Source of the DNA: a plasmid | Direction: 5' to 3' (one strand) | DNA: 64,000 nucleotides | NCBI RefSeq assembly: GCF_053078305.1 | Contig: NZ_CP166875.1 | Shown here: positions 1 through 64,000 of the stretch, piece by piece | How positions within the stretch are numbered: the first letter of the stretch is position 1 | How the letters are laid out: every line of letters begins with the position of its first letter | Notes under the pieces: generated by a model | What the model was told of the DNA's origin: nothing | Databases searched by the model: none | The model's input: the letters and a program-made list of their open reading frames with translations, nothing else | Made by a program: the position numbers and the translations under genes

Positions 1-1095
1 GTGTTCGACATGGGGGATGGCTACAAGTCCCTGTGTGAAAACATGGGGGGCGTATATCTGGACGGTGAAACCCTGCGCTTTAACCCGTTTGCGAACATCA
101 CCGATATTGACCAGTCAGCGGAGCGTGTCCGTGACCAGCTGTCGGTGATGGCCAGCCCCAACGGTAACCTGGATGAAGTGCATGAAGGTCTGCTGCTGCA
201 GGCGGTCAGGGCCTCCTGGCTTACCAGACAGAACCGGGCGCGTATTGATGACGTGGTGGATTTCCTGAAAAACGCCCGGGATAACGACCAGTATGCCGAG
301 TCCCCGACCATCCGCAGCCGTCTGGATGAAATGATAGTGCTGCTGGACCAGTACACAGCCAACGGTACTTACGGCCAGTATTTTAACTCTGATGAACCGT
401 CCCTGCGGGATGACGCAAAAATGGTGGTGCTGGAGCTGGGTGGACTGGAAGACCGTCCGTCCCTGCTGGTTGCGGTGATGTTCAGCCTTATCATTTACAT
501 CGAGAACCGGATGTACCGCACGCCGCGTAACCTCAAGAAACTGAACGTCATTGATGAGGGGTGGCGTCTGCTGGACTTCAAAAATCACAAGGTCGGTGAG
601 TTTATTGAGAAAGGTTACCGTACCGCCCGCCGTCATACTGGTGCCTATATCACCATCACACAGAACATCGTCGACTTTGACTCTGACAAGGCCTCCAGTG
701 CGGCCCGTGCGGCATGGGGTAACTCCTCCTACAAAATTATCCTCAAACAGAGTGCGAAGGAGTTCGCGAAATATAACCAGCTGTATCCGGACCAGTTCCT
801 GCCACTGCAGCGCGACATGATTGGTAAGTTTGGTGCGGCCAAAGACCAGTGGTTCAGTTCCTTCCTGCTGCAGGTGGAAAACCACTCCTCCTGGCACCGT
901 CTGTTTGTGGACCCGCTAAGCCGTGCCATGTACAGCTCTGACGGCCCGGATTTTGAGTTTGTGCAGCAGAAACGTAAAGAGGGGCTGAGTATTCATGAGG
1001 CGGTGTGGCAGCTGGCGTGGAAGAAGTCAGGGCCGGAGATGGCTTCGCTGGAAGCATGGCTGGAAGAACATGAGAAATACAGGAGTGTTGCATGA
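1..1095 (+). CDS. traC: TraC conjugative ATPase (VirB4-like), C-terminal part; 5' end lies outside the window
   Basis: ORF runs from window edge; translation resembles the TraC C-terminus as remembered; followed by trbI-traW-traU in F order; stop overlaps trbI start (ATGA). Confidence 0.85.
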   Translation: MFDMGDGYKSLCENMGGVYLDGETLRFNPFANITDIDQSAERVRDQLSVMASPNGNLDEVHEGLLLQAVRASWLTRQNRARIDDVVDFLKNARDNDQYAESPTIRSRLDEMIVLLDQYTANGTYGQYFNSDEPSLRDDAKMVVLELGGLEDRPSLLVAVMFSLIIYIENRMYRTPRNLKKLNVIDEGWRLLDFKNHKVGEFIEKGYRTARRHTGAYITITQNIVDFDSDKASSAARAAWGNSSYKIILKQSAKEFAKYNQLYPDQFLPLQRDMIGKFGAAKDQWFSSFLLQVENHSSWHRLFVDPLSRAMYSSDGPDFEFVQQKRKEGLSIHEAVWQLAWKKSGPEMASLEAWLEEHEKYRSVA

Positions 1096-1478
1096 CCACA
1101 ACGCAAAAAACGACTGATGTGACAGCCCGTCGACGCAGCCACTGGTGGTGGACGGTGCCGGGATGCCTGGCAATGGTGTTACTGAACGCAGCCGTCAGTT
1201 ACGGCATTGTCAGACTGAACACGCCGGTAACCGTCGCCTTCAACATGAAACAGACAGTGGATGCGTTTTTTGACAGCGCCAGCCAGAAAAAACTGTCAGA
1301 AGCGCAGTCGAAGGCGCTGGCTGACCGTTTTAACGCGGCACTGGAGGCCAGTCTGCAGACGTGGCAGCAGAAGCACCACGCTGTCATTCTGGTGTCGCCT
1401 GCCGTGGTACAGGGGGCACCGGATATCACCCGTGAAATCCAGCAGGATATTGCCCGGCGAATGAGGGCAGAACCATGA
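1092..1478 (+). CDS. trbI: TrbI
   Basis: 128 aa, N-terminal TM segment, position between traC and traW as in F; ATGA overlap with traC. Confidence 0.8.
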   Translation: MTTTQKTTDVTARRRSHWWWTVPGCLAMVLLNAAVSYGIVRLNTPVTVAFNMKQTVDAFFDSASQKKLSEAQSKALADRFNAALEASLQTWQQKHHAVILVSPAVVQGAPDITREIQQDIARRMRAEP

Positions 1479-2107
1479 GATGCCGGGGGCTGATTGCCCT
1501 GCTGGTATGGGGGCAGAGTGTGGCTGCAGCTGATCTTGGCACCTGGGGGGATTTGTGGCCGGTAAAGGAGGCGGACATGCTGACGGTGATTATGCAGCGT
1601 CTGACAGCTCTGGAGCAGTCCGGAGAGATGGGCCGGAAAATGGATGCGTTTAAGGAGCGGGTGATCCGCAACAGCCTGCGGCCCCCTGCCGTGCCCGGTA
1701 TCGGTCGGACGGAGAAATACAGCAGCCGCCTGTTTGACCCGTCTGTCAGACTGGCTGCGGATATCCGGGATAACGAAGGTCGTATCTTCGCCCGCCAGGG
1801 GGAGGTGATGAACCCGCTGCAGTATGTGCCTTTTAACCAGACACTGTATTTCATCAACGGTGATGATCCTGAGCAGATTGAATGGATGAAGCGCCAGACG
1901 CCTCCCACACTGGAGAGCAAAATTATCCTGGTGCAGGGCAGTATCCCGGAGATGCAGAAGGCTCTGGACAGTCGTGTTTACTTTGATCAGAACGGCGTGA
2001 TCTGCCAGCGTCTCGGCATTGATCAGGTGCCGGCACGGGTGAGTGCTGTCAGTGGCGATCGTTTCCTGAAGGTGGAGTTTATTCCGGTCGGGGAGGGAGG
2101 GAAATGA
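1475..2107 (+). CDS. traW: TraW pilus assembly protein
   Basis: 210 aa with signal peptide; size and synteny match F TraW. Confidence 0.85.
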   Translation: MRCRGLIALLVWGQSVAAADLGTWGDLWPVKEADMLTVIMQRLTALEQSGEMGRKMDAFKERVIRNSLRPPAVPGIGRTEKYSSRLFDPSVRLAADIRDNEGRIFARQGEVMNPLQYVPFNQTLYFINGDDPEQIEWMKRQTPPTLESKIILVQGSIPEMQKALDSRVYFDQNGVICQRLGIDQVPARVSAVSGDRFLKVEFIPVGEGGK

Positions 2108-3096
2108 AACGGTGTATGTGGTTGTGTGTGGTTTTGCTGCTGACTGGCCATGTTCCCGCAGCCTCAGCGGACGCTGCCTGTGAAGGGCGGTTTGTTAACC
2201 CGATCACGGATATCTGCTGGAACTGCATTTTTCCACTGTCGCTGGGCAGCACAAAAGTGAGTCAGGGGAAGGTGCCGGATACAATAAACCCGTCAATGCC
2301 GATCCAGTTCTGTCCTGCGCCACCGCCTGTATTTAAACGTATCGGGCTGGCTATTGGTTACTGGGAGCCGATGGCACTGACGGATGTGACCCGCAGTCCG
2401 GGATGTATGGTAAATCTTGGAATAACAATCCCGGAGCTGGGGAAAACCGGGCAGGGAACGGCCAAAAAAGACGACAAGCAGGTGAACGGGGCATTTTACC
2501 ATGTTCACTGGTACAAATACCCGCTGACATACTGGCTGAGTATTATCACCTCAGCAGGATGTCTGATGGGCGGCGATATGGATATCGGGTACATCTCAGA
2601 AATTGACCCTACCTGGACAGACAGCAGTCTGACCACCATTCTCAACCCGGAAGCGGTCATCTTTGCAAATCCGATAGCACAGGGAGCCTGTGCGGTGGAT
2701 GCCATTGCCAGTGCCTTTAACAAGCCGCTGGATATCCTGTTCTGGTGTGCCGGTTCGCAGGGCAGTATGTATCCGTTTAATGGCTGGGTGAGCAATGAAT
2801 CCAGTCCGTTGCAGTCATCCCTGCTGGTCAGTGAACGGATGGCGTTTAAGCTCCACCGTCAGGGAATGATAATGAACAGCATCGGCGTGGATGTGGCTGT
2901 CTGTTATGAATATCCGTCGCCCATACTTCCCAAAGAGCGCTGGCGTTATCAGATGGTGAATATGTACCCGGACAGCGGACAGTGCCATCCGTTCGGACGC
3001 AGTGTGATGCGCTGGGAGACGGGAAAAAATCCGCCCAACACAAAGAAAAACTTCGGTTACCTGATGTGGCGTAAACGTAACTGTGTGTTCCTGTAA
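2104..3096 (+). CDS. traU: TraU
   Basis: 330 aa, signal peptide, Cys-rich; size and synteny match F TraU. Confidence 0.9.
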   Translation: MKRCMWLCVVLLLTGHVPAASADAACEGRFVNPITDICWNCIFPLSLGSTKVSQGKVPDTINPSMPIQFCPAPPPVFKRIGLAIGYWEPMALTDVTRSPGCMVNLGITIPELGKTGQGTAKKDDKQVNGAFYHVHWYKYPLTYWLSIITSAGCLMGGDMDIGYISEIDPTWTDSSLTTILNPEAVIFANPIAQGACAVDAIASAFNKPLDILFWCAGSQGSMYPFNGWVSNESSPLQSSLLVSERMAFKLHRQGMIMNSIGVDVAVCYEYPSPILPKERWRYQMVNMYPDSGQCHPFGRSVMRWETGKNPPNTKKNFGYLMWRKRNCVFL

Positions 3097-3109
3097 TCGG
3101 GAAAATGTG

Positions 3110-3652
3110 ATGCGCAACAGTAAAGTGCAACTTGTATCAATCCTCAGACAGGTCAGTCTTTCACTGAACACGGAGCCATTACGACAGTTTATCTCTCTGA
3201 GGGAGATTGCAGAAGAGACGGATCACGTCGCTGCTCGTTTGTCCGGAGGAAAACGGGTAACACCTGCACAAATTTATGAATTGTGTGCACAGTTATGGAT
3301 GGCCAGGATGAAGGCAGTTGAAGTTTATGGGCGACATTCTGATGTGGTGATGTCTCTGGAAAGACAGACTGATTTACTTGAGGCTGCAGGCAACGTATTA
3401 AAACAACGCTGGTTTTACCGTCCGTGGGGATCATCAAAAGCATCTGTGATGCTGACAGGTATACTGGTGATCCCCGTATTTCTGGTTTTATCCGGATTGT
3501 TGAGTGCAGGGTATCCCGGGTTATTATGTATTACCGTATCCGGCTGTTATTTTTCCGGGATTGCCGCTTTTTCTTTGCGGGCTAAAGATCCAGTCGGGCT
3601 TTGCTGGTCTGTGTTCTGTTTTATTCTGCTATATCTGCTCCTGAAAAAATGA
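3110..3652 (+). CDS. hypothetical protein with soluble N-domain and C-terminal hydrophobic helices (non-F cargo)
   Basis: ORF 3083..3652, probable ATG at 3110; AT-rich codon usage unlike flanking tra genes; no family recognised. Confidence 0.35.
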   Translation: MRNSKVQLVSILRQVSLSLNTEPLRQFISLREIAEETDHVAARLSGGKRVTPAQIYELCAQLWMARMKAVEVYGRHSDVVMSLERQTDLLEAAGNVLKQRWFYRPWGSSKASVMLTGILVIPVFLVLSGLLSAGYPGLLCITVSGCYFSGIAAFSLRAKDPVGLCWSVFCFILLYLLLKK

Positions 3653-3654
3653 GA

Positions 3655-4446
3655 TTAATTATTCTGCGTCTGAATAATGAATGCTCCGCCATTGCGATGT
3701 ACTCTGAATCCATTGGGATGCCTCCTGCAGGAGAACAGTCTGTAGCGGGTTTTTCCCCCATACCTCAGATTCAGGACAATAGTTTCACAGAGTGGCGTCT
3801 TCCTTGCCTTTTCTTTATATAGTATACCTTTTTTTTTCAGGTTATTAGCTATTCTGTTTCGGATTCCGTGGCGCAGGATGTGAGACTGTAATGTGATCGT
3901 GTTATAAGACGGATAGCATAATATGAAATGTTCAATATTTCCGACAAGCTTGTCTGCGTTGATTCTTGAGGATACTTTGACAGATGGTCTGGTAATATAT
4001 TGTGGATGTATATCGATTCTCAGGCTGGATATAAAGGGGGTAAGATAAAGACCCGTAACAGGCGTTCTGAGCATGGACGATGAGAAAAAGAACAGAAAAA
4101 ACCATAGTGTAATTACAGATATCCCTGACCTGATAATTACAGAGTATATGTTTCCGCTGAAAGGTGAATAATCTTTTTGTATCATCAGATGTATGATGGA
4201 TGACAGTAAAAACAAAATAAAGCCAGCCGGGAATGGTCTTCTCAGAACTCTGAAAAAGAGACTGTTATTTATGAAGCGAAAACGAAGCAGGACCGTTAAC
4301 AACAGCGATAAGAATATCAGTATTATGACCATTTGCACTCCGAAACTGATACATGAACAGATGTTTAAGGGTGATATTAAATGAGTGAAGGGACAAGAGT
4401 AAATGATTTTGCTTATGTCAAACAGGCCCTTTTGGCGGTGTTTCAT
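3655..4446 (-). CDS. hypothetical polytopic membrane protein (may instead be antisense shadow of + strand genes)
   Basis: 263-aa ORF uninterrupted in AT-rich DNA; F/L/I-rich; overlaps small + strand ORF 4193..4384. Confidence 0.3.
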   Translation of the reverse strand: MKHRQKGLFDISKIIYSCPFTHLISPLNICSCISFGVQMVIILIFLSLLLTVLLRFRFINNSLFFRVLRRPFPAGFILFLLSSIIHLMIQKDYSPFSGNIYSVIIRSGISVITLWFFLFFFSSSMLRTPVTGLYLTPFISSLRIDIHPQYITRPSVKVSSRINADKLVGNIEHFILCYPSYNTITLQSHILRHGIRNRIANNLKKKGILYKEKARKTPLCETIVLNLRYGGKTRYRLFSCRRHPNGFRVHRNGGAFIIQTQNN

Positions 4447-4827
4447 CGGATGAATACCCGGCCGCTCACCAGGCTATGTGAAAAAGATGATATTCAGCGT
4501 GGAATTGCAGATATTCAATGGATGTTACATCATCACTATTATCCATCACCCGGACAGGTTTGTTTTATAATATTTTTATTGCGGGATGAGAAGTTCCGGG
4601 TAGTGCGGGAAGATGGGCGTCAGTCATTCCTTGCAGTTGAAATTCAGTCGTTAATTGATGTTCTGAAAGATATACGGAAATACCTGCAGTTTGTGACACG
4701 GTATGACTGTGATGGTTGTATTATCAGGCTGCATGCCAGTGCTGAACGTAAATACCTGTGGATTTTCCTTGAGTGTGTAATTGTGTTTATTTTGTGTGCT
4801 GTGCTGTTTTTTCTGATTATCTGTTAA
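4381..4827 (+). CDS. hypothetical protein with C-terminal TM anchor (non-F cargo)
   Basis: 148 aa; start overlaps stop of upstream 63-aa ORF (ATGA), suggesting translational coupling; no family recognised. Confidence 0.4.
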   Translation: MSEGTRVNDFAYVKQALLAVFHRMNTRPLTRLCEKDDIQRGIADIQWMLHHHYYPSPGQVCFIIFLLRDEKFRVVREDGRQSFLAVEIQSLIDVLKDIRKYLQFVTRYDCDGCIIRLHASAERKYLWIFLECVIVFILCAVLFFLIIC

Positions 4828-4835
4828 AAACACCT

Positions 4836-5015
4836 GGTGGTGAACATGTACCCGGACAGCGGACAGCGGACAGCGGACAGCGGACAGCGGACAGCGGACA
4901 GTGCCATCCGTTCGGGCGCAGTGTGATGCGCCGGGAGACGGAAAAAAATCCGCCTGACACAAAGAAAAACTTCGGTTACCTGATGTGGCGTAAACGTAAC
5001 TGTGTATTTCTGTAA
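4836..5015. repeat. direct duplication of the traU 3' end (copy of ~2953..3096) carrying an expanded heptamer tract
   Basis: Near-identical to traU 3' end including the TraU C-terminal codons and stop; read directly from sequence. Confidence 0.85.
4854..4888. repeat. tandem heptanucleotide GGACAGC x5 plus one degenerate unit
   Basis: Native traU copy at 2970..2983 has one perfect plus one degenerate unit; duplicate has five perfect units. Confidence 0.9.
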
Positions 5016-5041
5016 CTTAAACAAAAAGAGGAATATTTTAA

Positions 5042-5374
5042 ATGGAAAAGAAATTAAGCAGTAAATACATTCATATTTATATGAGTATATCCTGTGTGTT
5101 CATTCGTTTGACAGGCAAAGCATTAAAATTGTTTCCTTTTGCACTGGTGATGCTATTCACGGTGTTGTTTTATTTTATGCCTGAAAATGTTATCTGTGAC
5201 ATTATCAGTGAATGGCAGAGAAGTGATGTGTCAGACAGGATCAGAGTTATCAGACTATATCTGGGAACAACTTTTTTATGCACCTGGGCGGCTGTTTTTT
5301 TGGAGTTTCTCTGCTCTGATGAGTTTCTGCCGGGAAAGAGATTAAACAAAAATGAAGAAGAGAATAACGGGTAA
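5042..5374 (+). CDS. hypothetical small membrane protein (non-F cargo)
   Basis: 110-aa ORF, hydrophobic segments, AT-rich. Confidence 0.3.
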   Translation: MEKKLSSKYIHIYMSISCVFIRLTGKALKLFPFALVMLFTVLFYFMPENVICDIISEWQRSDVSDRIRVIRLYLGTTFLCTWAAVFLEFLCSDEFLPGKRLNKNEEENNG

Positions 5375-5602
5375 TATCTGACTCATTTTATGTGCATCGG
5401 TCAGAAATGAATTAATGATTTAACAGAGTGAATATCCGGTATCGTTTATCTAATTGCTGCCAGTCTCAGAAAAAAGATAAATGGAGAAAGAAGTTAATCA
5501 ACGATCTTCGTTGTGTTTAACATGGCGTCAGTTATCTCCAGGCTTGCTCTATTGAGCACCTCATTATGACGATTAATTACTGTCTGTTTGCAGGAGAATT
5601 AT

Positions 5603-6241
5603 ATGAACAAAAAAATATACATTTTATTCGCCCTGACAGCAGGATTGTTTCTTTCTGCCCATGCTTCGGAAAATGTGAATACGCCCGAAAATCGCCAGTT
5701 CCTGAAGCAGCAGGAAACACTGAGTCAGCAGTTGCGTGAAAAGCCGGACACACAACTGCAGGCATGGGCAGAACAGCAGGTCAGGGCGAATCCCCTTCAG
5801 CATGCCGATAACCAGTTTCTCGATGAACTGGTCCGTAAACAGCAGGCTGCTCAGAAAGACAAACCACAGCAGGGGGCCGTGTATTTTGTGTCGTTCTCCA
5901 TTCCCGAAGAGGGACTGAAACGGATGCTGGGAGAAACCAGGCACTACGGCATTCCGGCCACACTGCGGGGTATGGTGAACAATGACCTGAAGACTACCGC
6001 TGAAGCCGTGTTGTCCCTGGTAAAAGATGGCGCGACCGATGGTGTTCAGATTGACCCGACGTTGTTTTCACAGTACGGCATCCGCAGCGTGCCGGCCCTG
6101 GTGGTGTTCTGCAGCCAGGGGCACGACATCATCCGGGGAAATCTGCGCGTCAGGCAGGCGCTGGAAAAAGTGGCCGCCACGGGAGACTGCCGGCAGGTGG
6201 CTCAGGGACTGCTGGACGGCACCGGGGATAAGCTGCAATGA
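5603..6241 (+). CDS. trbC: TrbC
   Basis: ATG at 5603 preceded by aggag; 212 aa with signal peptide; size and synteny match F TrbC. Confidence 0.85.
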   Translation: MNKKIYILFALTAGLFLSAHASENVNTPENRQFLKQQETLSQQLREKPDTQLQAWAEQQVRANPLQHADNQFLDELVRKQQAAQKDKPQQGAVYFVSFSIPEEGLKRMLGETRHYGIPATLRGMVNNDLKTTAEAVLSLVKDGATDGVQIDPTLFSQYGIRSVPALVVFCSQGHDIIRGNLRVRQALEKVAATGDCRQVAQGLLDGTGDKLQ

Positions 6242-6618
6242 GTTTACCTGCCGGGTATTACCGGATTGAACCGGACATCCGTGCACTGGTGGCCGCGATG
6301 AACGTTCACGGATTCCGTACATATGCCTCCTGTCAGGGACATGGTTTCCCGGTCACAAAGCTGCTGCCTTATATTGCCTTTGCCTGTCCGGTAAAAATGA
6401 CTGCCCTTCTTGAGCAGCGACTGCGGCAGGATGCTGAATCAGCAATACCACGTCTGACATGGGGATGGTCGGTGAAGGGGGCTTTTAACAGTGACCTTCA
6501 GCTCTGTTTCCGGCTTCAGCCGGAAGGTCCTCATTGCTGGTATCACCGGTACTGTCGTCGTTCACTGCGTGCAGACTTCAGGACGCTGATATTGTTACTG
6601 AAGTCGTTATCTGAGTAG
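6238..6618 (+). CDS. hypothetical Cys/His-containing protein, not part of the F tra set
   Basis: 126 aa; ATGA overlap with trbC stop; no family recognised. Confidence 0.4.
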   Translation: MSLPAGYYRIEPDIRALVAAMNVHGFRTYASCQGHGFPVTKLLPYIAFACPVKMTALLEQRLRQDAESAIPRLTWGWSVKGAFNSDLQLCFRLQPEGPHCWYHRYCRRSLRADFRTLILLLKSLSE

Positions 6619-6699
6619 TAATCCCGGTACGCCAGGAAGCTCCATACACCAAAATCAACACCGTTCTGAAGTTGAGATGACATCACTTCATTCTCCAGT

Positions 6700-8616
6700 A
6701 TGGATCAGGTTATGAAAGAAAAGATAAATACCTTTTTCAGGTCTCTGAATGTTAATGACTCCGGAAGACCGCGCAATATTTGTGCAATTGTTTTTTTCCT
6801 GAGCTTTTCTGTATTTGCCGACAGCAACAGTGATTACCGGGCAGGTTCCGATTTTGCCCGTCAGATCCAGGGGCAGGGTATTGGCAGTATTCAGAGTTTT
6901 AATCCGCAGGAGAGTATCCCCGGGTATAACGCGAACCCGGATGAGACGCAGTATTACGGTGGGGTGACTGCCGGCGGGGATGGCGGTCTGAAAAATAACG
7001 GCACCACACAATGGGCAACCAGTGAAACCGGCAAAACCATCACAGAGTCATTCATGAACAAGCCGAAAGACATTCTGTCACCGGATGCGCCGTTTATTCA
7101 GACCGGCAGGGATGTGGTGAACCGGGCTGACAGTATCGTGGGAAATACCGGACAGCAGTGCAGTGCGCAGCAGATAAACCGCAGTGAATTCACAAACTAT
7201 ACCTGTGAACGTGACACGATGGTGGAGGAATATTGTTCCAGGACAGCCAGGATCACAGGAGACTGGAAATACACGGATGAATATCGTGAGGTGACGATAC
7301 CGCACTCACAGTTCCGGTTCAGTATGAACGGTCTGAAACTGGTGTTCAGCGTTACCGTACCTGTTGCCGGGACAGTGGAAAGTGCCTCGCTGTCGGCTCA
7401 TGCAGGGCTATATTTCCTTAACTCCCGTTACGACTTTATGAACACAGCCTTTAATGTGCAACTGGTTACAGGACAGAGCGGGACTTTCACCATACCTGTG
7501 CCCTCCGGGTTTTCTGTCACACAGGGGCAGGTTCTGACCGGTAGTGGCTGTACTGCAAACGGTAATTGCCTCCCGCACGGGAATGGTGACAGGATGGTCT
7601 ATGAATCGCTTGTCAGTGGTGCTTCCACCTTTACGCTGAAACTCAGGATGAAGGTCCGTGATAAGGAATGGGTTCCACGGGTGGAGTGGGTGGAGAGTTG
7701 TCCGTTTAATAAAGCGGATGGCGTGCTGAAAGGCACTGAGTGTTCAGAGCCGGGTGGTACGAAAACGGGTGTGATGGAAGGTAAAACCTGGAGCATCACA
7801 CAGGCGTGCTGGGCATACCGGGATAAATATGTCACACAGTCCGCAGATAACGGCACCTGTCAGAAATATGTCGATAATCCGGCCTGTACGCTGGCCTCAC
7901 GTCAGTGCGCGTTTTATTCCGATGAGGGAGCTTGTCTGCATGAGTATGCCACGTACTCCTGCGAGTCCAGAACGTCCGGAAAAGTGATGGTCTGTGGTGG
8001 TGATGTCTTCTGCCTTGACGGTGAATGCGACAAGGCGCAGAGCGGAAAAAGCAGTGATTTTGGTGAGGCAGTATCACAGCTGGCTGCGCTTGCCGCCGCA
8101 GGTAAGGATGTTGCCGCCCTGAATGGTGTGGATGTCAGGGCTTTCACGGGCGAGGCGAAATTCTGCCGTAAGGCCGCAGCCGGCTTCAGTAACTGCTGTA
8201 AGGATGGTGGCTGGGGTCAGGATGTGGGTTTGGCGAAGTGCAACAGCGAAGAAAAGGCGCTGGGAAAGGCAAAGGACAACAAACTGACGGTGAGTGTGGG
8301 CGAGTTCTGCTCCCGGAAAGTGCTGGGTGTCTGTCTGCAGAAAAAGCGCAGTTACTGCCAGTTTGATTCGAAGCTGGCGCAGATAGTCCAGCAGCAGGGG
8401 CGTAACGGGCAGTTGCGTATCGGGTTTGGCAGCGCAAAAAGTCCTGACTGCCGGGGAATAACCGTGGATGAACTGCAGCGTATTAAGTTCGACCAGCTGG
8501 ACTTCACTAACTTCTACGAAGACCTGATGAATAACCAGAAAATCCCGGATAATGGTGCGCTGACCGAAAAAGTGAAAGAGCAGATTGCCGGTCAGCTGAA
8601 ACAGGTGGGGCAGTAA
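6700..8616 (+). CDS. traN: TraN mating pair stabilisation protein
   Basis: Large Cys-rich protein with signal peptide; matches remembered TraN motifs; a later in-frame start at 6712 is possible. Confidence 0.9.
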   Translation: MDQVMKEKINTFFRSLNVNDSGRPRNICAIVFFLSFSVFADSNSDYRAGSDFARQIQGQGIGSIQSFNPQESIPGYNANPDETQYYGGVTAGGDGGLKNNGTTQWATSETGKTITESFMNKPKDILSPDAPFIQTGRDVVNRADSIVGNTGQQCSAQQINRSEFTNYTCERDTMVEEYCSRTARITGDWKYTDEYREVTIPHSQFRFSMNGLKLVFSVTVPVAGTVESASLSAHAGLYFLNSRYDFMNTAFNVQLVTGQSGTFTIPVPSGFSVTQGQVLTGSGCTANGNCLPHGNGDRMVYESLVSGASTFTLKLRMKVRDKEWVPRVEWVESCPFNKADGVLKGTECSEPGGTKTGVMEGKTWSITQACWAYRDKYVTQSADNGTCQKYVDNPACTLASRQCAFYSDEGACLHEYATYSCESRTSGKVMVCGGDVFCLDGECDKAQSGKSSDFGEAVSQLAALAAAGKDVAALNGVDVRAFTGEAKFCRKAAAGFSNCCKDGGWGQDVGLAKCNSEEKALGKAKDNKLTVSVGEFCSRKVLGVCLQKKRSYCQFDSKLAQIVQQQGRNGQLRIGFGSAKSPDCRGITVDELQRIKFDQLDFTNFYEDLMNNQKIPDNGALTEKVKEQIAGQLKQVGQ

Positions 8617-8629
8617 GGTCGGGAAAATA

Positions 8630-8887
8630 ATGAAAGTCATATTCACGTCGAATCGTCTTGTTGATTTTCTTATCCGGCTTGTTATTACAGCAATTGTCAT
8701 TTCCCCGGTAATTATCTGGTCGTGGGATACGGTAAAAGAAACCACGGCAGGCGGGGTGCTTGCTGCTGCTTTCATTATCCTTTACTCCGGTGTGCTCCTG
8801 TTTATTCTGTATGGTTGTTTTTCTGCACTGGCTGACCTGCAGAAACCTGATGAAAGAAAAAGTGATGAAAGGAATGAAGATGAATAA
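8630..8887 (+). CDS. trbE: TrbE
   Basis: 85-aa hydrophobic protein in the F TrbE position. Confidence 0.65.
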   Translation: MKVIFTSNRLVDFLIRLVITAIVISPVIIWSWDTVKETTAGGVLAAAFIILYSGVLLFILYGCFSALADLQKPDERKSDERNEDE

Positions 8888-9623
8888 AGCATTACTGCCG
8901 CTGTTACTCTGCTGCTTTATTTTTCCGGCGTCAGGGAAAGATGCAGGCTGGCAGTGGTATAACGAGAAAATAAATCCGAAGGAAAAAGAAAATAAACCAG
9001 TACCAGCAGCTCCCCGTCAGGAGCCGGATATTATGCAGAAACTGACCGCGCTGCAGACGGCAACAAAGCGGGCGCTGTACGAAGCCATTCTGTATCCCGG
9101 CGTGGATAATTTTGTGAAATATTTCCGGCTGCAGAATTACTGGACTCAGCAGGCCGGGCTTTTCACCATGAGCGCCAAAAAGGCCATGCTGGCACATCCT
9201 GAACTGGACTATAACCTGCAGTACAGCCATTACAACGGCACGGTACGGAACCAGCTGGCAGCAGACCAGGCGCAGCAGCGACAGGCGATTGCCAGACTGG
9301 CAGAGCATTACGGCATTATGTTTTTTTACCGGGGGCAGGACCCCATCGACGGGCAGCTGGCGCAGGTCATTAATGGCTTCCGGGATACGTATGGTCTGAG
9401 TGTTATTCCCGTTTCCGTGGATGGCGTGATTAATCCACTATTGCCGGATTCCCGGACTGACCAGGGGCAGGCGCAGCGCCTCGGCGTGAAATATTTCCCG
9501 GCCATGATGCTGGTAGACCCGAAACAGGGCAGTGTTCGTCCATTATCATACGGCTTTATTTCGCAGGATGACCTGGCAAAACAGTTCCTGAACGTATCTG
9601 AAGATTTTAAACCGAATTTTTAA
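8880..9623 (+). CDS. traF: TraF (thioredoxin-fold pilus assembly protein)
   Basis: Start set at MNKALLPLLL (8880) within the longer ORF 8760..9623; 247 aa; matches remembered F TraF N-terminus. Confidence 0.9.
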   Translation: MNKALLPLLLCCFIFPASGKDAGWQWYNEKINPKEKENKPVPAAPRQEPDIMQKLTALQTATKRALYEAILYPGVDNFVKYFRLQNYWTQQAGLFTMSAKKAMLAHPELDYNLQYSHYNGTVRNQLAADQAQQRQAIARLAEHYGIMFFYRGQDPIDGQLAQVINGFRDTYGLSVIPVSVDGVINPLLPDSRTDQGQAQRLGVKYFPAMMLVDPKQGSVRPLSYGFISQDDLAKQFLNVSEDFKPNF

Positions 9624-9636
9624 CCAAAGGATATAT

Positions 9637-9978
9637 ATGCATACAGGGGATTTGTGTTTTTTTACAGGTGCCAGCCTGTTTATCGTGGGGGGTGTTGGTT
9701 ATTTCTTTACAGGACCAAATAATAAAGGAGTTTATCTGCTGAGCTCGTTTGTCTTCTTTGTAGTAAATGTCATAAGTGTATGTGTGCTGCCAGATAATTT
9801 CTTGTTTCTTTGTGGTGCGGTTATGAATCAGTGTGCCGTACCCGTTGTTTCAATGGCAGTCGGTACCATTCCGGTTATCACGAAGTTCGAGAGGTTCAGA
9901 AGAATATTTGTCTGTATTATGTTGTCATCAGCATGGTCAGGAGTAATGTGGTTTTTTATTATTTCATTAGTGAAATGA
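9637..9978 (+). CDS. trbA: TrbA
   Basis: 113-aa hydrophobic protein in the F TrbA position. Confidence 0.55.
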   Translation: MHTGDLCFFTGASLFIVGGVGYFFTGPNNKGVYLLSSFVFFVVNVISVCVLPDNFLFLCGAVMNQCAVPVVSMAVGTIPVITKFERFRRIFVCIMLSSAWSGVMWFFIISLVK

Positions 9979-10303
9979 CTGGTGCTAATTTGTCATAAAT
10001 GACAAATCCAATAGTGAGGTTGATTACCACAGACCAGAGGATAAACCAGACTGCTATCCAGTGACTTCTGAATAATTCACAAAAATAAACATAGATGATT
10101 AGAAATAGCCATATCACAACAGCGATGATTGCTATAAATAACAGTATCGTCACAAATAAATCAGCAAAGGTTTTAATGGGGAAGGAATGCAATAATGAAT
10201 ACACCAGTAAAGCAAAAGCCGCATTACCTGATAATGACTCTCTTATGATGTTTCTCACTATTTCCAGTTTTTCTTTGAAAGATAACTTTTTCATATAACA
10301 CAC
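9959..10303 (-). CDS. artA: ArtA-like antisense-strand ORF
   Basis: 114-aa hydrophobic ORF on opposite strand between trbA and traQ, as artA in F. Confidence 0.4.
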   Translation of the reverse strand: MCYMKKLSFKEKLEIVRNIIRESLSGNAAFALLVYSLLHSFPIKTFADLFVTILLFIAIIAVVIWLFLIIYVYFCELFRSHWIAVWFILWSVVINLTIGFVIYDKLAPVISLMK

Positions 10304-10375
10304 TGATTAATTTCACGAAAGTTAAGCAGGTTATATACGTGAATAAATTCATGTAAACCACAACAGGATATTCAA

Positions 10376-10666
10376 ATGATAAGTAAACACAGATTCTCTT
10401 TACCCCGACTGGATATTACGGGGATGTGGGTATTTTCCCTGGGTGTCTGGTTCCATATTGTTGCCCGTCTGGTTTACAGAAAACCCTGGATGGCTTTCTT
10501 TCTGGCAGAGCTTATTGCAGCCATTCTCGTTCTGTTTGGCGCATACCAGATACTGGATACATGGATAGCCCGCGTCAGTCAGGAAGAGCGTGAGGCACTG
10601 GAAGTCAGACAGCAGTTGTTACTGAGAGAACGGAAGGATAATGATGATGAACATGTTTCCCGTTAA
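10376..10666 (+). CDS. traQ: TraQ pilin chaperone
   Basis: 96 aa, TM segment, F synteny. Confidence 0.8.
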   Translation: MISKHRFSLPRLDITGMWVFSLGVWFHIVARLVYRKPWMAFFLAELIAAILVLFGAYQILDTWIARVSQEEREALEVRQQLLLRERKDNDDEHVSR

Positions 10667-11198
10667 ATCGCTGTCCGTTGTCCTGCTTTTTCTGGCCAGC
10701 TGTACACAGGCATCCACACGTGCGGAAATCGAGCGACTCTGGCATCCGGAGGGAATGGCAGCACGGACAACTCAGCCGGCAGCAGACGCACAGGTGCGAC
10801 AGGAGAAAGCAGCAACCCGCTGGTTCCGCCTCAGCAACGGAACTCAGGTCAATCTTGCTGACTGGAAAGTGGTGCTGTTCATGCAAGGGCGATGTCCGTA
10901 CTGTCACCAGTTTGACCCGGTACTGAAACAACTGGCGCTGCAGTACGGATTTTCCGTATTTCCCTATACCCTGGATGGTCAGGGTGATACGGCCTTTCCG
11001 CAGGCGTTACCTGCACCACCGGATGTACTGAAAACATTCTTCCCGAATATCCCGGTGGCCACACCGACCACCTTCCTGGTCAACGTCAACACGCTTGAGG
11101 CATTACCGCTTTTACAGGGGGCAACGGATGCCGCCGGTTTTATGGCGCGGATGGATACCGTTCTGCAGATGTACGGAGGGAAAAAAGGTGCGAAATAA
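10641..11198 (+). CDS. trbB: TrbB thioredoxin-like disulfide isomerase
   Basis: 185 aa, signal peptide, CPYC motif. Confidence 0.85.
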   Translation: MMMNMFPVKSLSVVLLFLASCTQASTRAEIERLWHPEGMAARTTQPAADAQVRQEKAATRWFRLSNGTQVNLADWKVVLFMQGRCPYCHQFDPVLKQLALQYGFSVFPYTLDGQGDTAFPQALPAPPDVLKTFFPNIPVATPTTFLVNVNTLEALPLLQGATDAAGFMARMDTVLQMYGGKKGAK

Positions 11199-11412
11199 GC
11201 AGGTGGTGTTACTCATTGCCGGAATATCCGGCGTCGCGACGGGAATAATCGTCAGCCTGAATATCCCCTTTATCCGTCAGGGACTTTTTTATCCCGCCAG
11301 CCCTGCAGAAATTGTCGTTTCGCTGTGTCTTACCTTTTCTGTTTCTGTTGTGTTTTTGTGGGGGCAATTGTGGGATGGATTTCAGTATCTGAAATATATT
11401 ACAGCCGCATGA
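11188..11412 (+). CDS. trbJ: TrbJ
   Basis: Small hydrophobic protein; GTG start at 11188 inferred inside ORF 11095..11412. Confidence 0.5.
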   Translation: MRNKQVVLLIAGISGVATGIIVSLNIPFIRQGLFYPASPAEIVVSLCLTFSVSVVFLWGQLWDGFQYLKYITAA

Positions 11413-11421
11413 ACGGTCTGA

Positions 11422-11847
11422 ATGAATCATCAGAAATATCAGAGGAAACTTATAATGAAAGAAAAAAGAAATGATGCGGAACAAAAAAACAGAAAAACTA
11501 AACGGGATTATGATTATGAACGCAGGGTTTCTGATATATATTTTGATCTGTTTTTTGTGTTCGTTGCTGCCGGAACTTTTTTATGGGTGATTATGCACAG
11601 TATTTTTGATGCCTGTATTGATTCGTGGAAAGCGGACCCGAAATTACTTAATTTCCACTATATGTGGAACATCCTGATGTATGTCATTCCGTATACGTTA
11701 TGGGCGTTTGCAGGTGGATTTCTTATCGTATACGTCAGGAACCCTTTAAATGAATTAATAAACGGGGGGATCAGGATATTCCGGCTGAAACGCCGTATGC
11801 GCCGGGATAACAAATTAAGGGAGGGTGGCAATAATGCTTCGCATTAA
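11422..11847 (+). CDS. trbF: TrbF
   Basis: 141-aa ORF with TM segments in the F TrbF position. Confidence 0.6.
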   Translation: MNHQKYQRKLIMKEKRNDAEQKNRKTKRDYDYERRVSDIYFDLFFVFVAAGTFLWVIMHSIFDACIDSWKADPKLLNFHYMWNILMYVIPYTLWAFAGGFLIVYVRNPLNELINGGIRIFRLKRRMRRDNKLREGGNNASH

Positions 11848-13207
11848 ACCTCTTCTGGTTCTTTGTGCCGCTTTACTGACGGTCACACCTGCAGCGTCAG
11901 CGGATGTGAACAGCGACATGAACCAGTTCTTCAACAAGCTGGGCTTTGCCACCAATACCACCCAGGCCGGAGTCTGGCAGGGGCAGGCTGCCGGGTATGC
12001 CTATGGCGGTTCTCTGTATGCCCGTAATCAGGTCAGAAATATCCAGCTTATCTCCATGACACTGCCCGACATCAATGCAGGGTGTGGTGGCATCGATGCC
12101 TATCTCGGCTCATTCAGTTTTATTAATGGCGAGCAGCTGCAGCGTTTTGTTAAGCAGATTATGAGTAACGCGATGGGGTACTTTTTTGACCTTGCCCTGC
12201 AGACAACGGTGCCCGAAATCAAAACCGCGAAAGACTTCCTGCAGAAGATGGCGAATGACATTAACAGTATGAACCTCAGCTCCTGTCAGGTGGCACAGGG
12301 GATTGTCGGAGGATTATTTCCTCAGACTCAGGTGTCACAGCAGAAGGTCTGTCAGGATATTGCAGGTGAGAGCAATATTTTCGCCGACTGGGCCGCGTCC
12401 CGTCAGGGCTGCACGGTTGGGGGGCAGTCATCGTCTGTTCGTGACAAGGCCAGTGACAAAGATAAGGAACGGGTGCTGAAGAACATAAATATCATCTGGG
12501 ACTCGCTGTCCAAAAACAGGATGCTTGATGGTAACAAAGAGCTGAAAGAGTTCATTATGACGCTCACAGGTACGCTGATTTTTGGTGAAGACAGCGAGAT
12601 TACCCCCCTGCCGGCGCGTACCACTGACCGCGATATCCTCCGGGCGATTATGGAGGGGGGAACGGCAAAAATTTACCACTGCAACGATTCGGACAAGTGT
12701 CTGAAGGTGGTGGCGGATGCAAATGTGACCATCGCCCGGGATAAAGCCCTGAAATCACAGATTACAAAACTGCTCACCAGTATTCAGAATAAAGCCGTGA
12801 GTGACACTCCGCTGGATGACAGGGAAAAAGGCTTCATTTCCAGCACCACCGTCCCCGTCTTTAAATATCTTATTGACCCGCAGATGCTCGGTGTGTCCAG
12901 CAGCGTGGTTTACCAGCTGACGGACTATATCGGCTACGACATCATGCTCCAGTACATTCAGGAACTGCTTCAGCAGGCCCGGGCCATGATTGCCACCGGG
13001 AACTATCCACAGACCGTGCTGGACAGTGTGCTGGAGAATCTGAATCAGGCACAGCAACAGATTGCGGTTTTCCAGGGGCAGGTAAAGGTCCAGCAGGATG
13101 CACTGCTGGTTGTTGACCGTCAGATGAGCTACATGCGCCAGCAGCTGTCCGCCCGTATGCTCAGCCGTTACCAGAACAACTATCACTTCGGAGGGAGCAC
13201 GCTGTGA
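11825..13207 (+). CDS. traH: TraH
   Basis: 460 aa with signal peptide; size and synteny match F TraH. Confidence 0.9.
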   Translation: MAIMLRIKPLLVLCAALLTVTPAASADVNSDMNQFFNKLGFATNTTQAGVWQGQAAGYAYGGSLYARNQVRNIQLISMTLPDINAGCGGIDAYLGSFSFINGEQLQRFVKQIMSNAMGYFFDLALQTTVPEIKTAKDFLQKMANDINSMNLSSCQVAQGIVGGLFPQTQVSQQKVCQDIAGESNIFADWAASRQGCTVGGQSSSVRDKASDKDKERVLKNINIIWDSLSKNRMLDGNKELKEFIMTLTGTLIFGEDSEITPLPARTTDRDILRAIMEGGTAKIYHCNDSDKCLKVVADANVTIARDKALKSQITKLLTSIQNKAVSDTPLDDREKGFISSTTVPVFKYLIDPQMLGVSSSVVYQLTDYIGYDIMLQYIQELLQQARAMIATGNYPQTVLDSVLENLNQAQQQIAVFQGQVKVQQDALLVVDRQMSYMRQQLSARMLSRYQNNYHFGGSTL

Positions 13208-16047
13208 ATGAAGTCTATGTGATTGCCGGTGGTGAGTGGTTGCGCAATAACCTGAACGCCATTGCCGCTTTTATGGGGACCCGGACGTGGGATTCCATTG
13301 AAAAAATTGCGCTCACATTATCTGTTCTCGCAGTGGCTGTGATGTGGGTACAACGGCACAACGTGATGGATTTGCTGGGCTGGGTGGCCGTGTTTGTGCT
13401 TATCAGCCTGCTGGTTAATGTCCGCACATCGGTGCAGATTATTGATAACAGTGACCTGGTTAAGGTTCACCGGGTGGACAATGTGCCGGTCGGTCTGGCG
13501 ATGCCACTTTCACTGACGACCCGTATCGGGCATGCGATGGTGGCCGGCTATGAGATGGTGTTCGCTCAGCCGGACAGCGCCACCTACAGCAAGACAGGCA
13601 TGCTGTTCGGGGCGAACCTGATTGTGAAAAGCACCGATTTCCTGTCCCGGAATCCGGAAATCATCAATCTGTTTCAGGACTACGTCCAGAACTGCGTGCT
13701 GGGTGATATTTACCTGAACCATAAATACACGCTGGAAGACCTGATGGCCTCCTCTGACCCGTACACCATAATCTTTTCTCAGCCCAGCCCTTTACGTCAG
13801 GTGCCGAATAATAATTACAGTTTTCTGCAAAGCTCAGAGCCGTTTGTGTCCTGTAAGGACGCATCCGTCGGACTGAAGGATAAGCTGAATTTTGATACGA
13901 ATACCGGAGGCAAGACCTGGAATTATTATGTGCAGCAGATATTTGGCGGCAGGCCGGACCCTGACCTGTTATTCAGACAACTGGTGAGTGACAGTTACAG
14001 TTATTTCTACGGCTCCAGCCAGTCTGCCAGCCAGATTATGCGCCAGAACGTCACCATGAATGCCCTGAAAGAGGGTATCACCAGTAATGCGGCCCGTAAC
14101 GGTGATACCGCCAGCCTGGTGAATCTGGCCACCACCTCATCGATGGAGAAACAGCGTCTGGCACATGTCTCCATTGGTCATGTGCTGATGCGAAACCTGC
14201 CGATGGTACAGACCATTCTGGTGGGCATTACTATTGGTATCTTCCCGCTCCTGGTGCTGGCTGCGGTCTTCAACAAACTGACGCTGTCCGTCCTGAAAGG
14301 CTATGTGTTTGCCCTGATGTGGTTCCAGACTTGGCCGTTGCTGTATGCCATCCTGAACAGTGCCATGACATTCTATGCGAAGCAGAACGGGGCTCCGGTC
14401 GTGCTCTCTGAACTCTCTCAGATACAGCTGAAATACTCCGACCTGGCATCAACCGCAGGTTATCTTTCAGCAATGATCCCCCCTCTGTCATGGATGATGG
14501 TACGAGGCCTTGGTGCCGGATTTTCCAGCGTATACAGCCACTTTGCGTCTTCTTCCATCACGCCAACCGCCAGTGCGGCAGGCAGTGTGGTTGACGGTAA
14601 TTACTCCTACGGCAACATGCAGACGAATAACGTGAACGGCTTCAGCTGGAGCACCAACAGCACCACGTCATTTGGTCAGATGACGCACCAGACCGGTAGT
14701 GGTGCAACCGCCACGCAGACCCGTGACGGCAGTATGGTGATGGACGCCAGTGGGGCAATGTCCCGTTTGCCGGTTGGTATTAATGCAACGCGTCAGATTG
14801 CAGCAGCGCAACAGGAAATGGCCCGGGAGTCGATGAATAAGGCGGAAAGTGCCCTGCATGGTTTCAGCAGCAGTATTGCCAGTGCCTGGAACACACTCAG
14901 CCAGTTTGGCTCTAACCGGGGAAGCAGTGATTCAGTCACCAGTGGCGCTGACAGCACGATGAGCGCGCAGGACTCCATGATGGCCAGCCGTATGCGCAGT
15001 GCGGTGGAAAGCTATGCGAAGGCGCATAATATCAGCGATGAGCAGGCGACAAGAGAACTGGCATCCAGAAGTACGAGAGGTTCTGCGGGGATGTATGGTG
15101 ATGCTCATGCTGAATGGGGGGTTAAACCTAAAATTCTTGGTGTTGGTGGTGGCGCAGGTGTCAGAGGTGGTGGTAGGACAAGTATTGACTGGAATGATGA
15201 GGATGCGCATCAGGCCAGCAGTGGTTCACGGGCCAGCCATGATGCCCGTCATGATATTGATGCCAGAGCTACACAAGACTTTAAAGAAGCAAGCGATTAC
15301 TTTACCAGTCGCAAGGTCAGTGAATCCGGCAGCCATACTGACAATAATGCCGATTCCAGGGTGGACCAGCTTTCTGCAGCCCTGAACTCAGCGAAACAGA
15401 GTTACGACCAGTACACGACGAATATGACCCGCAGCCATGAATATGCTGAAATGGCCTCCCGTACTGAAAGCATGAGTGGGCAGATGAGTGAAGACCTGTC
15501 ACAACAGTTTGCACAGTATGTGATGAAACACGCGCCGCAGGATGCAGAAGCTATTCTGACAAACACCAGTTCACCGGAGATTGCAGAACGTCGTCGGGCA
15601 ATGGCCTGGTCTTTTGTTCAGGAACAGGTACAGCCTGGTGTTGATAACGCCTGGCGTGAATCCCGTGGCGATATCGGTAAAGGAATGGAGAGCGTACCTT
15701 CGGGCGGTGGCAGCCAGGATATTATTGCAGACCATCAGGGGCATCAGGGTATTATTGAGCAAAGAACGCAGGACAGTAATATCCGTAACGATGTGAAGCA
15801 GCAGGTTGATAATATGGTCACAGAATATCGGGGCAATATCGGGGATACTCAGAACAGCATCCACGGCGAGGAAAATATTGTAAGAGGGCAGTATTCTGAA
15901 CTGCAAAATCACCATAAAACAGAGGCATTATCTCAGAATAATAAATATAATGAAGAAAAATCAGCTCAGGAAGGAATGCCCGGTGCTGACAGCCCACAGG
16001 AACTTATGAACAGGGCAAAAGAGTATCAGGATAAGTATAAGCAATAA
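13204..16047 (+). CDS. traG: TraG (mating pair stabilisation / entry exclusion determinant)
   Basis: 947 aa, polytopic N-domain plus hydrophilic C-domain; size and synteny match F TraG. Confidence 0.9.
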   Translation: MNEVYVIAGGEWLRNNLNAIAAFMGTRTWDSIEKIALTLSVLAVAVMWVQRHNVMDLLGWVAVFVLISLLVNVRTSVQIIDNSDLVKVHRVDNVPVGLAMPLSLTTRIGHAMVAGYEMVFAQPDSATYSKTGMLFGANLIVKSTDFLSRNPEIINLFQDYVQNCVLGDIYLNHKYTLEDLMASSDPYTIIFSQPSPLRQVPNNNYSFLQSSEPFVSCKDASVGLKDKLNFDTNTGGKTWNYYVQQIFGGRPDPDLLFRQLVSDSYSYFYGSSQSASQIMRQNVTMNALKEGITSNAARNGDTASLVNLATTSSMEKQRLAHVSIGHVLMRNLPMVQTILVGITIGIFPLLVLAAVFNKLTLSVLKGYVFALMWFQTWPLLYAILNSAMTFYAKQNGAPVVLSELSQIQLKYSDLASTAGYLSAMIPPLSWMMVRGLGAGFSSVYSHFASSSITPTASAAGSVVDGNYSYGNMQTNNVNGFSWSTNSTTSFGQMTHQTGSGATATQTRDGSMVMDASGAMSRLPVGINATRQIAAAQQEMARESMNKAESALHGFSSSIASAWNTLSQFGSNRGSSDSVTSGADSTMSAQDSMMASRMRSAVESYAKAHNISDEQATRELASRSTRGSAGMYGDAHAEWGVKPKILGVGGGAGVRGGGRTSIDWNDEDAHQASSGSRASHDARHDIDARATQDFKEASDYFTSRKVSESGSHTDNNADSRVDQLSAALNSAKQSYDQYTTNMTRSHEYAEMASRTESMSGQMSEDLSQQFAQYVMKHAPQDAEAILTNTSSPEIAERRRAMAWSFVQEQVQPGVDNAWRESRGDIGKGMESVPSGGGSQDIIADHQGHQGIIEQRTQDSNIRNDVKQQVDNMVTEYRGNIGDTQNSIHGEENIVRGQYSELQNHHKTEALSQNNKYNEEKSAQEGMPGADSPQELMNRAKEYQDKYKQ

Positions 16048-16062
16048 TGCTGGGTTTGGGAG

Positions 16063-16566
16063 ATGATAATGAAAAATTTAGCTCATGTTGCTCTGATAAC
16101 TGTGATACAGCTCATTGCCTGTAATCTGGCTGATTGGGGGGGCGCTGAGACAGTTTTTATCCTGTGCTTTATTGTACTATGGCAGGGATTGTTTATATGG
16201 TTGTTTTCTCAAATACGAAAAAAACGGCATGTGTCGGATGAGTTTAAATTCAGTAAAGGCGTTTGGTATATACTGATGCCAGTATCTTCTTTATTCTCTC
16301 CGTTATTAAGCCTGATGACTTTTATCATTGGTACACTATACGAATTAAGGCGAGTTTGTGGTTGTGTAAGTGTAAGAGAATGGATGCAATCTCAGGTAAA
16401 TGAAAACACCAATGAAGAATTGCATCTGGATTTTGATGATGTGAATTTTGATTATGTGGATTTTTATCGTACTAATCCGGCAACAGGATTAGCTATGCAT
16501 GGAGGATTTGATTCAGCAGGAAATACTTTTGGGACTTGTTGGCAGGACTATGATGATAGGCGATAA
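16063..16566 (+). CDS. traS: TraS-like entry exclusion inner membrane protein
   Basis: 167-aa hydrophobic protein between traG and traT. Confidence 0.55.
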
Positions 16567-16597
16567 GAAAACTGTAGCTTGTAATAAAGGTAATTTG

Positions 16598-17329
16598 ATG
16601 AAAACAAAAAAATTGATGATGGTTACCCTGGTCAGTTCCACTCTGGTCCTTTCAGGGTGTGGTGCGATGAGCACAGCAATCAAGAAGCGTAATCTTGAAG
16701 TCAAAACTCAGATGAGTGAAACCATCTGGCTGGAGCCTTCCAGTGAACGCACCGTTTTCCTGCAAATCAAAAACACATCTGACAAGGATATGAGTGGATT
16801 GCAGGCAAAAATCAGTGATGCCGTTAAAGCCAAAGGCTACCAGGTTGTGACCTCACCTGACAAGGCATACTACTGGATCCAGGCCAATGTCCTGAAGGCA
16901 GACAAAATGGATTTGCGGGAGTCCCAGACCTGGCTGAACAGCGGTTATGAAGGTGCCATTGCCGGTGCAGCATTGGGCACCGGCATCACAGGATATAACT
17001 CCAGCTCTGCCGGTGCGGCGCTGGGTGTAGGGATTGCCACAGGGTTGATTGGTATGGCTGCCGATGCAATGGTGGAGGATATCAACTACACCATGATCAC
17101 GGATGTGCAGATTGCAGAGCGGACAACATCTAAAGTCAGAACTGATAATGTTGCTGCTCTCCGCCAGGGAACCTCCGGTGCAAAAGTGCAGACCAGCACA
17201 TCAACCGGAAATCAACATAAATACCAGACCCGTGTGGTATCTAATGCCAACAAGGTTAACCTGAAATTTGAAGAAGCGAAGCCTGTACTGGAAGACCAGC
17301 TGGCTAAATCCATCGCGAACATCCTGTAA
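16598..17329 (+). CDS. traT: TraT surface exclusion lipoprotein
   Basis: Start at MKTKKLMMV with lipobox LSGC; 243 aa, near-identical to remembered F TraT; perfect 7-bp-stem hairpin immediately downstream (17341..17364). Confidence 0.92.
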
Positions 17330-17388
17330 ATTACCCATCCGGCCCGGACAGATTGTACCGGGCCGATATTCCTGCCCCGGATGAATAC

Positions 17389-17649
17389 ATGAACCGTGCA
17401 GAATCTCGTCTCTCGCAGGTACTCTTTCTGCTGGGCTATGACAGTGAAAAGTATCCTGAGCATGTATGTCGGGAGTTATTAAAAGAACTTTACCGGTTTG
17501 CTGATGCAACCGGAGATTCTGAACTGGCCATAGCCTGCCAGAGATACCTGACAGCACTGGAACCGTTCTCTGCATATGAGATCGGCGTAAGCGCAACAGA
17601 ATATCTTCCTGTGAGTGAATATCCGACCGGACGTCGCAGAAGAAAATAG
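17389..17649 (+). CDS. hypothetical protein in traT/traD insert
   Basis: ORF 17353..17649 begins with TTG inside the traT hairpin; first ATG at 17389; weak ribosome-binding site. Confidence 0.3.
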   Translation: MNRAESRLSQVLFLLGYDSEKYPEHVCRELLKELYRFADATGDSELAIACQRYLTALEPFSAYEIGVSATEYLPVSEYPTGRRRRK

Positions 17650-17716
17650 CTGACGCCTCGCGTTGCTCGTTGTCCAACCCCGGGAAGTAACAAAATAAAT
17701 TTTGTCACTTCCCGGC
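17641..17716. repeat. conserved ~75-bp hairpin element, copy 1 (second copy at 29931..30005)
   Basis: Shared flanks TGACGCCT(T)CGCGTTGCTC(A)GTTGTCCAACCCCGG ... CCCGGCGTTTC around a stem-loop; both copies abut a stop codon. Confidence 0.7.
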
Positions 17717-17816
17717 GTTTCCGAAATAAATATGAGAACACTGAACGGTTGTGCAAATTCTTTGTGCGACCGTGAAGTGTTGCCGGCGAAGCCGGAAGCT
17801 TCCGGAGAAAGTCATT

Positions 17817-18548
17817 ATGACATCAGACAATATCGCTGAATATGTTGGTGAGAATAATCAATTTACTGAGAAGCCTGTAACTGAATACTCCCCGGTGATA
17901 CAGGATAATACAGCGACCACAAAAGATTATCTGTACAGCAATAATATTGATACTGACCTTTTAGTGGTTATCGGAGGGCTTATTGTTATATTGTTTCTCA
18001 TGATGCTTGTCATGTACTTTATTAATTCTCTCAGGCATAAGGAATTAACTGAAATACTGACAAAAATATCTTTTCCTGAGAAATCCGGGAGCAATCCGCT
18101 TAAGCCGGAAGAGGGCCGCTGTAATTTGTTGTCCCTGTGTGTGCTGGCCCCGGTATTCTGTACCCCCAAAAAACTGGCAGAAGTCTCCAGACAGATCATC
18201 GTGACCAGTGCGAAGGAAATTGCCTGGACGCCCGGGAGTAGCCGTATTGATGGTGAGCAGGAAGAAAATATTACCTGGTCTCTGTCGTCACAGACTCATG
18301 CCGATAAATACGATCTCATCAATAAAACATCCCGTGTTTCTCCTGACAGTGGCCACTTTTATGAACCGGGCACGGCTCTGGATTATCGTGAGCGGGTACG
18401 CCTTTTTGTTCAGATCCAGTATTCACACGAGAGTGACTGGTCTGAAATATTGCGCCTGACTGATATCGTGCTGGAAAAAGTTTCTTCCGGCAGACCAGCA
18501 GGCGGCTATCACCACCGGTATACAGGGTATACATGGTTTGTTCTGTGA
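17817..18548 (+). CDS. hypothetical membrane-anchored protein in traT/traD insert
   Basis: ATG at 17817 preceded by ggaga; one TM helix near residue 70; not an F tra protein. Confidence 0.45.
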   Translation: MTSDNIAEYVGENNQFTEKPVTEYSPVIQDNTATTKDYLYSNNIDTDLLVVIGGLIVILFLMMLVMYFINSLRHKELTEILTKISFPEKSGSNPLKPEEGRCNLLSLCVLAPVFCTPKKLAEVSRQIIVTSAKEIAWTPGSSRIDGEQEENITWSLSSQTHADKYDLINKTSRVSPDSGHFYEPGTALDYRERVRLFVQIQYSHESDWSEILRLTDIVLEKVSSGRPAGGYHHRYTGYTWFVL

Positions 18549-18603
18549 ATGTATTCCACACCGCTCTTTTCTGCTCTGTACCTGACTTTACCGGAGTTTC
18601 ATC

Positions 18604-20802
18604 ATGAGTTTTAACGCAAAGGATATGACCCAGGGCGGTCAGATTGCGTCCATGCGTATCCGCATGTTCAGCCAGATCGCCAATATCATGCTTTACTGCC
18701 TGTTTATTTTTTTCTGGATCCTCGTTGGTCTGGTTTTATGGGTAAAAATAAGCTGGCAGACGTTTGTGAACGGCTGTATTTACTGGTGGTGCACCACGCT
18801 GGAAGGCATGCGGGATTTAATCAGGTCCCAGCCGGTCTATGAGATCCAGTATTACGGCAAAACCTTCCGGATGAACGCGGCTCAGGTACTGCATGATAAA
18901 TACATGATCTGGTGCGGTGAGCAGCTATGGTCTGCATTCGTTCTGGCGTCTGTCGTGGCCCTGGTTATCTGCCTGATCACCTTCTTTGTTGTCTCCTGGA
19001 TTCTGGGGCGTCAGGGTAAACAGCAGAGTGAAAATGAAGTCACAGGTGGTCGTCAGCTGACTGACAATCCGAAAGAGGTTGCCAGGATGCTGAAAAAAGA
19101 CGGCAAGGACTCCGATATCCGGATTGGCGATCTGCCGATTATCCGGGATTCTGAAATCCAGAATTTCTGTCTGCACGGCACGGTCGGGGCCGGTAAGTCG
19201 GAAGTTATCCGTCGTCTGGCCAACTACGCCCGTCAGCGCGGTGATATGGTGGTGATTTATGACCGATCAGGGGAATTTGTTAAAAGTTACTATGACCCGT
19301 CCATCGATAATATCCTGAATCCGCTGGATGCCCGCTGTGCCGCCTGGGATTTGTGGAAGGAGTGCCTGACACAGCCGGATTTTGATAATACGGCAAATAC
19401 CCTGATCCCGATGGGCACAAAAGAAGACCCGTTCTGGCAGGGCTCAGGACGCACCATTTTTGCGGAAGCGGCGTACCTGATGCGTAATGACCCCAACCGC
19501 AGCTACAGCAAACTGGTGGATACACTACTCTCCATCAAAATTGAAAAACTGCGTACCTTCCTGCGTAACTCACCGGCGGCCAACCTGGTGGAAGAGAAAA
19601 TCGAGAAAACGGCGATTTCCATCCGTGCTGTGCTGACCAACTACGTGAAAGCCATCCGTTACCTGCAGGGGATTGAGCATAATGGTGAGTCCTTCACCAT
19701 CCGTGACTGGATGCGGGGTGTCCGTGAAGATAAGAAAAACGGCTGGCTGTTTATTTCGTCGAATGCCGACACCCATGCTTCCCTGAAACCGGTGATCTCC
19801 ATGTGGCTGTCCATCGCCATTCGTGGCCTGATGGCGATGGGGGAGAACCGTAACCGTCGTGTGTGGTTCTTCTGTGATGAGTTACCCACGTTACACAAAC
19901 TGCCGGACCTGGTGGAGATCCTGCCGGAAGCCCGTAAGTTCGGTGGCTGTTATGTGTTCGGTATCCAGTCCTATGCCCAGCTGGAAGATATCTACGGTGA
20001 GAAATCGGCAGCCTCGCTGTTTGACGTCATGAACACCCGTGCCTTTTTCCGTTCCCCCAGCCATAAGATTGCAGAGTTCGCTGCCGGTGAAATTGGTGAG
20101 AAAGAGCACCTGAAAGCCAGCGAGCAGTATTCCTACGGTGCTGATCCGGTACGTGACGGGGTATCGACCGGTAAGGATATGGAGCGCCAGACGCTGGTCA
20201 GTTATTCCGACATTCAGTCTCTGCCGGATCTGACCTGTTATGTCACCCTGCCCGGACCGTATCCGGCAGTAAAACTCTCCCTGAAATATCAGGCACGACC
20301 GAAGGTTGCTCCGGAGTTTATTCCGCGTGACATCAATCCTGAAATGGAGAACCGTCTGAGTGCCGTACTTGCCGCAAGGGAAGCAGAAGGTCGTCAGATG
20401 GCCAGCCTCTTCGAACCGGATGTCCCGGAGGTTGTTTCCGGAGAAGACGTGACTCAGGCTGAACAGCCGCAACAGCCGCAACAGCCGCAACAGCCGCAAC
20501 AGCCGCAACAGCCGCAACAGCCGGTGTCTCCTGCCATCAACGATAAGAAGTCAGATGCAGGTGTGAATGTTCCGGCAGGGGGGATCGAGCAGGAGCTGAA
20601 AATGAAACCGGAAGAAGAGATGGAACAGCAACTGCCACCCGGGATCAGTGAATCCGGTGAAGTGGTGGATATGGCCGTTTATGAGGCATGGCAACGGGAG
20701 CAGAATCCGGATATCCAGCAGCAGATGCAGCGCCGTGAAGAGGTGAATATCAACGTGCACCGGGAGCGCGGGGAGGATGTTGAGCCGGGAGATGATTTCT
20801 GA
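18604..20802 (+). CDS. traD: TraD type IV coupling protein
   Basis: 732 aa, N-terminal TM helices, Walker [10 protein letters not shown]-terminal QQP repeats; N-terminus matches remembered F TraD. Confidence 0.92.
20464..20523. repeat. tandem 9-bp repeat (CAGCCGCAA-type, ~6 units) encoding the PQQ repeat of the TraD C-terminal tail
   Basis: Read directly from sequence. Confidence 0.9.
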
Positions 20803-23800
20803 TGTTGAGTTTCAGCGTTGTTAAATCGGCAGGCAGTGCCGGAAACTATTACACCGACAAGGATAATTACTATGTGCTGGGTAGCATGGGGGAACGCTGG
20901 GCGGGCAAGGGGGCTGAACAGCTTGGGCTGCAGGGCAGTGTTGATAAGGATGTCTTTACCCGTCTTCTGGAGGGGAAGCTGCCGGACGGGGCGGATTTAA
21001 GCCGTATGCAGGATGGCAGTAATAAGCATCGTCCCGGCTATGACCTGACCTTCTCCGCCCCCAAAAGTGTCTCCATGATGGCCATGTTAGGTGGCGATAA
21101 GCGCCTGATTGATGCACATAATCAGGCCGTGGATTTTGCTGTCCGTCAGGTGGAGGCGCTGGCTTCCACACGGGTGATGACGGACGGACAGTCAGAAACG
21201 GTACTGACCGGTAATCTGGTGATGGCACTCTTTAACCACGACACCAGTCGCGATCAGGACCCACAGTTACACACGCATGCGGTGGTGGCTAATGTCACGC
21301 AGCATAACGGCGAATGGAAGACACTGAGCAGTGATAAAGTGGGGAAAACCGGTTTTTCCGAGAACGTGCTCGCGAACCGTATTGCGTTCGGGAAAATATA
21401 TCAGAGTGAGTTACGTCAGCGCGTTGAGGCGCTGGGCTATGAAACTGAAGTGGTGGGTAAGCACGGTATGTGGGAGATGCCGGGCGTACCGGTGGAGGCC
21501 TTTTCCGGACGCTCACAGGCTATCCGGGAGGCCGTCGGGGAAGACGCCTCGCTGAAATCCCGGGATGTGGCGGCACTGGATACGCGAAAATCCAAACAGC
21601 ACGTCGATCCTGAAGTCAGAATGGCTGAATGGATGCAGACGCTGAAGGAAACCGGGTTCGACATCCGGGCGTATCGTGACGCGGCAGACCAACGGGCGGA
21701 GACCCGCACGCAGACACCCGGACCCGCTTCACAGGACGGGCCGGATGTGCAGCAGGCGGTGACACAGGCCATTGCCGGATTAAGTGAACGAAAAGTGCAG
21801 TTCACGTACACGGACGTGCTGGCCAGGACGGTCGGCATACTGCCGCCGGAAGCCGGTGTGATTGAGCGGGCGCGTGCCGGTATCGATGAGGCCATCAGCC
21901 GTGAGCAGCTTATCCCCCTCGACCGTGAGAAGGGGCTGTTCACGTCCGGGATTCATGTGCTCGATGAGCTGTCCGTCCGGGCACTCAGTCGTGACATCAT
22001 GAAACAGAACCGGGTGACTGTACATCCGGAGAAAAGTGTTCCCCGGACGGCCGGTTACAGCGATGCGGTCAGTGTTCTGGCACAGGATCGCCCGTCGCTG
22101 GCCATTGTGTCCGGGCAGGGCGGTGCAGCCGGGCAGCGTGAGCGGGTGGCTGAACTGGTCATGATGGCCCGGGAGCAGGGGCGGGAGGTGCAGATTATTG
22201 CCGCTGACCGTCGCTCACAGATGAACCTGAAGCAGGATGAACGGCTGTCCGGTGAACTGATAACCGGACGTCGTCAGCTGCTGGAAGGCATGCCCTTCAC
22301 GCCGGGCAGTACCGTTATCGTCGACCAGGGCGAAAAACTCTCCCTGAAAGAGACGTTAACCCTGCTGGACGGTGCCGCACGTCATAACGTACAGGTCCTG
22401 ATAACCGACAGCGGGCAGCGAACCGGTACAGGCAGTGCGCTGATGGCCATGAAGGATGCCGGGGTGAACATATATCGCTGGCAGGGGGGAGAGCAGCGAC
22501 CGGCAACCATCATCTGTGAACCGGACCGTAATGTCCGCTATGCCCGGCTGGCCGGAGATTTTGCGGCCAGCGTGAAAGCCGGAGAAGAGAGCGTGGCACA
22601 GGTCAGCGGAGTACGGGAACAGGCCATACTGACACAGGCCATTCGCAGTGAACTGAAAACGCAGGGCGTACTCGGGCAGAGGGAGGTGACCATGACGGTG
22701 CTGTCACCGGTCTGGCTGGACAGCCGGAGTCGTTATCTGCGGGATATGTACCGCCCGGGGATGGTGATGGAGCAGTGGAACCCGGAGACACGCAGTCATG
22801 ACCGCTATGTTATCGACCGGGTGACAGCGCAGAGTCACAGCCTGACCCTGCGGGATGCGCAGGGCGAAACGCAGGTGGTGCGTATATCCTCCCTGGACAG
22901 CAGCTGGTCGTTGTTCCGGCCGGAAAAAATACCGGTGGCAGACGGCGAGCGTCTGAGGGTGACAGGGAAAATTCCCGGACTCCGCGTCTCCGGCGGTGAC
23001 CGCCTGCAGGTGGCATCCGTCAGTGAAGATGCGATGACGGTTGTTGTGCCGGGGCGGGCTGAACCGGCCACCCTGCCTGTGAGCGATTCACCGTTCACGG
23101 CACTGAAGCTGGAGAGCGGCTGGGTGGAAACGCCCGGGCATTCCGTCAGTGACAGTGCGAAGGTTTTTGCCTCCGTCACACAGATGGCAATGGACAACGC
23201 CACCCTGAACGGTCTGGCCCGCAGCGGTCGTGATGTCCGGCTGTATTCCTCACTGGATGAAACCCGTACTGCGGAAAAACTTGCCCGTCACCCCTCCTTT
23301 ACGGTGGTTTCTGAGCAGATAAAGGCGCGTGCCGGTGAGACATTGCTGGAAACCGCTATCAGTCTGCAGAAAGCCGGGCTTCACACGCCGGCACAGCAGG
23401 CCATTCATCTGGCCCTTCCTGTGCTGGAAAGTAAAAACCTGGCCTTCAGCATGGTGGACCTGCTGACAGAGGCGAAGTCGTTTGCTGCAGAAGGAACCAG
23501 TTTTACTGAACTGGGAGGGGAAATCAATGCGCAGATAAAACGCGGTGATTTGCTGTATGTGGATGTGGCAAAAGGCTATGGCACAGGCCTGCTGGTTTCC
23601 CGTGCGTCGTATGAGGCAGAAAAGAGCATTCTTCGCCATATTCTCGAAGGTAAGGAGGCGGTCACGCCGCTGATGGAGAGGGTACCCGGCGAACTCATGG
23701 AGACACTGACGTCGGGGCAGCGTGCCGCCACCCGCATGATACTGGAAACGTCCGACCGTTTCACGGTGGTGCAGGGTTATGCCGGTGTGGGTAAGACCAC

Positions 23801-26072
23801 ACAGTTCCGGGCGGTGATGTCAGCCGTGAAGATGCTGCCGGAGAGTGAGCGTCCCCGTGTCGTGGGGCTGGGCCCCACGCACCGTGCGGTCGGTGAGATG
23901 CGCAGCGCCGGCGTGGATGCACAGACACTGGCATCCTTTCTGCATGACACGCAGCTGCAGCAGCGCAGCGGAGAAACGCCGGATTTCAGCAACACGCTGT
24001 TCCTGCTCGATGAGAGCTCTATGGTGGGCAATACCGACATGGCACGGGCATACGCCCTGATTGCGGCCGGTGGTGGTCGTGCCGTGGCCAGCGGTGACAC
24101 GGACCAGCTGCAGGCTATCGCGCCCGGTCAGCCTTTCCGTCTCCAGCAGACGCGCAGTGCTGCCGATGTGGTCATCATGAAGGAGATTGTGCGTCAGACG
24201 CCGGAACTGCGGGAGGCGGTATACAGCCTGATTAACCGGGATGTGGAAAGGGCACTGTCCGGGCTTGAGAGTGTGAAACCGTCTCAGGTGCCACGTCAGG
24301 AGGGCGCATGGGCACCGGAGCACTCCGTGACGGAGTTCAGTCACAGCCAGGAAGCGAAACTGGCAGAAGCGCAGCAGAAGGCGATGCTGAAAGGCGAGGC
24401 TTTTCCGGATGTCCCCATGACACTGTATGAAGCCATTGTCCGCGACTATACCGGCAGAACACCGGAAGCACGGGAGCAGACGCTGATTGTCACGCACCTG
24501 AATGAGGACCGGCGCGTACTGAACAGCATGATTCATGATGTACGGGAAAAGGCCGGTGAGCTGGGGAAAGAGCAGGTCATGGTGCCTGTCCTGAACACAG
24601 CGAATATACGTGACGGAGAGCTGCGTCGTCTCTCCACCTGGGAGACACATCGGGACGCACTTGCCCTGGTGGATAATGTGTATCACCGGATTGCCGGTAT
24701 CAGTAAGGATGACGGGCTGATAACCCTGGAGGATGCGGAAGGTAACACGCGGCTGATTTCGCCCCGGGAGGCGGTGGCTGAAGGTGTCACACTGTACACC
24801 CCGGACACCATCCGGGTGGGGACCGGTGACCGGATGCGCTTCACGAAGAGTGACCGGGAGCGCGGCTATGTGGCCAACAGCGTCTGGACGGTGATGGCGG
24901 TTTCCGGTGACAGTGTCACGCTTTCTGACGGACAGCAGACCCGGGTGATTCGCCCCGGCCAGGAGCAGGCAGAGCAACATATTGACCTGGCCTATGCCAT
25001 CACCGCTCACGGTGCGCAGGGGGCGAGTGAAACCTTTGCCATCGCGCTTGAAGGCACGGAAGGTAACCGGAAACAGATGGCCGGCTTTGAGTCAGCCTAT
25101 GTGGCCCTGTCGCGTATGAAGCAGCATGTGCAGGTGTACACCGATAACCGTCAGGGCTGGACGGATGCCATCAGCAAAGCCGTACAGAAAGGAACGGCCC
25201 ATGATGTGCTGGAGCCGGGGGCTGACCGGGAGGTCATGAATGCAGAGCGGTTGTTCAGTACGGCACGGGAGCTGCGGGATGTGGCAGCTGGCCGTGCTGT
25301 TCTCCGCCAGGCGGGACTGGCCGGGGGCGACAGTCCGGCACGGTTTATTGCACCGGGGCGCAAATATCCGCAGCCGTATGTGGCCCTGCCGGCTTTTGAC
25401 CGTAACGGCAAGTCCGCCGGTATCTGGCTGAACCCACTGACCACGGATGACGGAAACGGGCTGCGGGGATTCAGTGGTGAAGGCCGGGTGAAAGGCAGCG
25501 GGGATGCGCAGTTTGTGGCCCTGCAGGGCAGCCGTAACGGCGAGAGCCTGCTGGCTGATAATATGCAGGATGGTGTCTGGATTGCCCGTGATAACCCCGA
25601 CAGCGGTGTGGTGGTGAGAATCGCCGGTGAAGGTCGTCCGTGGAATCCCGGTGCCATCACCGGTGGCCGCGTGTGGGGGGATATCCCGGACAACAGCGTC
25701 CAGCCGGGGGCCGGAAACGGTGAGCCGGTCACGGCAGAGGTGCTGGCACAGCGGCAGGCTGAAGAGGACATCCGTCGTGAAACGGAACGCCGTGCGGATG
25801 AGATTGTCAGAAAAATGGCAGAGGAAAAACCTGACCAGCCGGATGGTAAAACAGAGCAGGCTGTCAGGGCTATTGCCGGGCAGGAGCAGGACAGGGCTTC
25901 GTCATCAGAACGGGAAACTGCGCTGCCGGAAAGTGTGCTGCGTGAGTCTCAACGGGTGCAGGACGCTGTCCGGGAGGTTGCCCGGGAAAATCTGCTGCAG
26001 GAGCGACTTCAGCAGATGGAGCGGGATATGGTCCGTGACCTGCAGAAAGAGAAAACCCTGGGCGGAGACTGA
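20802..26072 (+). CDS. traI: TraI relaxase/helicase
   Basis: 1756 aa; N-terminal relaxase followed by helicase domains; start overlaps traD stop by one base. Confidence 0.95.
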   Translation: MLSFSVVKSAGSAGNYYTDKDNYYVLGSMGERWAGKGAEQLGLQGSVDKDVFTRLLEGKLPDGADLSRMQDGSNKHRPGYDLTFSAPKSVSMMAMLGGDKRLIDAHNQAVDFAVRQVEALASTRVMTDGQSETVLTGNLVMALFNHDTSRDQDPQLHTHAVVANVTQHNGEWKTLSSDKVGKTGFSENVLANRIAFGKIYQSELRQRVEALGYETEVVGKHGMWEMPGVPVEAFSGRSQAIREAVGEDASLKSRDVAALDTRKSKQHVDPEVRMAEWMQTLKETGFDIRAYRDAADQRAETRTQTPGPASQDGPDVQQAVTQAIAGLSERKVQFTYTDVLARTVGILPPEAGVIERARAGIDEAISREQLIPLDREKGLFTSGIHVLDELSVRALSRDIMKQNRVTVHPEKSVPRTAGYSDAVSVLAQDRPSLAIVSGQGGAAGQRERVAELVMMAREQGREVQIIAADRRSQMNLKQDERLSGELITGRRQLLEGMPFTPGSTVIVDQGEKLSLKETLTLLDGAARHNVQVLITDSGQRTGTGSALMAMKDAGVNIYRWQGGEQRPATIICEPDRNVRYARLAGDFAASVKAGEESVAQVSGVREQAILTQAIRSELKTQGVLGQREVTMTVLSPVWLDSRSRYLRDMYRPGMVMEQWNPETRSHDRYVIDRVTAQSHSLTLRDAQGETQVVRISSLDSSWSLFRPEKIPVADGERLRVTGKIPGLRVSGGDRLQVASVSEDAMTVVVPGRAEPATLPVSDSPFTALKLESGWVETPGHSVSDSAKVFASVTQMAMDNATLNGLARSGRDVRLYSSLDETRTAEKLARHPSFTVVSEQIKARAGETLLETAISLQKAGLHTPAQQAIHLALPVLESKNLAFSMVDLLTEAKSFAAEGTSFTELGGEINAQIKRGDLLYVDVAKGYGTGLLVSRASYEAEKSILRHILEGKEAVTPLMERVPGELMETLTSGQRAATRMILETSDRFTVVQGYAGVGKTTQFRAVMSAVKMLPESERPRVVGLGPTHRAVGEMRSAGVDAQTLASFLHDTQLQQRSGETPDFSNTLFLLDESSMVGNTDMARAYALIAAGGGRAVASGDTDQLQAIAPGQPFRLQQTRSAADVVIMKEIVRQTPELREAVYSLINRDVERALSGLESVKPSQVPRQEGAWAPEHSVTEFSHSQEAKLAEAQQKAMLKGEAFPDVPMTLYEAIVRDYTGRTPEAREQTLIVTHLNEDRRVLNSMIHDVREKAGELGKEQVMVPVLNTANIRDGELRRLSTWETHRDALALVDNVYHRIAGISKDDGLITLEDAEGNTRLISPREAVAEGVTLYTPDTIRVGTGDRMRFTKSDRERGYVANSVWTVMAVSGDSVTLSDGQQTRVIRPGQEQAEQHIDLAYAITAHGAQGASETFAIALEGTEGNRKQMAGFESAYVALSRMKQHVQVYTDNRQGWTDAISKAVQKGTAHDVLEPGADREVMNAERLFSTARELRDVAAGRAVLRQAGLAGGDSPARFIAPGRKYPQPYVALPAFDRNGKSAGIWLNPLTTDDGNGLRGFSGEGRVKGSGDAQFVALQGSRNGESLLADNMQDGVWIARDNPDSGVVVRIAGEGRPWNPGAITGGRVWGDIPDNSVQPGAGNGEPVTAEVLAQRQAEEDIRRETERRADEIVRKMAEEKPDQPDGKTEQAVRAIAGQEQDRASSSERETALPESVLRESQRVQDAVREVARENLLQERLQQMERDMVRDLQKEKTLGGD

Positions 26073-26091
26073 TACAGGAAGACAAACGCTG

Positions 26092-26838
26092 ATGACAACG
26101 GATAACACGAACACGACACGTAACGATTCACTGGCTGCCCGGACCGATACCTGGCTGCAGTCGTTGCTGGTCTGGTCACCCGGACAGCGGGATACCATCA
26201 AAACGGTGGCACTGGTGCTGATGGTGCTGGACCATGCAAACCGCATTCTGCATCTGGAGCAGACGTGGATGTTTCTGGCCGGGCGGGGCGCGTTTCCGCT
26301 GTTTGCGCTGGTCTGGGGACTGAATCTGTCCCGTCATGCGCATATCCGTCAGGCGTCCGTAAACCGCCTGTGGGGATGGGCTGTTGTGGCGCAGTTCGGG
26401 TACTTTCTGGCGGGATATCCGTGGTATGAGGGCAATATTCTGTTTGCCTTTGCGGTGGCAGCACAGATGCTGAAATGGTGTGAATATCACTCGCTGGTAT
26501 GGTCAGTCAGTGCACTTACACTTCTGGTTCTCTGGTTCCCGTTATCTTCCACCAGTTACGGTGCTGTCGGGATCATATTACTGATGCTCTGTCACAGGAT
26601 ATACAGGACGACGCACCTTTCTGTACGGAGCATGCTGGCGCTTTGTCTTTTCCCGGTCGTTGCTCTCGTTAACCTGCAGGACAGCGTGACTGCCGCTGTC
26701 AGTGGTGTGTTAGTGACATACATGGTCGTCAGGATGGTATCCGGTATCCGGTGGCCTGCTGCCCGTTTCTGGCCGGCAGACTTTTTCCCGGTATTTTATG
26801 TCTGTCATCTCGCTGTGCTGGGAGTGATGGCCCTGTAG
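26092..26838 (+). CDS. traX: TraX pilin acetyltransferase
   Basis: ATG at 26092 after traI stop; 248-aa polytopic membrane protein. Confidence 0.88.
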   Translation: MTTDNTNTTRNDSLAARTDTWLQSLLVWSPGQRDTIKTVALVLMVLDHANRILHLEQTWMFLAGRGAFPLFALVWGLNLSRHAHIRQASVNRLWGWAVVAQFGYFLAGYPWYEGNILFAFAVAAQMLKWCEYHSLVWSVSALTLLVLWFPLSSTSYGAVGIILLMLCHRIYRTTHLSVRSMLALCLFPVVALVNLQDSVTAAVSGVLVTYMVVRMVSGIRWPAARFWPADFFPVFYVCHLAVLGVMAL

Positions 26839-26917
26839 CAGGAAGCGCAAGAAAGCGGATGAACTGTGAAAGTCTTTTTGTTTAAATCAGAGCGCATTCA
26901 GGAAAAAACAGGAGCAG

Positions 26918-27289
26918 ATGATGAAAAAAATATTACTGGTGGCAGCCATTACGGGAATGTTCGTTCAGGGGGTATGGGCAAAATCAGATCAGCAAATCCG
27001 GGATGAGGCTAAAAATAATGTGATCACTGTTTCTCAGGTGAGTGACATGACGGAGGGGACCGGTGTGACGCTGAATGGTCAGATAGTGAAGCAACTGGCA
27101 GCCGAAGAGGATCATTTTGAACTCAGTGATGCATCAGGAAGTATTGTCATTGATGTCGATGATGAAGTATGGCGCCCGCTGGCCCTGAAAGCCGGAGATA
27201 AAGTTCAGGTTGTGGGAGAAGTGGATATTTCTGATGAGGGAAACCGGAAAGCCACGGTGGATGTACTGACTCTTGAGCGTCTTCGCTGA
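26918..27289 (+). CDS. YgiW/BOF-family periplasmic OB-fold protein
   Basis: 123 aa with signal peptide; family assignment from memory. Confidence 0.5.
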   Translation: MMKKILLVAAITGMFVQGVWAKSDQQIRDEAKNNVITVSQVSDMTEGTGVTLNGQIVKQLAAEEDHFELSDASGSIVIDVDDEVWRPLALKAGDKVQVVGEVDISDEGNRKATVDVLTLERLR

Positions 27290-27324
27290 TATGAACAACG
27301 GATACCGGTGAGGGCAGGTGAGTT

Positions 27325-27882
27325 ATGACAGAGCAGAAACGGCCAGTACTGACACTGAAACGAAGAACCGACGTGGAAACACCGACCCGGAGCCGGAAAA
27401 CCATCATCAATGTCACCACGCCACCAAAATGGAAGGTGAAAAAGCAGAAACTGGCGGAGAAGGCTGCCCGGGAAGCAGAGCTGGCGGCGAAGAAAGCACA
27501 GGCCAGACAGGCGCTGTCCATTTATCTGACGCTGCCCTCGCTGGATGAGGCGGTGAACACTCTGAAACCCTGGTGGCCGGGATTGTTTGACGGTAACACG
27601 CCCAGGCTTCTTGCCTGCGGTATCCGGGAGGTTTTACTGGATGAGGTGTCTCAGCGAAATATCCCGCTCTCTCATAAAAAACTCAGCCGGGCGCTGAAAG
27701 CCATCACCCGTTCGGAAAGTTATCTGTGCGCAATGAAAGCCGGCGCCTGCCGCTATGATACGGAAGGCTATGTGACAGAACATATCACACAGGAAGAAGA
27801 ACAGTATGCGCAGGCGCGCCTGGAAAAGGTGCGCAGACAGAACCGGATCAAGGATGAGCTGCGGGCGATCCTGGCTGAATAA
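27325..27882 (+). CDS. finO: FinO fertility inhibition RNA chaperone
   Basis: 185 aa, Lys/Arg-rich N-terminus; position after traX. Confidence 0.88.
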
Positions 27883-28983
27883 TAAAAACGCCCTCTGTAT
27901 GACAGAGGGCAACAGCGAAAAAATCGGGAAAACAGACATCCAGAGTTTTGATGGAGAAAAACACCCAACCGTTCAGGGATGTTTCATAATGTTTCTGACA
28001 TAATCCGGGCGCCGGGTCAAGGGGGGGATAAAAAATGGCTGTATCCAGTGGATTATCTGAGCACAGCGGTATTTATCGCTATCAGCGCGTGGGGCGTCAT
28101 GCCGTCCGTCAGGAGATTCGTGGCTTTTTCAGGGAAGCCGCTGAGGCCTGGCAGAATGCGGCCCGGCTGGCACCCTGTGAAGCATGGCGGGATTTTGCCC
28201 TGAAGAGGGCATCTGCATGCCGGTGTAAGTGCCGATAAAAATAACCCCCGTCGCGGAGCTCCGGGGGATCAGGCTTATATGGCAGATCGTTATTATTATT
28301 ATTATAGTGGTGTAAGAAGGAGTTGCCCTGTCTTTCAAACGGACATCACAGAATTAACATATTTCACCTCCCGGGTAAGCCAGCAGGGATAAAAAATGTG
28401 ATGAATTTCAAGAAGCAGGAGGTGACAGTGGCATGCATAACAGCAGGGTTATCCGGTGAATCTGACAGACAGCCGGGCTGTATTCGCGGCAGGATAAAGA
28501 AAAACCGGGAGATGACTCTCCCGGTCCGTCTTATCGCTAATCCCCTGAGCAGGGCATGTATGACTTATCTATGACCATTATATTCAGCGCCACATCCGGT
28601 AGCCTGCGATATAACACAGTTATCCTGTCAGTAAGAGCAGGTATGATGAATACACGGAGATTAAAAATATAATCTCCGTCACATGTTACCCCCGGAAACC
28701 GGTAACGCCGTCACGGGAAAGACGTGACAGAAAAAGCAGCCTCCGTTACTCCAGGTATCAGAAGGCTGAATAATGCATGAGACTTTCTTTCTTATGTGTC
28801 TGGTCAGGCTGGCTGACCAGCGTTTTTAGTAACACATAGCCATATGTGTATTAAGCCACCTCATCTTATTTTGTTGAATTGATCACAATTCAACGGTTTA
28901 TTTTTGGCGTGATGTGTGAGCCGTTATTCATCCCGGCATGGAATTCATGCAATAACGAAAAGTAATCAGTGACGGAGAGTAAA

Positions 28984-29445
28984 ATGAAGAAATATATACC
29001 ACTGGTATTATTTGTTTTTTCATGTCAGGTATTTTCTGCTGATATTCATGGACGGGTTGTGCGTGTTCTGGATGGCGATACCATTGACGTTATGTTATCT
29101 CAGCATCCGGTGCGTGTCCGTCTTGTTAATATTGATGCACCTGAAAAGAAACAGGACTATGGCCGGTGGTCTGAAAAAATAATGAAATCTCTGGTTGCGG
29201 GAAAAACGGTTACTGTCACATATTTTCAGCGAGATCGTTATGGTCGTATTCTCGGGCAGGTTTATGCACCAGACGGAATGAATGTTAATCAGTTTATGGT
29301 CCGTGCAGGCGCTGCATGGGTTTATGAGCAGTACAACACCGATCCTGTTCTTCCCGTCCTGCAGGGAGAAGCACGACAGCAGAAACGTGGTCTGTGGGCA
29401 GACAGCGCTCCTGTTCCGCCCTGGGTATGGCGCTCACGGAAATAA
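28984..29445 (+). CDS. secreted thermonuclease (staphylococcal nuclease-like)
   Basis: Signal peptide plus SNase-like motifs; ATG at 28984 preceded by ggagag. Confidence 0.75.
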   Translation: MKKYIPLVLFVFSCQVFSADIHGRVVRVLDGDTIDVMLSQHPVRVRLVNIDAPEKKQDYGRWSEKIMKSLVAGKTVTVTYFQRDRYGRILGQVYAPDGMNVNQFMVRAGAAWVYEQYNTDPVLPVLQGEARQQKRGLWADSAPVPPWVWRSRK

Positions 29446-29532
29446 TGATATTTCTGTGGCTATTGAGTTCTCATTGAAATGCGATATTTAAAAGTATGAA
29501 GCATATTACATTATTAACTTATTTCTCTGTTA

Positions 29533-29931
29533 ATGAAAGGTGAACAAATGAACTATCAGGCAGTATCAGAATTAATCACATCGTCTAATCATAATGTTCT
29601 TATTGTGGGGGACTCAGCTTCTGAAGTTGATAGCTTTTTAAATAAACTGAATATTACTGATTATAAGTATTATGATTTCAGCCAGATTTACAGTTGTTCT
29701 GACAGAACATTAAATGATTATGCGGTTATTTTTATCAGGGATGCACTGAACGCCAGTGAGCATATTATTATTTTTAATTGTACAGGATGGCCTGATTTGA
29801 ATAATGAATCTGCCGTCATGCAGTTTGCCAGAGTGGCACGAAAATCAGGAAAACAACTGATAGTCGCAGTAAGAGAACAGGATATGAAAAAAATGGAAGC
29901 AGAGTTTGGAAGGATCATAAAAATCCACTGA
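29533..29931 (+). CDS. hypothetical protein
   Basis: 132-aa ORF; stop abuts conserved hairpin element copy 2. Confidence 0.4.
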   Translation: MKGEQMNYQAVSELITSSNHNVLIVGDSASEVDSFLNKLNITDYKYYDFSQIYSCSDRTLNDYAVIFIRDALNASEHIIIFNCTGWPDLNNESAVMQFARVARKSGKQLIVAVREQDMKKMEAEFGRIIKIH

Positions 29932-30005
29932 CGCCTTCGCGTTGCTCAGTTGTCCAACCCCGGGGACGGGAAAAAGCAAGTTTTCCCCGCCCCCGGCGTT
30001 TCTGT
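29931..30005. repeat. conserved ~75-bp hairpin element, copy 2
   Basis: Same conserved flanks and stem-loop position as copy 1. Confidence 0.7.
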
Positions 30006-30210
30006 AGTGAAAAGCGGGAAATGGAGGGAATGGTCAGTAACAGGGAATGTGGTATTATCGCGGCGGGTGTCTGAGCCTTTCTGGTTCAGGCAAGACGCAG
30101 GTACTAGAAATGCGAAGACCCCACTTGTTAATCCATTAACTCGTGAGGCCTGCATGAAGTACTTGAACACTACTGATTGTAGCCTCTTCCTTGCAGAGAG
30201 GTCAAAGTTT

Positions 30211-30360
30211 ATGACGAAATATGCCCTTATCGGGTTGCTCGCCGTGTGCGCCACGGTGTTGTGTTTTTCACTGATATTCAGGGAACGGTTATGTGAGCTG
30301 AATATTCACAGGGGAAATACAGTGGTGCAGGTAACTCTGGCCTACGAAGCACGGAAGTAA
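30211..30360 (+). CDS. Hok/Gef-family type I toxin (SrnB/PndA-like)
   Basis: 49-aa peptide with N-terminal TM helix; in-frame upstream leader ORF (from 30154) as in srnB/pnd loci. Confidence 0.8.
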   Translation: MTKYALIGLLAVCATVLCFSLIFRERLCELNIHRGNTVVQVTLAYEARK

Positions 30361-30643
30361 GCTGCCGGGCGGGGACGGAAGTCCCCGCTTTCCGGAAGTG
30401 TGAGGTATTTCAGGGGCAGACACCCGACATGCCAGAAACCGCCGGTCCCGCCCGGGGCCGGCACACAGGTTAAGGCATTTCCTGTTTTTCAGCCATTTCG
30501 CAACAAAAATCACATTAAACAACAGTAATCACCGTTGATTTGTGCGCCAACACAGATCTTCGTCACAATTCTCAAGTCGCTGATTTCAAAAAACTGTAGT
30601 ATCCTCTGCGAAACGATCCCTGTTTGAGAATTGAGGAGGCGAG

Positions 30644-30904
30644 ATGTCGCAGACAGAAAATGCAGTGACTTCCTCATTGAGTCAAAAGCGGTTTGTGCGC
30701 AGAGGTAAGCCTATGACTGACTCTGAGAAACAAATGGCCGCTGTTGCAAGAAAACGTCTTACACACAAAGAGATAAAAGTTTTTGTCAAAAATCCTCTGA
30801 AAGATCTCATGGTTGAGTACTGCGAGAGAGAGGGGATAACACAGGCTCAGTTCGTTGAGAAAATCATCAAAGATGAACTGCAGAGACTGGATATACTAAA
30901 GTAA
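30644..30904 (+). CDS. copB: CopB/RepA2 transcriptional repressor of repA
   Basis: 86 aa, matches remembered R100/R1 CopB; RBS gaggagg. Confidence 0.9.
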
Positions 30905-31024
30905 AGACTTTACTTTGTGGCGTAGCATGCTAGATTACTGATCGTTTAAGGAATTTTGTGGCTGGCCACGCCATAAGGTGGCAGGGAACTGGTTCTGATG
31001 TGGATGTACAGGAGCCAGAAAAGT

Positions 31025-31115
31025 GAAAACCCCGATAATCTTCTTTAACTTTGGCGAGTGAGAAAGATTACCGGGGCCATCTAAAAACCGTATAGCCAAC
31101 AATTCAGCTATGCGG
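31025..31115 (-). ncRNA. copA: CopA antisense RNA (approximate bounds)
   Basis: CopT target motifs recognisable on + strand; exact ends not determinable by eye. Confidence 0.4.
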
Positions 31116-31128
31116 GGAGTATAGTTAT

Positions 31129-31203
31129 ATGCCCGGAAAAGTTCAAGACTTCTTTCTGTGCTCGCTCCTTCTGCGCATTGTAAGTGCAGGATGGTGTGAC
31201 TGA
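31129..31203 (+). CDS. tap: Tap/RepA6 leader peptide coupled to repA1
   Basis: 24-aa peptide [24 protein letters not shown]; stop overlaps repA1 start region. Confidence 0.7.
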
Positions 31204-32053
31204 TCTTCAACAAACGTATTACCGCCAGGTAAAGAACCCGAATCCGGTGTTTACACCCCGTAAAGGTGCCGGAACGCTGAAGTTCTGCGAAAAACTGATG
31301 GAAAAGGCGGTGGGCTTCACCTCCCGTTTTGATTTCGCCATTCATGTGGCGCATGCCCGTTCGCGTGGTCTGCGTCGACGCATGCCACCGGTGCTGCGTC
31401 GACGGGCTATTGATGCGCTGCTGCAGGGGCTGTGTTTCCATTATGACCCGCTGGCCAACCGCGTCCAGTGTTCCATTACCACACTGGCCATTGAGTGCGG
31501 ACTGGCGACAGAGTCCGGTGCAGGAAAACTCTCCATCACCCGGGCCACCCGGGCCCTGACGTTCCTGTCAGAGCTGGGACTGATTACCTACCAGACGGAA
31601 TATGATCCGCTTATCGGGTGCTACATTCCGACCGATATCACGTTCACACCGGCGCTGTTTGCCGCCCTTGATGTGTCTGAGGATGCAGTGGCAGCTGCGC
31701 GCCGCAGCCGTGTGGTATGGGAAAACAGACAGCGCAAAAAGCAGGGGCTGGATACCCTGGGTATGGATGAGCTGATAGCGAAAGCCTGGCGTTTTGTCCG
31801 TGAGCGTTTCCGCAGTTACCAGACAGAGCTTAAGTCCCACGGCATGAAACGTGCCCGTGCGCGCCGCGATGCAGGCAGAACCCGCCAGGACATTGTCACC
31901 CTGGTGAAACGGCAGCTGACGCGTGAAATCGCGGAAGGGCGTTTCCGGGGAAGCCTGGAGGCCGTGAAGCGCGAAATCGACCGTCGTGTGAAGGAACGCA
32001 TGATAATGTCGCGTAACAACAACTACACACGGCTGGCCACTGCCTCCCCCTGA
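31196..32053 (+). CDS. repA1: RepA1 replication initiator (RepFIIA)
   Basis: GTG start at 31196; 285 aa; near-identical to remembered R100 RepA1. Confidence 0.92.
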
Positions 32054-32224
32054 GTTTTACCTCATCTGAATAATCCGGCCTGCGCCGGAGGCATCTGCAC
32101 GCCTGAAGCCTGTCAGCGAACAAAAAAACAGCACCACATACAAAAAACAATCTCATCATCCCGCTTCTGGTGCATCCGGCCCCCCTGTTTTCGATACAAA
32201 ACATGCCTCACTGACGGGGAATTT

Positions 32225-32420
32225 TGCTTATCCACATTTAACTGCAAGGGACTTCCCCATAAAGTTACAACCGTTCATGTCATAAAGCGCCAGCCGCCAG
32301 CCTTACAGGGTGCAATGTATCTTTTAAACACCTGTTTATATCTCCTTTAAACCACTTAACTACATTCATTTAAAAAGAAAACCTATTCACTGCCTGTCCT
32401 GTGGACAGACAGATATGCAC
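32225..32420. other. candidate oriR of the FII replicon
   Basis: DnaA box TTATCCACA at 32228..32236 followed by AT-rich DNA ~170 bp downstream of repA1. Confidence 0.4.
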
Positions 32421-32623
32421 CTCCCACCGCAAGCGGCGGGCCCCGACCGGAGCCACTTTAGTTACAACACTCAGATACAACCACCAGAAAAACCCAAGTC
32501 CCGCGCAGAACTGAAACCACAAAGCCCCTCCTCATAACTGAAAAGCGGCCCCGCCCCGGCCCAAAGGGCCGGAACAGAGTCGCTTTTAATTATGAATGTT
32601 GTAACTATACTCCATCATTGCTG

Positions 32624-32897
32624 TCAGTATTCTGGCTGGAAGTCCTCAGTACACGCTCGTAAGCGGCCCTCACGGCCCGCTAACGCGGAGATACGCCCCG
32701 ACTTCGGGTAAACCCTCGTCGGGACCACTCCGACCGCGCACATAAGCTCTATCATAGCTGACAGCGGGTATGGCTTTGCAGGGTGGGGATGGGTAAGGTG
32801 AAATCTATCAATCAGTACCGGCTTACGCCGGGCTTCGGCGGTTTTACTCCGGTATCACATGTAACCACAGCGTGCCGCCTTACATGCGCTGACGCGC
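32624..32897. repeat. ~270-bp direct repeat, copy 1 (copy 2 at 34506..34779)
   Basis: Long near-identical GC-rich segment with multiple internal palindromes. Confidence 0.85.
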
Positions 32898-32988
32898 ATA
32901 AACAACAAGTTGCTACATTAGCTTACAGGTTAATTCACCTTGCATAAGATTAGCATATAGGTTAATGTTTATCGAAATGGGAGGTCAT

Positions 32989-33318
32989 ATGTTTAGCGTT
33001 GTTTATCACCCGGAAGCCAGGGAAGAAGCCACAGCATTACCCATAAAAATCAGGGTGAAGTTTGACCGTCTCATCAGCAAACTGGAATATGACGCCCGAT
33101 TACTGCGGGAACCGGATACAAAGCCCCTGGGGGATGGACTTTTTGAGATCCGCACGATGGGGACGGACATAGCCAGAGGCATCTGGGTATACCACAAAGG
33201 CAATACCATCATCATGCTCCGGGTTTTCATCAAGAAGTCTCAGAAAACGCCAGCAAAAGAAATCGATCTCGCCAAAAAGCGGTTAGCGGAGGTACTTAAT
33301 GAAACTGGTAAGCCATAA
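32989..33318 (+). CDS. RelE/ParE-superfamily toxin (HigB-like, toxin-first order)
   Basis: ATG at 32989 preceded by gggagg; ~109 aa; overlaps downstream HTH gene. Confidence 0.65.
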   Translation: MFSVVYHPEAREEATALPIKIRVKFDRLISKLEYDARLLREPDTKPLGDGLFEIRTMGTDIARGIWVYHKGNTIIMLRVFIKKSQKTPAKEIDLAKKRLAEVLNETGKP

Positions 33319-33580
33319 AGAACTGCATAACGAGTGGATGCAGGACGACGAATATCGCGCTGCATGGCAGGAAGAAGAACGTAAGGAGAAACTCAGGGAG
33401 TTGCTTGCAGAATGGCGTAAGCATGACAATTTGACAAAAGCGCAGGTTGCTGAACGCATGGGGGTTACTCCTCCTGTTATTTCCCGCCTGGAAAACAACA
33501 TCACTAAAGCCAGCATCGACACCCTGACTCGCTATGCCCATGCGTGCGGTATCAAAAAACCTGTTATTACGCTGTACTGA
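33299..33580 (+). CDS. HTH (XRE-type) antitoxin, HigA-like
   Basis: 93 aa with helix-turn-helix segment. Confidence 0.65.
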   Translation: MKLVSHKELHNEWMQDDEYRAAWQEEERKEKLRELLAEWRKHDNLTKAQVAERMGVTPPVISRLENNITKASIDTLTRYAHACGIKKPVITLY

Positions 33581-33768
33581 ACTCTGCTCTATGGCTGCCA
33601 GTTCTGGAGAAATCAGTAACTAAATTTTAATTAGCTACGTTATGGTAAATCTGCCTGATGTGTCGATTTCTCTGAAAGTAATTCGGCTTCTGTGGGCTGC
33701 GTTTGCCTTGTGCCACCTGAATGTAATCACTATGATTAAATATGATTAACAACTAATCGGATATACAA

Positions 33769-34047
33769 ATGAAAAACAATACCGCACAGGCAACAAAAGT
33801 AATTACCGCGCATGTGCCATTACCTATGGCTGATAAAGTCGACCAGATGGCCGCCAGACTGGAACGCTCCCGGGGCTGGGTTATCAAACAGGCACTTTCT
33901 GCATGGCTTGCCCAGGAGGAGGAGCGTAATCGCCTGACGCTGGAAGCCCTGGACGATGTGATATCCGGACAGATTATCGACCATCAGGCTGTACAGGCCT
34001 GGGCAGACAGCCTCAGTACTGACAATCCGTTACCGGTTCCACGCTGA
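33769..34047 (+). CDS. RHH/CopG-type antitoxin (ParD/RelB-like)
   Basis: 92 aa; one-base overlap with downstream toxin gene. Confidence 0.7.
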   Translation: MKNNTAQATKVITAHVPLPMADKVDQMAARLERSRGWVIKQALSAWLAQEEERNRLTLEALDDVISGQIIDHQAVQAWADSLSTDNPLPVPR

Positions 34048-34322
34048 TGGAACTGAAGTGGACCAGTAAGGCGCTTTCTGATTTGGCGCGGTTATATGAT
34101 TTTCTGGTGCTGGCCAGTAAACCTGCCGCCGCCAGAATGGTACAGTCCCTGATACAGGCACCGGTCATTCTGTTAACTCATCCACGTATGGGAGAACAGT
34201 TGTTTCAGTTTGAACCCAGGGAGGTCAGACGGATTTTTGCTGGCGAGTACGAAATCCGTTACGAACTTAATGGGCTGCGTTTGGGAAACGTACAATATTG
34301 TACGGTTGCGCTATTGCGGTAG
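34047..34322 (+). CDS. RelE/ParE-family toxin
   Basis: 91 aa with RelE/ParE-like C-terminal motifs. Confidence 0.75.
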   Translation: MELKWTSKALSDLARLYDFLVLASKPAAARMVQSLIQAPVILLTHPRMGEQLFQFEPREVRRIFAGEYEIRYELNGLRLGNVQYCTVALLR

Positions 34323-34505
34323 GGTGTACTCCAACGCTATACGGTATTTGGCAGACCTTTAGGGACATGAGATAACCTAAATGCAATAAGAGAAAAGCAA
34401 TAACTTAAAGGCGATAGCTGATCACGATGAATCAATCAGTTACTTATCCGCATCGATTAAAAAATGCTCCTAACGTACAATAATTCCGTTTCCCAAACCG
34501 ACCCC

Positions 34506-34779
34506 TCAGTGTTCTGGCTGGAAGTCCTCAGTACACGCTCGTAAGCGGCCCTGACGGCCCGCTAACGCGGAGATACGCCCCGACTTCGGGTAAACCCTCG
34601 TCGGGACCACTCCGACCGCGCACAGAAGCTCTCTCATGGCTGAAAGCGGGTATGGCTTAACAGGGTGGGAATGGGATAGGCGAAATCTATCAATCAGTAC
34701 CGGCTTACGCCGGGCTTCGGCGGTTTTACTCCGGTATCACATGTAACCACAGCGTACCGCCTTCCATGCCGCTGGCGCG
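34506..34779. repeat. ~270-bp direct repeat, copy 2
   Basis: Near-identical to 32624..32897. Confidence 0.85.
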
Positions 34780-34847
34780 GCATATCATGGTGACGATATC
34801 TGAATCGTTATATACTGTGTATATACGTGGTAATGACGAGGTGATAA

Positions 34848-34940
34848 ATGGCACAGGTTAATATGAGTTTAAGAATCGACGCTGAACTGAAGGATGCTTT
34901 TATGGGGTCAGCCTGGAATTCGGAAAATAAACCACGTTAA
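34848..34940 (+). pseudogene. RelB/DinJ-like antitoxin N-terminal fragment
   Basis: 30-codon ORF MAQVNMSLRIDAELKDAF... resembling the RHH strand of RelB/DinJ, ending prematurely. Confidence 0.35.
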
Positions 34941-35112
34941 GACTATTTTTTAGCCAAATGACTGTCAGGAATCCGGACGGTCGGAACATTTCGTACAGCC
35001 TTTACGTTCAGTGAGTTAGCTGGCCTGGATGTAACCACTCGTTCAACTCAATTCTCTTAGCGTGGGAAAATTTCCGTTTTCCAAGCGGACCCCTAGAAGA
35101 AGGGAAGCGATA

Positions 35113-35529
35113 TCAAGCCCAGGGATTAATAATTGATACTCCGGTTAATTCAAAATCACCAACATTTCTGGTTACAACCGTCATCCCATGTACCAGCGCC
35201 GTTGCTGCGATCAATGCGTCTCGTTCACTGCGCCTGTCGGGAACATGTAAACGAGAACAACGTAATGCAACCGCAGTATCTACAGGAAGTATCTTATCAG
35301 AAAACGCTGGTAACACATGCTGATCCATCCAAGAACGTAGCATAATCCCTTGTCGCATATCTCGACGTTCAACTTGTAATATTCCCTGTTCAAGTTCCAT
35401 TATGGAAATAACAGAAATAAAGAAATCTGCCGCATCTGTATGCAATACCCATTTTGCAACATTATTATCTATACGTCCTGTCCGAGCCTTCCGTAGCTCA
35501 GAGATAACATTAGTATCAAGAATATACAC
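35113..35529 (-). CDS. vapC: VapC PIN-domain toxin (VagD-like)
   Basis: 138 aa, MYILDTNVISE N-terminus typical of PIN domain. Confidence 0.85.
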   Translation of the reverse strand: MYILDTNVISELRKARTGRIDNNVAKWVLHTDAADFFISVISIMELEQGILQVERRDMRQGIMLRSWMDQHVLPAFSDKILPVDTAVALRCSRLHVPDRRSERDALIAATALVHGMTVVTRNVGDFELTGVSIINPWA

Positions 35530-35783
35530 TATAAAAACTCCGCAGGTTTTAAACTAACCGTAATACGAGGCGGTTCAAATTCAACTGCATCAGCATCGGG
35601 CATCGCCAGAATGTCAATGAGAGTTCGTCGTTGTTGCGTCAATTTTCGGTATTCTTCGATACTAAGAAGTACATGTGCGGTTTTACCCCGATCAGTAATA
35701 AATACTGGACCATAATTCGTGGCGCGTTTGGCTCGAGTTACATCTTGATTAAGTTCCCGACTGGATAGGGTTGTAATCTTCAT
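35529..35783 (-). CDS. vapB: VapB antitoxin (VagC-like)
   Basis: Start at MKITTL inside ORF 35529..35843; one-base overlap with vapC. Confidence 0.8.
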   Translation of the reverse strand: MKITTLSSRELNQDVTRAKRATNYGPVFITDRGKTAHVLLSIEEYRKLTQQRRTLIDILAMPDADAVEFEPPRITVSLKPAEFL

Positions 35784-35942
35784 GCTGTTGCCTTTTGATG
35801 TATATAGGTACGTTACTACATTGTAGGGCATGAAATAGTACAATGCAAGAAATGTACTTGATTAGGGGTAGTCTTCGCCGCTTGTTGCTGTCAGATATTA
35901 ATGCTAATGTATGCATACATTAGCATTAATGAGGGATGATAT

Positions 35943-36356
35943 GTGAGAGACAAAACCAGGGAGGCCATGCGGTTTTTTTTAGGCGGCAGGTGTTACACGG
36001 CTGAAAACCTTGAAAAGGATTATCTGGCTGAAGTTGCTAATTACAGTGACGACCGCTGGGAAGCACCCCAACGCGCCGCACGTCTGGCAGCTGCCGTAAA
36101 GCGTTACAAGACATCAGAAATGCTGCGCTTTATTTTTGCTACCACTGCCTACGATCCCGATCCAGATTTAACCCCGCTGACTGTGAGACGTTTGTGCAAG
36201 GCATTGTTCGGCAGAACAGGAAGCCAGTGGCTGGTTGTTGAAGTTTTTGGGGAGAAGGGGCGTCAGCACCGCAGCGCGGACAGCAATCCGGAGATGGTGG
36301 AAAAAGGGGGTTCGCGCCCATTTCCTCTAAAAGTCTCACCTTGCTTAGGTAATTAA
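35943..36356 (+). CDS. hypothetical protein whose 3' end runs into the transposon inverted repeat
   Basis: GTG-initiated ORF; C-terminal ~16 codons are encoded by the Tn left inverted repeat. Confidence 0.25.
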   Translation: MRDKTREAMRFFLGGRCYTAENLEKDYLAEVANYSDDRWEAPQRAARLAAAVKRYKTSEMLRFIFATTAYDPDPDLTPLTVRRLCKALFGRTGSQWLVVEVFGEKGRQHRSADSNPEMVEKGGSRPFPLKVSPCLGN

Positions 36357-36362
36357 TTGAAT

Positions 36363-36944
36363 TTATTTATAAAACGTTGCAATTTTAGCATCATTTTTTA
36401 TTGTTCTTTTTAACCTGAAGTACGTCGATCGAGAGATACCTGTTTTTTCTGTCACACTGCCCAGAGATTCTCCCTGTGATATAAGCTCCAACGCTGTAGG
36501 CGTTCGTGGATGCTTCTTCCTGCCAAATTTTACGCCTGCGGCAAGTGCCGCTATTCTTCCGTCGTTTGTCCGCTCCAGAATACGCTCACGTTCCGCTTCA
36601 GCTACAGCAGCAAGGATTTGGATAACCATTTTGCCCATTGTCCCTTCTGTACTGAGACCGTTCTCCAGGAACCGGATGGCGATCCCCTTTTTGTAACAGC
36701 TATCAACCACACGAATCATGTCAGCAGTGTTACGCCCCAGTCGGTCCATTTTTGTACAGATGATTACGTCGTCTTTCTCTGCACGGGCCAACAACCGCTG
36801 TAGTCCTTCCCGTTCATCAGTTGCGCCAGTCATCATATCCGTAAAAATACGATCTTCCCGTACCCCGGCATTTTTTAGCTCCGAGATTTGATGTGTTAGC
36901 TTCTGATGACTGGTTGATACCCGTGCATACCCCAATAACGCCAT
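36363..36944 (-). CDS. tnpR: serine recombinase / resolvase
   Basis: N-terminal MALLGYARVSTSHQ catalytic motif, C-terminal HTH. Confidence 0.85.
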   Translation of the reverse strand: MALLGYARVSTSHQKLTHQISELKNAGVREDRIFTDMMTGATDEREGLQRLLARAEKDDVIICTKMDRLGRNTADMIRVVDSCYKKGIAIRFLENGLSTEGTMGKMVIQILAAVAEAERERILERTNDGRIAALAAGVKFGRKKHPRTPTALELISQGESLGSVTEKTGISRSTYFRLKRTIKNDAKIATFYK

Positions 36945-37100
36945 TTTTAGTCTCACTTATCGTTTTTGACACTGCATGGTATCATAATGTACAAAATACG
37001 ATTTTTGAAACCTGCTTTTATGCTGTTTTAGACAGGTATCAGATATCTTAATATTTGATACTAGCCATATTTAACAAATATTTAGCATTTTGGTAAATGT

Positions 37101-40100
37101 ATGCAGAAGTACAAGAAAAGAATTAGTATATTAACAAAAAGTGAAATAAATGAATTATATCAAGTCCCCTCTTTTAATCCTGTTGAAAGGGATGAGTTTT
37201 TTTCGCTGGATATCAGCCTTAAAAGAGAAATTGATAAAATAATAAATATAGAAAGCAGGGTGTATCTGATATTAATAACAGGGTATTTCAGATATAAACC
37301 TGTGATTCCTGAATTTACATTAAAAGACGTAAAAAGGGATGTGAAATATATTATCCAGACATATTATAAAAACGAAAGTACTAATCTCAATTTAAACATA
37401 CCTAAAAGTACAAAGTACCGCCTTGTTAAACGAATGCTTTCTACTCTAGGATTTGAACAACTCACCCCATCTATAAAAAATGAGTTAAGTGAACGTCTGA
37501 ATGATGTTGCTACTATATGTATGGAACCAAAATATATTTTTGATGAATTACTTGCTTTTTTAGGACAGCGGCGTATAGCTCTTCCTGGATACAGTACTGT
37601 CCAGAACCTCGTTTCAGATGCTTTAAACTTTGAAAGGAAAAGGACAATTAATATTTTGTCAAAGAGAATTTATCCTGCCACTGCACAAAAGATTACATCC
37701 ATCATCCATGATGATGGAATATTAAATTCCATCAGGGGATATAATTATAGCACGAGAGACTTCTCAGCATCAGAAATAGAAAATGAATTAAGAACTCACA
37801 ATGTGATAAGTAGTATTTACTATGAAATAAAAGATATAATTAATTCATTAGGTATATCCCAGGGAAACATGGAGTACTATGCAACTATCGTAAAACACAG
37901 TACAACATTCAGACTTAAGCGACACCCTAAATGGCAAGGAATACTTTATTTGTGCTGCTACTTGTACTTCAGATACAGAGAGATAAATGATAAAATAATC
38001 ACAGCCTTCAGATATTTAGTAAAAAAACATAAAGACGCTTCAGTTTTGTTTGCAAAAGCTCGGGCAACAGAGGAAATAGATCTAATAAATAAAAAGCTTA
38101 AGTTTGCGAGTAAAATATTTAACTTCTTCGTTGATAGTAACATTGAAGACAGCATCCCTTTTGGATATGTTCGTGAAAAGGTTTTTTCACTTATATCGAA
38201 AGATGATATGCATCTTGTGAGTGAATTTTTTGACAAAAATAAAATCGATGTAATTGAATATCAATGGCAGTATATTGACAGCCATCACCTTAAGATCGCC
38301 AATTCAATCCGAAAGCTTTTTCTGGCTATAGATATAGTATATGACAACGAGAAGTCTGTTATTGGCCAGCAAATTACTGCTGCCAAGGATGATCTCAGAG
38401 GAAAAGGAAAGCTGGATGCTAAGGATCTGAGGGTAATTCATCCATCCGAGAAAAATTACATTGTAAAAGAAGGAGAAATTAACACTCAACGATTCGAATT
38501 TCATATGTACAGCAGGGTATCTAACCATCTGGAAAACGGTGTCTTTTATGCTGCGGAGAGTGAACAAAACAAGAGACTGGAAGATGATCTCATAGAACGA
38601 AGTTACTGGCATAAGAATAAATCGATTTTGATAGAGAAAACAGGCCTTGAACGACTTATCACACCAATAACGCAGACTCTTAATGAGCTGGAGAATACCT
38701 TTAGCGATAAACTGGCTCGTATAACCATTGGAATAAACTCAGATGCTAATGAGTTTGTGAAAAAACAACCACACTCCAACAGATTACAGTGGAGTCTGGC
38801 CAGTAAAAAATGGAAGACCAGCATCGATAATCCGATTTACAATCAGATAAAAAATATCGGAATAGTTGACGTAATGAAGTATGTAAACAATGAGACGAAT
38901 TTTTTGTCTGTGTTTAATGCCATATCATCCAGGAAAAATAATCTTGAAGCTGACTATAATGACCTTCTTGCCTGTATATTTGGTAATGGCGCAAATTATG
39001 GTGTTCACAGAATGGCATCTGCATCAGACCGTAGTATTGGAATACTACGTGATGTGAATGACAAATTCATTCGTCCAGAAACAACAGGAATGGCCAACAC
39101 AGTAATATCTGATGCAATTGCAAATCTTTCTGTATATAAATACTGGACGATAAATGAAGATTCTCCATTTGGAAGTGTTGATGGGCAGAAGCACACTTGC
39201 AGAATAAATACATTTAAAGCCCGTTATTCTGCCAAGTATTTCAGAAAGGGGAAAGGGGTTTCTGCGATGACACTGGTATCTAATCATGTGCCATTATCAA
39301 CTGTGGTAATTTCTCCAAATGAATATGAAGGTCATTTTGCATTTGACTTGTTATATAACAACACCAGTGAAATACAACCAAAGTCATTAGCGACTGACAA
39401 TCATGGTATAAACAACGTTAATTTTGCGATTCTTGACATTTTTGGCTATCAGTTTTCACCACGTTATGCAAAATTCAAGAAAATATTTAATGAATTATTT
39501 GATGTTATACTGGAGAGTGATAAACTCATTATAAAACTTAAAAAACAATTTAACTTTAAGCTCATTGAACATGAATGGGAAAACATCCAACATATTATTT
39601 GTTCTTTAAGCAGAAAAACAACCATTCAAAGTACGGTTGTTAAGAAGTTATCTAATACAAAGCGTAGCAACAAGACATTAGCAGCACTTCGGGAGTATGA
39701 CCGAGTTATAAAATGCATATATGTCCTGGATTATGCTGACAATAAAACCTTAAGGCAATTTGTGCAACAAGCACTGAACAGAGGTGAAGCTTATCATCAA
39801 CTAAGAAGAGCAATAGCATCAGTAAATGGAAATCAATTTCGCGGTGGTAATGACTACCAAATAGATCAATGGAACGACTGTGCGAGGTTAATAGCTAATT
39901 GTGTAATCTATTATAATTCAGCAATATTATCCAGGCTGGTCGAGAAATTTGAAAAAGAAAATAATAAAAAAGCGATAGATGTTCTGGCTAACTTATCCCC
40001 AGTAGCATGGAGACACATTCTCCTTGGAGGGAATTATTCTTTTGAAGATCAAGTTGCGATCACAAATTTGGACAGTCTTTTGGAGGGAGTAGACCCACTA

Positions 40101-40139
40101 AGTGATATCGGAGATATTGAGTCCGAATATGACGGTTAA
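37101..40139 (+). CDS. tnpA: Tn3-family DDE transposase
   Basis: 1012 aa; N- and C-terminal regions consistent with Tn3-family TnpA; low-GC codon usage. Confidence 0.85.
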   Translation: MQKYKKRISILTKSEINELYQVPSFNPVERDEFFSLDISLKREIDKIINIESRVYLILITGYFRYKPVIPEFTLKDVKRDVKYIIQTYYKNESTNLNLNIPKSTKYRLVKRMLSTLGFEQLTPSIKNELSERLNDVATICMEPKYIFDELLAFLGQRRIALPGYSTVQNLVSDALNFERKRTINILSKRIYPATAQKITSIIHDDGILNSIRGYNYSTRDFSASEIENELRTHNVISSIYYEIKDIINSLGISQGNMEYYATIVKHSTTFRLKRHPKWQGILYLCCYLYFRYREINDKIITAFRYLVKKHKDASVLFAKARATEEIDLINKKLKFASKIFNFFVDSNIEDSIPFGYVREKVFSLISKDDMHLVSEFFDKNKIDVIEYQWQYIDSHHLKIANSIRKLFLAIDIVYDNEKSVIGQQITAAKDDLRGKGKLDAKDLRVIHPSEKNYIVKEGEINTQRFEFHMYSRVSNHLENGVFYAAESEQNKRLEDDLIERSYWHKNKSILIEKTGLERLITPITQTLNELENTFSDKLARITIGINSDANEFVKKQPHSNRLQWSLASKKWKTSIDNPIYNQIKNIGIVDVMKYVNNETNFLSVFNAISSRKNNLEADYNDLLACIFGNGANYGVHRMASASDRSIGILRDVNDKFIRPETTGMANTVISDAIANLSVYKYWTINEDSPFGSVDGQKHTCRINTFKARYSAKYFRKGKGVSAMTLVSNHVPLSTVVISPNEYEGHFAFDLLYNNTSEIQPKSLATDNHGINNVNFAILDIFGYQFSPRYAKFKKIFNELFDVILESDKLIIKLKKQFNFKLIEHEWENIQHIICSLSRKTTIQSTVVKKLSNTKRSNKTLAALREYDRVIKCIYVLDYADNKTLRQFVQQALNRGEAYHQLRRAIASVNGNQFRGGNDYQIDQWNDCARLIANCVIYYNSAILSRLVEKFEKENNKKAIDVLANLSPVAWRHILLGGNYSFEDQVAITNLDSLLEGVDPLSDIGDIESEYDG

Positions 40140-40205
40140 CAACATGATAAATAATGGTTTTTATGCTAAGAGTGAGACTTTTGGAGGAAATGGGCGCAGA
40201 ACCCC

Positions 40206-40429
40206 TGTATCTGCCGTTCGGTTTTTGCACGAAGTTTTTCTGAGCTTTTACCGAACTGCATACGTTGCAGTTTCGCAACCAGCGCCTTCAGCCGGTTGAT
40301 TTCGGAAGCATAAGCCGCCACCCGCTGTGAGAGCAGGCGGTTGTATTCAGCCATCTGGCGGATGGTGTCCTGTTGCGTCTGCAACAGTGCCCGCAGGCGG
40401 GCGTTCTCATGAGCAAGTGAGGTGTCCAT
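40206..40429 (-). pseudogene. IS66-family transposase (TnpC), N-terminal fragment only
   Basis: N-terminal coiled-coil region with GKSSEK motif; reading frame continues into the Tn inverted repeat. Confidence 0.7.
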
Positions 40430-40448
40430 ATCCTCACTTTACAACGGG

Positions 40449-40796
40449 TTATATGCGGATTCCAGCGCGTTCCGTTCGTTTCGGGTGCTTCCAGTTGATA
40501 CCTTCAAGAAGCATGGATAACTGAGCCGGAGTAAGGTGCACCTTGCCGTCACGGGTGACTGGCCAGACGAAGCGGCCCCGCTCCAGGCGTTTGGTGAAGA
40601 GGCACAGTCCGTCACTGTCAGCCCACAACACTTTTATCTGGTCACCCCGGCGTCCGCGGAAGATGAACAGGTGTCCGGAGAACGGGTCATCCTTCAGGAC
40701 GTTCTGAACTTTTGATGCCAGGCCGTTAAAGCCATTTCGCATATCGGTGATACCTGCAACCAGCCAGATACGCGAACCTGCAGGGAGAGATATCAT
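40449..40796 (-). CDS. IS66 Orf2 (TnpB)
   Basis: 115 aa, characteristic IS66 orf2 sequence. Confidence 0.8.
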   Translation of the reverse strand: MISLPAGSRIWLVAGITDMRNGFNGLASKVQNVLKDDPFSGHLFIFRGRRGDQIKVLWADSDGLCLFTKRLERGRFVWPVTRDGKVHLTPAQLSMLLEGINWKHPKRTERAGIRI

Positions 40797-41473
40797 CAGT
40801 GGCTGCTCCCTTTTATTTCGCGGATAAGTGTCTGTAATAACGCCGGCGTCAGTTTACCTTTAAGCCTGAGAGTTCCGGCCGGCAGAACCAGCTCACAACA
40901 CAGACTGTCGGACGGTGTATTTATCTGCTCTGGTTCCTGTGCGGGGGCCGGGATTTTATTATCCGGCTCCGGCGTTAACGTCACGGGAAGCAGTGCCGGC
41001 ATATTTTTTCCGGAAGGCAGCAGGCCACCTTTCCGGTATTGATGGCGCCAGTTGAAGAGCAGGTTATCGTTGATTCCGTTTTCCCGGGCGATCTGCGCCA
41101 CACAGGCTCCGGGCTGCAGTGACTGCTCCACTAAGGCGATTTTAAACTCATAAGGGAAGTTGGGCCGCCGGGGACGTTTTTTTACCACGGGGGCTTCGGA
41201 TATAACGGTGCTTTCAGGACGTACGACTGGTACCGTGGAAAATTGTCCGTAAAGGCAGGCATCAAGTTCCTGCTCCGACATGCCTGCGGGCAAAGGCCAC
41301 GAAAGGCCAGCTCTCCGAAAGCGCACGAACATACTACAAACTGTTGATTTTGGTACACCCAGGCGACGCCCGGCCACAACCCGGGGTAAATGTTCTTCAA
41401 AGTGAAGACGTAAAGCTTCAGTGATCCAGGTCCGGTGTTTCATACGATAGTGTCCATTAAAAATGATGGACAT
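40796..41473 (-). CDS. IS66-family Orf1-like accessory protein
   Basis: 225-aa ORF immediately upstream of orf2 with overlapping stop/start. Confidence 0.55.
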   Translation of the reverse strand: MSIIFNGHYRMKHRTWITEALRLHFEEHLPRVVAGRRLGVPKSTVCSMFVRFRRAGLSWPLPAGMSEQELDACLYGQFSTVPVVRPESTVISEAPVVKKRPRRPNFPYEFKIALVEQSLQPGACVAQIARENGINDNLLFNWRHQYRKGGLLPSGKNMPALLPVTLTPEPDNKIPAPAQEPEQINTPSDSLCCELVLPAGTLRLKGKLTPALLQTLIREIKGSSH

Positions 41474-41849
41474 TATTTTTGTAGAGCCGGAGGAAACAGA
41501 CCAGACGGTTTAAATGAGCCGGTTACAAACAAATTCGCTTCATAAATTTCATAGTGCAGACCACATCCCCAATGAGCCTGCTTTTCCAGCCTGCTGATCA
41601 CCACATCAGCCCGGATAACATCAAAGGGATTGCGGGAATGAATATTACGAATAAAGCCATCGGTACGTGCTGCTGACATATTTCTGCCCATCTTTAATAC
41701 ACCTCTGTTTTTTGCCCCCATCATCTGTTGAGTTTCGGGAGCCGCGGTTTTGACGTTTTGCGGGGACCTGCCTTTTGTTCCCTCCGGTATTCACCATCAC
41801 CTGTTTGAGAACCTTCGCCGCAAGGGGCATCACTGCCACGGCCGGAAAC

Positions 41850-42160
41850 GACTGTCCGGGGGCAGACCGCAAAAGTTTTTGCCTGCTTTTGGGCAAAAAG
41901 TTTTGCGGGATGTGCATTTCACCCCTGGACTGGCGGAGACGGTTGTGGCTGTCTTTGCCCCCGGCGACAGGGGCTTAAACAGGTGTATGGCACCGGACAC
42001 AACAACGGGCAGGGACCCGCCGCAACGACGAAGAGCGCGTGCGCGAAACGGCGTTGCCCCTTACATCCCGGCGGCCTTTTGCCGGGATGCCAGGAGCGCA
42101 GGCCACGGCGCGACAGAGGCGGCGCGACCGGAACGGTCGCTGCAAGCCCGGGGTTTCGCG
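41850..42160 (-). promoter_or_regulatory. Frpo/ssi-like structured single-strand promoter region, copy A
   Basis: GC-rich non-coding block sharing motifs (CTGTCCGGGGGC, GAGCGCAGGCCACGGCGCGACA, GTCGCTGCAAGCCCGG) with the region upstream of ssb. Confidence 0.5.
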
Positions 42161-42583
42161 TCAGGGATGGAAGCCCGCCAGGGCGGAGACAGCTTCGCTG
42201 GCTCCGTTCACGACAGCCCGCCCCGCCTGGGGGACGCCCGGAAAAGGCATAAGCAGGAGAACAACAAAACAGACAATAATCAGGGCAGCAGTAATCAGAG
42301 TCAGAACAGGAGGAAAAAGAGAATAATCAAAGGGAAGGTGATGTGATTTCCGACAGGTCATAAACAGAGAAGGCGGGGGAAAAGAACGGGCGCCGCAGGC
42401 GCGCGTTCATCCCCGTTCCCGGAGGGAATCGGCCTTCCTGGCAGTCTGGTTGTTCATGCTGCTGCAATGTCAGCAAGGAGAAAGGGGCCACCGGCGAACC
42501 AGCAGCCCCTTTATAAAGGCGCTTCAGTGCAGTCAGACCAGCATCAGCCCTGAAAAGGCGGGCCTGCGCCCGCCTCCAGGTTG

Positions 42584-42742
42584 CTACTTACCGGATTCGT
42601 AAGCCATGAAAGCCGCCACCTCCCTGTATCCGTCTCTGTAACGAATCTCGCACAGCGATTTTCGTGTCAGATAAGTAAATATCAACAGTGTGAGACACAC
42701 AATCAACACACACCAGACAAGAGAGCTGCGTGGTAGTTTCAT
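42584..42742 (-). CDS. hok: Hok type I toxin (flmA/hok-type)
   Basis: 52-aa peptide [52 protein letters not shown]; overlapping upstream leader ORF. Confidence 0.85.
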
Positions 42743-43016
42743 GGCCTTCTTCTCCTTGCGCAAAGCGCGGTAAGAGGCTATCCTGATGTTGTCAGACATA
42801 TGGGATGCCTCGTGGGTTAATGAAAAATTAACTACGGGGCTATCTTCTTTCTGCCACACAACACGGTAACAAACCACCTTCACGTCATGAGGCAGAAAGC
42901 CTCAAGCGCCGGGCACATCATAGCCCATATACCTGCACGCTGACCACACTCACTTTTCCTGAAAATAACCCGCTCATTCAGGCTGTTTACGGGTAATCTG
43001 TGTGATTGTTGCCGCA

Positions 43017-43736
43017 TCACGCCGCCTCCCGGAGTTTGTTCGGCACCATCCACCGCTCCATCTCACGGACAGCGTGACCCGCCTCCCTTGCTGCCATACC
43101 TGCCTCTGCGATGACCTGCCAGAATGGCATATCCTGCCACTGCCAGCGTTCCATCCCGGCCAGTGACGGAAAACGCTCACCCCACTGCCAGAACAGGGTT
43201 TCCAGGTCATGCTCTGCCACCCGGTCACTCCAGCGTGCATACCAGCTTCCGACTGTTTCCGGTGAATGGAACGCCAGTTCGATTTCAGCCTGAGCGACCA
43301 GCGTCTGGTACGCACGGGCTTTCTGCTCTGCCTCCCGTGCCTGCTGGCGGCTGTACTTCTGCATGACCAGCACGGATTTATGGCGACTGCGTTCCCTGAC
43401 ACGGAACCGCACCGACGGGAACAACCGCTCTGCTGCATCACCGGGAAGGGGAAGGAGGCAGACCTCGCCCTGTGTTTCAATCAGCACATCGACGGCATAC
43501 AGCCACTGAGAACGGTTGCCGCGCAGTTCTTCTGCGGTCAGGGACGGCATGAAAAATCGCAGGTCAGACAGCGAAATCCTGCGGCTTCCGTTCAGACAGC
43601 GGAAAAACGCCCCCGCATACGGATATTCCGCCAGCGTGTTACCCTGGTGGCGGCGTTTTTCTGTCTCCGCCACCGCCCGCCATGCGGCCTGTTGCTCTGT
43701 GCTGAGAGGAACCAGTGCCTGTGAACGTGCGCTCAT
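43017..43736 (-). CDS. psiA: PsiA
   Basis: 239 aa; position immediately after psiB as in F leading region. Confidence 0.88.
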
Positions 43737-44167
43737 GCCTGACCTCCTTCCGCCATCAGGATATGGATGATGTCACTGACGCTGTATCCCTGTTCATCCA
43801 GTGATGCCGCCAGTGCCAGTGAATGGCTGACAGCTTCCGGTGCAAACCGCCGCTGCACCTGAACCACCGCAAACGGCTCACCACCGGCATTCACCAGAAC
43901 CAGCACCCAGACCTGAGAGACATCGCCCGGTGAACATAACGCCAGGTGAAAACGTTCGTGGGCAGGCGTGAAACGGACCTGGACGGGGAAAAAGCCGCCG
44001 AACTCGCTGCCGTACTCGCCATTCATCGTCCAGTTGTCCGGCGCATCCAGTTCCCGCATCACGGCGTGTGTCAGCTCACGGCGTTCATCACTTCCGGCAG
44101 CCCGGATATCTTCATATTCCTGTGCGCTCATGGTCTGTAATACATTCAGGGTCAGTTCAGTTTTCAT
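43733..44167 (-). CDS. psiB: PsiB plasmid SOS inhibition protein
   Basis: Start at MKTELT preceded by gggaga; 144 aa. Confidence 0.9.
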
Positions 44168-44221
44168 CACGGTATCTCCCTTGCTGCCGCCCCGTCTCCG
44201 GCGGGGCGGTGTGGTTGTTCA

Positions 44222-46180
44222 TCAGGCGGCATCAGCCAGGTTATCGGCGCGTTCAGTGGCATCCGTCTGTGGACGTGGTGAACCCATCCAGCCAGGCACC
44301 CAGCGGTTGTCTTTCATGTGGAACTCTGCATGTTCAGCGGCATCGCCTTTCTTCATCTTCTCCGCGTCCCGTGCGGCACCGGACAGTCCGGCATCATTCA
44401 GGGCATCGATAATCTGCGGCTTTTTCAGGTGACCGAAGAAGTTTGCTTTTGTCGGCTGCCACCAGTCACGCATGTGAAAGCCGATGGCGCTCTCCAGCGA
44501 GTCCAGCGGACTGCGTGACGTGTGACCATACTCGCGGGTCTGAACGCCGTGGATGCTGCACGCGGTGCAGAAACTGAGCAGTGATAACAGCACGTCCTGG
44601 CTGAGTGACAGGAACGTCGTCATGTCCCGTGCCCATCCCTCCGGTAACAGGGCAGCAAGACGGGCTTTTTCTGCCATCATCGCCATGAATGCGGCACCGT
44701 CCTTCCCCGATGGCGCATCGCTGGTCAGCGAATAATGTTTACATTCCAGGCTGATTTGTGCTGGTTTACTGTACGCTCCGCTGCCAAACACATTCAGGCA
44801 GAGCGTCCATGCCAGCAGTGCCAGAGATTTGTCCGGTTGCTGCATGAGTGCCGCCTGGACTGCCAGCGTGCGTTCGGAAGACATTTTCGTCAGCAGTGGC
44901 AGACTGATTTCCTCCACTGACGCTTTCTCCTGCACCTGTTCCGTGCGGTCAGCGTCGTCAGTCACGTCATCTTCACTGCGCAACTGCACACCACGCTGGA
45001 CACACACATTACCGTAACGCCAGGACACCACCACGCCACTTCCGGCACGCATCTCCGGCGTCCACGCCCTGACCTTCGCCATGCAGTCAATCAGCTTCAT
45101 TTCTGCTGCCAGCAGGTCAGATTCCTCACACTGGTTTTCCAGCGCGTCGTAACGCATCATCAGTTCGTTCAGGCGTTCTTCTTCTGCCTCCGTCAGCACC
45201 GCTTCCGGCTCCGGCAGGTTGCGGTATGCCCGGGAATCTTCACGGCACTCACCGACAGGCTCCATGCGTCCGGCGCACCATTCCCAGCCTTCGGCTTCCC
45301 GAAGGTGTTCAGCGACAGCCTGGAGTTTTTCCAGCAGGGCGGCATCGAGCGCCACGCAGTCCACATAGCCACCCTCGTCATCGCTGAACAAATCAGTACG
45401 CAGTTCGTCAGGTGAGAAAGCATCAGCCCCCACGAAGCGGAATTTAGTGTTGTCCTTCACCGCCACTTCACTTTCCGTAATCAGATTGCGGATAACCCGC
45501 ACATCCGGTTTACCGCCCCATCCTGACTGGCAGGCCGCTTCAAACACCTGCACCTGACGCGCGGTGTCGTTCTCCAGCGCCAGCGCCTGACAGTGCTCGG
45601 TGGTGATGCGGTCTTCTGCCAGCGCATCGAGGATGACAGGCGCAAGGTCTGCCAGTTTCAGCATTCGCTGAACGTGGCGGGGCGAATAACCCAGCAAATC
45701 ACCGATTTGTGCAGGTGTTTTGCCTTCCTGCGCCATTGCACGGAATCCGGCAATCTGTTCGGCAGGGTGCATATCCCGACGATGACCGTTCTCGGTCATC
45801 GATGCGGCAGTCGCCAGCTCCTGCGGAATGACCTTCACACGGACAGGCCAGTCAACCTGAATGATGTCACGCTCTGCCAGCATGTTGAGTGCTGCCAGTC
45901 GGCGACCACCTGCGGCGACACCGTAACGGTCACCTGGCAGGGCATGAACAACCAGATTCTGTAACAGGCCGACACCTTTAATGGAGTCCGCCAGTTCGCT
46001 GACGGACTCCGCAGAATACGGCACCGTGCGCACATTCAGCGGAGACTTAATCAGCGAGGCCAGCGGCACGCTCACTTCCTCCGTCTGCGCCAGCAGGGCC
46101 GACAGGACTGTTTCCTGCGTTTTTGCAGGTTTACGGCTGGATTTACGCTCCGTTTTTGCCTTAGACTCTGTAACTGACAT
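44222..46180 (-). CDS. ParB-like nuclease-domain protein of the leading region
   Basis: Start at MSVTESKAK preceded by gggagg; 652 aa; ParB/Srx-like N-terminal region. Confidence 0.75.
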   Translation of the reverse strand: MSVTESKAKTERKSSRKPAKTQETVLSALLAQTEEVSVPLASLIKSPLNVRTVPYSAESVSELADSIKGVGLLQNLVVHALPGDRYGVAAGGRRLAALNMLAERDIIQVDWPVRVKVIPQELATAASMTENGHRRDMHPAEQIAGFRAMAQEGKTPAQIGDLLGYSPRHVQRMLKLADLAPVILDALAEDRITTEHCQALALENDTARQVQVFEAACQSGWGGKPDVRVIRNLITESEVAVKDNTKFRFVGADAFSPDELRTDLFSDDEGGYVDCVALDAALLEKLQAVAEHLREAEGWEWCAGRMEPVGECREDSRAYRNLPEPEAVLTEAEEERLNELMMRYDALENQCEESDLLAAEMKLIDCMAKVRAWTPEMRAGSGVVVSWRYGNVCVQRGVQLRSEDDVTDDADRTEQVQEKASVEEISLPLLTKMSSERTLAVQAALMQQPDKSLALLAWTLCLNVFGSGAYSKPAQISLECKHYSLTSDAPSGKDGAAFMAMMAEKARLAALLPEGWARDMTTFLSLSQDVLLSLLSFCTACSIHGVQTREYGHTSRSPLDSLESAIGFHMRDWWQPTKANFFGHLKKPQIIDALNDAGLSGAARDAEKMKKGDAAEHAEFHMKDNRWVPGWMGSPRPQTDATERADNLADAA

Positions 46181-46245
46181 AGTTAGTACCTCCCAAAACG
46201 GTAATAATGATTGTCTGCCGGACGCGTTCCCGTCCGGCACCTCTC

Positions 46246-46521
<276 letters not shown>

Positions 46522-46536
46522 TCACAGTCAGGCCAG

Positions 46537-47064
46537 TCAGAACGGGATATCGTCTGAAAATCCGTAATCCTCCCCCTCCGGCGGCTGAGGCTGAGGCTCG
46601 GGCTGCGCGGCCTTACGTCCACGGCCTTTCGTTTTCGCGCCACTTTTTTTCGTCGCGTCAGCACTCTGTGGCTGCCCATTCTGCTGAGGCTGCGGTTGTG
46701 CCTGAGCGTTCTGCTGTGGTGCAATCCCCAGCATCTGCATGGTGCCCGTGGTCTTAACAAGAATTTCAGTGACGTAACGGGTGATACCGTTATCTTCCCA
46801 GCTACGGGTTCGGAGTTGCCCCTCGATATAGACCTGCGCGCCCTTGCGCAGATATTCACCAGCCACTTCCGCGAGCTTGCCGAACAGCACCACGCGGTGC
46901 CATTCCGTCTGCTCCCGCATCTCCCCCGTCTTTTTGTCGCGCCAGCTTTCTGATGTGGCCACCTGCAGGTTTGCCACTGCGCCCCCGTTGGGGATGTAAC
47001 GGACCTCCGGATCATTGCCCAGACGCCCGACGAGGATGACCTTGTTGATACCACGTGCACTCAT
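46537..47064 (-). CDS. ssb: plasmid single-stranded DNA-binding protein
   Basis: OB-fold N-domain, Gln/Pro-rich linker and acidic C-terminal DDIPF tail. Confidence 0.92.
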
Positions 47065-47227
47065 GAGAACCTCCTGACTGAAAGATGTGAGATAAACCGG
47101 ATACCGGAGACGGGACGTTCATATGCCCCTTCAGAGGAGCGAAAGCTCCTCCTGCCGTCCACTTCTTCGGGGTTTCTCCCCGCAGTGGACCTTTCCGATG
47201 GGGGCCCGTTTACCGCCTCACGGGACA

Positions 47228-47452
47228 GCTGTCCGGGGGCGGACGCAAAATTTTTTGCCGGGTTCATGGCTAAAAATTTTGTGGCCGGTATATCTTCCCC
47301 TGGACTGATGGAACGGGAGGTGGTTACGTCTGCCCCCCGGAAAGTCCACAGCGGGAAACAGGCCGCAGAGGTGGCGGCAGAAGAGGAGCGCAGGCCACGG
47401 CGCGACAAAGGCGGCGCGACCGTTCCGGTCGCTGCAAGCCCGGGTTTTCACG
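47228..47452 (-). promoter_or_regulatory. Frpo/ssi-like structured single-strand promoter region, copy B, upstream of ssb
   Basis: Homologous to 41850..42160; non-coding, GC-rich, hairpin-rich. Confidence 0.55.
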
Positions 47453-47764
47453 CATCGGACCGTAGCGACAGCCCGAAACCGCGCCAGCGGGTTCGGCGGA
47501 GACTGGCGGGTGCGCCAGCAGTTGCCTGTCGGAGTCGGGCCTGACGACCGGATGCCGCCAGGCAGCCGGGAGCCGAAGGGGCGCATGTGTAAGAAGGTTC
47601 TTTAACGACAGGTCTGTAACAGGTACTTCCTGAAACAACGCCTGTCACCAACAGGAAGGGTAACGGGCGACGCGCCAGCGTGGCCCGCATCCCTTCCGGC
47701 AGGCGCCAGCCTGCCAGGGGTTTTCGCGCGGGCTGACAGGCGGCCTCCACCGCCTACCCCTGTA

Positions 47765-47956
47765 TCACCTGTGCCTGCTGCCCTGAAGGATGTAGTGACC
47801 ACCGAGGAAAACCGCCTGCTGATTCGCCACAAAATCACAGATTTCATCAACAATCTGCGCGGTGGTGAGCGGTTTCTGCCCCATTTCACGACGCCGCGCA
47901 TTAATCACGGCTTTGTAATTGCGCAGAATTTCGCGGGTTTCCGTGCTGATATTCAT
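47765..47956 (-). CDS. hypothetical small protein
   Basis: 63-aa ORF whose start overlaps upstream gene stop. Confidence 0.45.
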   Translation of the reverse strand: MNISTETREILRNYKAVINARRREMGQKPLTTAQIVDEICDFVANQQAVFLGGHYILQGSRHR

Positions 47957-48375
47957 TACCCGTTCTCCCCGTCCAGCGCCTGACGCATTACCCGCATAAT
48001 CTCACGTTCTTCCCTGACAAATGCGTCACCGTCGCCCCCGTTCTCGCTCCCTACAGCATGGAGGCGATAAATTTCACTACCAGCCATCACCATCACTTTT
48101 TCCAGCAGCACCGCAGGGACTGTTACAAGACGGTTTACGCGCTTTTCCTCCATCAGTTCATTGACAATATCGGAAACAACTCTGTCACATGCGCCATATA
48201 CAAAAGCATCGTCCAGCCGCTGCATGACGGTTTCCAGCTCATCGTCTGACAGGTTCCAGTCCCGGGCTATGTGGCGCACATCCCCGCGGGTCAGCACCAC
48301 GGCAAAAACACATTCACTGTCCGGCACGTCTGTATTCAGCACTTCGCGGATAATTTCTTTAACAGTACAGTACAT
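47956..48375 (-). CDS. hypothetical protein
   Basis: 139 aa; ATG preceded by aaggag. Confidence 0.55.
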   Translation of the reverse strand: MYCTVKEIIREVLNTDVPDSECVFAVVLTRGDVRHIARDWNLSDDELETVMQRLDDAFVYGACDRVVSDIVNELMEEKRVNRLVTVPAVLLEKVMVMAGSEIYRLHAVGSENGGDGDAFVREEREIMRVMRQALDGENG

Positions 48376-48421
48376 GTTCTCGTCTCCTTTACAGGGGCGG
48401 CATTGCCGCCCCGTCCGTTAA

Positions 48422-48847
48422 TCAGTCCAGTGCCGCGTAAATCGCGTTACATTCGGGGTGAAATTCGATGTGGCTCCACAACTGCGCATCGCGCATCCGG
48501 TAAAGCTGGGTCAGTCCTGCATCCCCGCTGTCGTGGTACAGCCACAACTGGCGGTTAATCACAAGGGAAGTCAGGATGATACCTGCGGCATCAGCACTCA
48601 CAGTGCGGTCAAACCAGTTTTCACCGTTGACCAGATGAAAACGGTCGCCATCCGGCATCATGTAACCGCCACCGTCCGGCAGGCGGATGAAATGCCAGAA
48701 GCCTCCCTGATATTCCGGCATCATTTTTTGCGCCAGCGCGTACACATACGCCTCGGCATACAGAAAATCGTTGCCAAACAGGTAAGGCAGAAAGGAGAGA
48801 CGGTCGCACTCTTCAACGTTCAGAGTGACAGATTTCGCATACTGCAT
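48422..48847 (-). CDS. antirestriction-family protein (ArdB/KlcA/YfjX-like)
   Basis: Start at MQYAKS inside ORF 48422..49066; motifs [20 protein letters not shown]; family assignment from memory. Confidence 0.65.
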
Positions 48848-49093
48848 GGGATTTCCTCCGTTGTTCACATATTCCGCGACACCGGGCGGTGCCGTGCCTC
48901 CAGAAAAGCCGGGCGATAAGGCGGGGATGCAAGGGCGCAAGGGAAGCCGCAGCCTGACGCACACGGCTGGCGGGAGTTGGAGGGTGAGACCGCGAAATCT
49001 GAGCGGGTGAACGACCGGAAAATCACGGCAGACGGGAAGGAGGGACCGGGTGACCGCCGCGTGCATTTTACCCTTGCATCCCCGCCAGCGTCA

Positions 49094-49864
49094 TCATTTC
49101 CGGATTTTCGCCAGTGCATCCGCCATGCTGCGGATTTCATCCCGTGCCTCCAGAACAACCTCCCGCAGAATATCCCTGTCAAACCAGCGACGGGACGGTT
49201 CATCCGGTATACGCAGCACATCACAGACCAGACCACTGGCCAGGATATGCTCCACACACTCACAGACCAGGTACATTTCCACCGCCGAAAAACGGGCGCC
49301 ACGGTTCAGAATGGCATCGAGCACCACGGGCAGATTTTCGTCATCTTCATCAAGCCAGCAGGGGTAATCGCTTTCCTTCACGACCAGACGAAAGCGGCGC
49401 GTCTGGCGGGTCAGCAACGTCTGACCGGTGGTGGTCAGCGCCGCCCGGATACGCCGCGTATCTTCTGCCACCTGGTAACAGATGCTTCGTACTGCATTGC
49501 GCACCGCATCAAGAACTGCCCTGATTTCTTCCTCCGTCAGCCATTCACCGGCATACGGGAAAGACACCTGCGTTCCGTCTGCCGGAAGTACCGGCAGCGC
49601 CTGCCACTGGCTGCCGGACAGAACAAGTTCCGCTCCGGTTCCGGTCAGTTTCTGAATGGCGGAGGCCAGGTGCGGCGGCAGTACGCCATCATGGCGGCTG
49701 ATAAGTAACGTCGCCAGCCGGGATATATCCAGTCGCACATAAATGCTGATCCAGCCCGGATAGTGCGGATTCAGTTGTTCAATATCCGTCTCTTCCGGCC
49801 AGCCCTGCGCCAGCAGCAGGTTACGGGCGTGGCGACAAACCAGTGCATTCAGCGTTTTGTTCAT
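49094..49864 (-). CDS. hypothetical protein
   Basis: Start at MNKTLN preceded by ggaga; 256 aa. Confidence 0.55.
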
Positions 49865-49908
49865 GATTAATGGTCTCCCTGAATCGCCGCCCGAAGGCGG
49901 CGATAACA

Positions 49909-50343
49909 TCAGTCGTTTTCGTGTGTGTTGTTTTTCAGCAGGGCGCGGGCCTGATTAACCACCGCCTGACGGCGGGTGACGCATTCCGGGACGACGAGGC
50001 CGTTATCACGGGCGTCCCACTCACGTTTCCACAGTGCCTGTTCGGCGGTCTGAATCAGGGACGCCAGCAGTTCAGCCGGGACGGTCACCTGGCGGTTTTC
50101 GCTCACGTTGCTGATAATCTCCATCGCCACGCCGGAAGAAATACCGGACTCAGTCCGCTGGTCTTCCGGGATGTCCTCCAGGCGCACCAGGACGGTCCTG
50201 ATTTCATGATCGGACAGGGAAATATCCATTCCGTCAGCGAGGGCCTGAATCTCTTCCGGGGACCAGACAACCAGCATCAACGGCGTGTCTCCCGGATACT
50301 TTACTGCCAGCGCCCGGCAGAGCGTTTCGCATGTTCCGTACAT
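49909..50343 (-). CDS. hypothetical protein
   Basis: Start at MYGTCE preceded by gaggggag; 144 aa. Confidence 0.55.
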
Positions 50344-50354
50344 ACTCTCTCCCC

Positions 50355-50576
50355 TCAATCTTTGAAGCAGGAATCCAGTTCCAGAATTTCGGTATATGCC
50401 TCCATCAGGAGGCGGTTTGCGCGAAACAGCGTCTGACGCACCAGACGTTCCGGCAGGGTGTCAGCATTAAAGCTGTACCGCCGCTCCATCTCATTCATGG
50501 TTGTACGCAGGTCGCACATGGCATTGGCCACCTCCGCCACTTCGGCGCGAAGGTTTTCATGTCCGGCATAGTTCAT
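50355..50576 (-). CDS. hypothetical small protein
   Basis: 73-aa ORF adjacent to methyltransferase stop. Confidence 0.45.
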   Translation of the reverse strand: MNYAGHENLRAEVAEVANAMCDLRTTMNEMERRYSFNADTLPERLVRQTLFRANRLLMEAYTEILELDSCFKD

Positions 50577-51260
50577 TTACGCAGCCTCCGGCATAAACCA
50601 GTCATCATTTGCGGCCCCCTGCTGCATGGCCCGCTGTACGGCAGCCAGACGTTGCTGTCCGGCACGGTGATACTGCTCAAGCAGCTCGATACCGATATAC
50701 CGGCGTCCGGACTGGAGGGCGGCGACGCAGGTTGAGCCGCTGCCTGCAAACGGGTCCAGCACAATCGCGTTCGGATGTGTGAAGCTCTCAATCAGTGGTT
50801 GCAGGCTGGTAACGGGCTTTTCCGTCGGGTGATGGCGGTTGCCCGAATATTTCCAGCCCAGCACATCCGGCAGCGGGTTACGGGGCCGGGCCGGACTGCC
50901 CTTTGCCAGGATGTAAGCGCATTCGTGGCGGTACGCGACATACACAGATTTGGATGTGTAGTTTTTGGTGAAGACCAGGTGCCCAACCACGCTGAATCCG
51001 GCGCGTTTCCAGGCCGCCATAAAGCGGTCAATACGGTGCCAGCCGTAGAAGCTGACCATCAGCGCGTCTTTTTTGAGTACGCGGTACATCTCATTGCTGG
51101 CAGGTTGCAGCCAGTCATCATTAACGTCACCGGCAATGGTGCGCCCGGAACGGTCACGGAAACCGACGAGATATGGCGGATCGGTTAATATGAAATCAAT
51201 GGCGTTATCAGGAATCGTGGCCATAACACGCACGCAGTCACCCAGGATAAAACGGGACAT
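50577..51260 (-). CDS. orphan DNA N6-adenine methyltransferase
   Basis: Start at MSRFILGDC preceded by aaggag; DPPY catalytic motif; no restriction endonuclease partner seen nearby. Confidence 0.8.
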   Translation of the reverse strand: MSRFILGDCVRVMATIPDNAIDFILTDPPYLVGFRDRSGRTIAGDVNDDWLQPASNEMYRVLKKDALMVSFYGWHRIDRFMAAWKRAGFSVVGHLVFTKNYTSKSVYVAYRHECAYILAKGSPARPRNPLPDVLGWKYSGNRHHPTEKPVTSLQPLIESFTHPNAIVLDPFAGSGSTCVAALQSGRRYIGIELLEQYHRAGQQRLAAVQRAMQQGAANDDWFMPEAA

Positions 51261-51643
51261 AACAGCTCCTTCTCTTACAGAGGGCACCGGGAGGGCACCC
51301 CTGTGGTGCCCGTTCCCCGCTGCCTGTGGGCTGTACACCGCGTCCGGTAACGGGTCAGGCCGACCGTGGAATACCGCAGCCGTCGTCTTTTTGACGGCAA
51401 GGTTATGCCGCGAAAGCGGCTTGAAGGGCGTTCATCAGAAAAGGGCGACGGGCTGGCGTACACTGTCACCGACGCCAGCCGGGAGCGGTAAAAGCGCCCG
51501 TCCCGTGCCCGGCCGGACGCGGGACACTGACCACAGGCAGCGTTTATGCCGCGCCGCATCAGCCGGCGCAGTAAAAAGAGGAGCACAGCGACATCCTTTA
51601 CCGGAAAAGAAACGGGCGGTTGCCCGCCCGTCTCCGTCATACT

Positions 51644-52570
51644 TCATCCGCCATAATGCGCCACCTTGTCGACTATCCACGCAGGTCCGGTGACTTCCGG
51701 CAGCTCATCGTCATCTGTCGGGGAAGACCATTCCAGTTCCCCCCACAGCACATCAACGAGCTCTCCGCGCTCATACAACTGCCAGCCACAGAAATCACAG
51801 CCCTGTTCGGCATACCAGTGCTCCAGCGTGCAGCTGAAACGGCGGCTTAATTCTGCAATAACGTCGCTTTCCGGCTGACACCACGGCGTGTCGAAATCAA
51901 CCTGAATGAAGTTGTCTCCCTGACTACTGATATTCACCTCATACCCCACAGGCCACTTCACGCCATACCGTTCCGTATACCAGTGATATGCAGAAGGAAC
52001 ACCGTTCAGAACACCACCGTTAAAGCCATTCACTTCAACATCCAGGCGGGTCGGCAGAACCGTCAGCAGGTCAAACGGCATGGTTTTTTCCGGCAGTACG
52101 TTGTCACACAGACGGTTCCACCACACCGATACATCCTCGTTACTCCAGAAGCCACACCAGTCACCTCTTTTTGCGGTGAAAAGTGCGGTGATGGTATCCC
52201 TGACATCGTCCGGTAATCCTTTCCAGCGACGCTGTCCAGTACCGCTCTGCAGCCAGAGTTCATGCAGCATCAGGCAGTTTTGCTCATCCAGCAGTACACC
52301 GTCCTGCAGGTGTGTCAGCCAGCGGGTGAACGCGATATTCTCCGGCGATACAACGCCACGTCCGGCAGCCGTCAGTCCGGGGCATGGTTCAAACCGCACA
52401 TCTTCAGTGGTCTGCAGAAGTCCGGCACTTCCGGCCAGAAACAGCTGAATACCTTCATTTGTGGCGCGGCGATAAAGCGGTGTGACTGCACCGCTGGCCA
52501 GTCGTTTAATCTCAGCAATCTGTGCCGGTTCACCAGAAAAATGCATACGATTTGAGCACCAGTTTGGCAT
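51644..52570 (-). CDS. hypothetical protein (MPNWCSNR N-terminus)
   Basis: Start at 52570 preceded by gagaggag; ~308 aa. Confidence 0.55.
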   Translation of the reverse strand: MPNWCSNRMHFSGEPAQIAEIKRLASGAVTPLYRRATNEGIQLFLAGSAGLLQTTEDVRFEPCPGLTAAGRGVVSPENIAFTRWLTHLQDGVLLDEQNCLMLHELWLQSGTGQRRWKGLPDDVRDTITALFTAKRGDWCGFWSNEDVSVWWNRLCDNVLPEKTMPFDLLTVLPTRLDVEVNGFNGGVLNGVPSAYHWYTERYGVKWPVGYEVNISSQGDNFIQVDFDTPWCQPESDVIAELSRRFSCTLEHWYAEQGCDFCGWQLYERGELVDVLWGELEWSSPTDDDELPEVTGPAWIVDKVAHYGG

Positions 52571-52922
52571 GGGAATTCTCCTCTCACATGCGGCCTCCAT
52601 CAGGCCGTGCCGCACCTGTAACCGGGCGACCGCATACGAATGCAGGTGCGGCCCCGAAGCCGCATCGCGTGGAGGAGGAACGACGAAACGTGACCGGGTG
52701 AGGAGGCTGGCGACAGCGACACACTTGCATCGGATGCAGCCCGGTTAACGTGCCGGCACGGCCTGGGTAACCAGGTATTTTATTCACAGAACCGTGCGCA
52801 AAATGCTGTGGATAAGCTGGACACAGCAGTCCACAGCAGGCATACAGCCACCCCCTCAGAGAATTGAGCGTTTTTTAGTCACAATAATGACATTTGACTG
52901 TGTGGATTCAGTTATTAGAATG

Positions 52923-52938
52923 CTGTATATACATACAG
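52923..52938. promoter_or_regulatory. LexA (SOS) box CTGTATATACATACAG upstream of impC
   Basis: Matches CTGT-N8-ACAG consensus; sits ~25 bp upstream of impC start. Confidence 0.65.
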
Positions 52939-52961
52939 CAATAGAAAAGGGAGATGAGAAC

Positions 52962-53210
52962 ATGATCCGCATTGAAATTCTTTTCGACCGCCAGAGCACA
53001 AAAAACCTCAAATCAGGCACACTTCAGGCGCTACAGAATGAAATCGAACAACGTCTGAAACCACACTACCCGGAAATCTGGCTGCGTATAGACCAGGGCA
53101 GCGCCCCGTCTGTATCTGTCACAGGAGCCCGCAACGACAAGGATAAAGAACGTATCCTGTCTCTGCTGGAAGAAATCTGGCAGGACGACAGCTGGCTGCC
53201 TGCAGCATGA
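52962..53210 (+). CDS. impC: ImpC (DinI-like)
   Basis: 82-aa DinI-like protein; ATG preceded by aaaagggaga. Confidence 0.75.
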   Translation: MIRIEILFDRQSTKNLKSGTLQALQNEIEQRLKPHYPEIWLRIDQGSAPSVSVTGARNDKDKERILSLLEEIWQDDSWLPAA

Positions 53211-53644
53211 GTACCGTTTATCACCGTCCGGCTGACCCTTCAGGCGATGACAGTTACGTGCGACCGTTGTTTGCCGATCGTTGCCAGGCCGGTTTTCCTT
53301 CGCCTGCCACTGATTATGCTGAGCAGGAACTGGATCTGAACAGCTATTGCATCAGCAGACCTGCAGCCACCTTCTTTCTGCGCGCCAGCGGTGAATCGAT
53401 GAACCAGGCTGGCGTGCAGAATGGTGATCTGCTGGTAGTGGACAGGGGCGAAAAACCACAACACGGGGACATCGTTATCGCTGAGATCGACGGTGAGTTC
53501 ACCGTCAAACGACTGCTGTTGCGCCCACGCCCGGCACTGGAGCCGGTTTCAGACAGCCCGGAATTCCGCACACTGTATCCGGAAAACATCTGTATTTTTG
53601 GTGTTGTCACTCACGTGATACACAGGACGCGGGAGTTACGCTGA
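53207..53644 (+). CDS. impA: ImpA (UmuD-like, LexA-type self-cleaving protein)
   Basis: 145 aa with S24 peptidase-like motifs GESM and KRL. Confidence 0.88.
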   Translation: MSTVYHRPADPSGDDSYVRPLFADRCQAGFPSPATDYAEQELDLNSYCISRPAATFFLRASGESMNQAGVQNGDLLVVDRGEKPQHGDIVIAEIDGEFTVKRLLLRPRPALEPVSDSPEFRTLYPENICIFGVVTHVIHRTRELR

Positions 53645-54918
53645 TGTTTGCACTGGCTGATATCAACAGTTTCTACGCCTCATGTGAAAAAGTTTTCCGC
53701 CCGGACCTTCGCAACGAACCGGTCATCGTACTCAGCAATAACGATGGCTGTGTGATCGCGCGCAGCCCGGAGGCAAAAGCCCTTGGCATCAGAATGGGGC
53801 AGCCCTTGTTTCAGGTGAGACAAATGCGCCTGGAGAAGAAAATACATGTATTTTCCAGCAATTATGCGCTGTACCACAGCATGAGCCAACGGGTCATGGC
53901 TGTTCTGGAGTCGCTTTCTCCCGCAGTTGAGCCCTACTCAATTGATGAAATGTTTATTGATTTGCGGGGGATAAATCATTGCATCTCTCCGGAGTTTTTT
54001 GGTCATCAGCTCAGGGAACAGGTAAAGAGCTGGACAGGACTCACCATGGGGGTGGGCATTGCGCCTACAAAAACGCTGGCTAAAAGTGCACAGTGGGCAA
54101 CAAAGCAATGGCCACAGTTTTCCGGTGTGGTCGCGCTGACGGCAGAAAACCGTAATCGGATCTTGAAGCTACTGGGACTGCAGCCAGTTGGTGAGGTCTG
54201 GGGAGTAGGACACAGACTGACGGAAAAGCTGAATGCGCTGGGTATTAACACAGCACTGCAGCTGGCGCAGGCTAACACGGCATTCATCCGGAAAAACTTC
54301 AGCGTCATTCTTGAGCGTACGGTACGCGAACTCAACGGCGAGTCCTGCATATCCCTGGAAGAAGCACCACCGGCAAAACAGCAGATTGTCTGTAGTCGCA
54401 GTTTTGGTGAACGAATCACAGACAAAGATGCCATGCACCAGGCTGTTGTTCAGTATGCAGAGCGGGCCGCAGAGAAACTACGTGGGGAGCGTCAGTATTG
54501 CCGGCAGGTGACGACATTTGTACGGACATCCCCCTTTGCAGTAAAAGAACCCTGTTACAGCAATGCCGCTGTGGAAAAGCTTCCATTGCCCACACAGGAC
54601 AGCCGGGACATTATTGCCGCCGCATGCAGAGCCTTAAACCATGTCTGGCGTGAAGGGTACCGCTATATGAAGGCAGGAGTCATGCTGGCTGATTTCACAC
54701 CATCGGGTATAGCGCAGCCGGGATTATTTGATGAAATCCAGCCCCGTAAAAACAGTGAAAAGTTAATGAAAACACTCGATGAACTGAACCAGTCGGGAAA
54801 AGGGAAAGTGTGGTTTGCGGGGCGAGGAACCGCCCCTGAATGGCAAATGAAACGGGAAATGTTGAGTCAGTGTTATACAACTAAATGGCGAGATATTCCC
54901 CTGGCCAGGCTGGGTTAG
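53644..54918 (+). CDS. impB: ImpB (UmuC-like Y-family polymerase subunit)
   Basis: 424 aa starting MFALADINSFYAS. Confidence 0.9.
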   Translation: MFALADINSFYASCEKVFRPDLRNEPVIVLSNNDGCVIARSPEAKALGIRMGQPLFQVRQMRLEKKIHVFSSNYALYHSMSQRVMAVLESLSPAVEPYSIDEMFIDLRGINHCISPEFFGHQLREQVKSWTGLTMGVGIAPTKTLAKSAQWATKQWPQFSGVVALTAENRNRILKLLGLQPVGEVWGVGHRLTEKLNALGINTALQLAQANTAFIRKNFSVILERTVRELNGESCISLEEAPPAKQQIVCSRSFGERITDKDAMHQAVVQYAERAAEKLRGERQYCRQVTTFVRTSPFAVKEPCYSNAAVEKLPLPTQDSRDIIAAACRALNHVWREGYRYMKAGVMLADFTPSGIAQPGLFDEIQPRKNSEKLMKTLDELNQSGKGKVWFAGRGTAPEWQMKREMLSQCYTTKWRDIPLARLG

Positions 54919-54919
54919 T

Positions 54920-55336
54920 TCAGTCATCTCCGAACATATTTTCAGCGTTTCTTCTGGTCTGGTCTTCACCGTCATTTCTCGACAGACTCTGCTCTGTAAG
55001 AGGAGTACTGCAATCCACAGACGTATGGAGACCAGATTGTTTTTCCAGTAATTCAAGCAATTTCTTTTCAACCGAAAAAGCACCTGGTATCACGCTGGAA
55101 ATCACCTTATTAATATCATCCAGAGTCGTATTTTCTGTCAGTAACTCCGATATCAGCAAAGGAAGACGTTTATCTATAGCTGCAAACGCCGCACCAGTAA
55201 CTAACATCGCGCGCATGAAACGTCCCCGCTCCTTCAGTTTTTCATTTGCAATGAGCTCATCTGCTATCTTATCTCCTGTCCGTTCATCCGGGAAAAGTTC
55301 AAATGAGCAGCGTCTGGATTTATTTTCATCACTCAT
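54920..55336 (-). CDS. ParR/StbB-like partition adaptor
   Basis: 138-aa ORF immediately downstream of and overlapping parM. Confidence 0.5.
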   Translation of the reverse strand: MSDENKSRRCSFELFPDERTGDKIADELIANEKLKERGRFMRAMLVTGAAFAAIDKRLPLLISELLTENTTLDDINKVISSVIPGAFSVEKKLLELLEKQSGLHTSVDCSTPLTEQSLSRNDGEDQTRRNAENMFGDD

Positions 55337-56309
55337 TAGTCACACCACCTTTCATTTTTATCATTCCCATGACTAAATCAAACTGCGGGGATGAGCTCAG
55401 ATAAAAGCGCTCATCAGGAACCTTAGTCAGGTTCTTCACAGCCTCGGCCACAATTTCAGCCCCACCACCAACACACATTACATGTGTATAGTCGGTGAAA
55501 CGGCTGATGACATCATTAACTCGTTTAATAAGCAACTTCTGCCGTTCATTGATAACATTAATGATAGACTCACGCTGTTCAGCATTATAAATGCGACGGG
55601 AAAGGTAGTCAGGTTCATTACGGTGCACAATGATATTGTCAGCCTGGAATGAGCTCACTCTTGTATTAGCATGTACAGCCATCTGTTCCTTAACCCCGGA
55701 TGTAATCAGGGACACGCCGATATTCGGATCACACCAGGTTTTTGTAATCCCTGTCATTTTGCTACGAACATGCGACACATCAAGAGTTGTACCACCGAGA
55801 TCTACGATCAAAAGGGATTCATCATCCTCAAGCCCCGCAAGAACACTGAAACCAGCGGGAATACTTTCAGGAAGAACGGAAACACTGCGAATAACAAATG
55901 CATCACTCCCCTGCACCCGTACTTCACGCATCACATTTTTTTTCTTTCTTTCAATGTTTTGCTTATTTTTCTGATTGTTGGCGTCAAGGTATTCAGAGAT
56001 CGGCAATGTGACGATGACATCAACAGGCTGCGCTTTCAGGCCGGTCTGCTGTAGCGCATGCTGAATGGCCACAACATTCACATCACTGTACTGATAGCGT
56101 GTTTCAGTCGTTACGACAGCATCAGCACTTAATGGATCAAATGAAAACTTCTCGCCGTCGATCTCGTAATTAGCCGGGGCAGCATCATCCAGTAAACTAA
56201 AAGACCATTCCGGTTTAAAGCTGTTAGGGCTGATTAACGTTTTCACGTCACCATCCTCCAACCAGGCAAGTTTAATGTTGGTAGAACCATCATCAATAAA
56301 GATTTTCAT
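55329..56309 (-). CDS. parM: ParM/StbA actin-like segregation ATPase
   Basis: Start at MKIFIDDGSTNIKL; similar throughout to remembered R1 ParM. Confidence 0.85.
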   Translation of the reverse strand: MKIFIDDGSTNIKLAWLEDGDVKTLISPNSFKPEWSFSLLDDAAPANYEIDGEKFSFDPLSADAVVTTETRYQYSDVNVVAIQHALQQTGLKAQPVDVIVTLPISEYLDANNQKNKQNIERKKKNVMREVRVQGSDAFVIRSVSVLPESIPAGFSVLAGLEDDESLLIVDLGGTTLDVSHVRSKMTGITKTWCDPNIGVSLITSGVKEQMAVHANTRVSSFQADNIIVHRNEPDYLSRRIYNAEQRESIINVINERQKLLIKRVNDVISRFTDYTHVMCVGGGAEIVAEAVKNLTKVPDERFYLSSSPQFDLVMGMIKMKGGVTNE

Positions 56310-56722
56310 AACCAGTCTCCGTTGCTCATAAACAAATAGAAAAAACAAACATGCTTCATACATGCAATGTATATTTAATTATAATGAAAAAATGGTCTTT
56401 CTGAAAGGAGAAATACAACATAAAAACACGATAAATTGCATGTGCATTGTACACACAACTTTAAGACCAGAGGAAATCATAGATACAAAAACATTATGAA
56501 GGTTATATGTAATACATAAATGCAATATAAAAACATCTTTGACATCATGGTTCAGGTTAAGGGAAAAGGAATGACATGGTGAAACTGAGAGGAAAGGAAA
56601 GCGGTGACGAATCATGTCACCATAAACAGAAAGATGTCTAATGGGGACTCTTTAGGTACGTGAAGAATCCCCATAACGCATTTAAAAGACACACATCAGA
56701 TACCCTTAAGGTATCCGATAGT

Positions 56723-57031
56723 TTATTGACCTATTGCACCATCACGTTCAAGCTTCTCTCTTATAGCCTCAATAATATATGAGCTAAAATCCAGAGATGT
56801 TTTACTGGTCGCTTTAAGTTCCGCATGAGCTTCAAAATACGACAGCGGTATGGCCTTAAGATTCTTAGCCTTCGTCCTGGCAGCCACGGGACGACCTGAA
56901 ACTTCCTCTGCACCTTCATTTGGCTGAGACGGGGCTGTTGCTGTTACGGCAGAAGAAGAAGTTTGTAATCTGGCAGAATCCACCAGGTTTTTCAGTTTTT
57001 CAGCCTGTGCACTAAATTTCGCTTTGCTCAT
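56723..57031 (-). CDS. small partition adaptor downstream of parA (ParG/ParB-like)
   Basis: 102 aa with flexible N-terminus and C-terminal ribbon-helix-helix-like region. Confidence 0.45.
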   Translation of the reverse strand: MSKAKFSAQAEKLKNLVDSARLQTSSSAVTATAPSQPNEGAEEVSGRPVAARTKAKNLKAIPLSYFEAHAELKATSKTSLDFSSYIIEAIREKLERDGAIGQ

Positions 57032-57117
57032 GAGATAACCAAGGATGTTTGTTAGATACTTAAAAGATATCCATTAAAAGCCCAAAGGATACTATATGGA
57101 TACCCAATAGATACACC

Positions 57118-57762
57118 TTACTGTTTGTTATTTTCAATCAGATGATTGATTTCTTCGATCAGGGCAATAACTTCCTTACCTCCTGCCGAATAGCGCCCAT
57201 GAACAGACTCAGTGATTCCCATCCCAGTCTCAATGACATCCTCAAATTCTGCACGAGCAGAAATGCGGCTCTTCATCAGTTTCAGATGTTTGAACGATGG
57301 CAGGATTGCATCAAGCTTAGGGAATTTCTTCTTGTTAGGATTAACTTTACAGAGATACAGGTGAGCAGTTATATCGGTCCCCATGATAGAGCTGATTTCG
57401 TCCAGTACTCCATCAAAATGCATCAAACCAATACGTTCAGTCAGGGAGTCTTTTGAAGGGACAATAACGCAGTCTGCAAAGGCAATCGCAGTACGGGTAA
57501 GATCTGAGTCAAATCCCCCACAGTCAATAAGTAACGTCTTATCGCTGTTCTTGTAGGGAGTCATAATTTCGATTAACTCATCCACTGTTTTGGGTACTTT
57601 CACGGAAATTTCTTTTCCTTCAGGTCTCAGTCCCAGAATGATAGAAAGCCCGGTATGAGTATCCAGATCAACTGTATCAGACTTCATTTCACCAACAATG
57701 TTTACGGATGAAGTTGTCTTACCCACACCACCTTTGGGATGCGTATTAGCAATAACAGGCAT
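57118..57762 (-). CDS. parA: ParA/ParF-type Walker partition ATPase
   Basis: Start at MPVIANTHPKGGVGKTT preceded by ggaga; deviant Walker A. Confidence 0.85.
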   Translation of the reverse strand: MPVIANTHPKGGVGKTTSSVNIVGEMKSDTVDLDTHTGLSIILGLRPEGKEISVKVPKTVDELIEIMTPYKNSDKTLLIDCGGFDSDLTRTAIAFADCVIVPSKDSLTERIGLMHFDGVLDEISSIMGTDITAHLYLCKVNPNKKKFPKLDAILPSFKHLKLMKSRISARAEFEDVIETGMGITESVHGRYSAGGKEVIALIEEINHLIENNKQ

Positions 57763-57942
57763 AGTGTATCTCCAGAATCCACATGTAATACCCATAAAGA
57801 ACCCCCAAAGACACCTTTCGGATATCCAAGAGGTACTCAATAGATGTTTTTTTACTCTATACCGGTCCTGCATGTCAACAGAATATGAAATACCGATAAT
57901 ATATCCATGAGATATCCGAAAGGGATTTAAAAAAGTCAGAGC

Positions 57943-58722
57943 TTAAGGAATTCTTTTGAGCATAGACACCGCATCGGACTCAGGCATCGAAAACTGCACC
58001 CGGTGCCGTGCAGCCACATCCAGCGCAAACACCTTCGTGTAGACCTCTGTTGAGCTGATGGACTTATGCCCCATCAGGCTCTGCAGGACCTTCAGTGGTA
58101 TACCGGCATACAGCATGTGCATCGCATAGGAATGGCGGAACGTATGTGGAGTGACCGGGACAGAAAACGTCACACCATCAGCGGCAGCGGCGGCAACCGC
58201 TTCCCCAATCCAAGTCCTGGCCGTTCTGTCCGTCACTTCCCAGATCCGCGCTTTCTCTGTCCTGCCTGTTCGTTTATTACGCCGTTCCATGGGGATTTTC
58301 AGTGTGGCCATCATCGTCTGCAGCTGGCTGACGTACTGGTGATCTGAGAGCGGAACCAGGCGGTGTGTCTGCGCACCGGCTGCCGGACGTCCTGCCGTTC
58401 TGCCGGCTTTTTCCGTTCGCTGCTTGAGGGTCGCCAGCTGGACGAACGGGTAGGGAGATGTCAACTGAAAGTCATTCCGGGTCAGGGCCAGCGCTTCATT
58501 AATACGCGCGCCGGTGTTCCATAAAGTGGCCAGCAGCATTTTTCGGTGAAGGTCGGGCACGTAGTGGAGCAGGGCGCTGATTTCGGGCGCCAGCAGGTAT
58601 TTCGGCAGTTCGTCCTGAACGAGGGCCATCTGGCGCAGGGCCAGCGCCGCAGGGTAGTCGATGGCTACCGGCAACTGAGCAGTTGTCAACGAAACACCCT
58701 GACCTGGAACTGTCGGCATCAT
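57943..58722 (-). CDS. tyrosine site-specific recombinase (multimer-resolution type)
   Basis: 259 aa with catalytic-region motifs HTFRHSYA and Y. Confidence 0.85.
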   Translation of the reverse strand: MMPTVPGQGVSLTTAQLPVAIDYPAALALRQMALVQDELPKYLLAPEISALLHYVPDLHRKMLLATLWNTGARINEALALTRNDFQLTSPYPFVQLATLKQRTEKAGRTAGRPAAGAQTHRLVPLSDHQYVSQLQTMMATLKIPMERRNKRTGRTEKARIWEVTDRTARTWIGEAVAAAAADGVTFSVPVTPHTFRHSYAMHMLYAGIPLKVLQSLMGHKSISSTEVYTKVFALDVAARHRVQFSMPESDAVSMLKRIP

Positions 58723-58734
58723 TGTTTGTCGTCC

Positions 58735-59127
58735 TTAGCCATTGAGTCCATTGTGCTCTCCGGCTTCATTGGTTGTTGCGTGTCCGGCTTCAGCTTTAAT
58801 GATCGCGGTGACGGCTTTGTCTACTGAGAATGGGCGCAACTCCTGATTACTGAACCGAACTTTAAAACAAAGGTGCTGGGCATACTGCCCGTTCTGCCGT
58901 AACTCGTAATCAACAACAAAGGCAACGATGTGGCGGCCGTTCAGTTCCCAGCCTGGCGAAGCACCGCAGTAGCGGATGTAGAGATCTGACAGCTCGTCAA
59001 AGAACTCGCCTTCAGTTACTGGGCCGGATGCTCTTACCTCGTCACGCCGGGTCATGAAGTGATCCACGGCTGCCTTTTTGGAAGAAAACTCCCGTCCCCC
59101 GATAATCACCTTAGTGGAACGCCCCAT
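58735..59127 (-). CDS. hypothetical protein upstream of the recombinase
   Basis: 130 aa; ATG preceded by aaggag. Confidence 0.5.
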   Translation of the reverse strand: MGRSTKVIIGGREFSSKKAAVDHFMTRRDEVRASGPVTEGEFFDELSDLYIRYCGASPGWELNGRHIVAFVVDYELRQNGQYAQHLCFKVRFSNQELRPFSVDKAVTAIIKAEAGHATTNEAGEHNGLNG

Positions 59128-60121
59128 CCTTAACTCCTTTCTGGTTATGCAGCATTATTGTGAAATCCCGCCAGCCCTGGTGTGAGTGCCCTGCTTTCCG
59201 GCAGGACACTCAGTTTATCCCGGCGTGTAAGAAAAACCCTTTTTATCGAAGGCGGCTTTCTTACATACCTGGTTTACCGCTGGAGGAGCAGATACACGAT
59301 ACTAAGTATCGTAGGCAGGCATTTATAAAGCAGTGTCAGTACCATCTTTTTAATTGATAACTTCATAAACTAGCTGATATCTGTCTTGCTTTTCGTTGGT
59401 TTCATAGAAGCTCCTTTGCTTCTGATTAAAGCCAACATTATGCGCAAAGTTACATTTGAGTAGGGGATCAACAAAAAATTTCTTCCCTTCTCAAGATCAT
59501 TCTGATGACGATTCTGATCGCCCTCTCCAGTACAGTGATAACGCAGAAAACAATCACCATCAGCAACCATCCATACCACCGATAACCTGCCTGACTGTCA
59601 CTCTGATGGATTTTCCCTGCCGTAATGTTTACTTCTTATGATAATTCGCAGACATATAAAAACTACACTAAATTACTGGATGCCGGTTTTCAGATGATCC
59701 GATTTTCTGACTATACACGACTTTCCGGAAGTGTAGCACGCCTGAAGAATAAGCGAAGCGCTGTTTTCCGCCCCAGCGCGGCGCATCACAGGTCAGGGAG
59801 ATGACACAACATATAGTGTCACAAGCAGATGAATCCGGCACTACATATTGTGCTGACGGAAGATGGCGCTGTGCGGAGGGAGAGGAAGATCCGTGACCCA
59901 GGGTTTTCGGATCTGCGCGGCAGAAAAGCCGGAAACCGGATCTGCGCGGCGGGAAACGGGCAGGTGATATGATAATTAAGCAACACACATAAATTCATAG
60001 CAGACATGATTTTAATCATCAGTAATGAAATAATATCTGATATTATCAGAAATCGATAACACAAAAATCATATAGAATTTGATTTTTACCTGTCAGAACA
60101 TTATCAGATGGAGCGCGCAGG

Positions 60122-60379
60122 ATGGATGAAGAAAGGGTGTTTTCACTCAGCTATGAACAACTGACCCGGTTTGCGGAAAAACGCATCCGGGAATGCAATC
60201 TGGACAGCCAGGGCGCGATTTATCTCTGCGAGTCAGCCAAAGCCGGAGCCGTGCTGATCTTCTGGCATGAACTGGCCATAAATGGCTATGCCTCAATGAA
60301 TGCCATAAAGAGACAGGAGCTCATTGACGCCGACTTTCAGCGCCTCAGAAACCTCATCTGGCCGGAGAATGACAGGTAA
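60122..60379 (+). CDS. hypothetical protein
   Basis: 85-aa ORF whose stop overlaps next gene start. Confidence 0.4.
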   Translation: MDEERVFSLSYEQLTRFAEKRIRECNLDSQGAIYLCESAKAGAVLIFWHELAINGYASMNAIKRQELIDADFQRLRNLIWPENDR

Positions 60380-60969
60380 TGACCCAAAGCCGCCGACCGT
60401 CGCCACTGCAGCGGAGAGTGCTGATTGTGCTGGCTGCCCTTGATGAAAAACGGCCAGGCCCCGTGCTGACGCGGGACCTGGAACGGGTGCTGGAGCGAAG
60501 CGGGGAAGCCCCGGTCTACGGGCCAAACCTGCGCGCCTCCTGCCGTCGTCTGGAGGATGCCGGCTGGCTGCGTACCCTGCGCGCTCCGAACCTGCAGCTG
60601 GCAGTGGAGCTGACGGACGCCGGCCGGGCCGTGGCACAGCCTCTGCTGCTGGCAGAACAGGACCGCCTCCGGGCAGAACAGCGTGCGGCAGAAGTCGTCG
60701 TACTGCCGCTGATCCCGGCAGCAGGTCTGCCCGCAGACGGCACTTCTGCCACTGATCTGGCGGTGGAGCTGAACGGCATAACGTATCAGGCCTGCCGTGG
60801 GGATTTTGTGGTGCGTCTCGACGGCAGCACCTGTCTGCAGTTATGGAATAAAGAAGGCAGGGTGGTACGCCGGGAGGGCGATCCGCTGGAAGTGGCGCAG
60901 TGGCTGCAGGCCTGTCATGACGCAGGAATAGAAGTTCGCGTACAGATAAATGAAAGTGCCGCTCCGTAA
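60379..60969 (+). CDS. hypothetical GC-rich protein, possible winged-helix N-domain
   Basis: 196 aa; markedly GC-rich codon usage; overlap with upstream ORF. Confidence 0.45.
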   Translation: MTQSRRPSPLQRRVLIVLAALDEKRPGPVLTRDLERVLERSGEAPVYGPNLRASCRRLEDAGWLRTLRAPNLQLAVELTDAGRAVAQPLLLAEQDRLRAEQRAAEVVVLPLIPAAGLPADGTSATDLAVELNGITYQACRGDFVVRLDGSTCLQLWNKEGRVVRREGDPLEVAQWLQACHDAGIEVRVQINESAAP

Positions 60970-60988
60970 GAACACGCCTGTGCACGGT

Positions 60989-61336
60989 TTACACATCATC
61001 CCATGGTGGCAGCCGGTTAACTTTCCTGCGCCACCAGTGGAAAGAGGCCATGCACAGTCCGAACAAAAAACCCCCCGTGATACTTATAATAATGGCCTCA
61101 CCTGCCACCATTCCTGACGGCCCCCAGTAGATAAACCACATTGCACATCCCCAGGAAATGCCCCATAAGCCCCCCATCAGCACCGTGACCTGCCAGAACG
61201 GCATAAAGGGTAATGGCAGAAGCCGGATACCCAGCCGCCAGAGAATACGCAGAAGAGGAGGGGCATAATTGCTCCGCCACATCTTTTTGCTGTCCATCAG
61301 GGCAATGGCCCGGGCTTTTTTCTGCTCAAAGGTCAC
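60989..61336 (-). CDS. hypothetical membrane protein
   Basis: 115 aa with predicted TM helices. Confidence 0.4.
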   Translation of the reverse strand: MTFEQKKARAIALMDSKKMWRSNYAPPLLRILWRLGIRLLPLPFMPFWQVTVLMGGLWGISWGCAMWFIYWGPSGMVAGEAIIISITGGFLFGLCMASFHWWRRKVNRLPPWDDV

Positions 61337-61464
61337 AGGAGCACCTCCGTTCCATGATGTAAACGTGACACAACTTATTGTTATTGATTATTATTATCAT
61401 GCTGTGGTTATGTTGTCATGCATCAGTACATTGACAAAAGTGCAAAAGAAAGGAAAACAGGCAG

Positions 61465-61800
61465 ATGAACAGAAAATATTATTTTAATAATATGTGGTGG
61501 GGATGGTTTATGGGTGGGTATACTCTGTATATGTCATGGGATTATGAGTTTAAATACAGATTGCTGTTCTGGTGTATTTCTCTCTGCGGAATGGTTTTGT
61601 ATCCGGTTGCCAGATGGTGTATTGAAAATACTGCCCTGAAATTTACCCGGCCTGATTTCTGGAACAGCGGTTTTTTTGCTGATACTCCCGGAAAAATGGG
61701 ATTACTTGCGGTTTATACGGGTACTGTTTTCATATTATCTCTTCCGTTAACTCTGATATATATTCTTTCTGTTATCATAAAAAGGCTGTCTGTAAGATAG
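61465..61800 (+). CDS. colicin Ia/Ib-type immunity protein
   Basis: 111-aa polytopic protein starting MNRKYYFNNMWWGW, recalled as colicin Ia immunity; convergent with colicin gene. Confidence 0.8.
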   Translation: MNRKYYFNNMWWGWFMGGYTLYMSWDYEFKYRLLFWCISLCGMVLYPVARWCIENTALKFTRPDFWNSGFFADTPGKMGLLAVYTGTVFILSLPLTLIYILSVIIKRLSVR

Positions 61801-61821
61801 ACAGCCTGTCTTATATATTAT

Positions 61822-63239
61822 TTAAATGCCCCAGAACTTATTCGCTTTTTCCACAAGCGTTTCATCAATCAGTGCACCGGTGACAGCCATCAGTAAACCA
61901 TACCCGATAATGCCTAAAGCGCTTCCGGTAAGAATACTGAAGACCAGAGCAACAAGAGCCGTTGCGGCATTACCTGCTATGATGGTTTCTGTTTTAACAA
62001 AAAAGGACGCCAGTTATCTGTCCGGGCAGCCTTACCAAACTCAGTGATCCAGTCAGCAAAATTTGTAATTTTTCCTGCATATCCCAGTCCGCGACTGAAC
62101 CTGTTCAGATTAGACGATATATCAGACAGCTTCACAGACTCAAGGGCTGCGGCAATCGCTGCACGATCTTTTGCATTAATTTTTTTGTTAATGTCAGTCC
62201 GGTACTTTTCATACGTTTTTAATGCCTCTTCAACATTACGTATTTTCTTCCCTTTAGCCTGCCCGGCCATCTCTCTGGCTAACTGCTCAGCTTTTGCACC
62301 ATATTTTTCTGAAACTGATTTCAGGAACTCTGTTGTGAAATTAATTGCGTCTTTCGTTGCCTTCAGTTCATCCTGTTTTCTTTTCTCTTCCGCTATCTTC
62401 TGATTGATGCCGGCAAGCTGGTTACGGGTATTCTCTTTTTCCTTCAACAGGGCATTAAGAGCGTCATTTGCATGCTTTTGCTCATTTGTTCTGGCACTGA
62501 GGTTATTTCTCACCGAATTTACCGCAGATTCAGCAGAGGTGATTTTATTTCTGGCATCAAGCAATCTTTGCCGTAACTTATCCCATTCAGTAACTTCAGC
62601 ATTATAAATTTTCTTGTCACCTTCCACATCCTCTGTCACCACCGGATTCCGGTCATTCAGAATATTGCGTTTATAGTCCAGACCGGAATGAGTCAGAAGA
62701 TAATTCAGGTTTGCACGGTTATCGATGACTGCGCTGGTTGTGATTTTTATCGTATCGGCAAATCTCGGATCACCGCTCACAACAATAGAATGATTTGTTG
62801 ATGAACGCCCCGGGAATTTTTCAGAGGAAACTATCGTTTTGCCGTCAGGCGTGTTTTTCTGTTGCGTCAGCTGTTGTTCAGCTCTGGTTAATGCATTACG
62901 GGCCGTGTTAAGCGATTCCGTCACCGAACTGAGTTTATTCCGGGCCTCTGAAATGGCCCTGTCATTCCGTGTCTGCTGCTCGAGCAGACGGGCCTGTTGT
63001 GCATCAAGAACGGCAAGGGCTGCCCCGCCCTTTTTTTCCAGCTCTGACAACCGCGTATTCAGAATACCTTTTCTGCGCTCGTATTCAGCAAGCATATCAG
63101 CGGCCTTCTTGTCTGCGTTCTGCGCATCCTTCTGCCGTTTTTCAGCCTGTTCAATTAACGACCTGGCCTCGCGGGGAGATATACGAAGAGAATCAGCATC
63201 AGCAAACAGCATCCGGCTCTCTGTATGTGTCAACGCCAC
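61822..63239 (-). pseudogene. cia: colicin Ia-like pore-forming colicin, 5'-truncated and frameshifted
   Basis: 420-aa ORF matches colicin Ia from HTESRMLFADADSL onward; final ~50 codons (channel domain, ending KFWGI) are in another frame after a T-run near 62005..62015; colicin Ia N-terminus (MSDPVRITNPG...) not found in any frame upstream. Confidence 0.75.
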
Positions 63240-64000
63240 GATGTTTGACCGTCTTATATCACTGGCGCTGACAACACGACAGAGTTATCAGGCATGGTGT
63301 CAATCAGTTCACAATTTTTCCATCGGAGCAGCCTACCACCGGTGATAACCTGACTTTGCCTGTAGTTTGTATACACAATCCCTGGCATTGAAACACGCAT
63401 ATGAGGTGTACTTCGGAATATGACCGTGCGCTCAGGAAGTACGGCAGATTCCGTCAAAAATTACCTGTAAAGACAGACTTCAGAAAAAACAGTGCTCGCC
63501 GCAGACCGGTGACCGGGCGAAGCCCGCGAACCGGCGAGGAAGCGCAATATATCTGTAGTTACAATGAGCAGGTACGCCCTGAAGCCTTCATAATCGGTAG
63601 TGTATGTTGTTTTTCTGGAATGATTTATCCACATATCTGGAGGTCCGATCCAGTAAACAGATCCATGAATGATCAACAAAGGATCCATTAAAGATCCCCA
63701 TATCGCTGCAAACCTTGTCACTCATGGGCCGGGACCACGATCACATAAGCTGTGGCATGTTACTGATAAACTGTAACATGCTAATGATAAGCTGTATTCA
63801 GTAATCCATATACTGAAGTAAGTTAATGACATAAACTATGGTCAGTACGTCAGACTCAGTTGTTAAATACAGGCTGCAGGTTTTTATTCAGTCAGTTAGC
63901 GGAGTTCTGACACACGATTTTCTGTTTATTCTTTTACTGTCCACAGGCTGGAGGCTTTCTGGAAAACGAAAATTCAGACATCAAAAAACTGTTCGGCGAG

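Follow-up and report, generated by a model that had tools for sequence, protein, structure and literature searches.

The 64,000-nucleotide stretch of plasmid DNA that we analysed (contig NZ_CP166875.1; hereafter the window) contains a transfer operon of the F type in which traU and trbC are separated by additional sequence. In plasmid F, trbC follows traU directly, with 8 bp between the traU stop codon and the trbC start codon, as a first reading made from the letters alone (the sequence-only reading) had stated. Here the gap measures about 2.5 kb, and its GC content of 0.34-0.47 lies below the 0.51-0.61 of the flanking tra genes, again as that reading had described. The upstream flank, traU (2104..3096, plus strand), encodes 330 aa and is intact, as seen from its ORF and from the way a plasmid of 99.7% identity is annotated. 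Downstream, this variable site is flanked by trbC (5603..6241, plus strand), which encodes 212 aa in the annotation of a near-identical plasmid; its ORF opens at a TTG at 5588, upstream of the annotated start at 5603.

Four ORFs of 189, 263, 148 and 110 aa had been singled out between these flanks, and all four correspond to real genes, termed here A, B, C′ and D. Gene A (3110..3652, plus strand; annotated as WP_001365589) encodes 180 aa rather than the 189 aa of the raw ORF, with a conserved ATG at 3110 that is the start in all A orthologues (at the same site in six other lineages). Gene B (3655..4332, minus strand) encodes 225 aa from a conserved ATG at 4332 that has a GGAG sequence 5 nt upstream, within a raw minus-strand ORF of 263 aa that reaches 4446. 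It carries no annotation in E. coli records, standard annotation having missed it because of its antisense orientation inside the operon. A divergent intergenic region of 48 bp (4333..4380) separates B from gene C′ (4381..4827, plus strand; 148 aa; WP_001289131), which is truncated at its 3′ end. Beyond C′ lie a pseudogene fragment corresponding to the 3′ end of traU (4838..5015, plus strand), gene D (5042..5374, plus strand; 110 aa; WP_044192456) and an AT-rich spacer that precedes trbC (5375..5602, GC about 0.37). An 80-aa ORF at 4773-5015, on which RefSeq places a ‘TraU family protein’ feature, was rejected as a gene since it is the reading frame of the traU remnant. A search of the spacer for a conserved ORF or RNA family found none, and an Rfam search of positions 2900-5800 gave a single sub-threshold chance match and nothing else.

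Gene D, which has two predicted TM helices on the basis of hydropathy, belongs to a family that tblastn detects in 2,027 PLSDB plasmids, only 14 of them at 90% identity or more, which makes the present allele a rare one. Wherever it was inspected, D is situated just upstream of trbC, and a homologue is also present in locus L004. Because D is widespread in F-like plasmids, the last 570 bp of the interval are backbone and not cargo, as D had been classed at first. Plasmids lacking A-B-C and arranged as traU-D-trbC are 97.3% identical across the joint, and their junction after the stop codon is identical; the proposal of an optional insertion thus holds for A-B-C and fails for D. Moreover, the copy of the traU 3′ end sits between C′ and D. 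This position identifies the interval as a composite rather than one repeat-bounded insertion, consisting of a cassette (3097-4837), a scar (4838-5015) and a backbone D region (5016-5587), three components that differ in age. The duplication on which the sequence-only reading had relied is therefore real, although it does not end the module, as 572 bp that include D (5016-5587) still precede trbC.

The contents of the traU-trbC site vary among plasmids. F, lacking A-B-C as well as D, has nothing there; elsewhere the site is filled by D alone, by other small ORFs, by A-C, by A-B-C or by stacked sets. The site is thus a variable hotspot of the conjugative operon, with an empty state among its forms. 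In SXT/R391 ICEs, hotspots HS1-HS5 are variable sites between conserved tra genes of MPF_F elements, and the site described here resembles such hotspots in being a fixed intergenic position in a transfer operon that accepts alternative optional gene sets. It differs from them in that its cargo is not defence or resistance genes but a cassette that recurs only in transfer operons, and in that exchange leaves behind copies of the 3′ end of the flanking gene. Our literature search found no description of the A-B-C cassette or of a traU-trbC hotspot.

The terminal 143 bp of traU (2954-3096) are repeated at 4838-5015 as two segments, 29 nt at 97% identity and 128 nt at 95%. The heptamer CGGACAG is present in two copies in traU and seven in the remnant, where (CGGACAG)7 occupies 4853-4901; the remnant array drifts from 2 to 8 units. 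The remnant joins D exactly as the genuine traU does in empty-site plasmids, and this scar is present only where C is truncated. Independent scars occur in two other loci, one of 293 nt and 80% identity that is located upstream of A (L030) and one of 44 nt that follows C (L009). A target-site duplication made by a transposon was rejected, given that the repeat is 143 bp long, 5% diverged (20% in L030) and derived from the flanking gene. The segment 3097-5587 also has no transposase or integrase ORF and no terminal inverted repeats, and so does not have the makings of a transposon, IS element or integron cassette. What had been taken for an insertion boundary, with copies 5% apart beside a truncated C, is instead the scar of recombination between diverged plasmids, and the same event truncated C.

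The anatomy of this scar is visible in the window, and the mechanism that it suggests is entry of the cassette into the lineage by recombination with another F-like plasmid. A first, homologous crossover would have occurred within traU. Judging from the end products, a second, illegitimate crossover would have linked C, within its 3′ part, to the resident traU at a position 143 bp ahead of the traU end. After such an exchange traU would be whole and C shortened to C′, and the resident D would remain attached to a remnant of the traU 3′ end. The earlier observation that traU was kept whole thus stands, with its duplicated 3′ end now linked to the acquisition. The proposed route matches homology-facilitated illegitimate recombination in combining a homologous anchor (traU) with a non-homologous joint (between the 3′ part of C and traU, 143 bp short of its end), and in leaving a partial duplication from diverged lineages (95% identity here, 80% in L030) that is read from end products. 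Between the window and a Salmonella plasmid (L006), the cassette is more alike (pS 0.12-0.27) than traU is (pS 0.55). Scars of this kind show that cargo has been swapped and stacked in an essential operon without breaking it, and they should help in typing plasmids and in interpreting mosaic tra regions.

The cassette itself is rare. B occurs in 85 of 72,556 PLSDB plasmids, at the traU-trbC site in all loci sampled from these, and the cassette was found in 37 of 5,426 complete E. coli genomes, on plasmids in every case and never on the chromosome. The order traU-A-(B antisense)-C-trbC recurs in E. coli, Salmonella, Klebsiella, Cedecea, Enterobacter and metagenomes. In addition, a B/C pair occupies three sites in MPF_I (IncI-type) systems, namely traK|sog, traR|traT-U and the interior of pilV, with B always antisense. 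B was antisense within a transfer operon at all 14 loci that offered enough context (the window, seven further MPF_F loci and six MPF_I loci), an orientation rule that rests on about four independent insertion sites, one MPF_F and three MPF_I. B always has a C-like neighbour, and A-C is also found without B, for instance in Hafnia-type plasmids. A-B-C is therefore not arbitrary cargo. It is a rare and conserved set of inner-membrane proteins, and every occurrence found lies within a conjugative transfer operon, of one or the other of two MPF types. Two copies of the cassette contain inserted IS elements.

A and C are distant paralogues (hhalign 95.6%, E 1.3e-8), each with a predicted cytoplasmic helical N-domain and a TM tail. 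The N-domain of A spans about 105 aa and contains a W-x-Y-R-x-W motif; its hydrophobic tail displays two hydropathy peaks, and the alignment points to three TM helices. Alignment of full-length C proteins gives a family size of 189-211 aa. The 148-aa C′ retains the N-domain and one TM helix (one hydropathy peak), TM2-3 having been lost at the recombination joint. Orthologues of A were collected by synteny, a word-seeded homologue search for A having returned close relatives only.

In the prediction for B, three TM helices precede a cytoplasmic alpha/beta domain that is very basic (K+R 31 versus D+E 6). Its alignment with 26 homologues, plus 30 cluster representatives at 50% identity, reveals an invariant S150-H151 and an invariant N188/Y191/G192 core of a LNLRYGGKTRYR motif. 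When 19 close homologues were supplied, an AF2 model of B reached a pLDDT of 67 with a disordered C-terminus; addition of the 50%-identity representatives raised this value to 91 (pLDDT 91.2 for the model used here). The antisense candidate of the sequence-only reading is thus a genuine gene, whose ORF is maintained in diverged loci with dN/dS of 0.16-0.21.

Substitution patterns show purifying selection on each gene of the cassette. For A, B and C alike, pN is well below pS, with dN/dS of 0.17-0.38 for A and of 0.21 for C′ against the Salmonella copy. These values bear on the proposal that, in the present E. coli lineage, the cassette is without function and decaying, a passenger kept only because it lies between essential genes. 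With its truncated C, and with B often broken in sister plasmids, the E. coli copy may indeed be in decay. B is broken or deleted in about half of the sister plasmids sampled, and the IS insertions and the microsatellite drift of the remnant (2 to 8 units) fit the same picture. However, A and C′ are intact in all eight close relatives examined and have dN/dS of 0.21-0.38 relative to the 90%-identical Salmonella copy, and the window has an intact B, identical to that of a 135-member cluster. We therefore regard a functionless cassette as improbable.

Neither as single proteins nor as alignments did A, B, C or D significantly match any family in PADLOC, Pfam, NCBIfam or PHROGs, whether of defence, toxin-antitoxin (TA), exclusion or other function. 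Sequence-profile searches of PDB were likewise without a match for A, B and C, in agreement with the earlier remark that the ORFs belong to no recognisable family. A weak structural resemblance to GNAT/EctA was rejected (TM 0.27). The soluble domain of B was also compared with the catalytic ‘DNase I’ subdomain of RNase E/G, and was found not to have the conserved acidic metal-binding residues. Anti-defence or establishment cargo co-expressed with transfer, as the sequence-only reading had suggested, would account for an AT-rich, optional segment in which A and C point the same way as the operon. This role is nevertheless very improbable. Each product is an integral membrane protein of the donor, a long distance separates the site from the leading region that enters the recipient first, and searches of Pfam, NCBIfam and PHROGs gave no match to the ORFs.

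A Foldseek search of AFDB50 with the B model retrieved PilK and TraD entries (E 8e-6 to 3e-3, probability 1.0), with TM-scores of 0.4-0.5 that are inflated by the TM helices. When the B profile was run against an 11-protein database, TraD scored 20.4 bits and PilK 17.1 bits (E 2e-7 and 2e-6), a specific but weak signal, and no other R64 or F protein tested was matched. Comparison by hhalign gave 65% for R64 TraD and 85% for PilK, at a remote identity of about 12-20%. These profile and model comparisons suggest that B is a remote relative of IncI1 PilK/TraD. Like B, the R64 proteins have TM helices at the N-terminus and, after them, a basic alpha/beta domain in the cytoplasm, carry an SHL(I/L/F)T..R..L...G motif and are encoded in conjugation gene clusters. 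They differ from B in that pilK and traD point in the direction of their operons (the pil operon and the traABCD cluster, respectively), whereas B is antisense at every locus examined. PilK and TraD also have no C-like partner, and the invariant C-terminal LNLRYGGKTRYR...HPNGFKVH region of B is absent from them. PilK is reported to be required for thin-pilus formation, and TraD to be dispensable. The traABCD cluster has been termed regulatory (PMC4288162).

The size and topology of B resemble those of the exclusion protein ExcA (220 aa), which raises the question of whether B is an additional entry or surface-exclusion determinant, that is, an inner-membrane protein like TraS, ExcA or Eex that needs constitutive expression independent of tra. 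Eex proteins, too, resemble B in size and topology. Placement in transfer operons and independent antisense expression would both suit such a protein, the latter because of its recipient-side role. Even so, the B profile detected R64 ExcA only at E 0.23 (hhalign 0.7%), which falls short of homology, and traS/traT are already present downstream on the same plasmid. The B family also spans MPF_F and MPF_I, whereas exclusion is system-specific, and the role of A and C would be left unexplained. An exclusion function for B is accordingly a highly doubtful proposition. Candidate homologies of A or C with R64 TraX, TraT and other proteins were rejected on comparison.

The losses of B provide a different kind of evidence. 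B has been removed, with A and C left intact, by three different frameshifts, by one 574-bp deletion and by one precise deletion (in Klebsiella), a pattern suggesting that B is costly or dispensable. Such recurrent loss would be just as expected of a toxin, or of a useless gene. In a toxin/immunity, addiction or abortive-infection-type module, B would be a membrane toxin made from its own promoter, C (and A) would be membrane antidotes, and the module would stabilise the plasmid or kill infected cells. In line with this proposal, every B has a C-like neighbour whereas some A-C pairs have no B, and inactivation of B with retention of A and C is the usual order of toxin-antidote decay. The operon transcript would be antisense to B, as in type I systems, and one distant B/C pair adjoins Phd/HigB-type TA genes. 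Set against these points are the absence of TA or defence matches in PADLOC, Pfam and NCBIfam, a divergent layout that is atypical of TA operons, and the fact that PilK and TraD, the relatives of B, are not toxins. Generic TA and defence modules furthermore occupy many contexts, and this cassette has been found in transfer operons only (14 of 14 loci with sufficient context; none chromosomal in 5,426 E. coli genomes). We consider a toxin/immunity module unlikely, though not negligible.

Overall, the account that combines a composite site, arrival by recombination and a conjugation-linked cassette seems to us slightly better than an even bet. That the cassette acts on the conjugative apparatus or donor envelope, and is not generic cargo, is a more tentative proposal, which its genomic context and the kinship of B make plausible without tipping the balance in its favour. 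The gene arrangement suggests how such an action might be controlled. A and C run in the same direction as the tra operon and would be produced only when it is on. B converges on A and diverges from C, and would be expressed from a promoter of its own, yielding an mRNA fully complementary to the operon transcript. Because of this complementarity, expression of B and read-through of the operon would oppose each other. The B/C gap is 48 bp here and 31-59 bp across all relatives, and so the promoter of each gene must overlap the other gene. A scan for sigma-70 consensus sequences found no convincing promoter and nothing upstream of B; promoter and terminator consensus counts were near the shuffled expectation, and the scan was discarded for this reason.

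Within this arrangement, the cost or inhibition may lie with B, which would act as a brake on pilus/T4SS function or as a modulator of it, with A and C counteracting B or working together with it. A speculative extension, to which we give a rather low probability, makes the divergent B/C pair a dedicated control module of conjugative machines that has so far escaped notice and is common to F-type and I-type plasmids. The antisense, PilK/TraD-like B, a basic membrane protein, would gate or inhibit the pilus or T4SS, the tail-anchored C (together with A in F-type systems) would relieve this effect only on transcription of the operon, and convergent transcription would serve as an RNA toggle. The target of B could be the machine of its own plasmid or those of co-resident competitors. 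If such a control module exists, transfer would become derepressed in plasmids that have naturally lost B.

In Enterobacterales, resistance and virulence genes are carried mainly by F-like and I-type plasmids, whose transfer operons are regarded as completely catalogued. The new elements described here are a conserved B family with paralogous membrane partners, overlooked by standard annotation, and the recurrence of this unit in two mechanistically different transfer systems. Should the cassette modulate piliation or transfer, it would add a new layer of fertility control, and bovine and STEC E. coli would offer a natural experiment, since they harbour sister plasmids in which B is intact, frameshifted or deleted.

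The layout of A-B-C has a counterpart in the same operon of F, where trbA/artA/traQ likewise comprise a sense membrane gene, a converging antisense membrane gene (1-2 nt gap) and a divergent sense gene. Homology of B with ArtA and of A or C with TrbA was rejected (hmmsearch E above 0.08, hhalign below 2%), and all hhalign probabilities between the two sets are below 5%, consistent with a lack of sequence homology. ArtA, at 104 aa and with no soluble domain, is also unlike B. The two antisense genes are nonetheless alike in their fate in databases, artA having been missed by automatic annotation just as B was.

The window opens with 9.6 kb of F-type transfer operon, which runs traC, trbI, traW, traU, a gap, trbC, a 126-aa ORF, traN, trbE and traF. 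The sequence-only reading had placed AT-rich DNA between traU (2104-3096) and trbC (5603-6241), unlike the arrangement in F, and this is borne out: GC content is 0.34-0.47 in the gap versus 0.51-0.61 in the flanking genes, and in plasmid F only 8 bp separate the traU stop from the trbC start. The duplication of the traU 3′ end that it described is also present, with 2954-3096 recurring at 4838-5015 (29 nt at 97% and 128 nt at 95% identity). This remnant is not the end of the module, however, because it is followed, at 5016-5602, by gene D and AT-rich spacer DNA.

D itself (5042-5374, plus strand), previously counted as cargo, belongs instead to a widespread family of small proteins with two TM helices, which tblastn detects in 2,027 plasmids, and it lies a short way 5′ of trbC at every locus where its position was inspected. 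D is a backbone gene, though the window allele is rare. Six plasmids (L002 type) have contiguous traU, D and trbC, 97.3% identical to window 4902-5600, and the sequence that follows their traU stop (CTTAAACAAAAAGAGGAATATTTTAAATGG) is identical to that 3′ of the window remnant. These plasmids have empty sites. Different small ORFs occupy the traU-trbC position in other plasmids. The existence of empty sites, with D alone, and of other small ORFs at the same place shows that traU|trbC is a variable hotspot, for which the nearest known concept is that of variable hotspots between tra genes of MPF_F elements. Among the 72,556 plasmids of PLSDB searched, traU or trbC ends were matched in 3,896, and 3097-5015 at high identity in only about 25. 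No description of the A-B-C cassette or of this hotspot was found in the searchable literature.

The cassette (3097-4837) consists of A, 180 aa long, at 3110-3652 on the plus strand; B, 225 aa long, at 3655-4332 on the minus strand; and C′, 148 aa long, at 4381-4827 on the plus strand, a 3′-truncated copy of gene C. PGAP leaves B out and calls the products of A, C′ and D hypothetical proteins. Nevertheless, B is a real gene, since its ORF is retained, with obvious protein conservation, in Salmonella and Klebsiella copies at just 67-70% DNA identity, homologues exist (26 in a 5.8-billion-protein collection, and 30 representatives of 50%-identity clusters in a set of 1.84 billion), dN/dS is 0.16-0.21, and GGAG stands 5 nt upstream of the conserved start (ATG 4332). 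A and C show purifying selection too (dN/dS 0.17-0.38), with dN three to six times that of traU. In both, TM helices come after a helical N-domain, and their alignment by hhalign across the 102-residue N-terminal domain (95.6%, E 1.3e-8) identifies them as distant paralogues. B is highly basic (K+R 31 versus D+E 6), with S150, H151, L187, N188, Y191, G192 and N207 invariant, and a model built on a 37-sequence alignment (pLDDT 91.2) predicts three TM helices (2-16, 33-55 and 62-85) and an alpha/beta domain. No sequence match to A, B or C was found in Pfam, NCBIfam, PADLOC, PHROG or PDB, in keeping with the initial impression of unrecognisable families; that these genes serve as anti-defence or establishment cargo seems most improbable.

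Full-length C, with 189-211 aa, has three TM helices. Only the first of these is left in the window and in a 90%-identical Salmonella plasmid (L006), where C ends shortly before the traU remnant begins; the remnant is limited to this truncated-C lineage. Between these two plasmids pS is 0.12-0.27 in the cassette and 0.55 in traU, which indicates that the cassette moved between backbones. Two independent scars are found in Enterobacter L009, where a 44-nt traU 3′ fragment follows full-length C, and in L030, where a 293-nt traU fragment (80% identical) lies upstream of A and other cargo has accumulated between the cassette and traU. The interval contains neither a transposase nor inverted repeats nor a short target duplication. 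We propose that recombination combined a single homologous crossover within traU with a single illegitimate joint, events that would necessarily leave traU whole and add a partial copy of it; the earlier view that insertion kept traU intact is upheld. The heptamer CGGACAG, always two units in functional traU, is present in seven units in the window remnant (4853-4901) and in 2, 2, 5, 6 and 8 in sister plasmids, so slippage has been free since the sequence became non-coding. We consider this account of the anatomy and evolution of the interval very probably correct. IS3-family/IS600 elements lie inside the cassette in two E. coli sister plasmids (NZ_CP076705.1 and NZ_AP042484.1).

The same arrangement of traU, A, antisense B, C and trbC is found in Cedecea, Enterobacter, Salmonella, metagenomic contigs and Klebsiella, where it has two diverged types, one of them known from about 57 plasmids. 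It also occurs in 37 of 5,426 complete E. coli genomes, on plasmids every time. More distant B homologues are antisense within IncI-type (Dot/Icm-like) transfer operons, with a divergent partner that matches the C profile and 31-59 bp between start codons, either at traK|sog (L022 and L031) or at traR|traT-U (L017, L023 and L032). These C-like partners show that the conserved core is the divergent B/C pair, A being an extra paralogue in F-type plasmids. A weaker case is the IncI-like pil operon of L016 (7405-8052 and 4416-5780), where a B-like gene adjoins a pilV fragment and converges on a 166-aa tail-anchored ORF that the C profile does not match. On one side of these two genes lies an N-terminal piece of pilV that has diverged (45% aa identity across 140 residues) and on the other an intact pilV, an echo of the traU scar.

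Outside its own family, the modelled B matches only two IncI1 proteins in the AlphaFold database (E 1e-5 to 1e-3), TraD and PilK, the latter bearing the annotation 'pili assembly chaperone', and these are its nearest putative relatives. Against R64, the B profile scores 20.4 bits with TraD and 17.1 bits with PilK through a common SHL-T..R..L...G motif. The profile has no match to ExcA, TraX, TraT or PilJ, or to ArtA, TrbA or TraQ of F, and an exclusion function is very unlikely.

A and C′ are intact in all eight close relatives, among which B has suffered three different frameshifts (L018, L019 and L020) and a 574-bp deletion (L013). B is precisely deleted in Klebsiella L014, and in E. coli roughly one in two tblastn rows for B is split into several pieces. 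A-C without B thus arises by fresh deletion, and is also the standard state of Hafnia-type plasmids. That the cassette is a functionless remnant in the window lineage is rather doubtful. We tentatively favour a module that serves the conjugative apparatus, in which B may be a costly or inhibitory part and A and C its operon-coupled partners; B would be expressed independently of, and against, operon transcription. This is suggested by the confinement of the family to transfer operons, which belong to two MPF types, the constant orientations (B antisense, C sense), the relationship of B to PilK/TraD, the need of B for a C-like gene but not vice versa, and the repeated loss of B. A toxin/immunity-type module is a less likely alternative.

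The architecture nearest to the cassette is trbA/artA/traQ of F, which the window also contains. Its artA homologue, a 114-aa ORF (MKKLSFKEKLEIVRNIIRESL...; 9959-10303, minus strand) between trbA and traQ, overlaps the trbA stop and is unannotated in a near-identical RefSeq plasmid; it is a second antisense membrane-protein gene of the same transfer operon. The 126-aa ORF between trbC and traN (6238-6618, plus strand) is absent from F, conserved in related plasmids and without a family match. Its L030 homologue (127 aa) has the YASCQGHG motif in common, and in Salmonella plasmid L004 an HNH endonuclease gene takes its place. This ORF represents a further variable position within the operon. 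At about 17380-18550, by collinearity with 17382-18541 of the near-identical plasmid pFHI_NMBU_11_02, the stretch between traT and traD holds two hypothetical genes, of 86 and 243 aa, and may be a further cargo slot. Relative to that otherwise 99.5%-identical plasmid, the window lacks about 2.5 kb carrying the catecholate siderophore receptor gene cirA (28672-31189 there), and about 150 bp of other sequence stand instead at window 28676-28825.

Follow-up and report, generated by a model that had tools for sequence, protein, structure and literature searches.

Slipped-strand variation of tandem repeats is well known in bacteria, and the repeats concerned include 7-bp units upstream of the hmw adhesin genes of Haemophilus influenzae. 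As a general rule, the instability of a repeat grows with its number of units. The locus described here carries a perfect array of heptamers within the tra operon of an F-type conjugative plasmid (MPF_F, MOBF), a portion of which makes up the window (the whole stretch of 64,000 nt that was analysed). The array lies in a second, incomplete copy of the end of traU.

A closely similar relic is the RefSeq pseudogene C6N23_RS26160 (NZ_CP027343.1), which occupies the same locus with ~99% identity and also stands behind a 148-aa gene. Unlike the window, its allele has two units, and its annotation is silent on the repeat and its polymorphism. A limited literature search returned nothing on the traU remnant or its heptamer repeat. 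The relic is therefore already in RefSeq as a pseudogene, and the polymorphism of the repeat and the reconstruction of the junction are undescribed as far as this limited search shows. With a probability of roughly 85%, we read the array as a hypermutable simple-sequence repeat within a defunct 3′ piece of traU, which remained as a scar when recombination installed a gene module behind traU.

Results

The second traU end and its heptamer array

The genes of the region run in the order traW, traU, about 2.5 kb of AT-rich DNA, trbC, and traN (6700-8616); the features between traU and trbC are listed in Table 1. Homology to the end of traU appears a second time in the AT-rich DNA, from about 4836-4838 to a TAA at 5013-5015. 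This remnant is a 53% GC island of 178 nt, of which 35 nt are extra units and the other 143 nt the tail proper. On the 3′ side of the array, it differs from the native tail by 7 substitutions in 129 nt, and the two tails form direct repeats of ~130-143 nt with ~95% identity. In sister plasmids, RefSeq/PGAP labels the corresponding copies "TraU family protein; incomplete; missing N-terminus", a pseudogene, and RefSeq adds "frameshifted" to those alleles whose unit number breaks the frame. Variation in unit number thus explains the PGAP "frameshifted" flags on some pseudogene alleles.

Tandem Repeats Finder (TRF) reports the array in the remnant with a period of 7, 7.0 copies, 100% matches, and a score of 98. 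Its perfect, head-to-tail short units are those of a simple-sequence repeat, and 49 bases of perfect period-7 repetition cannot have arisen by chance in 64 kb. Direct reading in the GGACAGC register gives six GGACAGC units followed by one GGACAGT in the remnant, and one GGACAGC plus GGACAGT in native traU. The remnant has thus gained five units (+35 nt) relative to the native gene, and the frame is shifted. The original prediction placed the array correctly; its count of five units versus one gives way to these figures.

Table 1. Coordinates of features in and around the traU relic (positions in the window; "." means that no strand applies)
Position	Strand	Feature	Basis or remark
2104..3096	+	Native full-length traU, 330 aa	ORF list; WP_000817328.1 = traU in sister plasmids
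2954..3096	+	Native traU tail, left copy of 143-nt direct repeat	Alignments
2969..2982	+	Seed CGGACAG x2 within native traU, codons ...Y P D S G Q C...	
3097..4835	.	AT-rich accessory module	Collinear with L024 3698-5435; absent from L012, L022
3110..3652	+	ORF180, hypothetical, hydrophobic C-terminal end	WP_001365589.1 in relatives
3655..4332	-	Cargo gene, ~225 aa, antisense to tra operon	Counterpart L024 4269-4943 (-)
4381..4827	+	ORF148, 3′-truncated form of 193-aa gene; stop at junction	Residues 1-145 align to P0006 1-145
4773..5015	+	80-aa ORF, GTG start, mechanical; not regarded as a gene	ORF list
4836..5015	+	traU 3′ remnant, pseudogene: last ~47 codons and stop; right copy of direct repeat	Alignments, PGAP, Pfam
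4853..4901	+	VNTR CGGACAG x7, perfect	TRF; 2-8 units in relatives
4942..4948	+	A7 tract in remnant, length-variable or deleted in relatives	Alignment
5042..5374	+	orf110; next gene after native traU in cargo-less plasmids with this type of backbone	
5603..6241	+	trbC, resumption of conserved tra backbone	

The sole other perfect array of at least six copies in the window is a 9-mer in the 732-aa ORF 18604-20802, which we take to be traD. This repeat (AACAGCCGC, 6.9 copies at 20462-20523) encodes an alternating Q/P run near the C-terminus; since it is in frame, it is probably length-polymorphic without frameshift. Near the end of the window (63647-63796), imperfect tandem repeats of 11 bp (GATCCATAAAA-like) and 21 bp (ATAAGCTGTAACATGCTAATG, 2.5 copies) could be replicon iterons.

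Unit number among related plasmids

When 3000-5700 was compared with PLSDB by megablast, eight plasmids matched 80% or more of the query within a single location (98-99% identity), and further plasmids matched a part of it. Among complete E. coli genomes, 25 records cover at least 80% of a 4600-5100 query. Units were counted in 22 fetched loci. Over 19 related remnants, the perfect array ranges from 2 to 8 units. Two units are present in five E. coli plasmids (L003-L006 and L009) and in Salmonella L017, three in L010 and L018, four in L014, five in L002, L007, L008, and L019, six in L001, seven in the window and L013, and eight in Salmonella L016. The native traU of the fetched loci has two units in every perfect array. 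Where the seed is imperfect (CGGACAGCGGGCAG or CTGACAGCGCGCAG in L015, L020, and L021), no expansion is seen.

Over 1200 nt of left flank, 1-4 substitutions separate the window from the E. coli plasmids with 2-7 units, except for L018, in which IS600 breaks the flank. Whole-unit changes in copy number are therefore found among close relatives. When 241 million metagenome records were scanned for the exact pattern of at least three units behind GGTGAAYATGTACC, a single contig matched, with six units in its remnant and two in its native copy. The original prediction had called the heptamers prone to slippage and had suggested a comparison of copy number across related plasmids; whole-unit variants of 2, 3, 4, 5, 6, 7, or 8 units among near-identical flanks, together with the metagenome contig, bear it out. 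Judged from the comparison of assemblies, many of which are related to one another, the array is a genuine and rapidly changing tandem repeat. The commonest state of the remnant is still two units, so the array does not appear to be extremely unstable at low copy number, in keeping with the rule that instability grows with the number of units.

Reading frame of the relic

The heptamer is not a multiple of three, and its copy number differs among near-identical plasmids. Such a repeat could in principle form a contingency locus, in which the unit number switches the frame of a small protein or read-through of the relic and thereby gates orf110 by translational coupling. In its explicit form, this plasmid-borne phase switch would let ribosomes that re-initiate after ORF148 at the ATG at 4846 traverse the relic only at certain unit numbers. 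An SD-like GGTGGTGA precedes this ATG, and given that element, some translation of the relic from it might conceivably occur. Furthermore, the stop codon of the relic lies 26 nt before the ATG of orf110, which is the spacing of native traU in the cargo-less plasmid L012.

The state of the frame in the relatives makes such a locus improbable. When 20 remnants were translated from the ATG that matches TraU Met-286, the TraU stop was reached in frame by only 7 of them. The expanded alleles are split about equally among the three frame classes, and compensation of other frameshifts by the unit number was not found over the 20 remnants. Independent frameshifts have accumulated in the tail, with a 1-nt insertion in L002 and a 5-nt deletion in L018. 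Other plasmids have A6 at the site of the A7 tract, a second tract prone to slippage, and L018 has lost part of it. The Salmonella remnants have ATA in place of the ATG. Moreover, the gene downstream of the remnant differs between backbones, and PGAP treats the relic as a pseudogene. Thus, what characterizes a phase-variable contingency gene, namely an intact conserved ORF or promoter with both states maintained, is not seen in the remnant, and the switch described above is an improbable reading on our estimate. If it were true, slippage would stochastically tune the accessory genes behind the relic.

The same counts bear on the 80-aa ORF, which the original prediction had described as a chimeric ORF ending in the exact TraU C-terminal residues after a repeated QRTADSG stretch. 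The ORF is present, and QRTADSG occurs twice in it. Its tail is, by BLASTP, identical to TraU residues 290-330 at 38 of 41 positions, with the final 18 residues identical, so "exact" does not hold for the tail as a whole. Against the Pfam TraU profile (PF06834), it matches positions 266-304 of 306 only (E=1.1e-7), far from a full-length TraU (~306-position profile, ~330-aa protein). The ORF overlaps ORF148 in another frame. Since only 7 of the 20 remnants keep the TraU frame, the chimeric ORF is a mechanical by-product of the present unit number, tied to the +35 nt that join the ORF148-overlapping stretch to the TraU frame. As a real product it finds no backing in the decayed tail or in the pseudogene call of PGAP.

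In L013 (NZ_AP042555.1), an element of the IS110 family ("RNA-guided transposase") occupies 3344-4670, inside the traU remnant. The insertion is just 5′ of the poly-A tract, at a position equivalent to ~4943 of the window.

The junction and its counterparts without cargo

In the cargo-less L012, the DNA that begins at 5016 in the window (an ORF, then trbC) follows directly behind native traU. In L022, also cargo-less, the DNA next to the end of native traU is the alternative type, the one that L007 and L009-L010 have behind the remnant. The plasmid L024, which has a divergent F-like tra region, shows the order traU, ORF180, a 224-aa minus-strand gene, ORF193, ORF96, and trbC; it thus carries the same module with the full 193-aa gene and no traU remnant. 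By blastn, window 2900-4815 is collinear with L024 3501-5435 at 70% identity, and the match ends ~20 nt before the remnant. The ~20 nt of the junction (4816-4835) match neither parent. P0006 (193 aa) is 60% identical to ORF148 over residues 1-145 and has 48 extra hydrophobic residues. As these alignments show, the last gene of the module breaks off at codon ~145-148, and its truncated end is fused to a second traU tail from codon ~284 onward. Since L024 is collinear with the module, lacks the remnant, and has the full ORF193, the module is, on this comparison, native to another F-like lineage, between traU and trbC.

The relatives therefore include the module elsewhere without the duplication, a junction that truncates a gene, and the recipient-type arrangement without the module, as a recombination scar implies. 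The claim that the duplication marks the recombination junction that delivered the cargo is upheld by these plasmids. Alignment of all tails adds a further detail. The E. coli remnants have common 5′ substitutions (G, C, TG) irrespective of backbone, and the last ~15 nt of the remnant and the DNA behind its stop agree with the cargo-less plasmid that has the corresponding type of backbone. Such a combination is expected if the module and the 5′ part of the remnant move by crossover within the tail.

The two traU tails could also be viewed as the attL and attR of an element that integrates site-specifically at the 3′ end of traU and supplies a substitute for it, and the geometry is indeed like that of 3′-end islands, with the target gene intact and a displaced 3′ copy at the far end. 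Such an origin is very improbable, and we rejected it: there is no integrase or recombinase, the module proteins being without a significant match in Pfam, NCBIfam, or PADLOC, nor any gene of recombinase size in the ORF map. Instead of a short identical core, the repeat has 143 nt of ~95% identity, and its end coincides exactly with the stop codon. Furthermore, a module gene is truncated at the junction, and in L024 the module is native without repeats.

At 4833-4840, exactly on the junction of cargo and remnant, lies CCTGGTGG, which has one mismatch to the Chi octamer (GCTGGTGG). It is absent from the Salmonella copies, and the near-Chi match may be coincidence. In L020 (NZ_JBRERP010000002.1), a partial trbC pseudogene that lacks its C-terminus (4097-4186) is found upstream of the intact trbC. 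This pseudogene flanks further inserted ORFs and resembles the same kind of gene-end scar elsewhere in the tra operon.

The accessory module

The GC content of the module is 36-47%, compared with 50-57% for the tra genes. The module proteins, orf110, and a 126-aa ORF have no significant match in Pfam, NCBIfam, or PADLOC. For ORF180, NCBIfam and PADLOC gave no match, and the single Pfam match (DUF6320, E=0.054) is sub-threshold. ORF180 and the full-length ORF193 have a common layout, a soluble part of ~120 aa followed by hydrophobic segments with a "SAGY" motif; the similarity of ORF180 to P0006 is weak (BLASTP E=0.023), and the two may be distant paralogues inside the module.

The minus-strand gene is 63% identical in amino acids over 202 residues to the gene called in L024, with DNA identity of ~70%, and the C-terminal end of the protein hardly varies (KTPLCE.IVLNLRYGGKTRYRLFSC..HPNGFRVHRNGGAFIIQ). 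It has no Pfam match, and it is absent from the annotations of related E. coli plasmids, including several full RefSeq tables. An Rfam search of 2900-5700 (E<=1) gave a single match, CRISPR-DR22 at 4790-4831 (-), which is sub-threshold (E=0.2; 22 bits, gathering score 50) and was taken as chance. A scan for promoters and terminators gave counts that are not above those of shuffled sequence. Among the relatives, the module is disrupted by insertions of an IS3-family element in L006 (2126-3339) and of IS600 in L018 (946-2102), and L015 is without most of the AT-rich middle, including the region of the minus-strand gene.

Discussion

We favour a reading of the array as neutral variation, produced by slipped-strand mispairing within the scar of a recombination. 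We propose that a donor segment carrying traU and the module entered the recipient through a single homologous crossover, either within traU or upstream of it, together with a single illegitimate join, the latter being a non-homologous break within ORF193 that was joined onto codon ~284 of the resident traU. The incoming traU would have kept the operon functional, and the old 143-nt tail of the recipient would have been stranded. Later, the stranded tail would serve as a right-hand homology arm, with its 5′ part travelling along with the module. RecA-dependent recombination between the two tails should, in turn, delete the module and restore a cargo-less traU. The observed patterns would follow from an insertion that duplicated the tail and likewise from recombination of the two tails that removed the module, and plasmids of the L012 type may be ancestors or revertants that have lost the module. 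No parental pair at near-identity was found. The persistence of the relic as a portable homology arm, by which the module can pass from one F-like tra operon to another, is better supported than a phase switch.

In native traU, CGGACAGCGGACAG would constitute the two-unit seed. The genes listed as essential to the synthesis and function of the F pilus include traU (PMC5102898). A change by one unit in this essential gene would be a frameshift and would be purged, which fits the invariant two units. In the stranded copy, which is under no frame constraint, slipped-strand mispairing during replication would add or remove whole units, giving 2 to 8 units and 7 in the window. The 80-aa ORF would then be an accident of the current unit number.

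The original prediction had named an assembly artefact as the outcome that would undo it; none of the complete E. coli genomes searched has exactly this 7-unit allele together with the same downstream DNA (best match, six units), yet an artefact of assembly or sequencing is hardly credible, since whole-unit alleles from 2 to 8 recur in numerous complete assemblies that different laboratories produced independently, as well as in a metagenome contig, a second plasmid (L013) likewise has seven units, and the 49-nt array is below any current read length.

The array could serve as a fast-changing and easily PCR-typed marker that splits near-identical IncF plasmids, many of which come from Shiga-toxin-producing and bovine E. 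coli. Furthermore, the relic, L024, and the cargo-less plasmids together provide a worked example of how accessory modules can become part of the essential F tra operon while leaving it intact. The relic also exemplifies how a stranded gene end can carry a module between backbones. The array reveals no new gene or mechanism. The case adds one more instance to two well-known phenomena, the slippage of simple-sequence repeats in DNA free of constraint and the gene-end scars that mosaic recombination leaves in F-like tra operons.

Like the slippage VNTRs of bacteria, such as those of hmw, the array has perfect head-to-tail units and gains or loses whole units in near-identical sequences. Unlike them, it lies in a non-functional fragment of a plasmid gene, with no visibly controlled gene or promoter and no conservation of frame. 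The junction, in turn, resembles homology-facilitated illegitimate recombination between F-like tra operons in having one boundary in a conserved essential gene. As in the scars of mosaic exchange, the other boundary is a non-homologous, gene-truncating join, and the stranded fragment is a homology arm. In contrast to those cases of mosaic exchange, the mechanism proposed here comes from comparative anatomy alone.

Follow-up and report, generated by a model that had tools for sequence, protein, structure and literature searches.

A gene overlapping trbC in the tra operon of an F-like Escherichia coli plasmid belongs to a conjugation-associated family with an apparent remote link to TYW3/Taw3

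In Escherichia coli and Klebsiella, resistance and virulence genes travel mainly on F-like plasmids. The comparative genomics of these plasmids has been studied, with only the named tra genes being profiled (PMC5102898). The gene that we describe here resembles the accessory genes of these plasmids—trbA, trbE, trbJ, artA, and an HNH-endonuclease gene occupying the same slot—in being small and inserted between essential tra genes, as well as in being co-transcribed, in the frequent translational coupling, and in the variable presence among F-like plasmids; but no sequence relationship to any of those genes was found and, unlike most of them, its family occurs also in non-F elements, namely in integrative and conjugative elements (ICEs) with topB or ssb, in a type IV pilus-like operon, and in plasmids with ProQ and PemK genes.

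The second described system that bears on this gene is that of TYW3, a tRNA methyltransferase whose class is not known from outside Archaea and Eukarya. The TYW3 proteins, of about 190 aa, consist of an N-terminal extension, a RAGNYA domain, and an inserted SHS2 domain (PMC5311493). According to Currie et al. (2017; PMC5311493), whose criteria we adopted, Asp25 of SsTaw3 contacts the sulfonium of S-adenosylmethionine (SAM), and the family carries the motif (S/T)xSSCxGR; both Asp25 and Cys48 are essential in vivo, the mutation of the former abolishing SAM binding, while the invariant His73, located at the end of RAGNYA strand 3, is a ligand of the SAM carboxylate.

The subject of the present analysis is an ORF in the tra operon of an F-like E. 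coli plasmid, contained in a stretch of 64,000 nt of the contig NZ_CP166875.1 (hereafter, the window), which plasmid was 99.9% identical over the tested stretch to the E. coli plasmid pFHI_NMBU_11_02 (IncFIA/FIC, MOBF, MPF_F). The features considered below, all of them on the + strand, were the following:

5603..6241, +: trbC, the upstream gene, for a periplasmic F-type pilus assembly protein with a signal peptide
6224..6228, +: putative Shine-Dalgarno-like GGGGA, read from the sequence, 9 nt 5' of the ATG of the ORF and within the 3' end of trbC
6238..6241, +: ATGA overlap, the start codon of the ORF lying on the stop codon of trbC (translational coupling)
6238..6618, +: the 126-aa ORF, with an ATG start and the stop codon counted in the coordinates, for a predicted cytoplasmic, basic, TYW3-like accessory protein (RefSeq WP_044192461.1, hypothetical)
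6265..6303, +: codons 10-22 (I-E-P-D-I-R-A-L-V-A-A-M-N), an acidic residue and then a helix, aligned by HMM versus PDB and by hhalign to the TYW3 helix with the SAM-contacting Asp25; helix 12-23 in both AlphaFold2 models
6319..6342, +: codons 28-35 (T-Y-A-S-C-Q-G-H), which carry the signature of the family and correspond to the (S/T)xSSCxGR motif of TYW3 (PMC5311493)
6367..6381, +: codons 44-48 (P-Y-I-A-F), a second conserved block in the family alignments, a strand in the AlphaFold2 model
6619..6711, +: spacer of 93 nt before traN, where related plasmids have an HNH-endonuclease gene or extra DNA
6712..8616, +: traN, the downstream gene, whose 5' end (signal-peptide region) is unlike that of F and R100, the similarity starting again near 6818

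The existence of a 126-aa ORF between trbC and traN, as originally predicted, was confirmed by the list of ORFs and by RefSeq, in which database the product of the identical sequence is annotated simply as "hypothetical". Equally correct was the reading of its start: in the junction sequence ...GCTGCAATGAGT... the ATG of the ORF (6238-6240) overlaps the TGA of trbC (6239-6241), as can also be read in the stretch GGGGATAAGCTGCAATGAGT, and the GGGGA is placed 9 nt before that ATG. The ORF had also been described as filling the trbC/traN gap, within which it is indeed located, but the start of traN at 6712 in RefSeq leaves a further 93 nt between the end of the ORF and that gene.

Several observations indicate that this ORF is a genuine and selectively maintained gene, far beyond a chance reading frame. 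In addition to the RefSeq annotation, pairwise comparisons with the orthologues of three other plasmids (Nei-Gojobori) gave dN/dS values of 0.17-0.28 at dS values of 0.19-0.37, which range denotes purifying selection, and the GC content of 52.8% was like that of the tra genes (trbC, 54.7%; traN, 52.3%; traU, 52.7%). Homologues with 30-55% identity to the window protein were moreover numerous, with 44 clusters (at 90% identity) in one search and 272 representative clusters at E<=1e-3 in an all-protein search; a third homologue search, with the profile A2 and limited to 8,000 candidates, added little.

The family is found on conjugative plasmids and ICEs and hardly anywhere else. A tblastn search with the window protein recovered 878 plasmids of PLSDB, of which 792 were predicted to be conjugative, with Escherichia (447), Klebsiella (288), Providencia (39), and Vibrio (35) as the main hosts, along with Salmonella, Shigella, Enterobacter, Raoultella, Aeromonas, and Citrobacter; the same type of search matched none of 50,697 phage records. 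Conjugation or plasmid genes were present in 15 out of 17 neighborhoods inspected, the other two being uninformative. Within F-type operons, members were found between traW and traU (in an E. coli plasmid and in pvh2 of Vibrio harveyi), between trbB and traH (Providencia), between traF and traH (Enterobacter), and, on a metagenomic contig and at 54% identity, directly 3' of an F-type trbC. One ICE, which carries DnaA_N-like, AcaB, SSB, and integrase genes, has its member immediately after topB; in another, from a metagenome-assembled genome of Pseudomonadota, the member lies beside TraN-TraF-TraH-TraG; while still others are situated amid SNase, ProQ, PemK, and TrbC genes or stand at the end of a type IV pilus-like operon. 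Two members were longer proteins. The first, P0160, is a fusion of 388 aa in which an N-terminal TYW3-like domain (with TIASCQGH) precedes a C-terminal PLD-type nuclease domain (PLDc_2, E 1.8e-26, matching also DrmC models); on the small plasmid-like contigs that bear it, its gene comes directly after ssb, with parA and RP-C genes close by (L005:2017-3183; also L006 and L007). The second, P0057 (339 aa), matches the domain in two stretches and lies near a TraI_2_C relaxase fragment; the two ORFs that flank its gene (L008:618-1055 and 2173-2652) are mutual paralogues (39% identity, E 1e-18).

In most cases the start of the member overlaps the stop of the upstream gene, whichever gene that is. 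An example is the ICE-like locus L010:5755-8657, where the member begins at position 8001, with the topoisomerase III gene ending at that very base; this coupling is of the same kind as that with trbC, but to a DNA-processing gene. A conserved neighbor or partner gene was sought in an all-versus-all BLASTP of 22 neighboring ORFs, which comparison revealed none across the contexts, so that the notion of a conserved partner was rejected. From the usual overlap of start and stop together with that lack of a conserved neighbor, we conclude that the family is a stand-alone, conjugation-associated accessory gene that has been repeatedly placed in co-translated positions.

Regarding the protein itself, the maximum Kyte-Doolittle mean over 19 residues was 1.22, with neither a transmembrane segment nor a signal peptide nor an N-terminal hydrophobic segment being present; its location would therefore be cytoplasmic, unlike that of TrbC and TraN of the same window, which both carry clear signal peptides. 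Indeed, none of the features of envelope localization of the neighbors TrbC, TraN, TraU, TraW, and TraF was found in this product, which is basic (pI 9.5). The product would be no structural part of the F-type secretion machine, and since F, R100, and pSLT lack the ORF, it must be dispensable for the core type IV secretion system.

[quoted passage not shown] In an alignment of 86 sequences unselected on the motif, G34 and W77 were invariant, and L17, V18, N22, T28, S31, C32, H35, P44, Y45, F48, L73, L93, and D113 were conserved in at least 90%. The signature of the family was [DE]-x2-[IV]-x2-L-V-x2-[MLF]-N-x5-T-x-[AGS]-S-C-[QE]-G-H ... P-Y-[VI]-x-F. The original prediction had pointed to several Cys and His residues, which richness is true of the window copy (Cys 32, 50, 90, 100, and 106; His 24, 35, 99, and 103) but is no trait of the family, in which only Cys32 and His35 are conserved; a zinc finger or a metal cluster, as such a composition might bring to mind, was accordingly ruled out.

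That no family had been recognized from the sequence was borne out by Pfam and NCBIfam, neither of which matched the window protein even at E<=10; where annotated, it is always labeled "hypothetical". PADLOC likewise gave no match for the domain, the DrmC-type models recognizing only the fused PLD domain of P0160, and in PHROGs the sole match was one of 19 residues (E 0.005) to a family of unknown function. Nevertheless, the product is no orphan, belonging as it does to the broad family of conjugative elements described above, for which sequence profiles suggest a remote link to TYW3/Taw3. When two family profiles were compared with 177,635 PDB sequences, the TYW3/Taw3 structures 2QG3 and 2DRV ranked first and second both times, at E values (0.04-0.24) that are not significant alone; a profile of close homologues (A1) did not match TYW3, only the broader ones doing so. 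In those alignments the D-x-x-I-x-x-L-V...N...T-x-A-S-C-x-G of the family stands opposite the D-x-D-I-x-x-L-L...N...T-x-S-S-C-S-G of TYW3. The Pfam model of TYW3 (PF02676) gave sub-threshold matches to 5 of 10 members, from model position 15 to positions 48-53, the best of which reached 21.3 bits (E 1.8e-4, positions 15-53 only) against a gathering threshold of 27 bits. Finally, hhalign aligned the family with a profile of archaeal Taw3—built from the ORFs extracted from 43 archaeal Taw3 genes, all of which carry [ST]LSSCSGR—with a probability of 88% and P=3.1e-6 over 32 columns, whereas the reversed-sequence control gave P=0.2. A search for homologous proteins with a 47-aa fragment of Taw3 found nothing, and Foldseek versus the PDB returned nothing significant and did not recover TYW3. 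The sequence signal is limited to the N-terminal third of the family protein.

A comparison by residues shows both what is kept and what is not. The position of Asp25 is occupied by Glu11 in the window copy; among 122 family sequences, 79 have D there and 41 have E (120 altogether), a conservative and not an identical correspondence; and of the TYW3 motif, the T, the second S, the C, and the G are retained in T-Y-A-S-C-Q-G-H. In contrast, the first S of the motif is replaced by Ala in 102 of those 122 sequences, and the essential Arg51 by His in at least 90% of the motif-unselected alignment and in 121 of the 122 motif-selected sequences. His73 has no conserved counterpart, the only conserved His of the family being His35, and in the extended, sequence-based hhalign alignment the 'KWH' of TYW3 falls opposite a region without His. 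The first helix of the SAM cleft would find no room in the 9 residues that precede Ile10 of the window copy; and at 126 aa, versus about 190 aa in TYW3, the SHS2 insert appears to be absent, as judged from the length and the secondary structure. Furthermore, TYW3 is essentially archaeal and eukaryotic, while the present family is bacterial and borne by plasmids or ICEs. Because Arg51, the first Ser, His73, and, as it appears, the SHS2 insert and the first helix are not kept, and because the scores remain below 27 bits, the family is best described, as far as such alignments can indicate, as a distinct minimal sister family and not as a TYW3. In addition, Bacteria have no wyosine derivatives (PMC4417183), so that the substrate must differ from that of TYW3, and the methyl transfer to the wyosine intermediate in tRNA-Phe would be implausible as the exact activity.

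Two further structural likenesses were considered. A set of jumbo-phage proteins of 138-164 aa in BFVD (gp356 of PhiPA3, two proteins of 201phi2-1, and others from RaK2, the Bacillus phage Kirov, and the Vibrio phage VP4B) had a similar predicted fold, with a Foldseek probability of 1.00 and TM values of about 0.5-0.65 (about 0.6, with E values from 2e-4 to 5e-3, for those other than VP4B), but with an identity to the ORF product of only 12-16%; these proteins, judging by the models, may be a phage counterpart of the family. The SAM-binding regulatory domain of MTHFR (PDB 8QA4), for its part, attained the same Z as the C-terminal domains of aminotransferases, and since that likeness came with no sequence signal, it probably reflects a generic similarity of fold.

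On these grounds we propose, tentatively and as a reading that is plausible while still falling short of probable, that the gene product is a cytoplasmic accessory protein, a cut-down relative of TYW3/Taw3, carrying out a cysteine-dependent and probably SAM-using modification or binding of nucleic acid. The ORF would be translated from the tra transcript in coupling with trbC, as other members would be with topB or with genes of the ssb region, which arrangement would confine its synthesis in the donor to the very time at which the genes for transfer and DNA processing are active. The acidic residue and the helix that hold SAM in TYW3 are seemingly kept here, as is the loop with the essential cysteine of TYW3, and the cleft at that helix might bind SAM or a related ligand, upon which the loop of Cys32 and His35 could act on nucleic acid—either the transferred DNA or RNA—at the time of transfer. 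A substrate of that nature is hinted at by the basic pI, the RAGNYA-like sandwich, the PLD-nuclease fusion, and the neighborhoods with ssb and topB. The outcome, we infer, would be an improved transfer or establishment, with the assembly of the pilus not depending on this product. A bolder version, which we consider unlikely, would make the family a hitherto unrecognized branch, in Bacteria, of the methyltransferase fold of TYW3 ('class IX'), specific to conjugative plasmids and ICEs and produced along with the transfer machinery, chemically marking the transferred strand or host RNA, or else traveling with the DNA; if that were true, the branch might aid the escape from restriction or the establishment in the new host and would represent a new transfer-linked enzyme of anti-defense or establishment.

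The alternative that survives best is that of a non-enzymatic adaptor, whose RAGNYA-like sandwich would bind single-stranded DNA, RNA, the relaxosome, or the coupling protein, with the TYW3-like motif persisting as a structural relic, and which might even be exported by the type IV secretion system to act in the recipient. We regard this alternative as possible, albeit on the unlikely side. The binding of nucleic acids or peptides is common among RAGNYA folds (PMC5311493), the protein is basic, the genes for ssb, topB, or relaxases are close by in several elements, and two of the cofactor or catalytic residues of TYW3, Arg51 and His73, are lost. Nevertheless, the conservation of the Ser-Cys-x-Gly-His loop together with the acidic D/E11 and D113, at an identity of only 30%, looks more like that of an active or ligand site than that of a binding surface, and neither an export signal nor a partner was identified.

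According to another alternative, the protein would be an enzyme of different chemistry, with Cys and His (plus Asp) serving a hydrolase or transferase activity or else coordinating a metal, and with no use of SAM, so that the likeness to TYW3 would amount to fold ancestry only or to a convergent motif. In favor of such a site, Cys32, His35, and Asp113 are each conserved in at least 90%, the change of Arg to His creates a Cys/His pair, and both the SAM ligand His73 and helix 1 of the SAM cleft of TYW3 are absent. We consider this SAM-independent site improbable.

The distribution of the gene at the trbC-traN slot bears on a further alternative. The original prediction had placed the ORF outside the tra gene set of F, and in both F and R100 trbC in fact joins traN directly, through an identical ATGA junction; a tblastn of the fetched tra regions of F, R100, and pSLT (best E 0.35) detected the ORF in none of the three, the similarity between the window and the first two returning only inside traN, past the signal-peptide region. 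In pSLT (NC_003277.2) nothing but an unannotated ORF occupies the slot, overlapping the start of traN and encoding an HNH endonuclease of about 140 aa (MALTRKQRERL...CAYCGCEL...HADH..., approximately 30202-30624 of the locus L068), and the same HNH gene is located 3' of the TYW3-like ORF in IncFII plasmids (loci L014 and L015). The slot was therefore seen in four states: empty (F, R100), with the HNH gene only (pSLT), with the ORF only (the window), or with both (IncFII). By nucleotide search, 3,439 PLSDB plasmids matched the trbC-traN region, and about a fifth of these (717) possessed the ORF. The order trbC-ORF-HNH-traN prevails in most IncFII plasmids of E. coli and Klebsiella, while the arrangement without the HNH gene, judged in the same type of search by a coverage of at least 80% of a query of ORF plus spacer, was that of the window and about 145 records. 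In a Klebsiella michiganensis plasmid the order trbC-ORF-traN is kept at a protein identity of 52%, with 4-nt overlaps on both sides. We view the trbC-traN junction as a hotspot for the exchange of accessory genes.

Such a variable slot with its four states, and the occurrence of the gene at several different tra slots, might be taken to mean that the ORF is a selfish cargo of the recombination hotspot, moved along with the neighboring HNH homing-endonuclease gene to no benefit of the plasmid. The purifying selection (dN/dS about 0.2), the persistence in one slot even where protein identity falls to 52%, with those 4-nt overlaps, the tra-like GC content, and the lack of an HNH gene in most contexts all argue against that interpretation, which we judge to be very unlikely. 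Lastly, the product might be a piece of TraN, or one of the known Tra/Trb accessory proteins of the F type, overlooked in the first reading; the position inside the tra operon between trbC and traN would be the only recommendation, and that explanation can practically be dismissed since the family libraries, which name TrbA, TrbE, TrbF, and TrbJ in the same records, disclosed no homology to any known tra or trb accessory protein, since no homologue exists in the tra regions of F, R100, and pSLT, and since a signal peptide is lacking.

The relative of TYW3 that we tentatively favor would correspond to a common gene of clinically important plasmids with neither a name nor a curated family, and for which our literature searches, by accession and on TYW3 with mobile elements, found no relevant paper. 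The purifying selection, the restriction of the family to conjugation—from F-type plasmids to ICEs—and the likeness to a methyltransferase make the product a testable candidate for a transfer-linked factor of nucleic-acid modification or of establishment.

Two other differences from F were observed in the vicinity. The first approximately 35 codons of traN (6712 to about 6818, the signal-peptide region) are unrelated to those of the traN of F and R100, the similarity being recovered at GACAGCAACAGTGATTACCGGGC; and because this replaced segment is contiguous with the extra ORF, the arrangement suggests that the ORF, the spacer, and the new 5' end of traN came in as a single block.

The other difference lies on the opposite side of trbC, where an insert of 41% GC (measured on 3097-5587) occupies positions 2954-5587 of the window, between traU and trbC. 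This insert contains three hypothetical ORFs (approximately 3110-3652, 4381-4827, and 5042-5374), for which Pfam gave no match, and is bracketed by a 128-nt direct repeat of the 3' end of traU, whose two copies (2969-3096 and 4888-5015) are 95% identical, with a further repeat of 29 nt just upstream. The second copy creates an ORF that ends in the C-terminal peptide of TraU. In F, the distance from traU to trbC is 8 nt.

Follow-up and report, generated by a model that had tools for sequence, protein, structure and literature searches.

Organization of the traT–traD interval

The transfer operon of F-like plasmids is, to our knowledge, considered almost fully catalogued, and the locus described here raises the question of what occupies the space between the exclusion gene traT and the coupling-protein gene traD in the 64,000-nt stretch of plasmid DNA that was analysed (NZ_CP166875.1, hereafter the window), where a first-pass annotation had reported an insert of about 1.2 kb. 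The stretch is the R100-type version of a distal tra-operon slot, and it is made up of three components, namely a lineage-specific 3′ flank of traT, a conserved structured leader, and the gene yhfA. The slot is bounded on the left by traT (16592–17329), which encodes the surface exclusion and complement resistance lipoprotein, scores 520 bits against the NF010291 equivalog (cut-off 445), and is annotated under the same name in the near-identical plasmid NZ_CP045714. On the right it is bounded by traD (18604–20802), which encodes the type IV coupling protein. Between them lie a hairpin, a small open reading frame (ORF1), a block of three hairpins, a second open reading frame (ORF2), and a 55-nt spacer, all on the + strand, the two reading frames, the hairpins, and their neighbors being found where the first-pass annotation had placed them.

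The description as an insert holds in comparison to F or pMAR7, which lack yhfA and in which traT and traD are separated by 252 bp, but not in comparison to other F-like lineages. Only the first ~320 bp, with a different traT terminator and ORF1, constitute a lineage-specific addition, which is present in 12 PLSDB plasmids but on at least 1,000 draft contigs. A chance feature is excluded because the ORF2 family and the hairpin block recur in thousands of plasmids.

Identity and distribution of yhfA

ORF2 (17817–18548, + strand; 243 aa) is the yhfA gene of R100, which was already known, named, and annotated as a conserved hypothetical. In a tblastn comparison, its residues 1–242 are 86.8% identical (E = 2e-124) to the translation of NC_002134 75462–76187, annotated as a 245-aa hypothetical protein (WP_000199905), while its relatives in AFDB are named YhfA, and a YhfA adjoining traD has been described as present in R100 but not in F (PMC2762410). 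The full-length similarity to the R100 protein, the position between traT and traD on the tra strand, and the presence of the transmembrane (TM) helix and the C-domain motifs all place ORF2 in the YhfA family. R100/NR1 shares with the window the gene, its position and strand, and the hairpin block upstream, and it differs in that the window yhfA is mosaic in its 3′ two-thirds and in that ORF1 and a different traT terminator precede the block of the window. In literature searches covering yhfA, the traT–traD interval, and pKpQIL transposon screens, mentions of the gene were found at the level of annotation only, with no functional data.

R100-type yhfA is carried by 1,936 PLSDB plasmids, of which 1,916 are conjugative, and the window allele is of a minority type, only 24 PLSDB records reaching 95% identity or more. 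Large clusters of full-length members comprise 447, 1,341, and 2,474 sequences, and a search of 1.84 billion representatives by HMM gave nothing beyond the yhfA family, fragments, and a single weak match, P0144 (E = 2e-4), which led to the P0147 branch. A scan of genome contigs gave only two mis-binned or tiny contigs, and comparison of the YhfA profile with the other ORFs of the window revealed no paralogue.

In three further F-like lineages, the slot is taken by diverged homologues. Two of these belong to E. coli lineages, the P0075 type being 47–48% identical overall, in the order traT-X-traD, and the P0147 type being 36% identical over the C domain (E = 2e-25), also between traT and traD. 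The third, WP_004198206 of pKpQIL (229 aa), is of a type found on 2,284 plasmids and was not retrieved by BLAST or HMM searches starting from the window protein; its alignment by hhalign has a probability of 96% and E = 4.7e-9 over 145 columns. Like YhfA, this IncFIIK protein has an acidic tail followed by a TM helix, a basic stretch, and a C domain of the same architecture, and homologous I2 and I3 hairpins lie upstream of its gene. The occurrence of these homologues in one and the same slot implies that yhfA is probably an ancestral gene that F has lost, and not an insertion in the window.

RNA structures downstream of traT and upstream of yhfA

Directly 3′ of the traT stop codon, a GC-rich hairpin is found (17340–17365, + strand), in which CGGCCCGG (17340–17347) pairs with CCGGGCCG (17358–17365) across a loop of 10 nt. 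The perfect stem reported earlier is thus present, but it comprises 8 bp and not 7. The structure has a folding energy of −19.9 kcal/mol (z = −4.8), with none of 200 shuffled sequences being as stable. It is not followed by a U-tract, and a terminator scan detected no canonical terminator; it is probably a 3′-end, attenuator, or stabilizer structure of the traT message. The same 120 bp are found downstream of a solitary traT in pO113-like plasmids, and a similar GGCCCGG hairpin lies downstream of traT in pKpQIL, whereas in the F plasmid another hairpin, GGAGGCTGG...CCGGCCTCC, comes after traT. Terminator activity after traT is said to have been studied in F by Jalajakumari and co-workers in 1987.

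The second structured region is a 148-nt block with three hairpins, I1, I2, and I3 (17650–17797, + strand; −62 kcal/mol, z = −6.5), which is a conserved sense-strand RNA structure. Its left half is the conserved 75-bp element that had been noted between the two ORFs (17650–17724, + strand), consisting of a conserved left flank, CTGACGCCTCGCGTTGCTCGTTGTCCAACCCCGG, and hairpin I1 (arms 17676–17696 and 17699–17719). Positions 17650–17721 indeed align with a second copy at 29928–30002 of the + strand (78.7% over 75 nt, E = 6e-9), which has the same flanks and a stem that is different yet pairing. This second copy lies 3′ of a 132-aa ORF and upstream of the RepFII replicon, and over 5,000 plasmids carry an element of its type, usually located where a DUF2726 gene ends. 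In F and pMAR7, I1 shows compensating stem changes, and in E. coli M15 plasmid A it is precisely missing. As judged by eye, the left flank is neither a Tn3-family inverted repeat, since the terminal TAAG is missing, nor an oriT/nic site, since there is no nic consensus. A sigma-70 promoter in the block was likewise rejected, with no match of 9/12 or better and only two weak 8/12 matches in 17300–17830.

Hairpins I2 (17737–17781) and I3 (17783–17795), also on the + strand, lie upstream of yhfA or, where yhfA is absent, of traD. Their region folds with −33.3 kcal/mol on the + strand versus −20.7 kcal/mol on the − strand, and 21 of its pairs are 100% paired across 8 sequences from F, R100-type, and Klebsiella IncFIIK plasmids, with compensatory changes in 3 pairs, compared to 32–44% pairing in slid controls. 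Rfam 15 covariance models gave 0 matches at E ≤ 1 in 17200–18700, and a scan for intrinsic terminators found none in 17340–17800 despite the strong stems, the tails being AUAUUCC, CGUUUCC, and none. Given the missing U-tracts, the hairpins are not canonical terminators. The block is carried by 3,821 plasmids, of which about half (1,936) carry yhfA. It is kept upstream of traD in Klebsiella yhfA-deletion derivatives and in F, where the traT–traD interval contains a 93% identical copy of the 148 nt but neither yhfA nor ORF1.

ORF1

The small ORF of about 86–98 aa that had been placed after traT was found with both of its start options. The longest form (98 aa) begins at TTG 17353, with the start codon inside the traT hairpin, and the RefSeq form (86 aa, WP_001077900, hypothetical; + strand) extends from ATG 17389 to 17649. 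The product is acidic and probably helical, with an RRRRK tail. ORF1 is restricted to one lineage, and its coding status is uncertain.

That ORF1 encodes a functional small protein of this traT lineage, such as a regulator or an immunity-like factor, is a possibility that we view with some doubt. It is consistent with the 86-aa frame being intact in 12 complete PLSDB plasmids (97.7–100% aa identity), with the exact protein being present on at least 1,000 contigs, with the encoded protein being still identical in copies at 98.8% DNA identity, and with a homologous start (MNRAEFRLSQALILLGYDEDKYP) downstream of traT in a diverged plasmid. On the other hand, the Shine-Dalgarno sequence is weak (GGA), searches of NCBIfam, PHROGs, PADLOC, Pfam, and the PDB gave no family or structure match, the variation is too small for measuring selection, and the sole diverged relative, beyond which there is no homologue, is about 55% identical over 42 residues and is frameshifted or truncated. 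Degeneration in relatives, which the first-pass annotation had named as a sign that the ORFs are remnants, is thus seen in part for ORF1. It is not seen for ORF2, which is conserved, is under purifying selection, and has kept its ribosome-binding site.

Architecture of YhfA

ORF2 had been described as an unknown membrane-anchored protein of 243 aa with one TM segment and a good ribosome-binding site, all of which is borne out by the present analysis. The Shine-Dalgarno GGAG (17804–17807, + strand) lies 9 nt before the ATG, and in the P0147-type homologue a GGAG lies 6 nt before the ATG. The protein consists of an acidic N-tail (residues 1–47), a TM helix (residues 48–70, LLVVIGGLIVILFLMMLVMYFI, encoded by 17958–18026 of the + strand), a basic juxtamembrane stretch, and an α/β C domain of about residues 99–243 (encoded by 18111–18545 of the + strand). 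The best 19-aa Kyte-Doolittle window, which falls within the helix, scores 3.2, the next best scoring 1.24. In five diverged lineages the flank of the TM helix is acidic on its N-side and basic on its C-side, from which the positive-inside rule, as the sole basis of this assignment, predicts an N terminus outside and a C terminus inside. Such a topology has against it that a 47-residue tail with 9 acidic residues must cross the membrane without a signal peptide. A lipobox in CNLLSLC was considered and rejected, since residue −1 is wrong and the cysteine is not conserved in the P0147 or pKpQIL types; the cysteines of the C domain are not conserved either.

The C domain has the order β-α-β-β-loop-β-α-β-β, and its alignments reveal the motifs W/Y-x-P-G-x-x-R-x-D, Q-I/L-Q, and G-G-x6-G-Y-T/S, with P139-G140, R143, D145, W154, G179, P184, Q201, G229-G230, and G237-Y238 being invariant in five lineages. 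The full-length AF2 model was poor (pLDDT 41), and the model of the C domain alone (pLDDT 78, pTM 0.79) was used. Sequence profiles built from three successively broader alignments had no match in the PDB, and a fold search of the PDB returned generic α/β-sandwich matches only. Fold matches in AFDB are uncharacterized proteins of 183–447 aa from Pantoea, Citrobacter, Enterobacter, Kosakonia, and Pseudomonas syringae (e.g. A0A3A3Z845 and A0AAP9QIY0), which are 9–15% identical to YhfA, many of them longer and none of them named. NCBIfam, PHROGs, PADLOC, and Pfam contain no family that matches ORF2, be it of defense, anti-defense, toxin–antitoxin, or phage proteins, and the best matches obtained with ORF1 and ORF2 are at noise level (SpoIIM, E = 0.13; phrog_24535, E = 0.26).

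Selection, divergence, and loss of yhfA

Pairwise comparisons show that yhfA is a genuine coding gene under purifying selection, with a dN/dS of 0.20–0.29 overall and 0.17–0.20 in the C domain (dS up to 1.6), as compared to 0.02–0.11 for traT and traD among closer lineages. Between the window and pKpQIL, YhfA is 22–24% and TraD 73% identical, and between the window and a P0075-type plasmid the respective values are 48% and 95%. The divergence of YhfA is also much more rapid than that of TraT. In the comparison with R100, yhfA is a recombination mosaic, in which dS is 0.07–0.09 for codons 1–100 and 0.55 for codons 101–243. The gene has been lost in some Klebsiella plasmids, about 600 of which retain a 40-codon stump, and was probably lost in F; many frameshifted copies are found in databases. 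Such repeated loss implies that yhfA is dispensable.

Expression and proposed function

No terminator and no sigma-70 promoter match was found between yhfA and traD or just upstream, the 55-nt spacer (18549–18603, + strand) containing the Shine-Dalgarno sequence of traD (GGAG, 18593–18596) and no hairpin terminator. The shared strand and the short gap without a terminator support co-transcription of yhfA and traD. In published RNA-seq data for the IncFIIK plasmid pBIC1a (PMC6286996), the ORF between traT and traD, identified by its position in the published table and not by sequence, has 8 RPKM, as compared to 7 for traD, 10 for traI, 282 for traT, and 231 for traS, a traD-like level that likewise supports co-transcription.

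Our best guess is that YhfA is an accessory protein of the inner membrane that is made together with TraD and can be dispensed with. In the model that we favor, transcripts from the tra operon and from the traS/traT region would for the most part end or be processed at the hairpins 3′ of traT, and a read-through minority would carry yhfA-traD-traI, such that YhfA would be made at the same low level as TraD. The protein would reside in the inner membrane, its short acidic N-tail facing the periplasm and its α/β domain of ~145 residues the cytoplasm, and would serve the transfer apparatus as a non-essential and fast-evolving accessory, the most plausible role being modulation of the membrane-bound step of TraD and the relaxosome. 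What the analysis has shown is the identity of the gene together with its distribution, its selection, and its pattern of loss. We infer how YhfA is oriented in the membrane, how the hairpins influence expression, and, most of all, any function connected with TraD, with the link between YhfA and TraD being suggested by gene order and shared expression level only. Taken as a whole, this explanation, i.e. an R100-type slot with YhfA as a co-expressed accessory at the TraD/relaxosome step, is given an even chance of being correct. The hairpins lack the U-tracts of canonical terminators, which weakens their proposed role in stopping transcription, and YhfA diverges far faster than TraD, which would be unexpected of a tight partner and is instead reminiscent of conflict or specificity genes such as traS. 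In addition, other plasmids have evident cargo in this slot, namely DUF2726, vapBC, and a membrane peptide of 37 aa, and YhfA could be cargo too.

In a different model, YhfA is a passenger at a hot spot where the tra operon tolerates cargo, and it would serve not the DNA transfer of its own plasmid but conflict among plasmids or between the plasmid and phages or the host, with fertility inhibition of rivals, protection against male-specific phages, and defense or anti-defense being possible roles. Unrelated accessory genes are indeed found in the traT–traD and traD–traI slots, including DUF2726 and vapBC by the P0147-type homologue, vapBC 3′ of traD in F, the 37-aa TM peptide elsewhere, and ORF1 in the window, and the evolution of YhfA is much more rapid than that of the Tra core, with discrete allelic types and internal recombination, and with repeated losses at no apparent cost to successful lineages. 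However, none of the family collections searched contains a match, pairwise dN/dS is about 0.2 and not above 1, and YhfA, unlike the other occupants, constantly adjoins traT across four to five lineages, the TraD proteins of which are only 43% identical. This constant position suggests a long vertical association and not repeated acquisition, and the cargo model is regarded as conceivable but rather unlikely.

The location next to traS and traT, to which the first-pass annotation had drawn attention together with that of the coupling-protein gene, is correct, but it does not imply shared function, because the alleles assort independently and yhfA persists without the exclusion genes. Thus, YhfA is 87% and TraS 17% identical between the window and the R100 type, while TraS is 86% and YhfA 49% identical between the R100 and P0075 types, and yhfA remains intact, with 98% identity, in a plasmid that has other genes in place of traS and traT. 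A role of YhfA as a third exclusion-type protein acting with TraS and TraT against redundant matings would fit its position directly 3′ of traS-traT, its membrane anchor, and a high allelic diversity reminiscent of TraS, which like TraT is a membrane-associated neighbor. Yet YhfA has no sequence or profile similarity to either protein (the NCBIfam TraT model matches only traT in the window), and F excludes efficiently without yhfA. Furthermore, the pBIC1a ORF is expressed at the level of traD, about 30-fold under traS and traT, and the predicted C-in topology would put the conserved domain at a distance from where the mating bridge arrives, all of which makes an exclusion role improbable.

Least probable of all is that the ORFs are non-functional relics and that the structured RNA alone matters, for traD expression or traT message stability: although the block is commoner than yhfA and survives its deletion, frameshifted yhfA copies are numerous, and ORF1 has decayed 3′ of traT in M15 plasmid A and, in pO113-like plasmids, has been cut short by recombination, the relic reading is viable for ORF1 only, as yhfA shows dN/dS of 0.17–0.29 over dS values of up to 1.6, motifs conserved at 22–36% identity across lineages, a C domain that is folded confidently by AF2, and the large full-length clusters described above.

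Significance

In E. coli and Klebsiella, ESBL and carbapenemase genes are carried chiefly by F-like plasmids of the R100/R1 and pKpQIL types, and more than 4,000 sequenced plasmids carry, directly upstream of their coupling-protein gene, a conserved membrane-protein gene that is under selection. What the present analysis contributes is that the E. coli and Klebsiella ORFs form one family, that its fold has no solved relative, and that a conserved structured RNA leader lies upstream.

In a broader and more speculative version of the accessory model, which we regard as possible but rather unlikely, YhfA and its remote homologues (pKpQIL WP_004198206, P0147, and P0075) would represent an unrecognized ancestral accessory of Enterobacterial F-type conjugation, with an inner-membrane-tethered cytoplasmic domain without a solved fold relative. 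This domain would act on the coupling-protein/relaxosome step, either adjusting how the plasmid itself is transferred or undermining the coupling protein of rivals, its allelic turnover would result from inter-plasmid conflict, and the I2/I3 leader would set the dosage of yhfA-traD-traI in cis. Should yhfA instead have no effect, it would be a well-documented case of neutral baggage in the tra operon.

Gene content of the traT–traD interval

The distal portion of an F-type transfer operon is found in the window, with traG (13204–16047), a 167-aa exclusion-type ORF in the traS position (16063–16566), traT (16592–17329; NF010291, 520 bits), traD (18604–20802) and traI, a gene order annotated in the same way in the near-identical plasmid NZ_CP045714. 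The traT–traD interval measures 1,274 bp, and the hairpin, two ORFs and 75-bp element that the first-pass annotation had described there are each located within 17330–18603. The GC hairpin following traT (17340–17365) does have a perfect stem, of 8 bp and not the 7 bp originally given. It is followed by ORF1, which is 86 aa long from the ATG at 17389 in the RefSeq annotation, with an alternative 98-aa TTG start inside the GC hairpin, and then by a 148-nt block forming three hairpins, I1, I2 and I3 (17650–17797; −62 kcal/mol, z = −6.5), the left half of which is the conserved 75-bp hairpin element. ORF2 (17817–18548) encodes 243 aa and, as had been proposed, shows a single, very hydrophobic TM-type segment (residues 48–70) and a ribosome-binding site (GGAG, 9 nt upstream); the 55-nt gap between it and traD includes the traD Shine-Dalgarno sequence.

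The 167-aa ORF, labeled in RefSeq only as "surface exclusion protein" and giving no NCBIfam match, shares only 17–28% identity with the TraS of F, R100-type plasmids, pKpQIL and the other lineages compared, and is a distinct exclusion allele. Within TraD, PQQ repeats at residues ~600–625 (20400–20520) form a low-complexity linker that precedes the C-terminal tail and varies in length, the one in E. coli M15 plasmid A being shorter.

Identity and evolution of yhfA

ORF2 is almost certainly yhfA, judging by a tblastn match of 86.8% identity between traT and traD on plasmid R100 itself and by the name YhfA borne by the AlphaFold-DB neighbors of the ORF2 model; a published plasmid comparison places YhfA next to traD in R100 but not in F (PMC2762410). 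The protein is labeled hypothetical in all sources, apart from one automatic UniRef label ("conjugative transfer protein"), and no functional study of yhfA was found in the literature. The gene is present in 1,936 PLSDB plasmids (Escherichia 1,394, Klebsiella 365, Shigella 97, Salmonella 58), about half of the 3,821 that carry the intergenic block; in F and pMAR7 the block is present and traD follows directly, without yhfA.

The refuting case named in the first-pass annotation, that the ORFs are degenerate remnants without conservation or ribosome-binding sites in relatives, does not describe ORF2, whose pairwise dN/dS is 0.20–0.29 overall (0.17–0.20 in the C-terminal domain and 0.3–0.7 in the first 100 codons, compared with 0.02–0.11 for traT and traD, in closer lineages), and whose diverged homologues retain the ribosome-binding site and, at 22–36% identity, the motifs P-G-x-x-R-x-D, W154, Q201, G-G and G-Y. 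By these sequence signatures yhfA is a real gene. It evolves much faster than its neighbors: YhfA is 24% identical to its pKpQIL counterpart, compared with 73% for TraD, 83% for TraT and 58% for TraG, and in a P0075-type plasmid (one of the diverged homologue types) the values are 48% for YhfA and 95% for TraD. Relative to R100 the gene is a mosaic: the 5′ third has a dS of 0.07–0.09, the remainder one of 0.55.

A gene family occupying the slot, and its loss

Billions of proteins searched by word-based and HMM methods yielded close relatives only, together with many frameshifted fragments. The P0147 branch (230 aa, 675 cluster members), reached via one weak match, shares 36% identity with YhfA in the 138 C-terminal residues (E = 2e-25); E. 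coli plasmids with a TraD only 43% identical to that of the window have its gene immediately downstream of traT and upstream of traD. The P0075 type (47–48% overall identity) again shows the order traT-X-traD. In pKpQIL, a 229-aa hypothetical ORF between traT and traD matches the family profile (96% probability, E = 4.7e-9, 145 columns) and has the same architecture as YhfA; genes of this type occur in 2,284 plasmids, mainly of Klebsiella. Thus at least four diverged F-like lineages carry members of one gene family in the traT–traD slot, and the presence of the gene is most parsimoniously ancestral. The term "insert" used in the first-pass annotation is correct only by comparison with F, and the membrane protein is the already annotated YhfA.

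In about 600 Klebsiella IncFIIK plasmids, e.g. pKPN1482-1 (L023 2501–2623), the homologue has been reduced to 40 codons (MAISEPVMSLETHKLMPGDIYPHPAMGEAYSLQRREVCFR, then a stop) that end before the TM helix, which is direct evidence of yhfA deletion in a successful lineage; yhfA has presumably been lost in F as well. In M15 plasmid A the place of yhfA, between the block and traD, is taken by a 37-aa ORF for a small hydrophobic peptide (MSIFKILDQMFPGNPFTWLFAVLIINVLVLCLLRKRK; L015 3865–3978).

Other genes also occur in this region. In P0147-type plasmids (L010 6700–7203; L013 6701–7846) a DUF2726 gene begins 7 nt after the yhfA homologue, followed in some by a reverse-strand vapBC pair and then traD; in F, vapBC separates traD from traI. 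Insertion of cargo at gene boundaries is tolerated in the distal tra operon. In the conjugative IncFIB/FIC plasmid NZ_CP024291 (L004 1731–2998), traS/traT have given way to a heavy-metal-binding-domain gene on the reverse strand and to a hypothetical ORF of 262 aa; traD is still preceded by the hairpin block and by yhfA at 98% identity.

Predicted topology and fold of YhfA

In every lineage the TM helix is preceded by acidic and followed by basic flanks, and because of this the positive-inside rule predicts a periplasmic location for the ~45-residue acidic tail and a cytoplasmic one for the conserved domain. The cysteines are non-conserved and, in the window YhfA, odd in number, which would fit a cytoplasmic location. 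The full-length AlphaFold model failed (pLDDT 41); the C domain modeled alone reached pLDDT 78 and pTM 0.79, with the layout beta-alpha-beta-beta-loop-beta-alpha-beta-beta. Pfam, NCBIfam, PHROG and PADLOC gave no family match for any YhfA member, and the C domain is predicted to be an orphan fold.

The intergenic hairpins and expression

Hairpins I2 and I3 (17737–17795; counterparts at L022 11674–11775 and L017 3666–3760) are common to F, R100-type and Klebsiella IncFIIK plasmids, with 21/21 pairs kept in 8/8 sequences (these representing only two or three independent lineages), none broken and three showing compensatory double changes, compared with 32–44% pairing in slid controls. They persist even where yhfA is deleted. 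The sense strand is much more stable than the antisense (−33.3 vs −20.7 kcal/mol) on account of G-U pairs, which points to a function at the RNA level. I1 is variable, with compensating changes in F, replacement in Klebsiella and precise absence in M15 plasmid A. No U-tract follows any of the hairpins, no Rfam match was obtained for them, and neither a promoter-like site within the block nor a terminator between yhfA and traD was found.

In published RNA-seq data for pBIC1a, a pKpQIL-like plasmid, the RPKM values are 231 for traS, 282 for traT, 8 for the traT–traD ORF, 7 for traD and 10 for traI (PMC6286996). Expression thus falls about 30-fold beyond traT, and the slot ORF, taken as the yhfA homologue by position only, is at the level of traD. 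The hairpins may act as attenuator, processing or stabilizer structures, which would set the plentiful traS/traT mRNA apart from the scarce yhfA-traD-traI mRNA.

The second copy of the 75-bp element (29928–30002; 78.7% identity to 17650–17721) follows a 132-aa ORF (29533–29931) upstream of the RepFII replicon, and its type is found at the 3′ end of a DUF2726 gene in >5,000 plasmids. Both copies have the flanks CTGACGCC...CCAACCCCGG and CCGGCGTTTC in common, and their stems differ yet still pair. Five different left-hand contexts meet the element exactly at CTGACGCC, and this looks like a recurrent recombination junction or module boundary.

ORF1 and the 3′ flank of traT

The first ~320 bp after traT, with a different terminator hairpin and ORF1, are unlike R100 and F. 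ORF1 is intact in 12 complete plasmids (97.7–100% aa identity), and at least 1,000 draft contigs encode exactly the same protein; searches of families and structures gave no match. The only diverged relative follows traT in M15 plasmid A (55% identity over 42 residues, then frameshifted/truncated). In pO113-like IncFIB/IncI-type plasmids (L005 2501–2931, NZ_CP061760; L006, pO113), a solitary traT is followed by the same 120 bp as in the window, and the first ~13–20 ORF1 codons continue in frame into the remnant of a colicin pore-forming C-terminus, giving a 123-aa product that carries the annotation "colicin-like pore-forming protein". ORF1 may encode a small protein specific to the lineage, or may have arisen as a by-product of recombination.

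Proposed role and alternatives

The reading we favor as a whole, giving it about an even chance, is that yhfA belongs to the traD transcription unit as a dispensable accessory gene, and that its product, seated in the inner membrane with one domain in the cytoplasm, would modulate the coupling-protein step; within it, the identity of the gene is nearly certain and the functional part is put forward tentatively. The main alternative, that YhfA is conflict-type cargo in a permissive slot, would account for its rapid allelic turnover, its repeated loss and the neighboring DUF2726 and vapBC genes in other plasmids, but sits poorly with long residence at one spot across lineages, and we consider it rather unlikely. 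An exclusion role is disfavored as improbable, given that yhfA alleles assort independently of those of TraS, that the gene is retained without traS/traT in NZ_CP024291 and that its expression is low. Least probable is that the ORFs are relics, which is still viable for ORF1 and is ruled out for yhfA by selection and fold.

The membrane-protein gene had thus been annotated before, and this is not a new kind of system; what is new is the joining of YhfA in one family with the ORFs found in the slot of pKpQIL and other plasmids, together with the predicted topology and orphan fold, the evidence for repeated loss and the conserved RNA leader. yhfA would be an inexpensive and clear-cut target for a knockout in the plasmid family of greatest clinical importance.

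Follow-up and report, generated by a model that had tools for sequence, protein, structure and literature searches.

The traD-traI junction of an F-like plasmid: a variable QQP array, a one-base gene overlap and trbH as the mirror frame of an optional vapBC cassette

The junction between traD and traI in a 64-kb stretch of plasmid DNA (all 64,000 nucleotides, hereafter referred to as the window) is intact and canonical for F-like (MOBF12/MPF-F) plasmids, and its features are ordinary, known biology of this group, with nothing new among them. With a probability of roughly 0.85, the junction can be read as a combination of three elements: a TraD linker made of QQP units whose number varies by slippage, the packing of two transfer genes at a TGATG overlap, and a trbH frame that is the mirror image of an optional vapBC module. 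The identity of both genes is well established by curated models. TraD passed the NCBIfam cut-offs for the F-type protein, scoring 1675.2 bits against PRK13700 (cut-off 1221, whole protein) and 829.8 bits against TIGR02759 (cut-off 521.35, residues 8-577 covered), and TraI passed that of the MOBF12 relaxase/helicase PRK13709 (3299.5 bits, cut-off 2212, residues 1-1756 aligned), with its MobF relaxase domain at the N-terminus (residues 1-285). As the PRK13709 alignment begins at residue 1, the ATG at 20802 is supported as the traI start. The features and the repeat numbers counted directly are listed in Table 1.

Table 1. Features of the traD-traI junction (window positions unless a locus is named) and numbers of 9-bp units in directly counted QQP arrays.
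Feature	Position	Strand	Basis or content
traD (F-type conjugative coupling protein, 732 aa)	18604..20802	+	ORF list, NCBIfam PRK13700
TraD C-terminal extension, residues 578-732, predicted disordered	20335..20799	+	outside TIGR02759 core; composition; charge-hydropathy
Perfect in-frame 9-bp tandem array, 'QQP motif' variable region	20464..20523	+	CAGCCGCAA x6 + CAGCCG
Codons for last eight TraD residues DVEPGDDF (TraM-binding tail per literature)	20776..20799	+	
Shine-Dalgarno-like GGGAG for traI, within last traD codons	20787..20791	+	read from sequence; putative function
TGATG junction, traD stop + traI start	20800..20804	+	sequence, ORF list, translations
traI (relaxase/helicase, 1756 aa), N-terminal allele MLSFSVVK	20802..26072	+	ORF list, translation, NCBIfam PRK13709
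239-codon trbH frame	L001 7958-8677; L006 658-1377; L008 892-1611; L009 1060-1779		antisense to vapC/vapB
QQP array, F (L001) and L006			1.67 units
QQP array, L007			3.67 units
QQP array, L005			4.67 units
QQP array, L008 (pSLT-like)			5.33 units
QQP array, window			6.67 units
QQP array, L018			9.67 units
QQP array, L016 (NZ_CP027580)			12.67 units
QQP array, L002 (CP027641)			13.67 units
QQP array, L004			17.67 units
QQP array, L003			18.67 units
QQP array, L017			20.67 units

The QQP array in the TraD C-terminal extension

The 60 nt of the array lie in the traD frame and encode TraD residues 621-640 as QP(QQP)6, its identical head-to-tail units and a unit length that is a multiple of three being the marks of tandem-repeat polymorphism. 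Tandem Repeats Finder delimited it at 20462-20523 (period 9, 6.9 copies, 100% matches, 0 indels), and an 18-nt double unit was matched five times in the window, always within the tract, versus an expectation of 0.00 in 100 shuffles, which demonstrates that the array is not a chance feature. The original prediction of PQQ-coding tandem 9-bp units was thus borne out, while its estimate of about six units is sharpened to 6.67-6.9; the tract does lie in the C-terminal extension, but it is not the very end of the protein, as the word tail had suggested, since 92 residues follow it.

The predicted length variability was likewise confirmed. A query with the 901-bp region matched approximately 4000 plasmid records (about 4007), almost all of them conjugative MOBF/MPF-F plasmids from Escherichia, Klebsiella, Shigella and Salmonella; among 5426 complete E. 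coli genomes, 2816 had a plasmid match. Together, these plasmid and genome matches supplied dozens of length comparisons, some counted directly and others derived from match spans. Units were counted directly in 12 loci, and these counts, the only copy numbers quoted here as exact, ranged from 1.67 to 20.67 units, with flanks that were identical or near-identical (94-100%) wherever sequences were read; estimates from BLAST spans miss by one unit in plasmids that use the CAGCCACAA unit, which also lack three PDV codons upstream. In eleven of the 12 arrays, the units are of one type throughout (CAGCCGCAA in some, CAGCCACAA in others), and the array of the pSLT-like locus closes with a variant stretch. 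Copy number also changes among very close relatives: CP027641 has flanks 100% identical to those of the window but 13.67 units, matches at 99.0-99.5% identity differ from the window by +3, +8 and +1 units, and all of the nearest relatives have a different copy number. Meanwhile, the tract length of the window recurs on backgrounds that are just 94-95% identical, implying recurrent change. Among matches with full coverage and a cassette-free gap, all length differences are multiples of 9 bp, NZ_CP027580 being the sole exception.

That exceptional record (NZ_CP027580.1 25447-26597, L016) is a linear plasmid in which traD and traI are both flagged as frameshifted; it is also the sole source of a mixed-unit array, and both anomalies probably reflect assembly quality. 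Repeat arrays are open to miscounting, and this record indicates that some assemblies in the family are error-prone, so the copy number in the window might itself be a collapsed or expanded artefact. Such an error is extremely unlikely, however, as a tract of just 60 nt would be spanned by single reads, the array is perfectly in frame within an intact traD of 732 aa, and an equal length was found in independent records (H3, H4, H7 and H81, as well as H74, aligned from query position 2).

The array and its variability have already been published. Lang et al. (2011, Mol Microbiol 82:1071; PMC3245843) described a 'QQP motif' variable region in TraD, which is QPQQP in F and 23 residues long in R1. 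The tract in the window resembles this region in its location in the C-terminal extension, its QQP unit and its flanks, and its 20 residues place it between F (5 residues) and R1 (23 residues); it is another allele length without any difference in kind. With the direct counts, the lengths that have been observed reach up to 62 residues (20.67 units).

The conserved coupling-protein model (the TIGR02759 equivalog) stops at TraD residue 577. The composition of the remaining stretch, residues 578-732, is dominated by no single residue type but is rich in Q, E and P, and its mean hydropathy (0.373) is less than the boundary value of 0.460, i.e., on the disordered side of the charge-hydropathy plot; the core lies above its own boundary and hence not on that side. 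An alignment of six TraD C-termini revealed 94-100% identity outside the repeat tract and an invariant DVEPGDDF tail in all six, including F, so that the acidic tail in the window is identical in sequence to that of F. A PDB sequence search with the C-terminal 166 residues of TraD gave no match in a library with a lower limit of 20 residues, and the peptide in the known TraM-TraD peptide complex is probably shorter than 20 residues. Contacts with TraM have been placed in the C-terminal extension, whose tail binds TraM (literature cited in PMC3245843). From its position, the tract can be considered a variable spacer within a presumably flexible tether leading to the tail that binds TraM. The extension also shows another small in-frame indel: the three PDV codons, at 20416-20424 in the window and ~40 nt upstream of the array, are missing in the CAGCCACAA-unit plasmids L003 and L017 and, judged by length offset, in L004.

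In the proposed mechanism, the array would lie in a part of traD that codes for a disordered linker between the ATPase core and the invariant tail, where slipped-strand mispairing or unequal exchange would add or remove whole QQP units, the frame being kept because the unit length is a multiple of three. Each plasmid lineage would thereby have its own spacer length, 20 residues in this case. The arrays vary in length and are homogeneous in their units; slippage or unequal exchange as the cause is inferred from this homogeneity, the homoplasy and a turnover faster than point substitution. The length differences of TraD among F-like plasmids would then represent repeat slippage rather than gene damage, and we assume spacer length to be nearly neutral. 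A phase-variable on/off contingency locus was also considered and was ruled out by the 9-bp unit and by traD being in frame in all intact alleles; the one case of an off-frame traD is in the record flagged as frameshifted in traD and traI.

It is also conceivable that the array works as an adaptive tuning knob. Its length would then determine how far the TraM-binding tail extends from the TraD hexamer or how flexibly it is attached, and slippage would provide heritable differences in transfer efficiency, in relaxosome specificity or in how susceptible cells are to the TraD-dependent phage R17. The wide copy range (1.67-20.67 units), the fast turnover among near-identical plasmids and the location of the tract between the ATPase core and the TraM-binding tail would all fit such a role. 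However, the F plasmid is highly transfer-proficient with QPQQP alone, homogeneous units and homoplasy are what neutral slippage alone would yield, and the strong conservation of the remaining extension points to selection on the flanks, not obviously on tract length. According to Lang et al., plasmid-specific behaviour and phage resistance may stem from variation at the TraD C-terminus, which may explain the differences between F and R1, and phage resistance is proposed to drive the diversification of these coupling proteins (PMC3245843). The papers found contained no functional data tying QQP unit number to a phenotype. On balance, adaptive tuning appears unlikely, and a slippage-variable linker of nearly neutral length is preferred.

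The TGATG stop/start overlap

The predicted one-base overlap holds: the traD TGA (20800-20802) and the traI ATG (20802-20804) share A20802 (...GAT GAT TTC TGA TG TTG AGT...), and the same overlap has been annotated by PGAP in related plasmids. The GGGAG motif is separated from the traI ATG by 10 nt. Overlapping codons together with a ribosome-binding motif inside the upstream gene make up a coupling-type layout, like the TGATG/ATGA arrangements in bacterial operons, in which a one-base overlap is accompanied by a Shine-Dalgarno-like motif in the upstream gene. Ribosomes finishing traD could re-initiate on traI, and translational coupling of the two genes is suggested by this layout. Consensus scans around the junction detected no promoters or terminators above shuffle expectation. 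A regulatory RNA structure at the junction was considered as well and was dropped, as folding of 20750-20850 gave z = -0.38.

In the pSLT-like Salmonella locus (L008, CP014577.1 85666-88172, positions 627-892), the annotated traD end lies 265 bp before the conserved GATGATTTCTGA, which normally closes traD. Salmonella traD may be truncated or frameshifted here, or it may have been annotated differently.

trbH and the optional vapBC cassette

In F (NC_002483), a gap of 715 bp separates the end of traD (91957) from the start of traI (92673); within it, the RefSeq annotation places vapC and vapB on the minus strand and does not list trbH. The 239-aa trbH ORF of the older annotation lies on the plus strand and is the exact antisense frame of vapC/vapB, so the difference between F and the window is the presence or absence of a toxin-antitoxin cassette. 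Such a relationship can also be found in the literature: vapBC2 of pSLT has been described as 'encoded within the trbH gene' (PMC5065971), and a 2025 preprint regards trbH as an antisense transcript of unknown function. In older records of Shigella pCP301 and a pSLT-like plasmid, trbH is annotated in the gap segment, and the pCP301 record also lists mvpA/mvpT. The vapBC/mvpAT/vapBC2ST module (Shigella pINV, Salmonella pSLT) fills the junction in F, Shigella and Salmonella plasmids and is absent from the window, where traD and traI overlap without any ~715-bp segment homologous to F 91958-92672 between them, and where tblastn identified no VapB, VapC or TrbH homologues across the 64 kb (best E-value 0.6). 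The original prediction that trbH is absent here and present in F was therefore correct as to the missing segment; it was misleading in treating trbH as a transfer-operon gene that the plasmid lacks. What is absent is an optional addiction module, and the transfer operon in the window misses nothing.

The cassette was detected in 1166 plasmid records (at least 80% coverage), compared with ~4007 records matching the junction region, or roughly 30%, an approximate frequency because the two counts come from different queries and some cassette copies are in records without intact traD/traI, e.g., Shigella pINV. Most F-like plasmids thus have the direct junction, and F is the exception. A survey of protein annotations reported trbH in just 8% of MOBF12 plasmids, as the least conserved gene (PMC5102898). 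Apart from this segment, the F region resembles that of the window in the traD 3' end including TGATG, the TraD tail DVEPGDDF and traI as the next gene on the strand; unlike the window, F has the 715-bp cassette (vapC/vapB on minus, trbH frame on plus) and a TraI N-terminus that reads MMSIAQVR. We propose that, in F and in a share of its relatives of between about one quarter and one third, a 715-bp vapBC segment would have been inserted in antisense orientation exactly at TGATG. In another record (L010, NZ_CP024864.1 107-3499), vapBC was observed upstream of traD in divergent orientation, with a VapC 87% identical to that of F, implying that this cassette family is not confined to a single site within F-like transfer regions.

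Two alleles are found among cassette-free junctions. The window type reads TGATGTTGAGTTTC, its traI 5' allele (20802-20840) beginning with ATGTTGAGTTTC... and encoding the N-terminus MLSFSVVK, whereas the F type (L005 and L007) reads TGATGATGAGTATC and has a traI 5' end matching that of F; the two traI alleles converge at ...SAGSAGNYY. The existence of empty F-type junctions (TTCTGATGATGAGTATC) means that the cassette is a clean indel, placed precisely where the stop and start codons overlap, and comparison of the empty F-type site with F revealed that the F cassette is bounded by TGA/TGATGA microhomology. The regions compared were L001 7947-7970 and 8665-8690 versus L005 674-713 and L007 1265-1304. 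The F-type traI 5' end (ATGATGAGTAT...) is present at all four cassette-bearing junctions that were read, which come from F, a further E. coli plasmid, Shigella and Salmonella. Because of this 4/4 association and the microhomology at the boundaries, a single insertion of the cassette into the F-type allele appears to be favoured, and the lineage of the window has probably never carried it. Conversely, the junction in the window could have arisen by precise loss of an ancestral vapBC/trbH cassette, for which the microhomology could support precise excision and the empty junctions with an F-type traI 5' end could offer a precedent. This is very unlikely, considering that the cassette is associated in 4/4 cases with the F-type traI while the window has the other allele, that the window junction contains no cassette remnant and the rest of the 64 kb no homologue, and that cassette-free plasmids are the majority.

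In F, the start of the trbH frame is the ATG of TGATG (the one serving traI in the window), and its stop TGA is embedded in the ATGATG of F traI. The cassettes of F, Shigella, Salmonella and a second E. coli plasmid all have this frame open, each time over exactly 239 codons; at the nucleotide level, the Salmonella cassette is 86% identical to that of F. Two stops interrupt the frame in a close vapBC homologue that lies upstream of traD in a different plasmid. In four unrelated vapBC modules from other sites, however, the corresponding antisense frame contains just 0, 0, 1 and 1 stops, so that the openness of the trbH frame is largely a by-product of vapBC coding. It might perhaps be speculated that F ribosomes could read from traD through the antisense cassette into traI, with the frame kept open by selection.

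Significance for F-like plasmids

These findings should help to correct a lingering annotation habit: trbH is the antisense frame of an optional vapBC addiction module, and plasmids without it should not be recorded as lacking a transfer gene. In addition, typing of the 9-bp array could offer a rapid way to distinguish F-like plasmids that are otherwise near-identical. There is only a small chance that the array acts as a 'length dial' that mutates fast and in frame, adjusting the tether from the ATPase to the TraM-binding tail; it would then be a graded contingency locus and not a neutral low-complexity spacer. If this is true, plasmid lineages would continually resample their transfer efficiency, relaxosome specificity or resistance to the TraD-dependent RNA phage R17.
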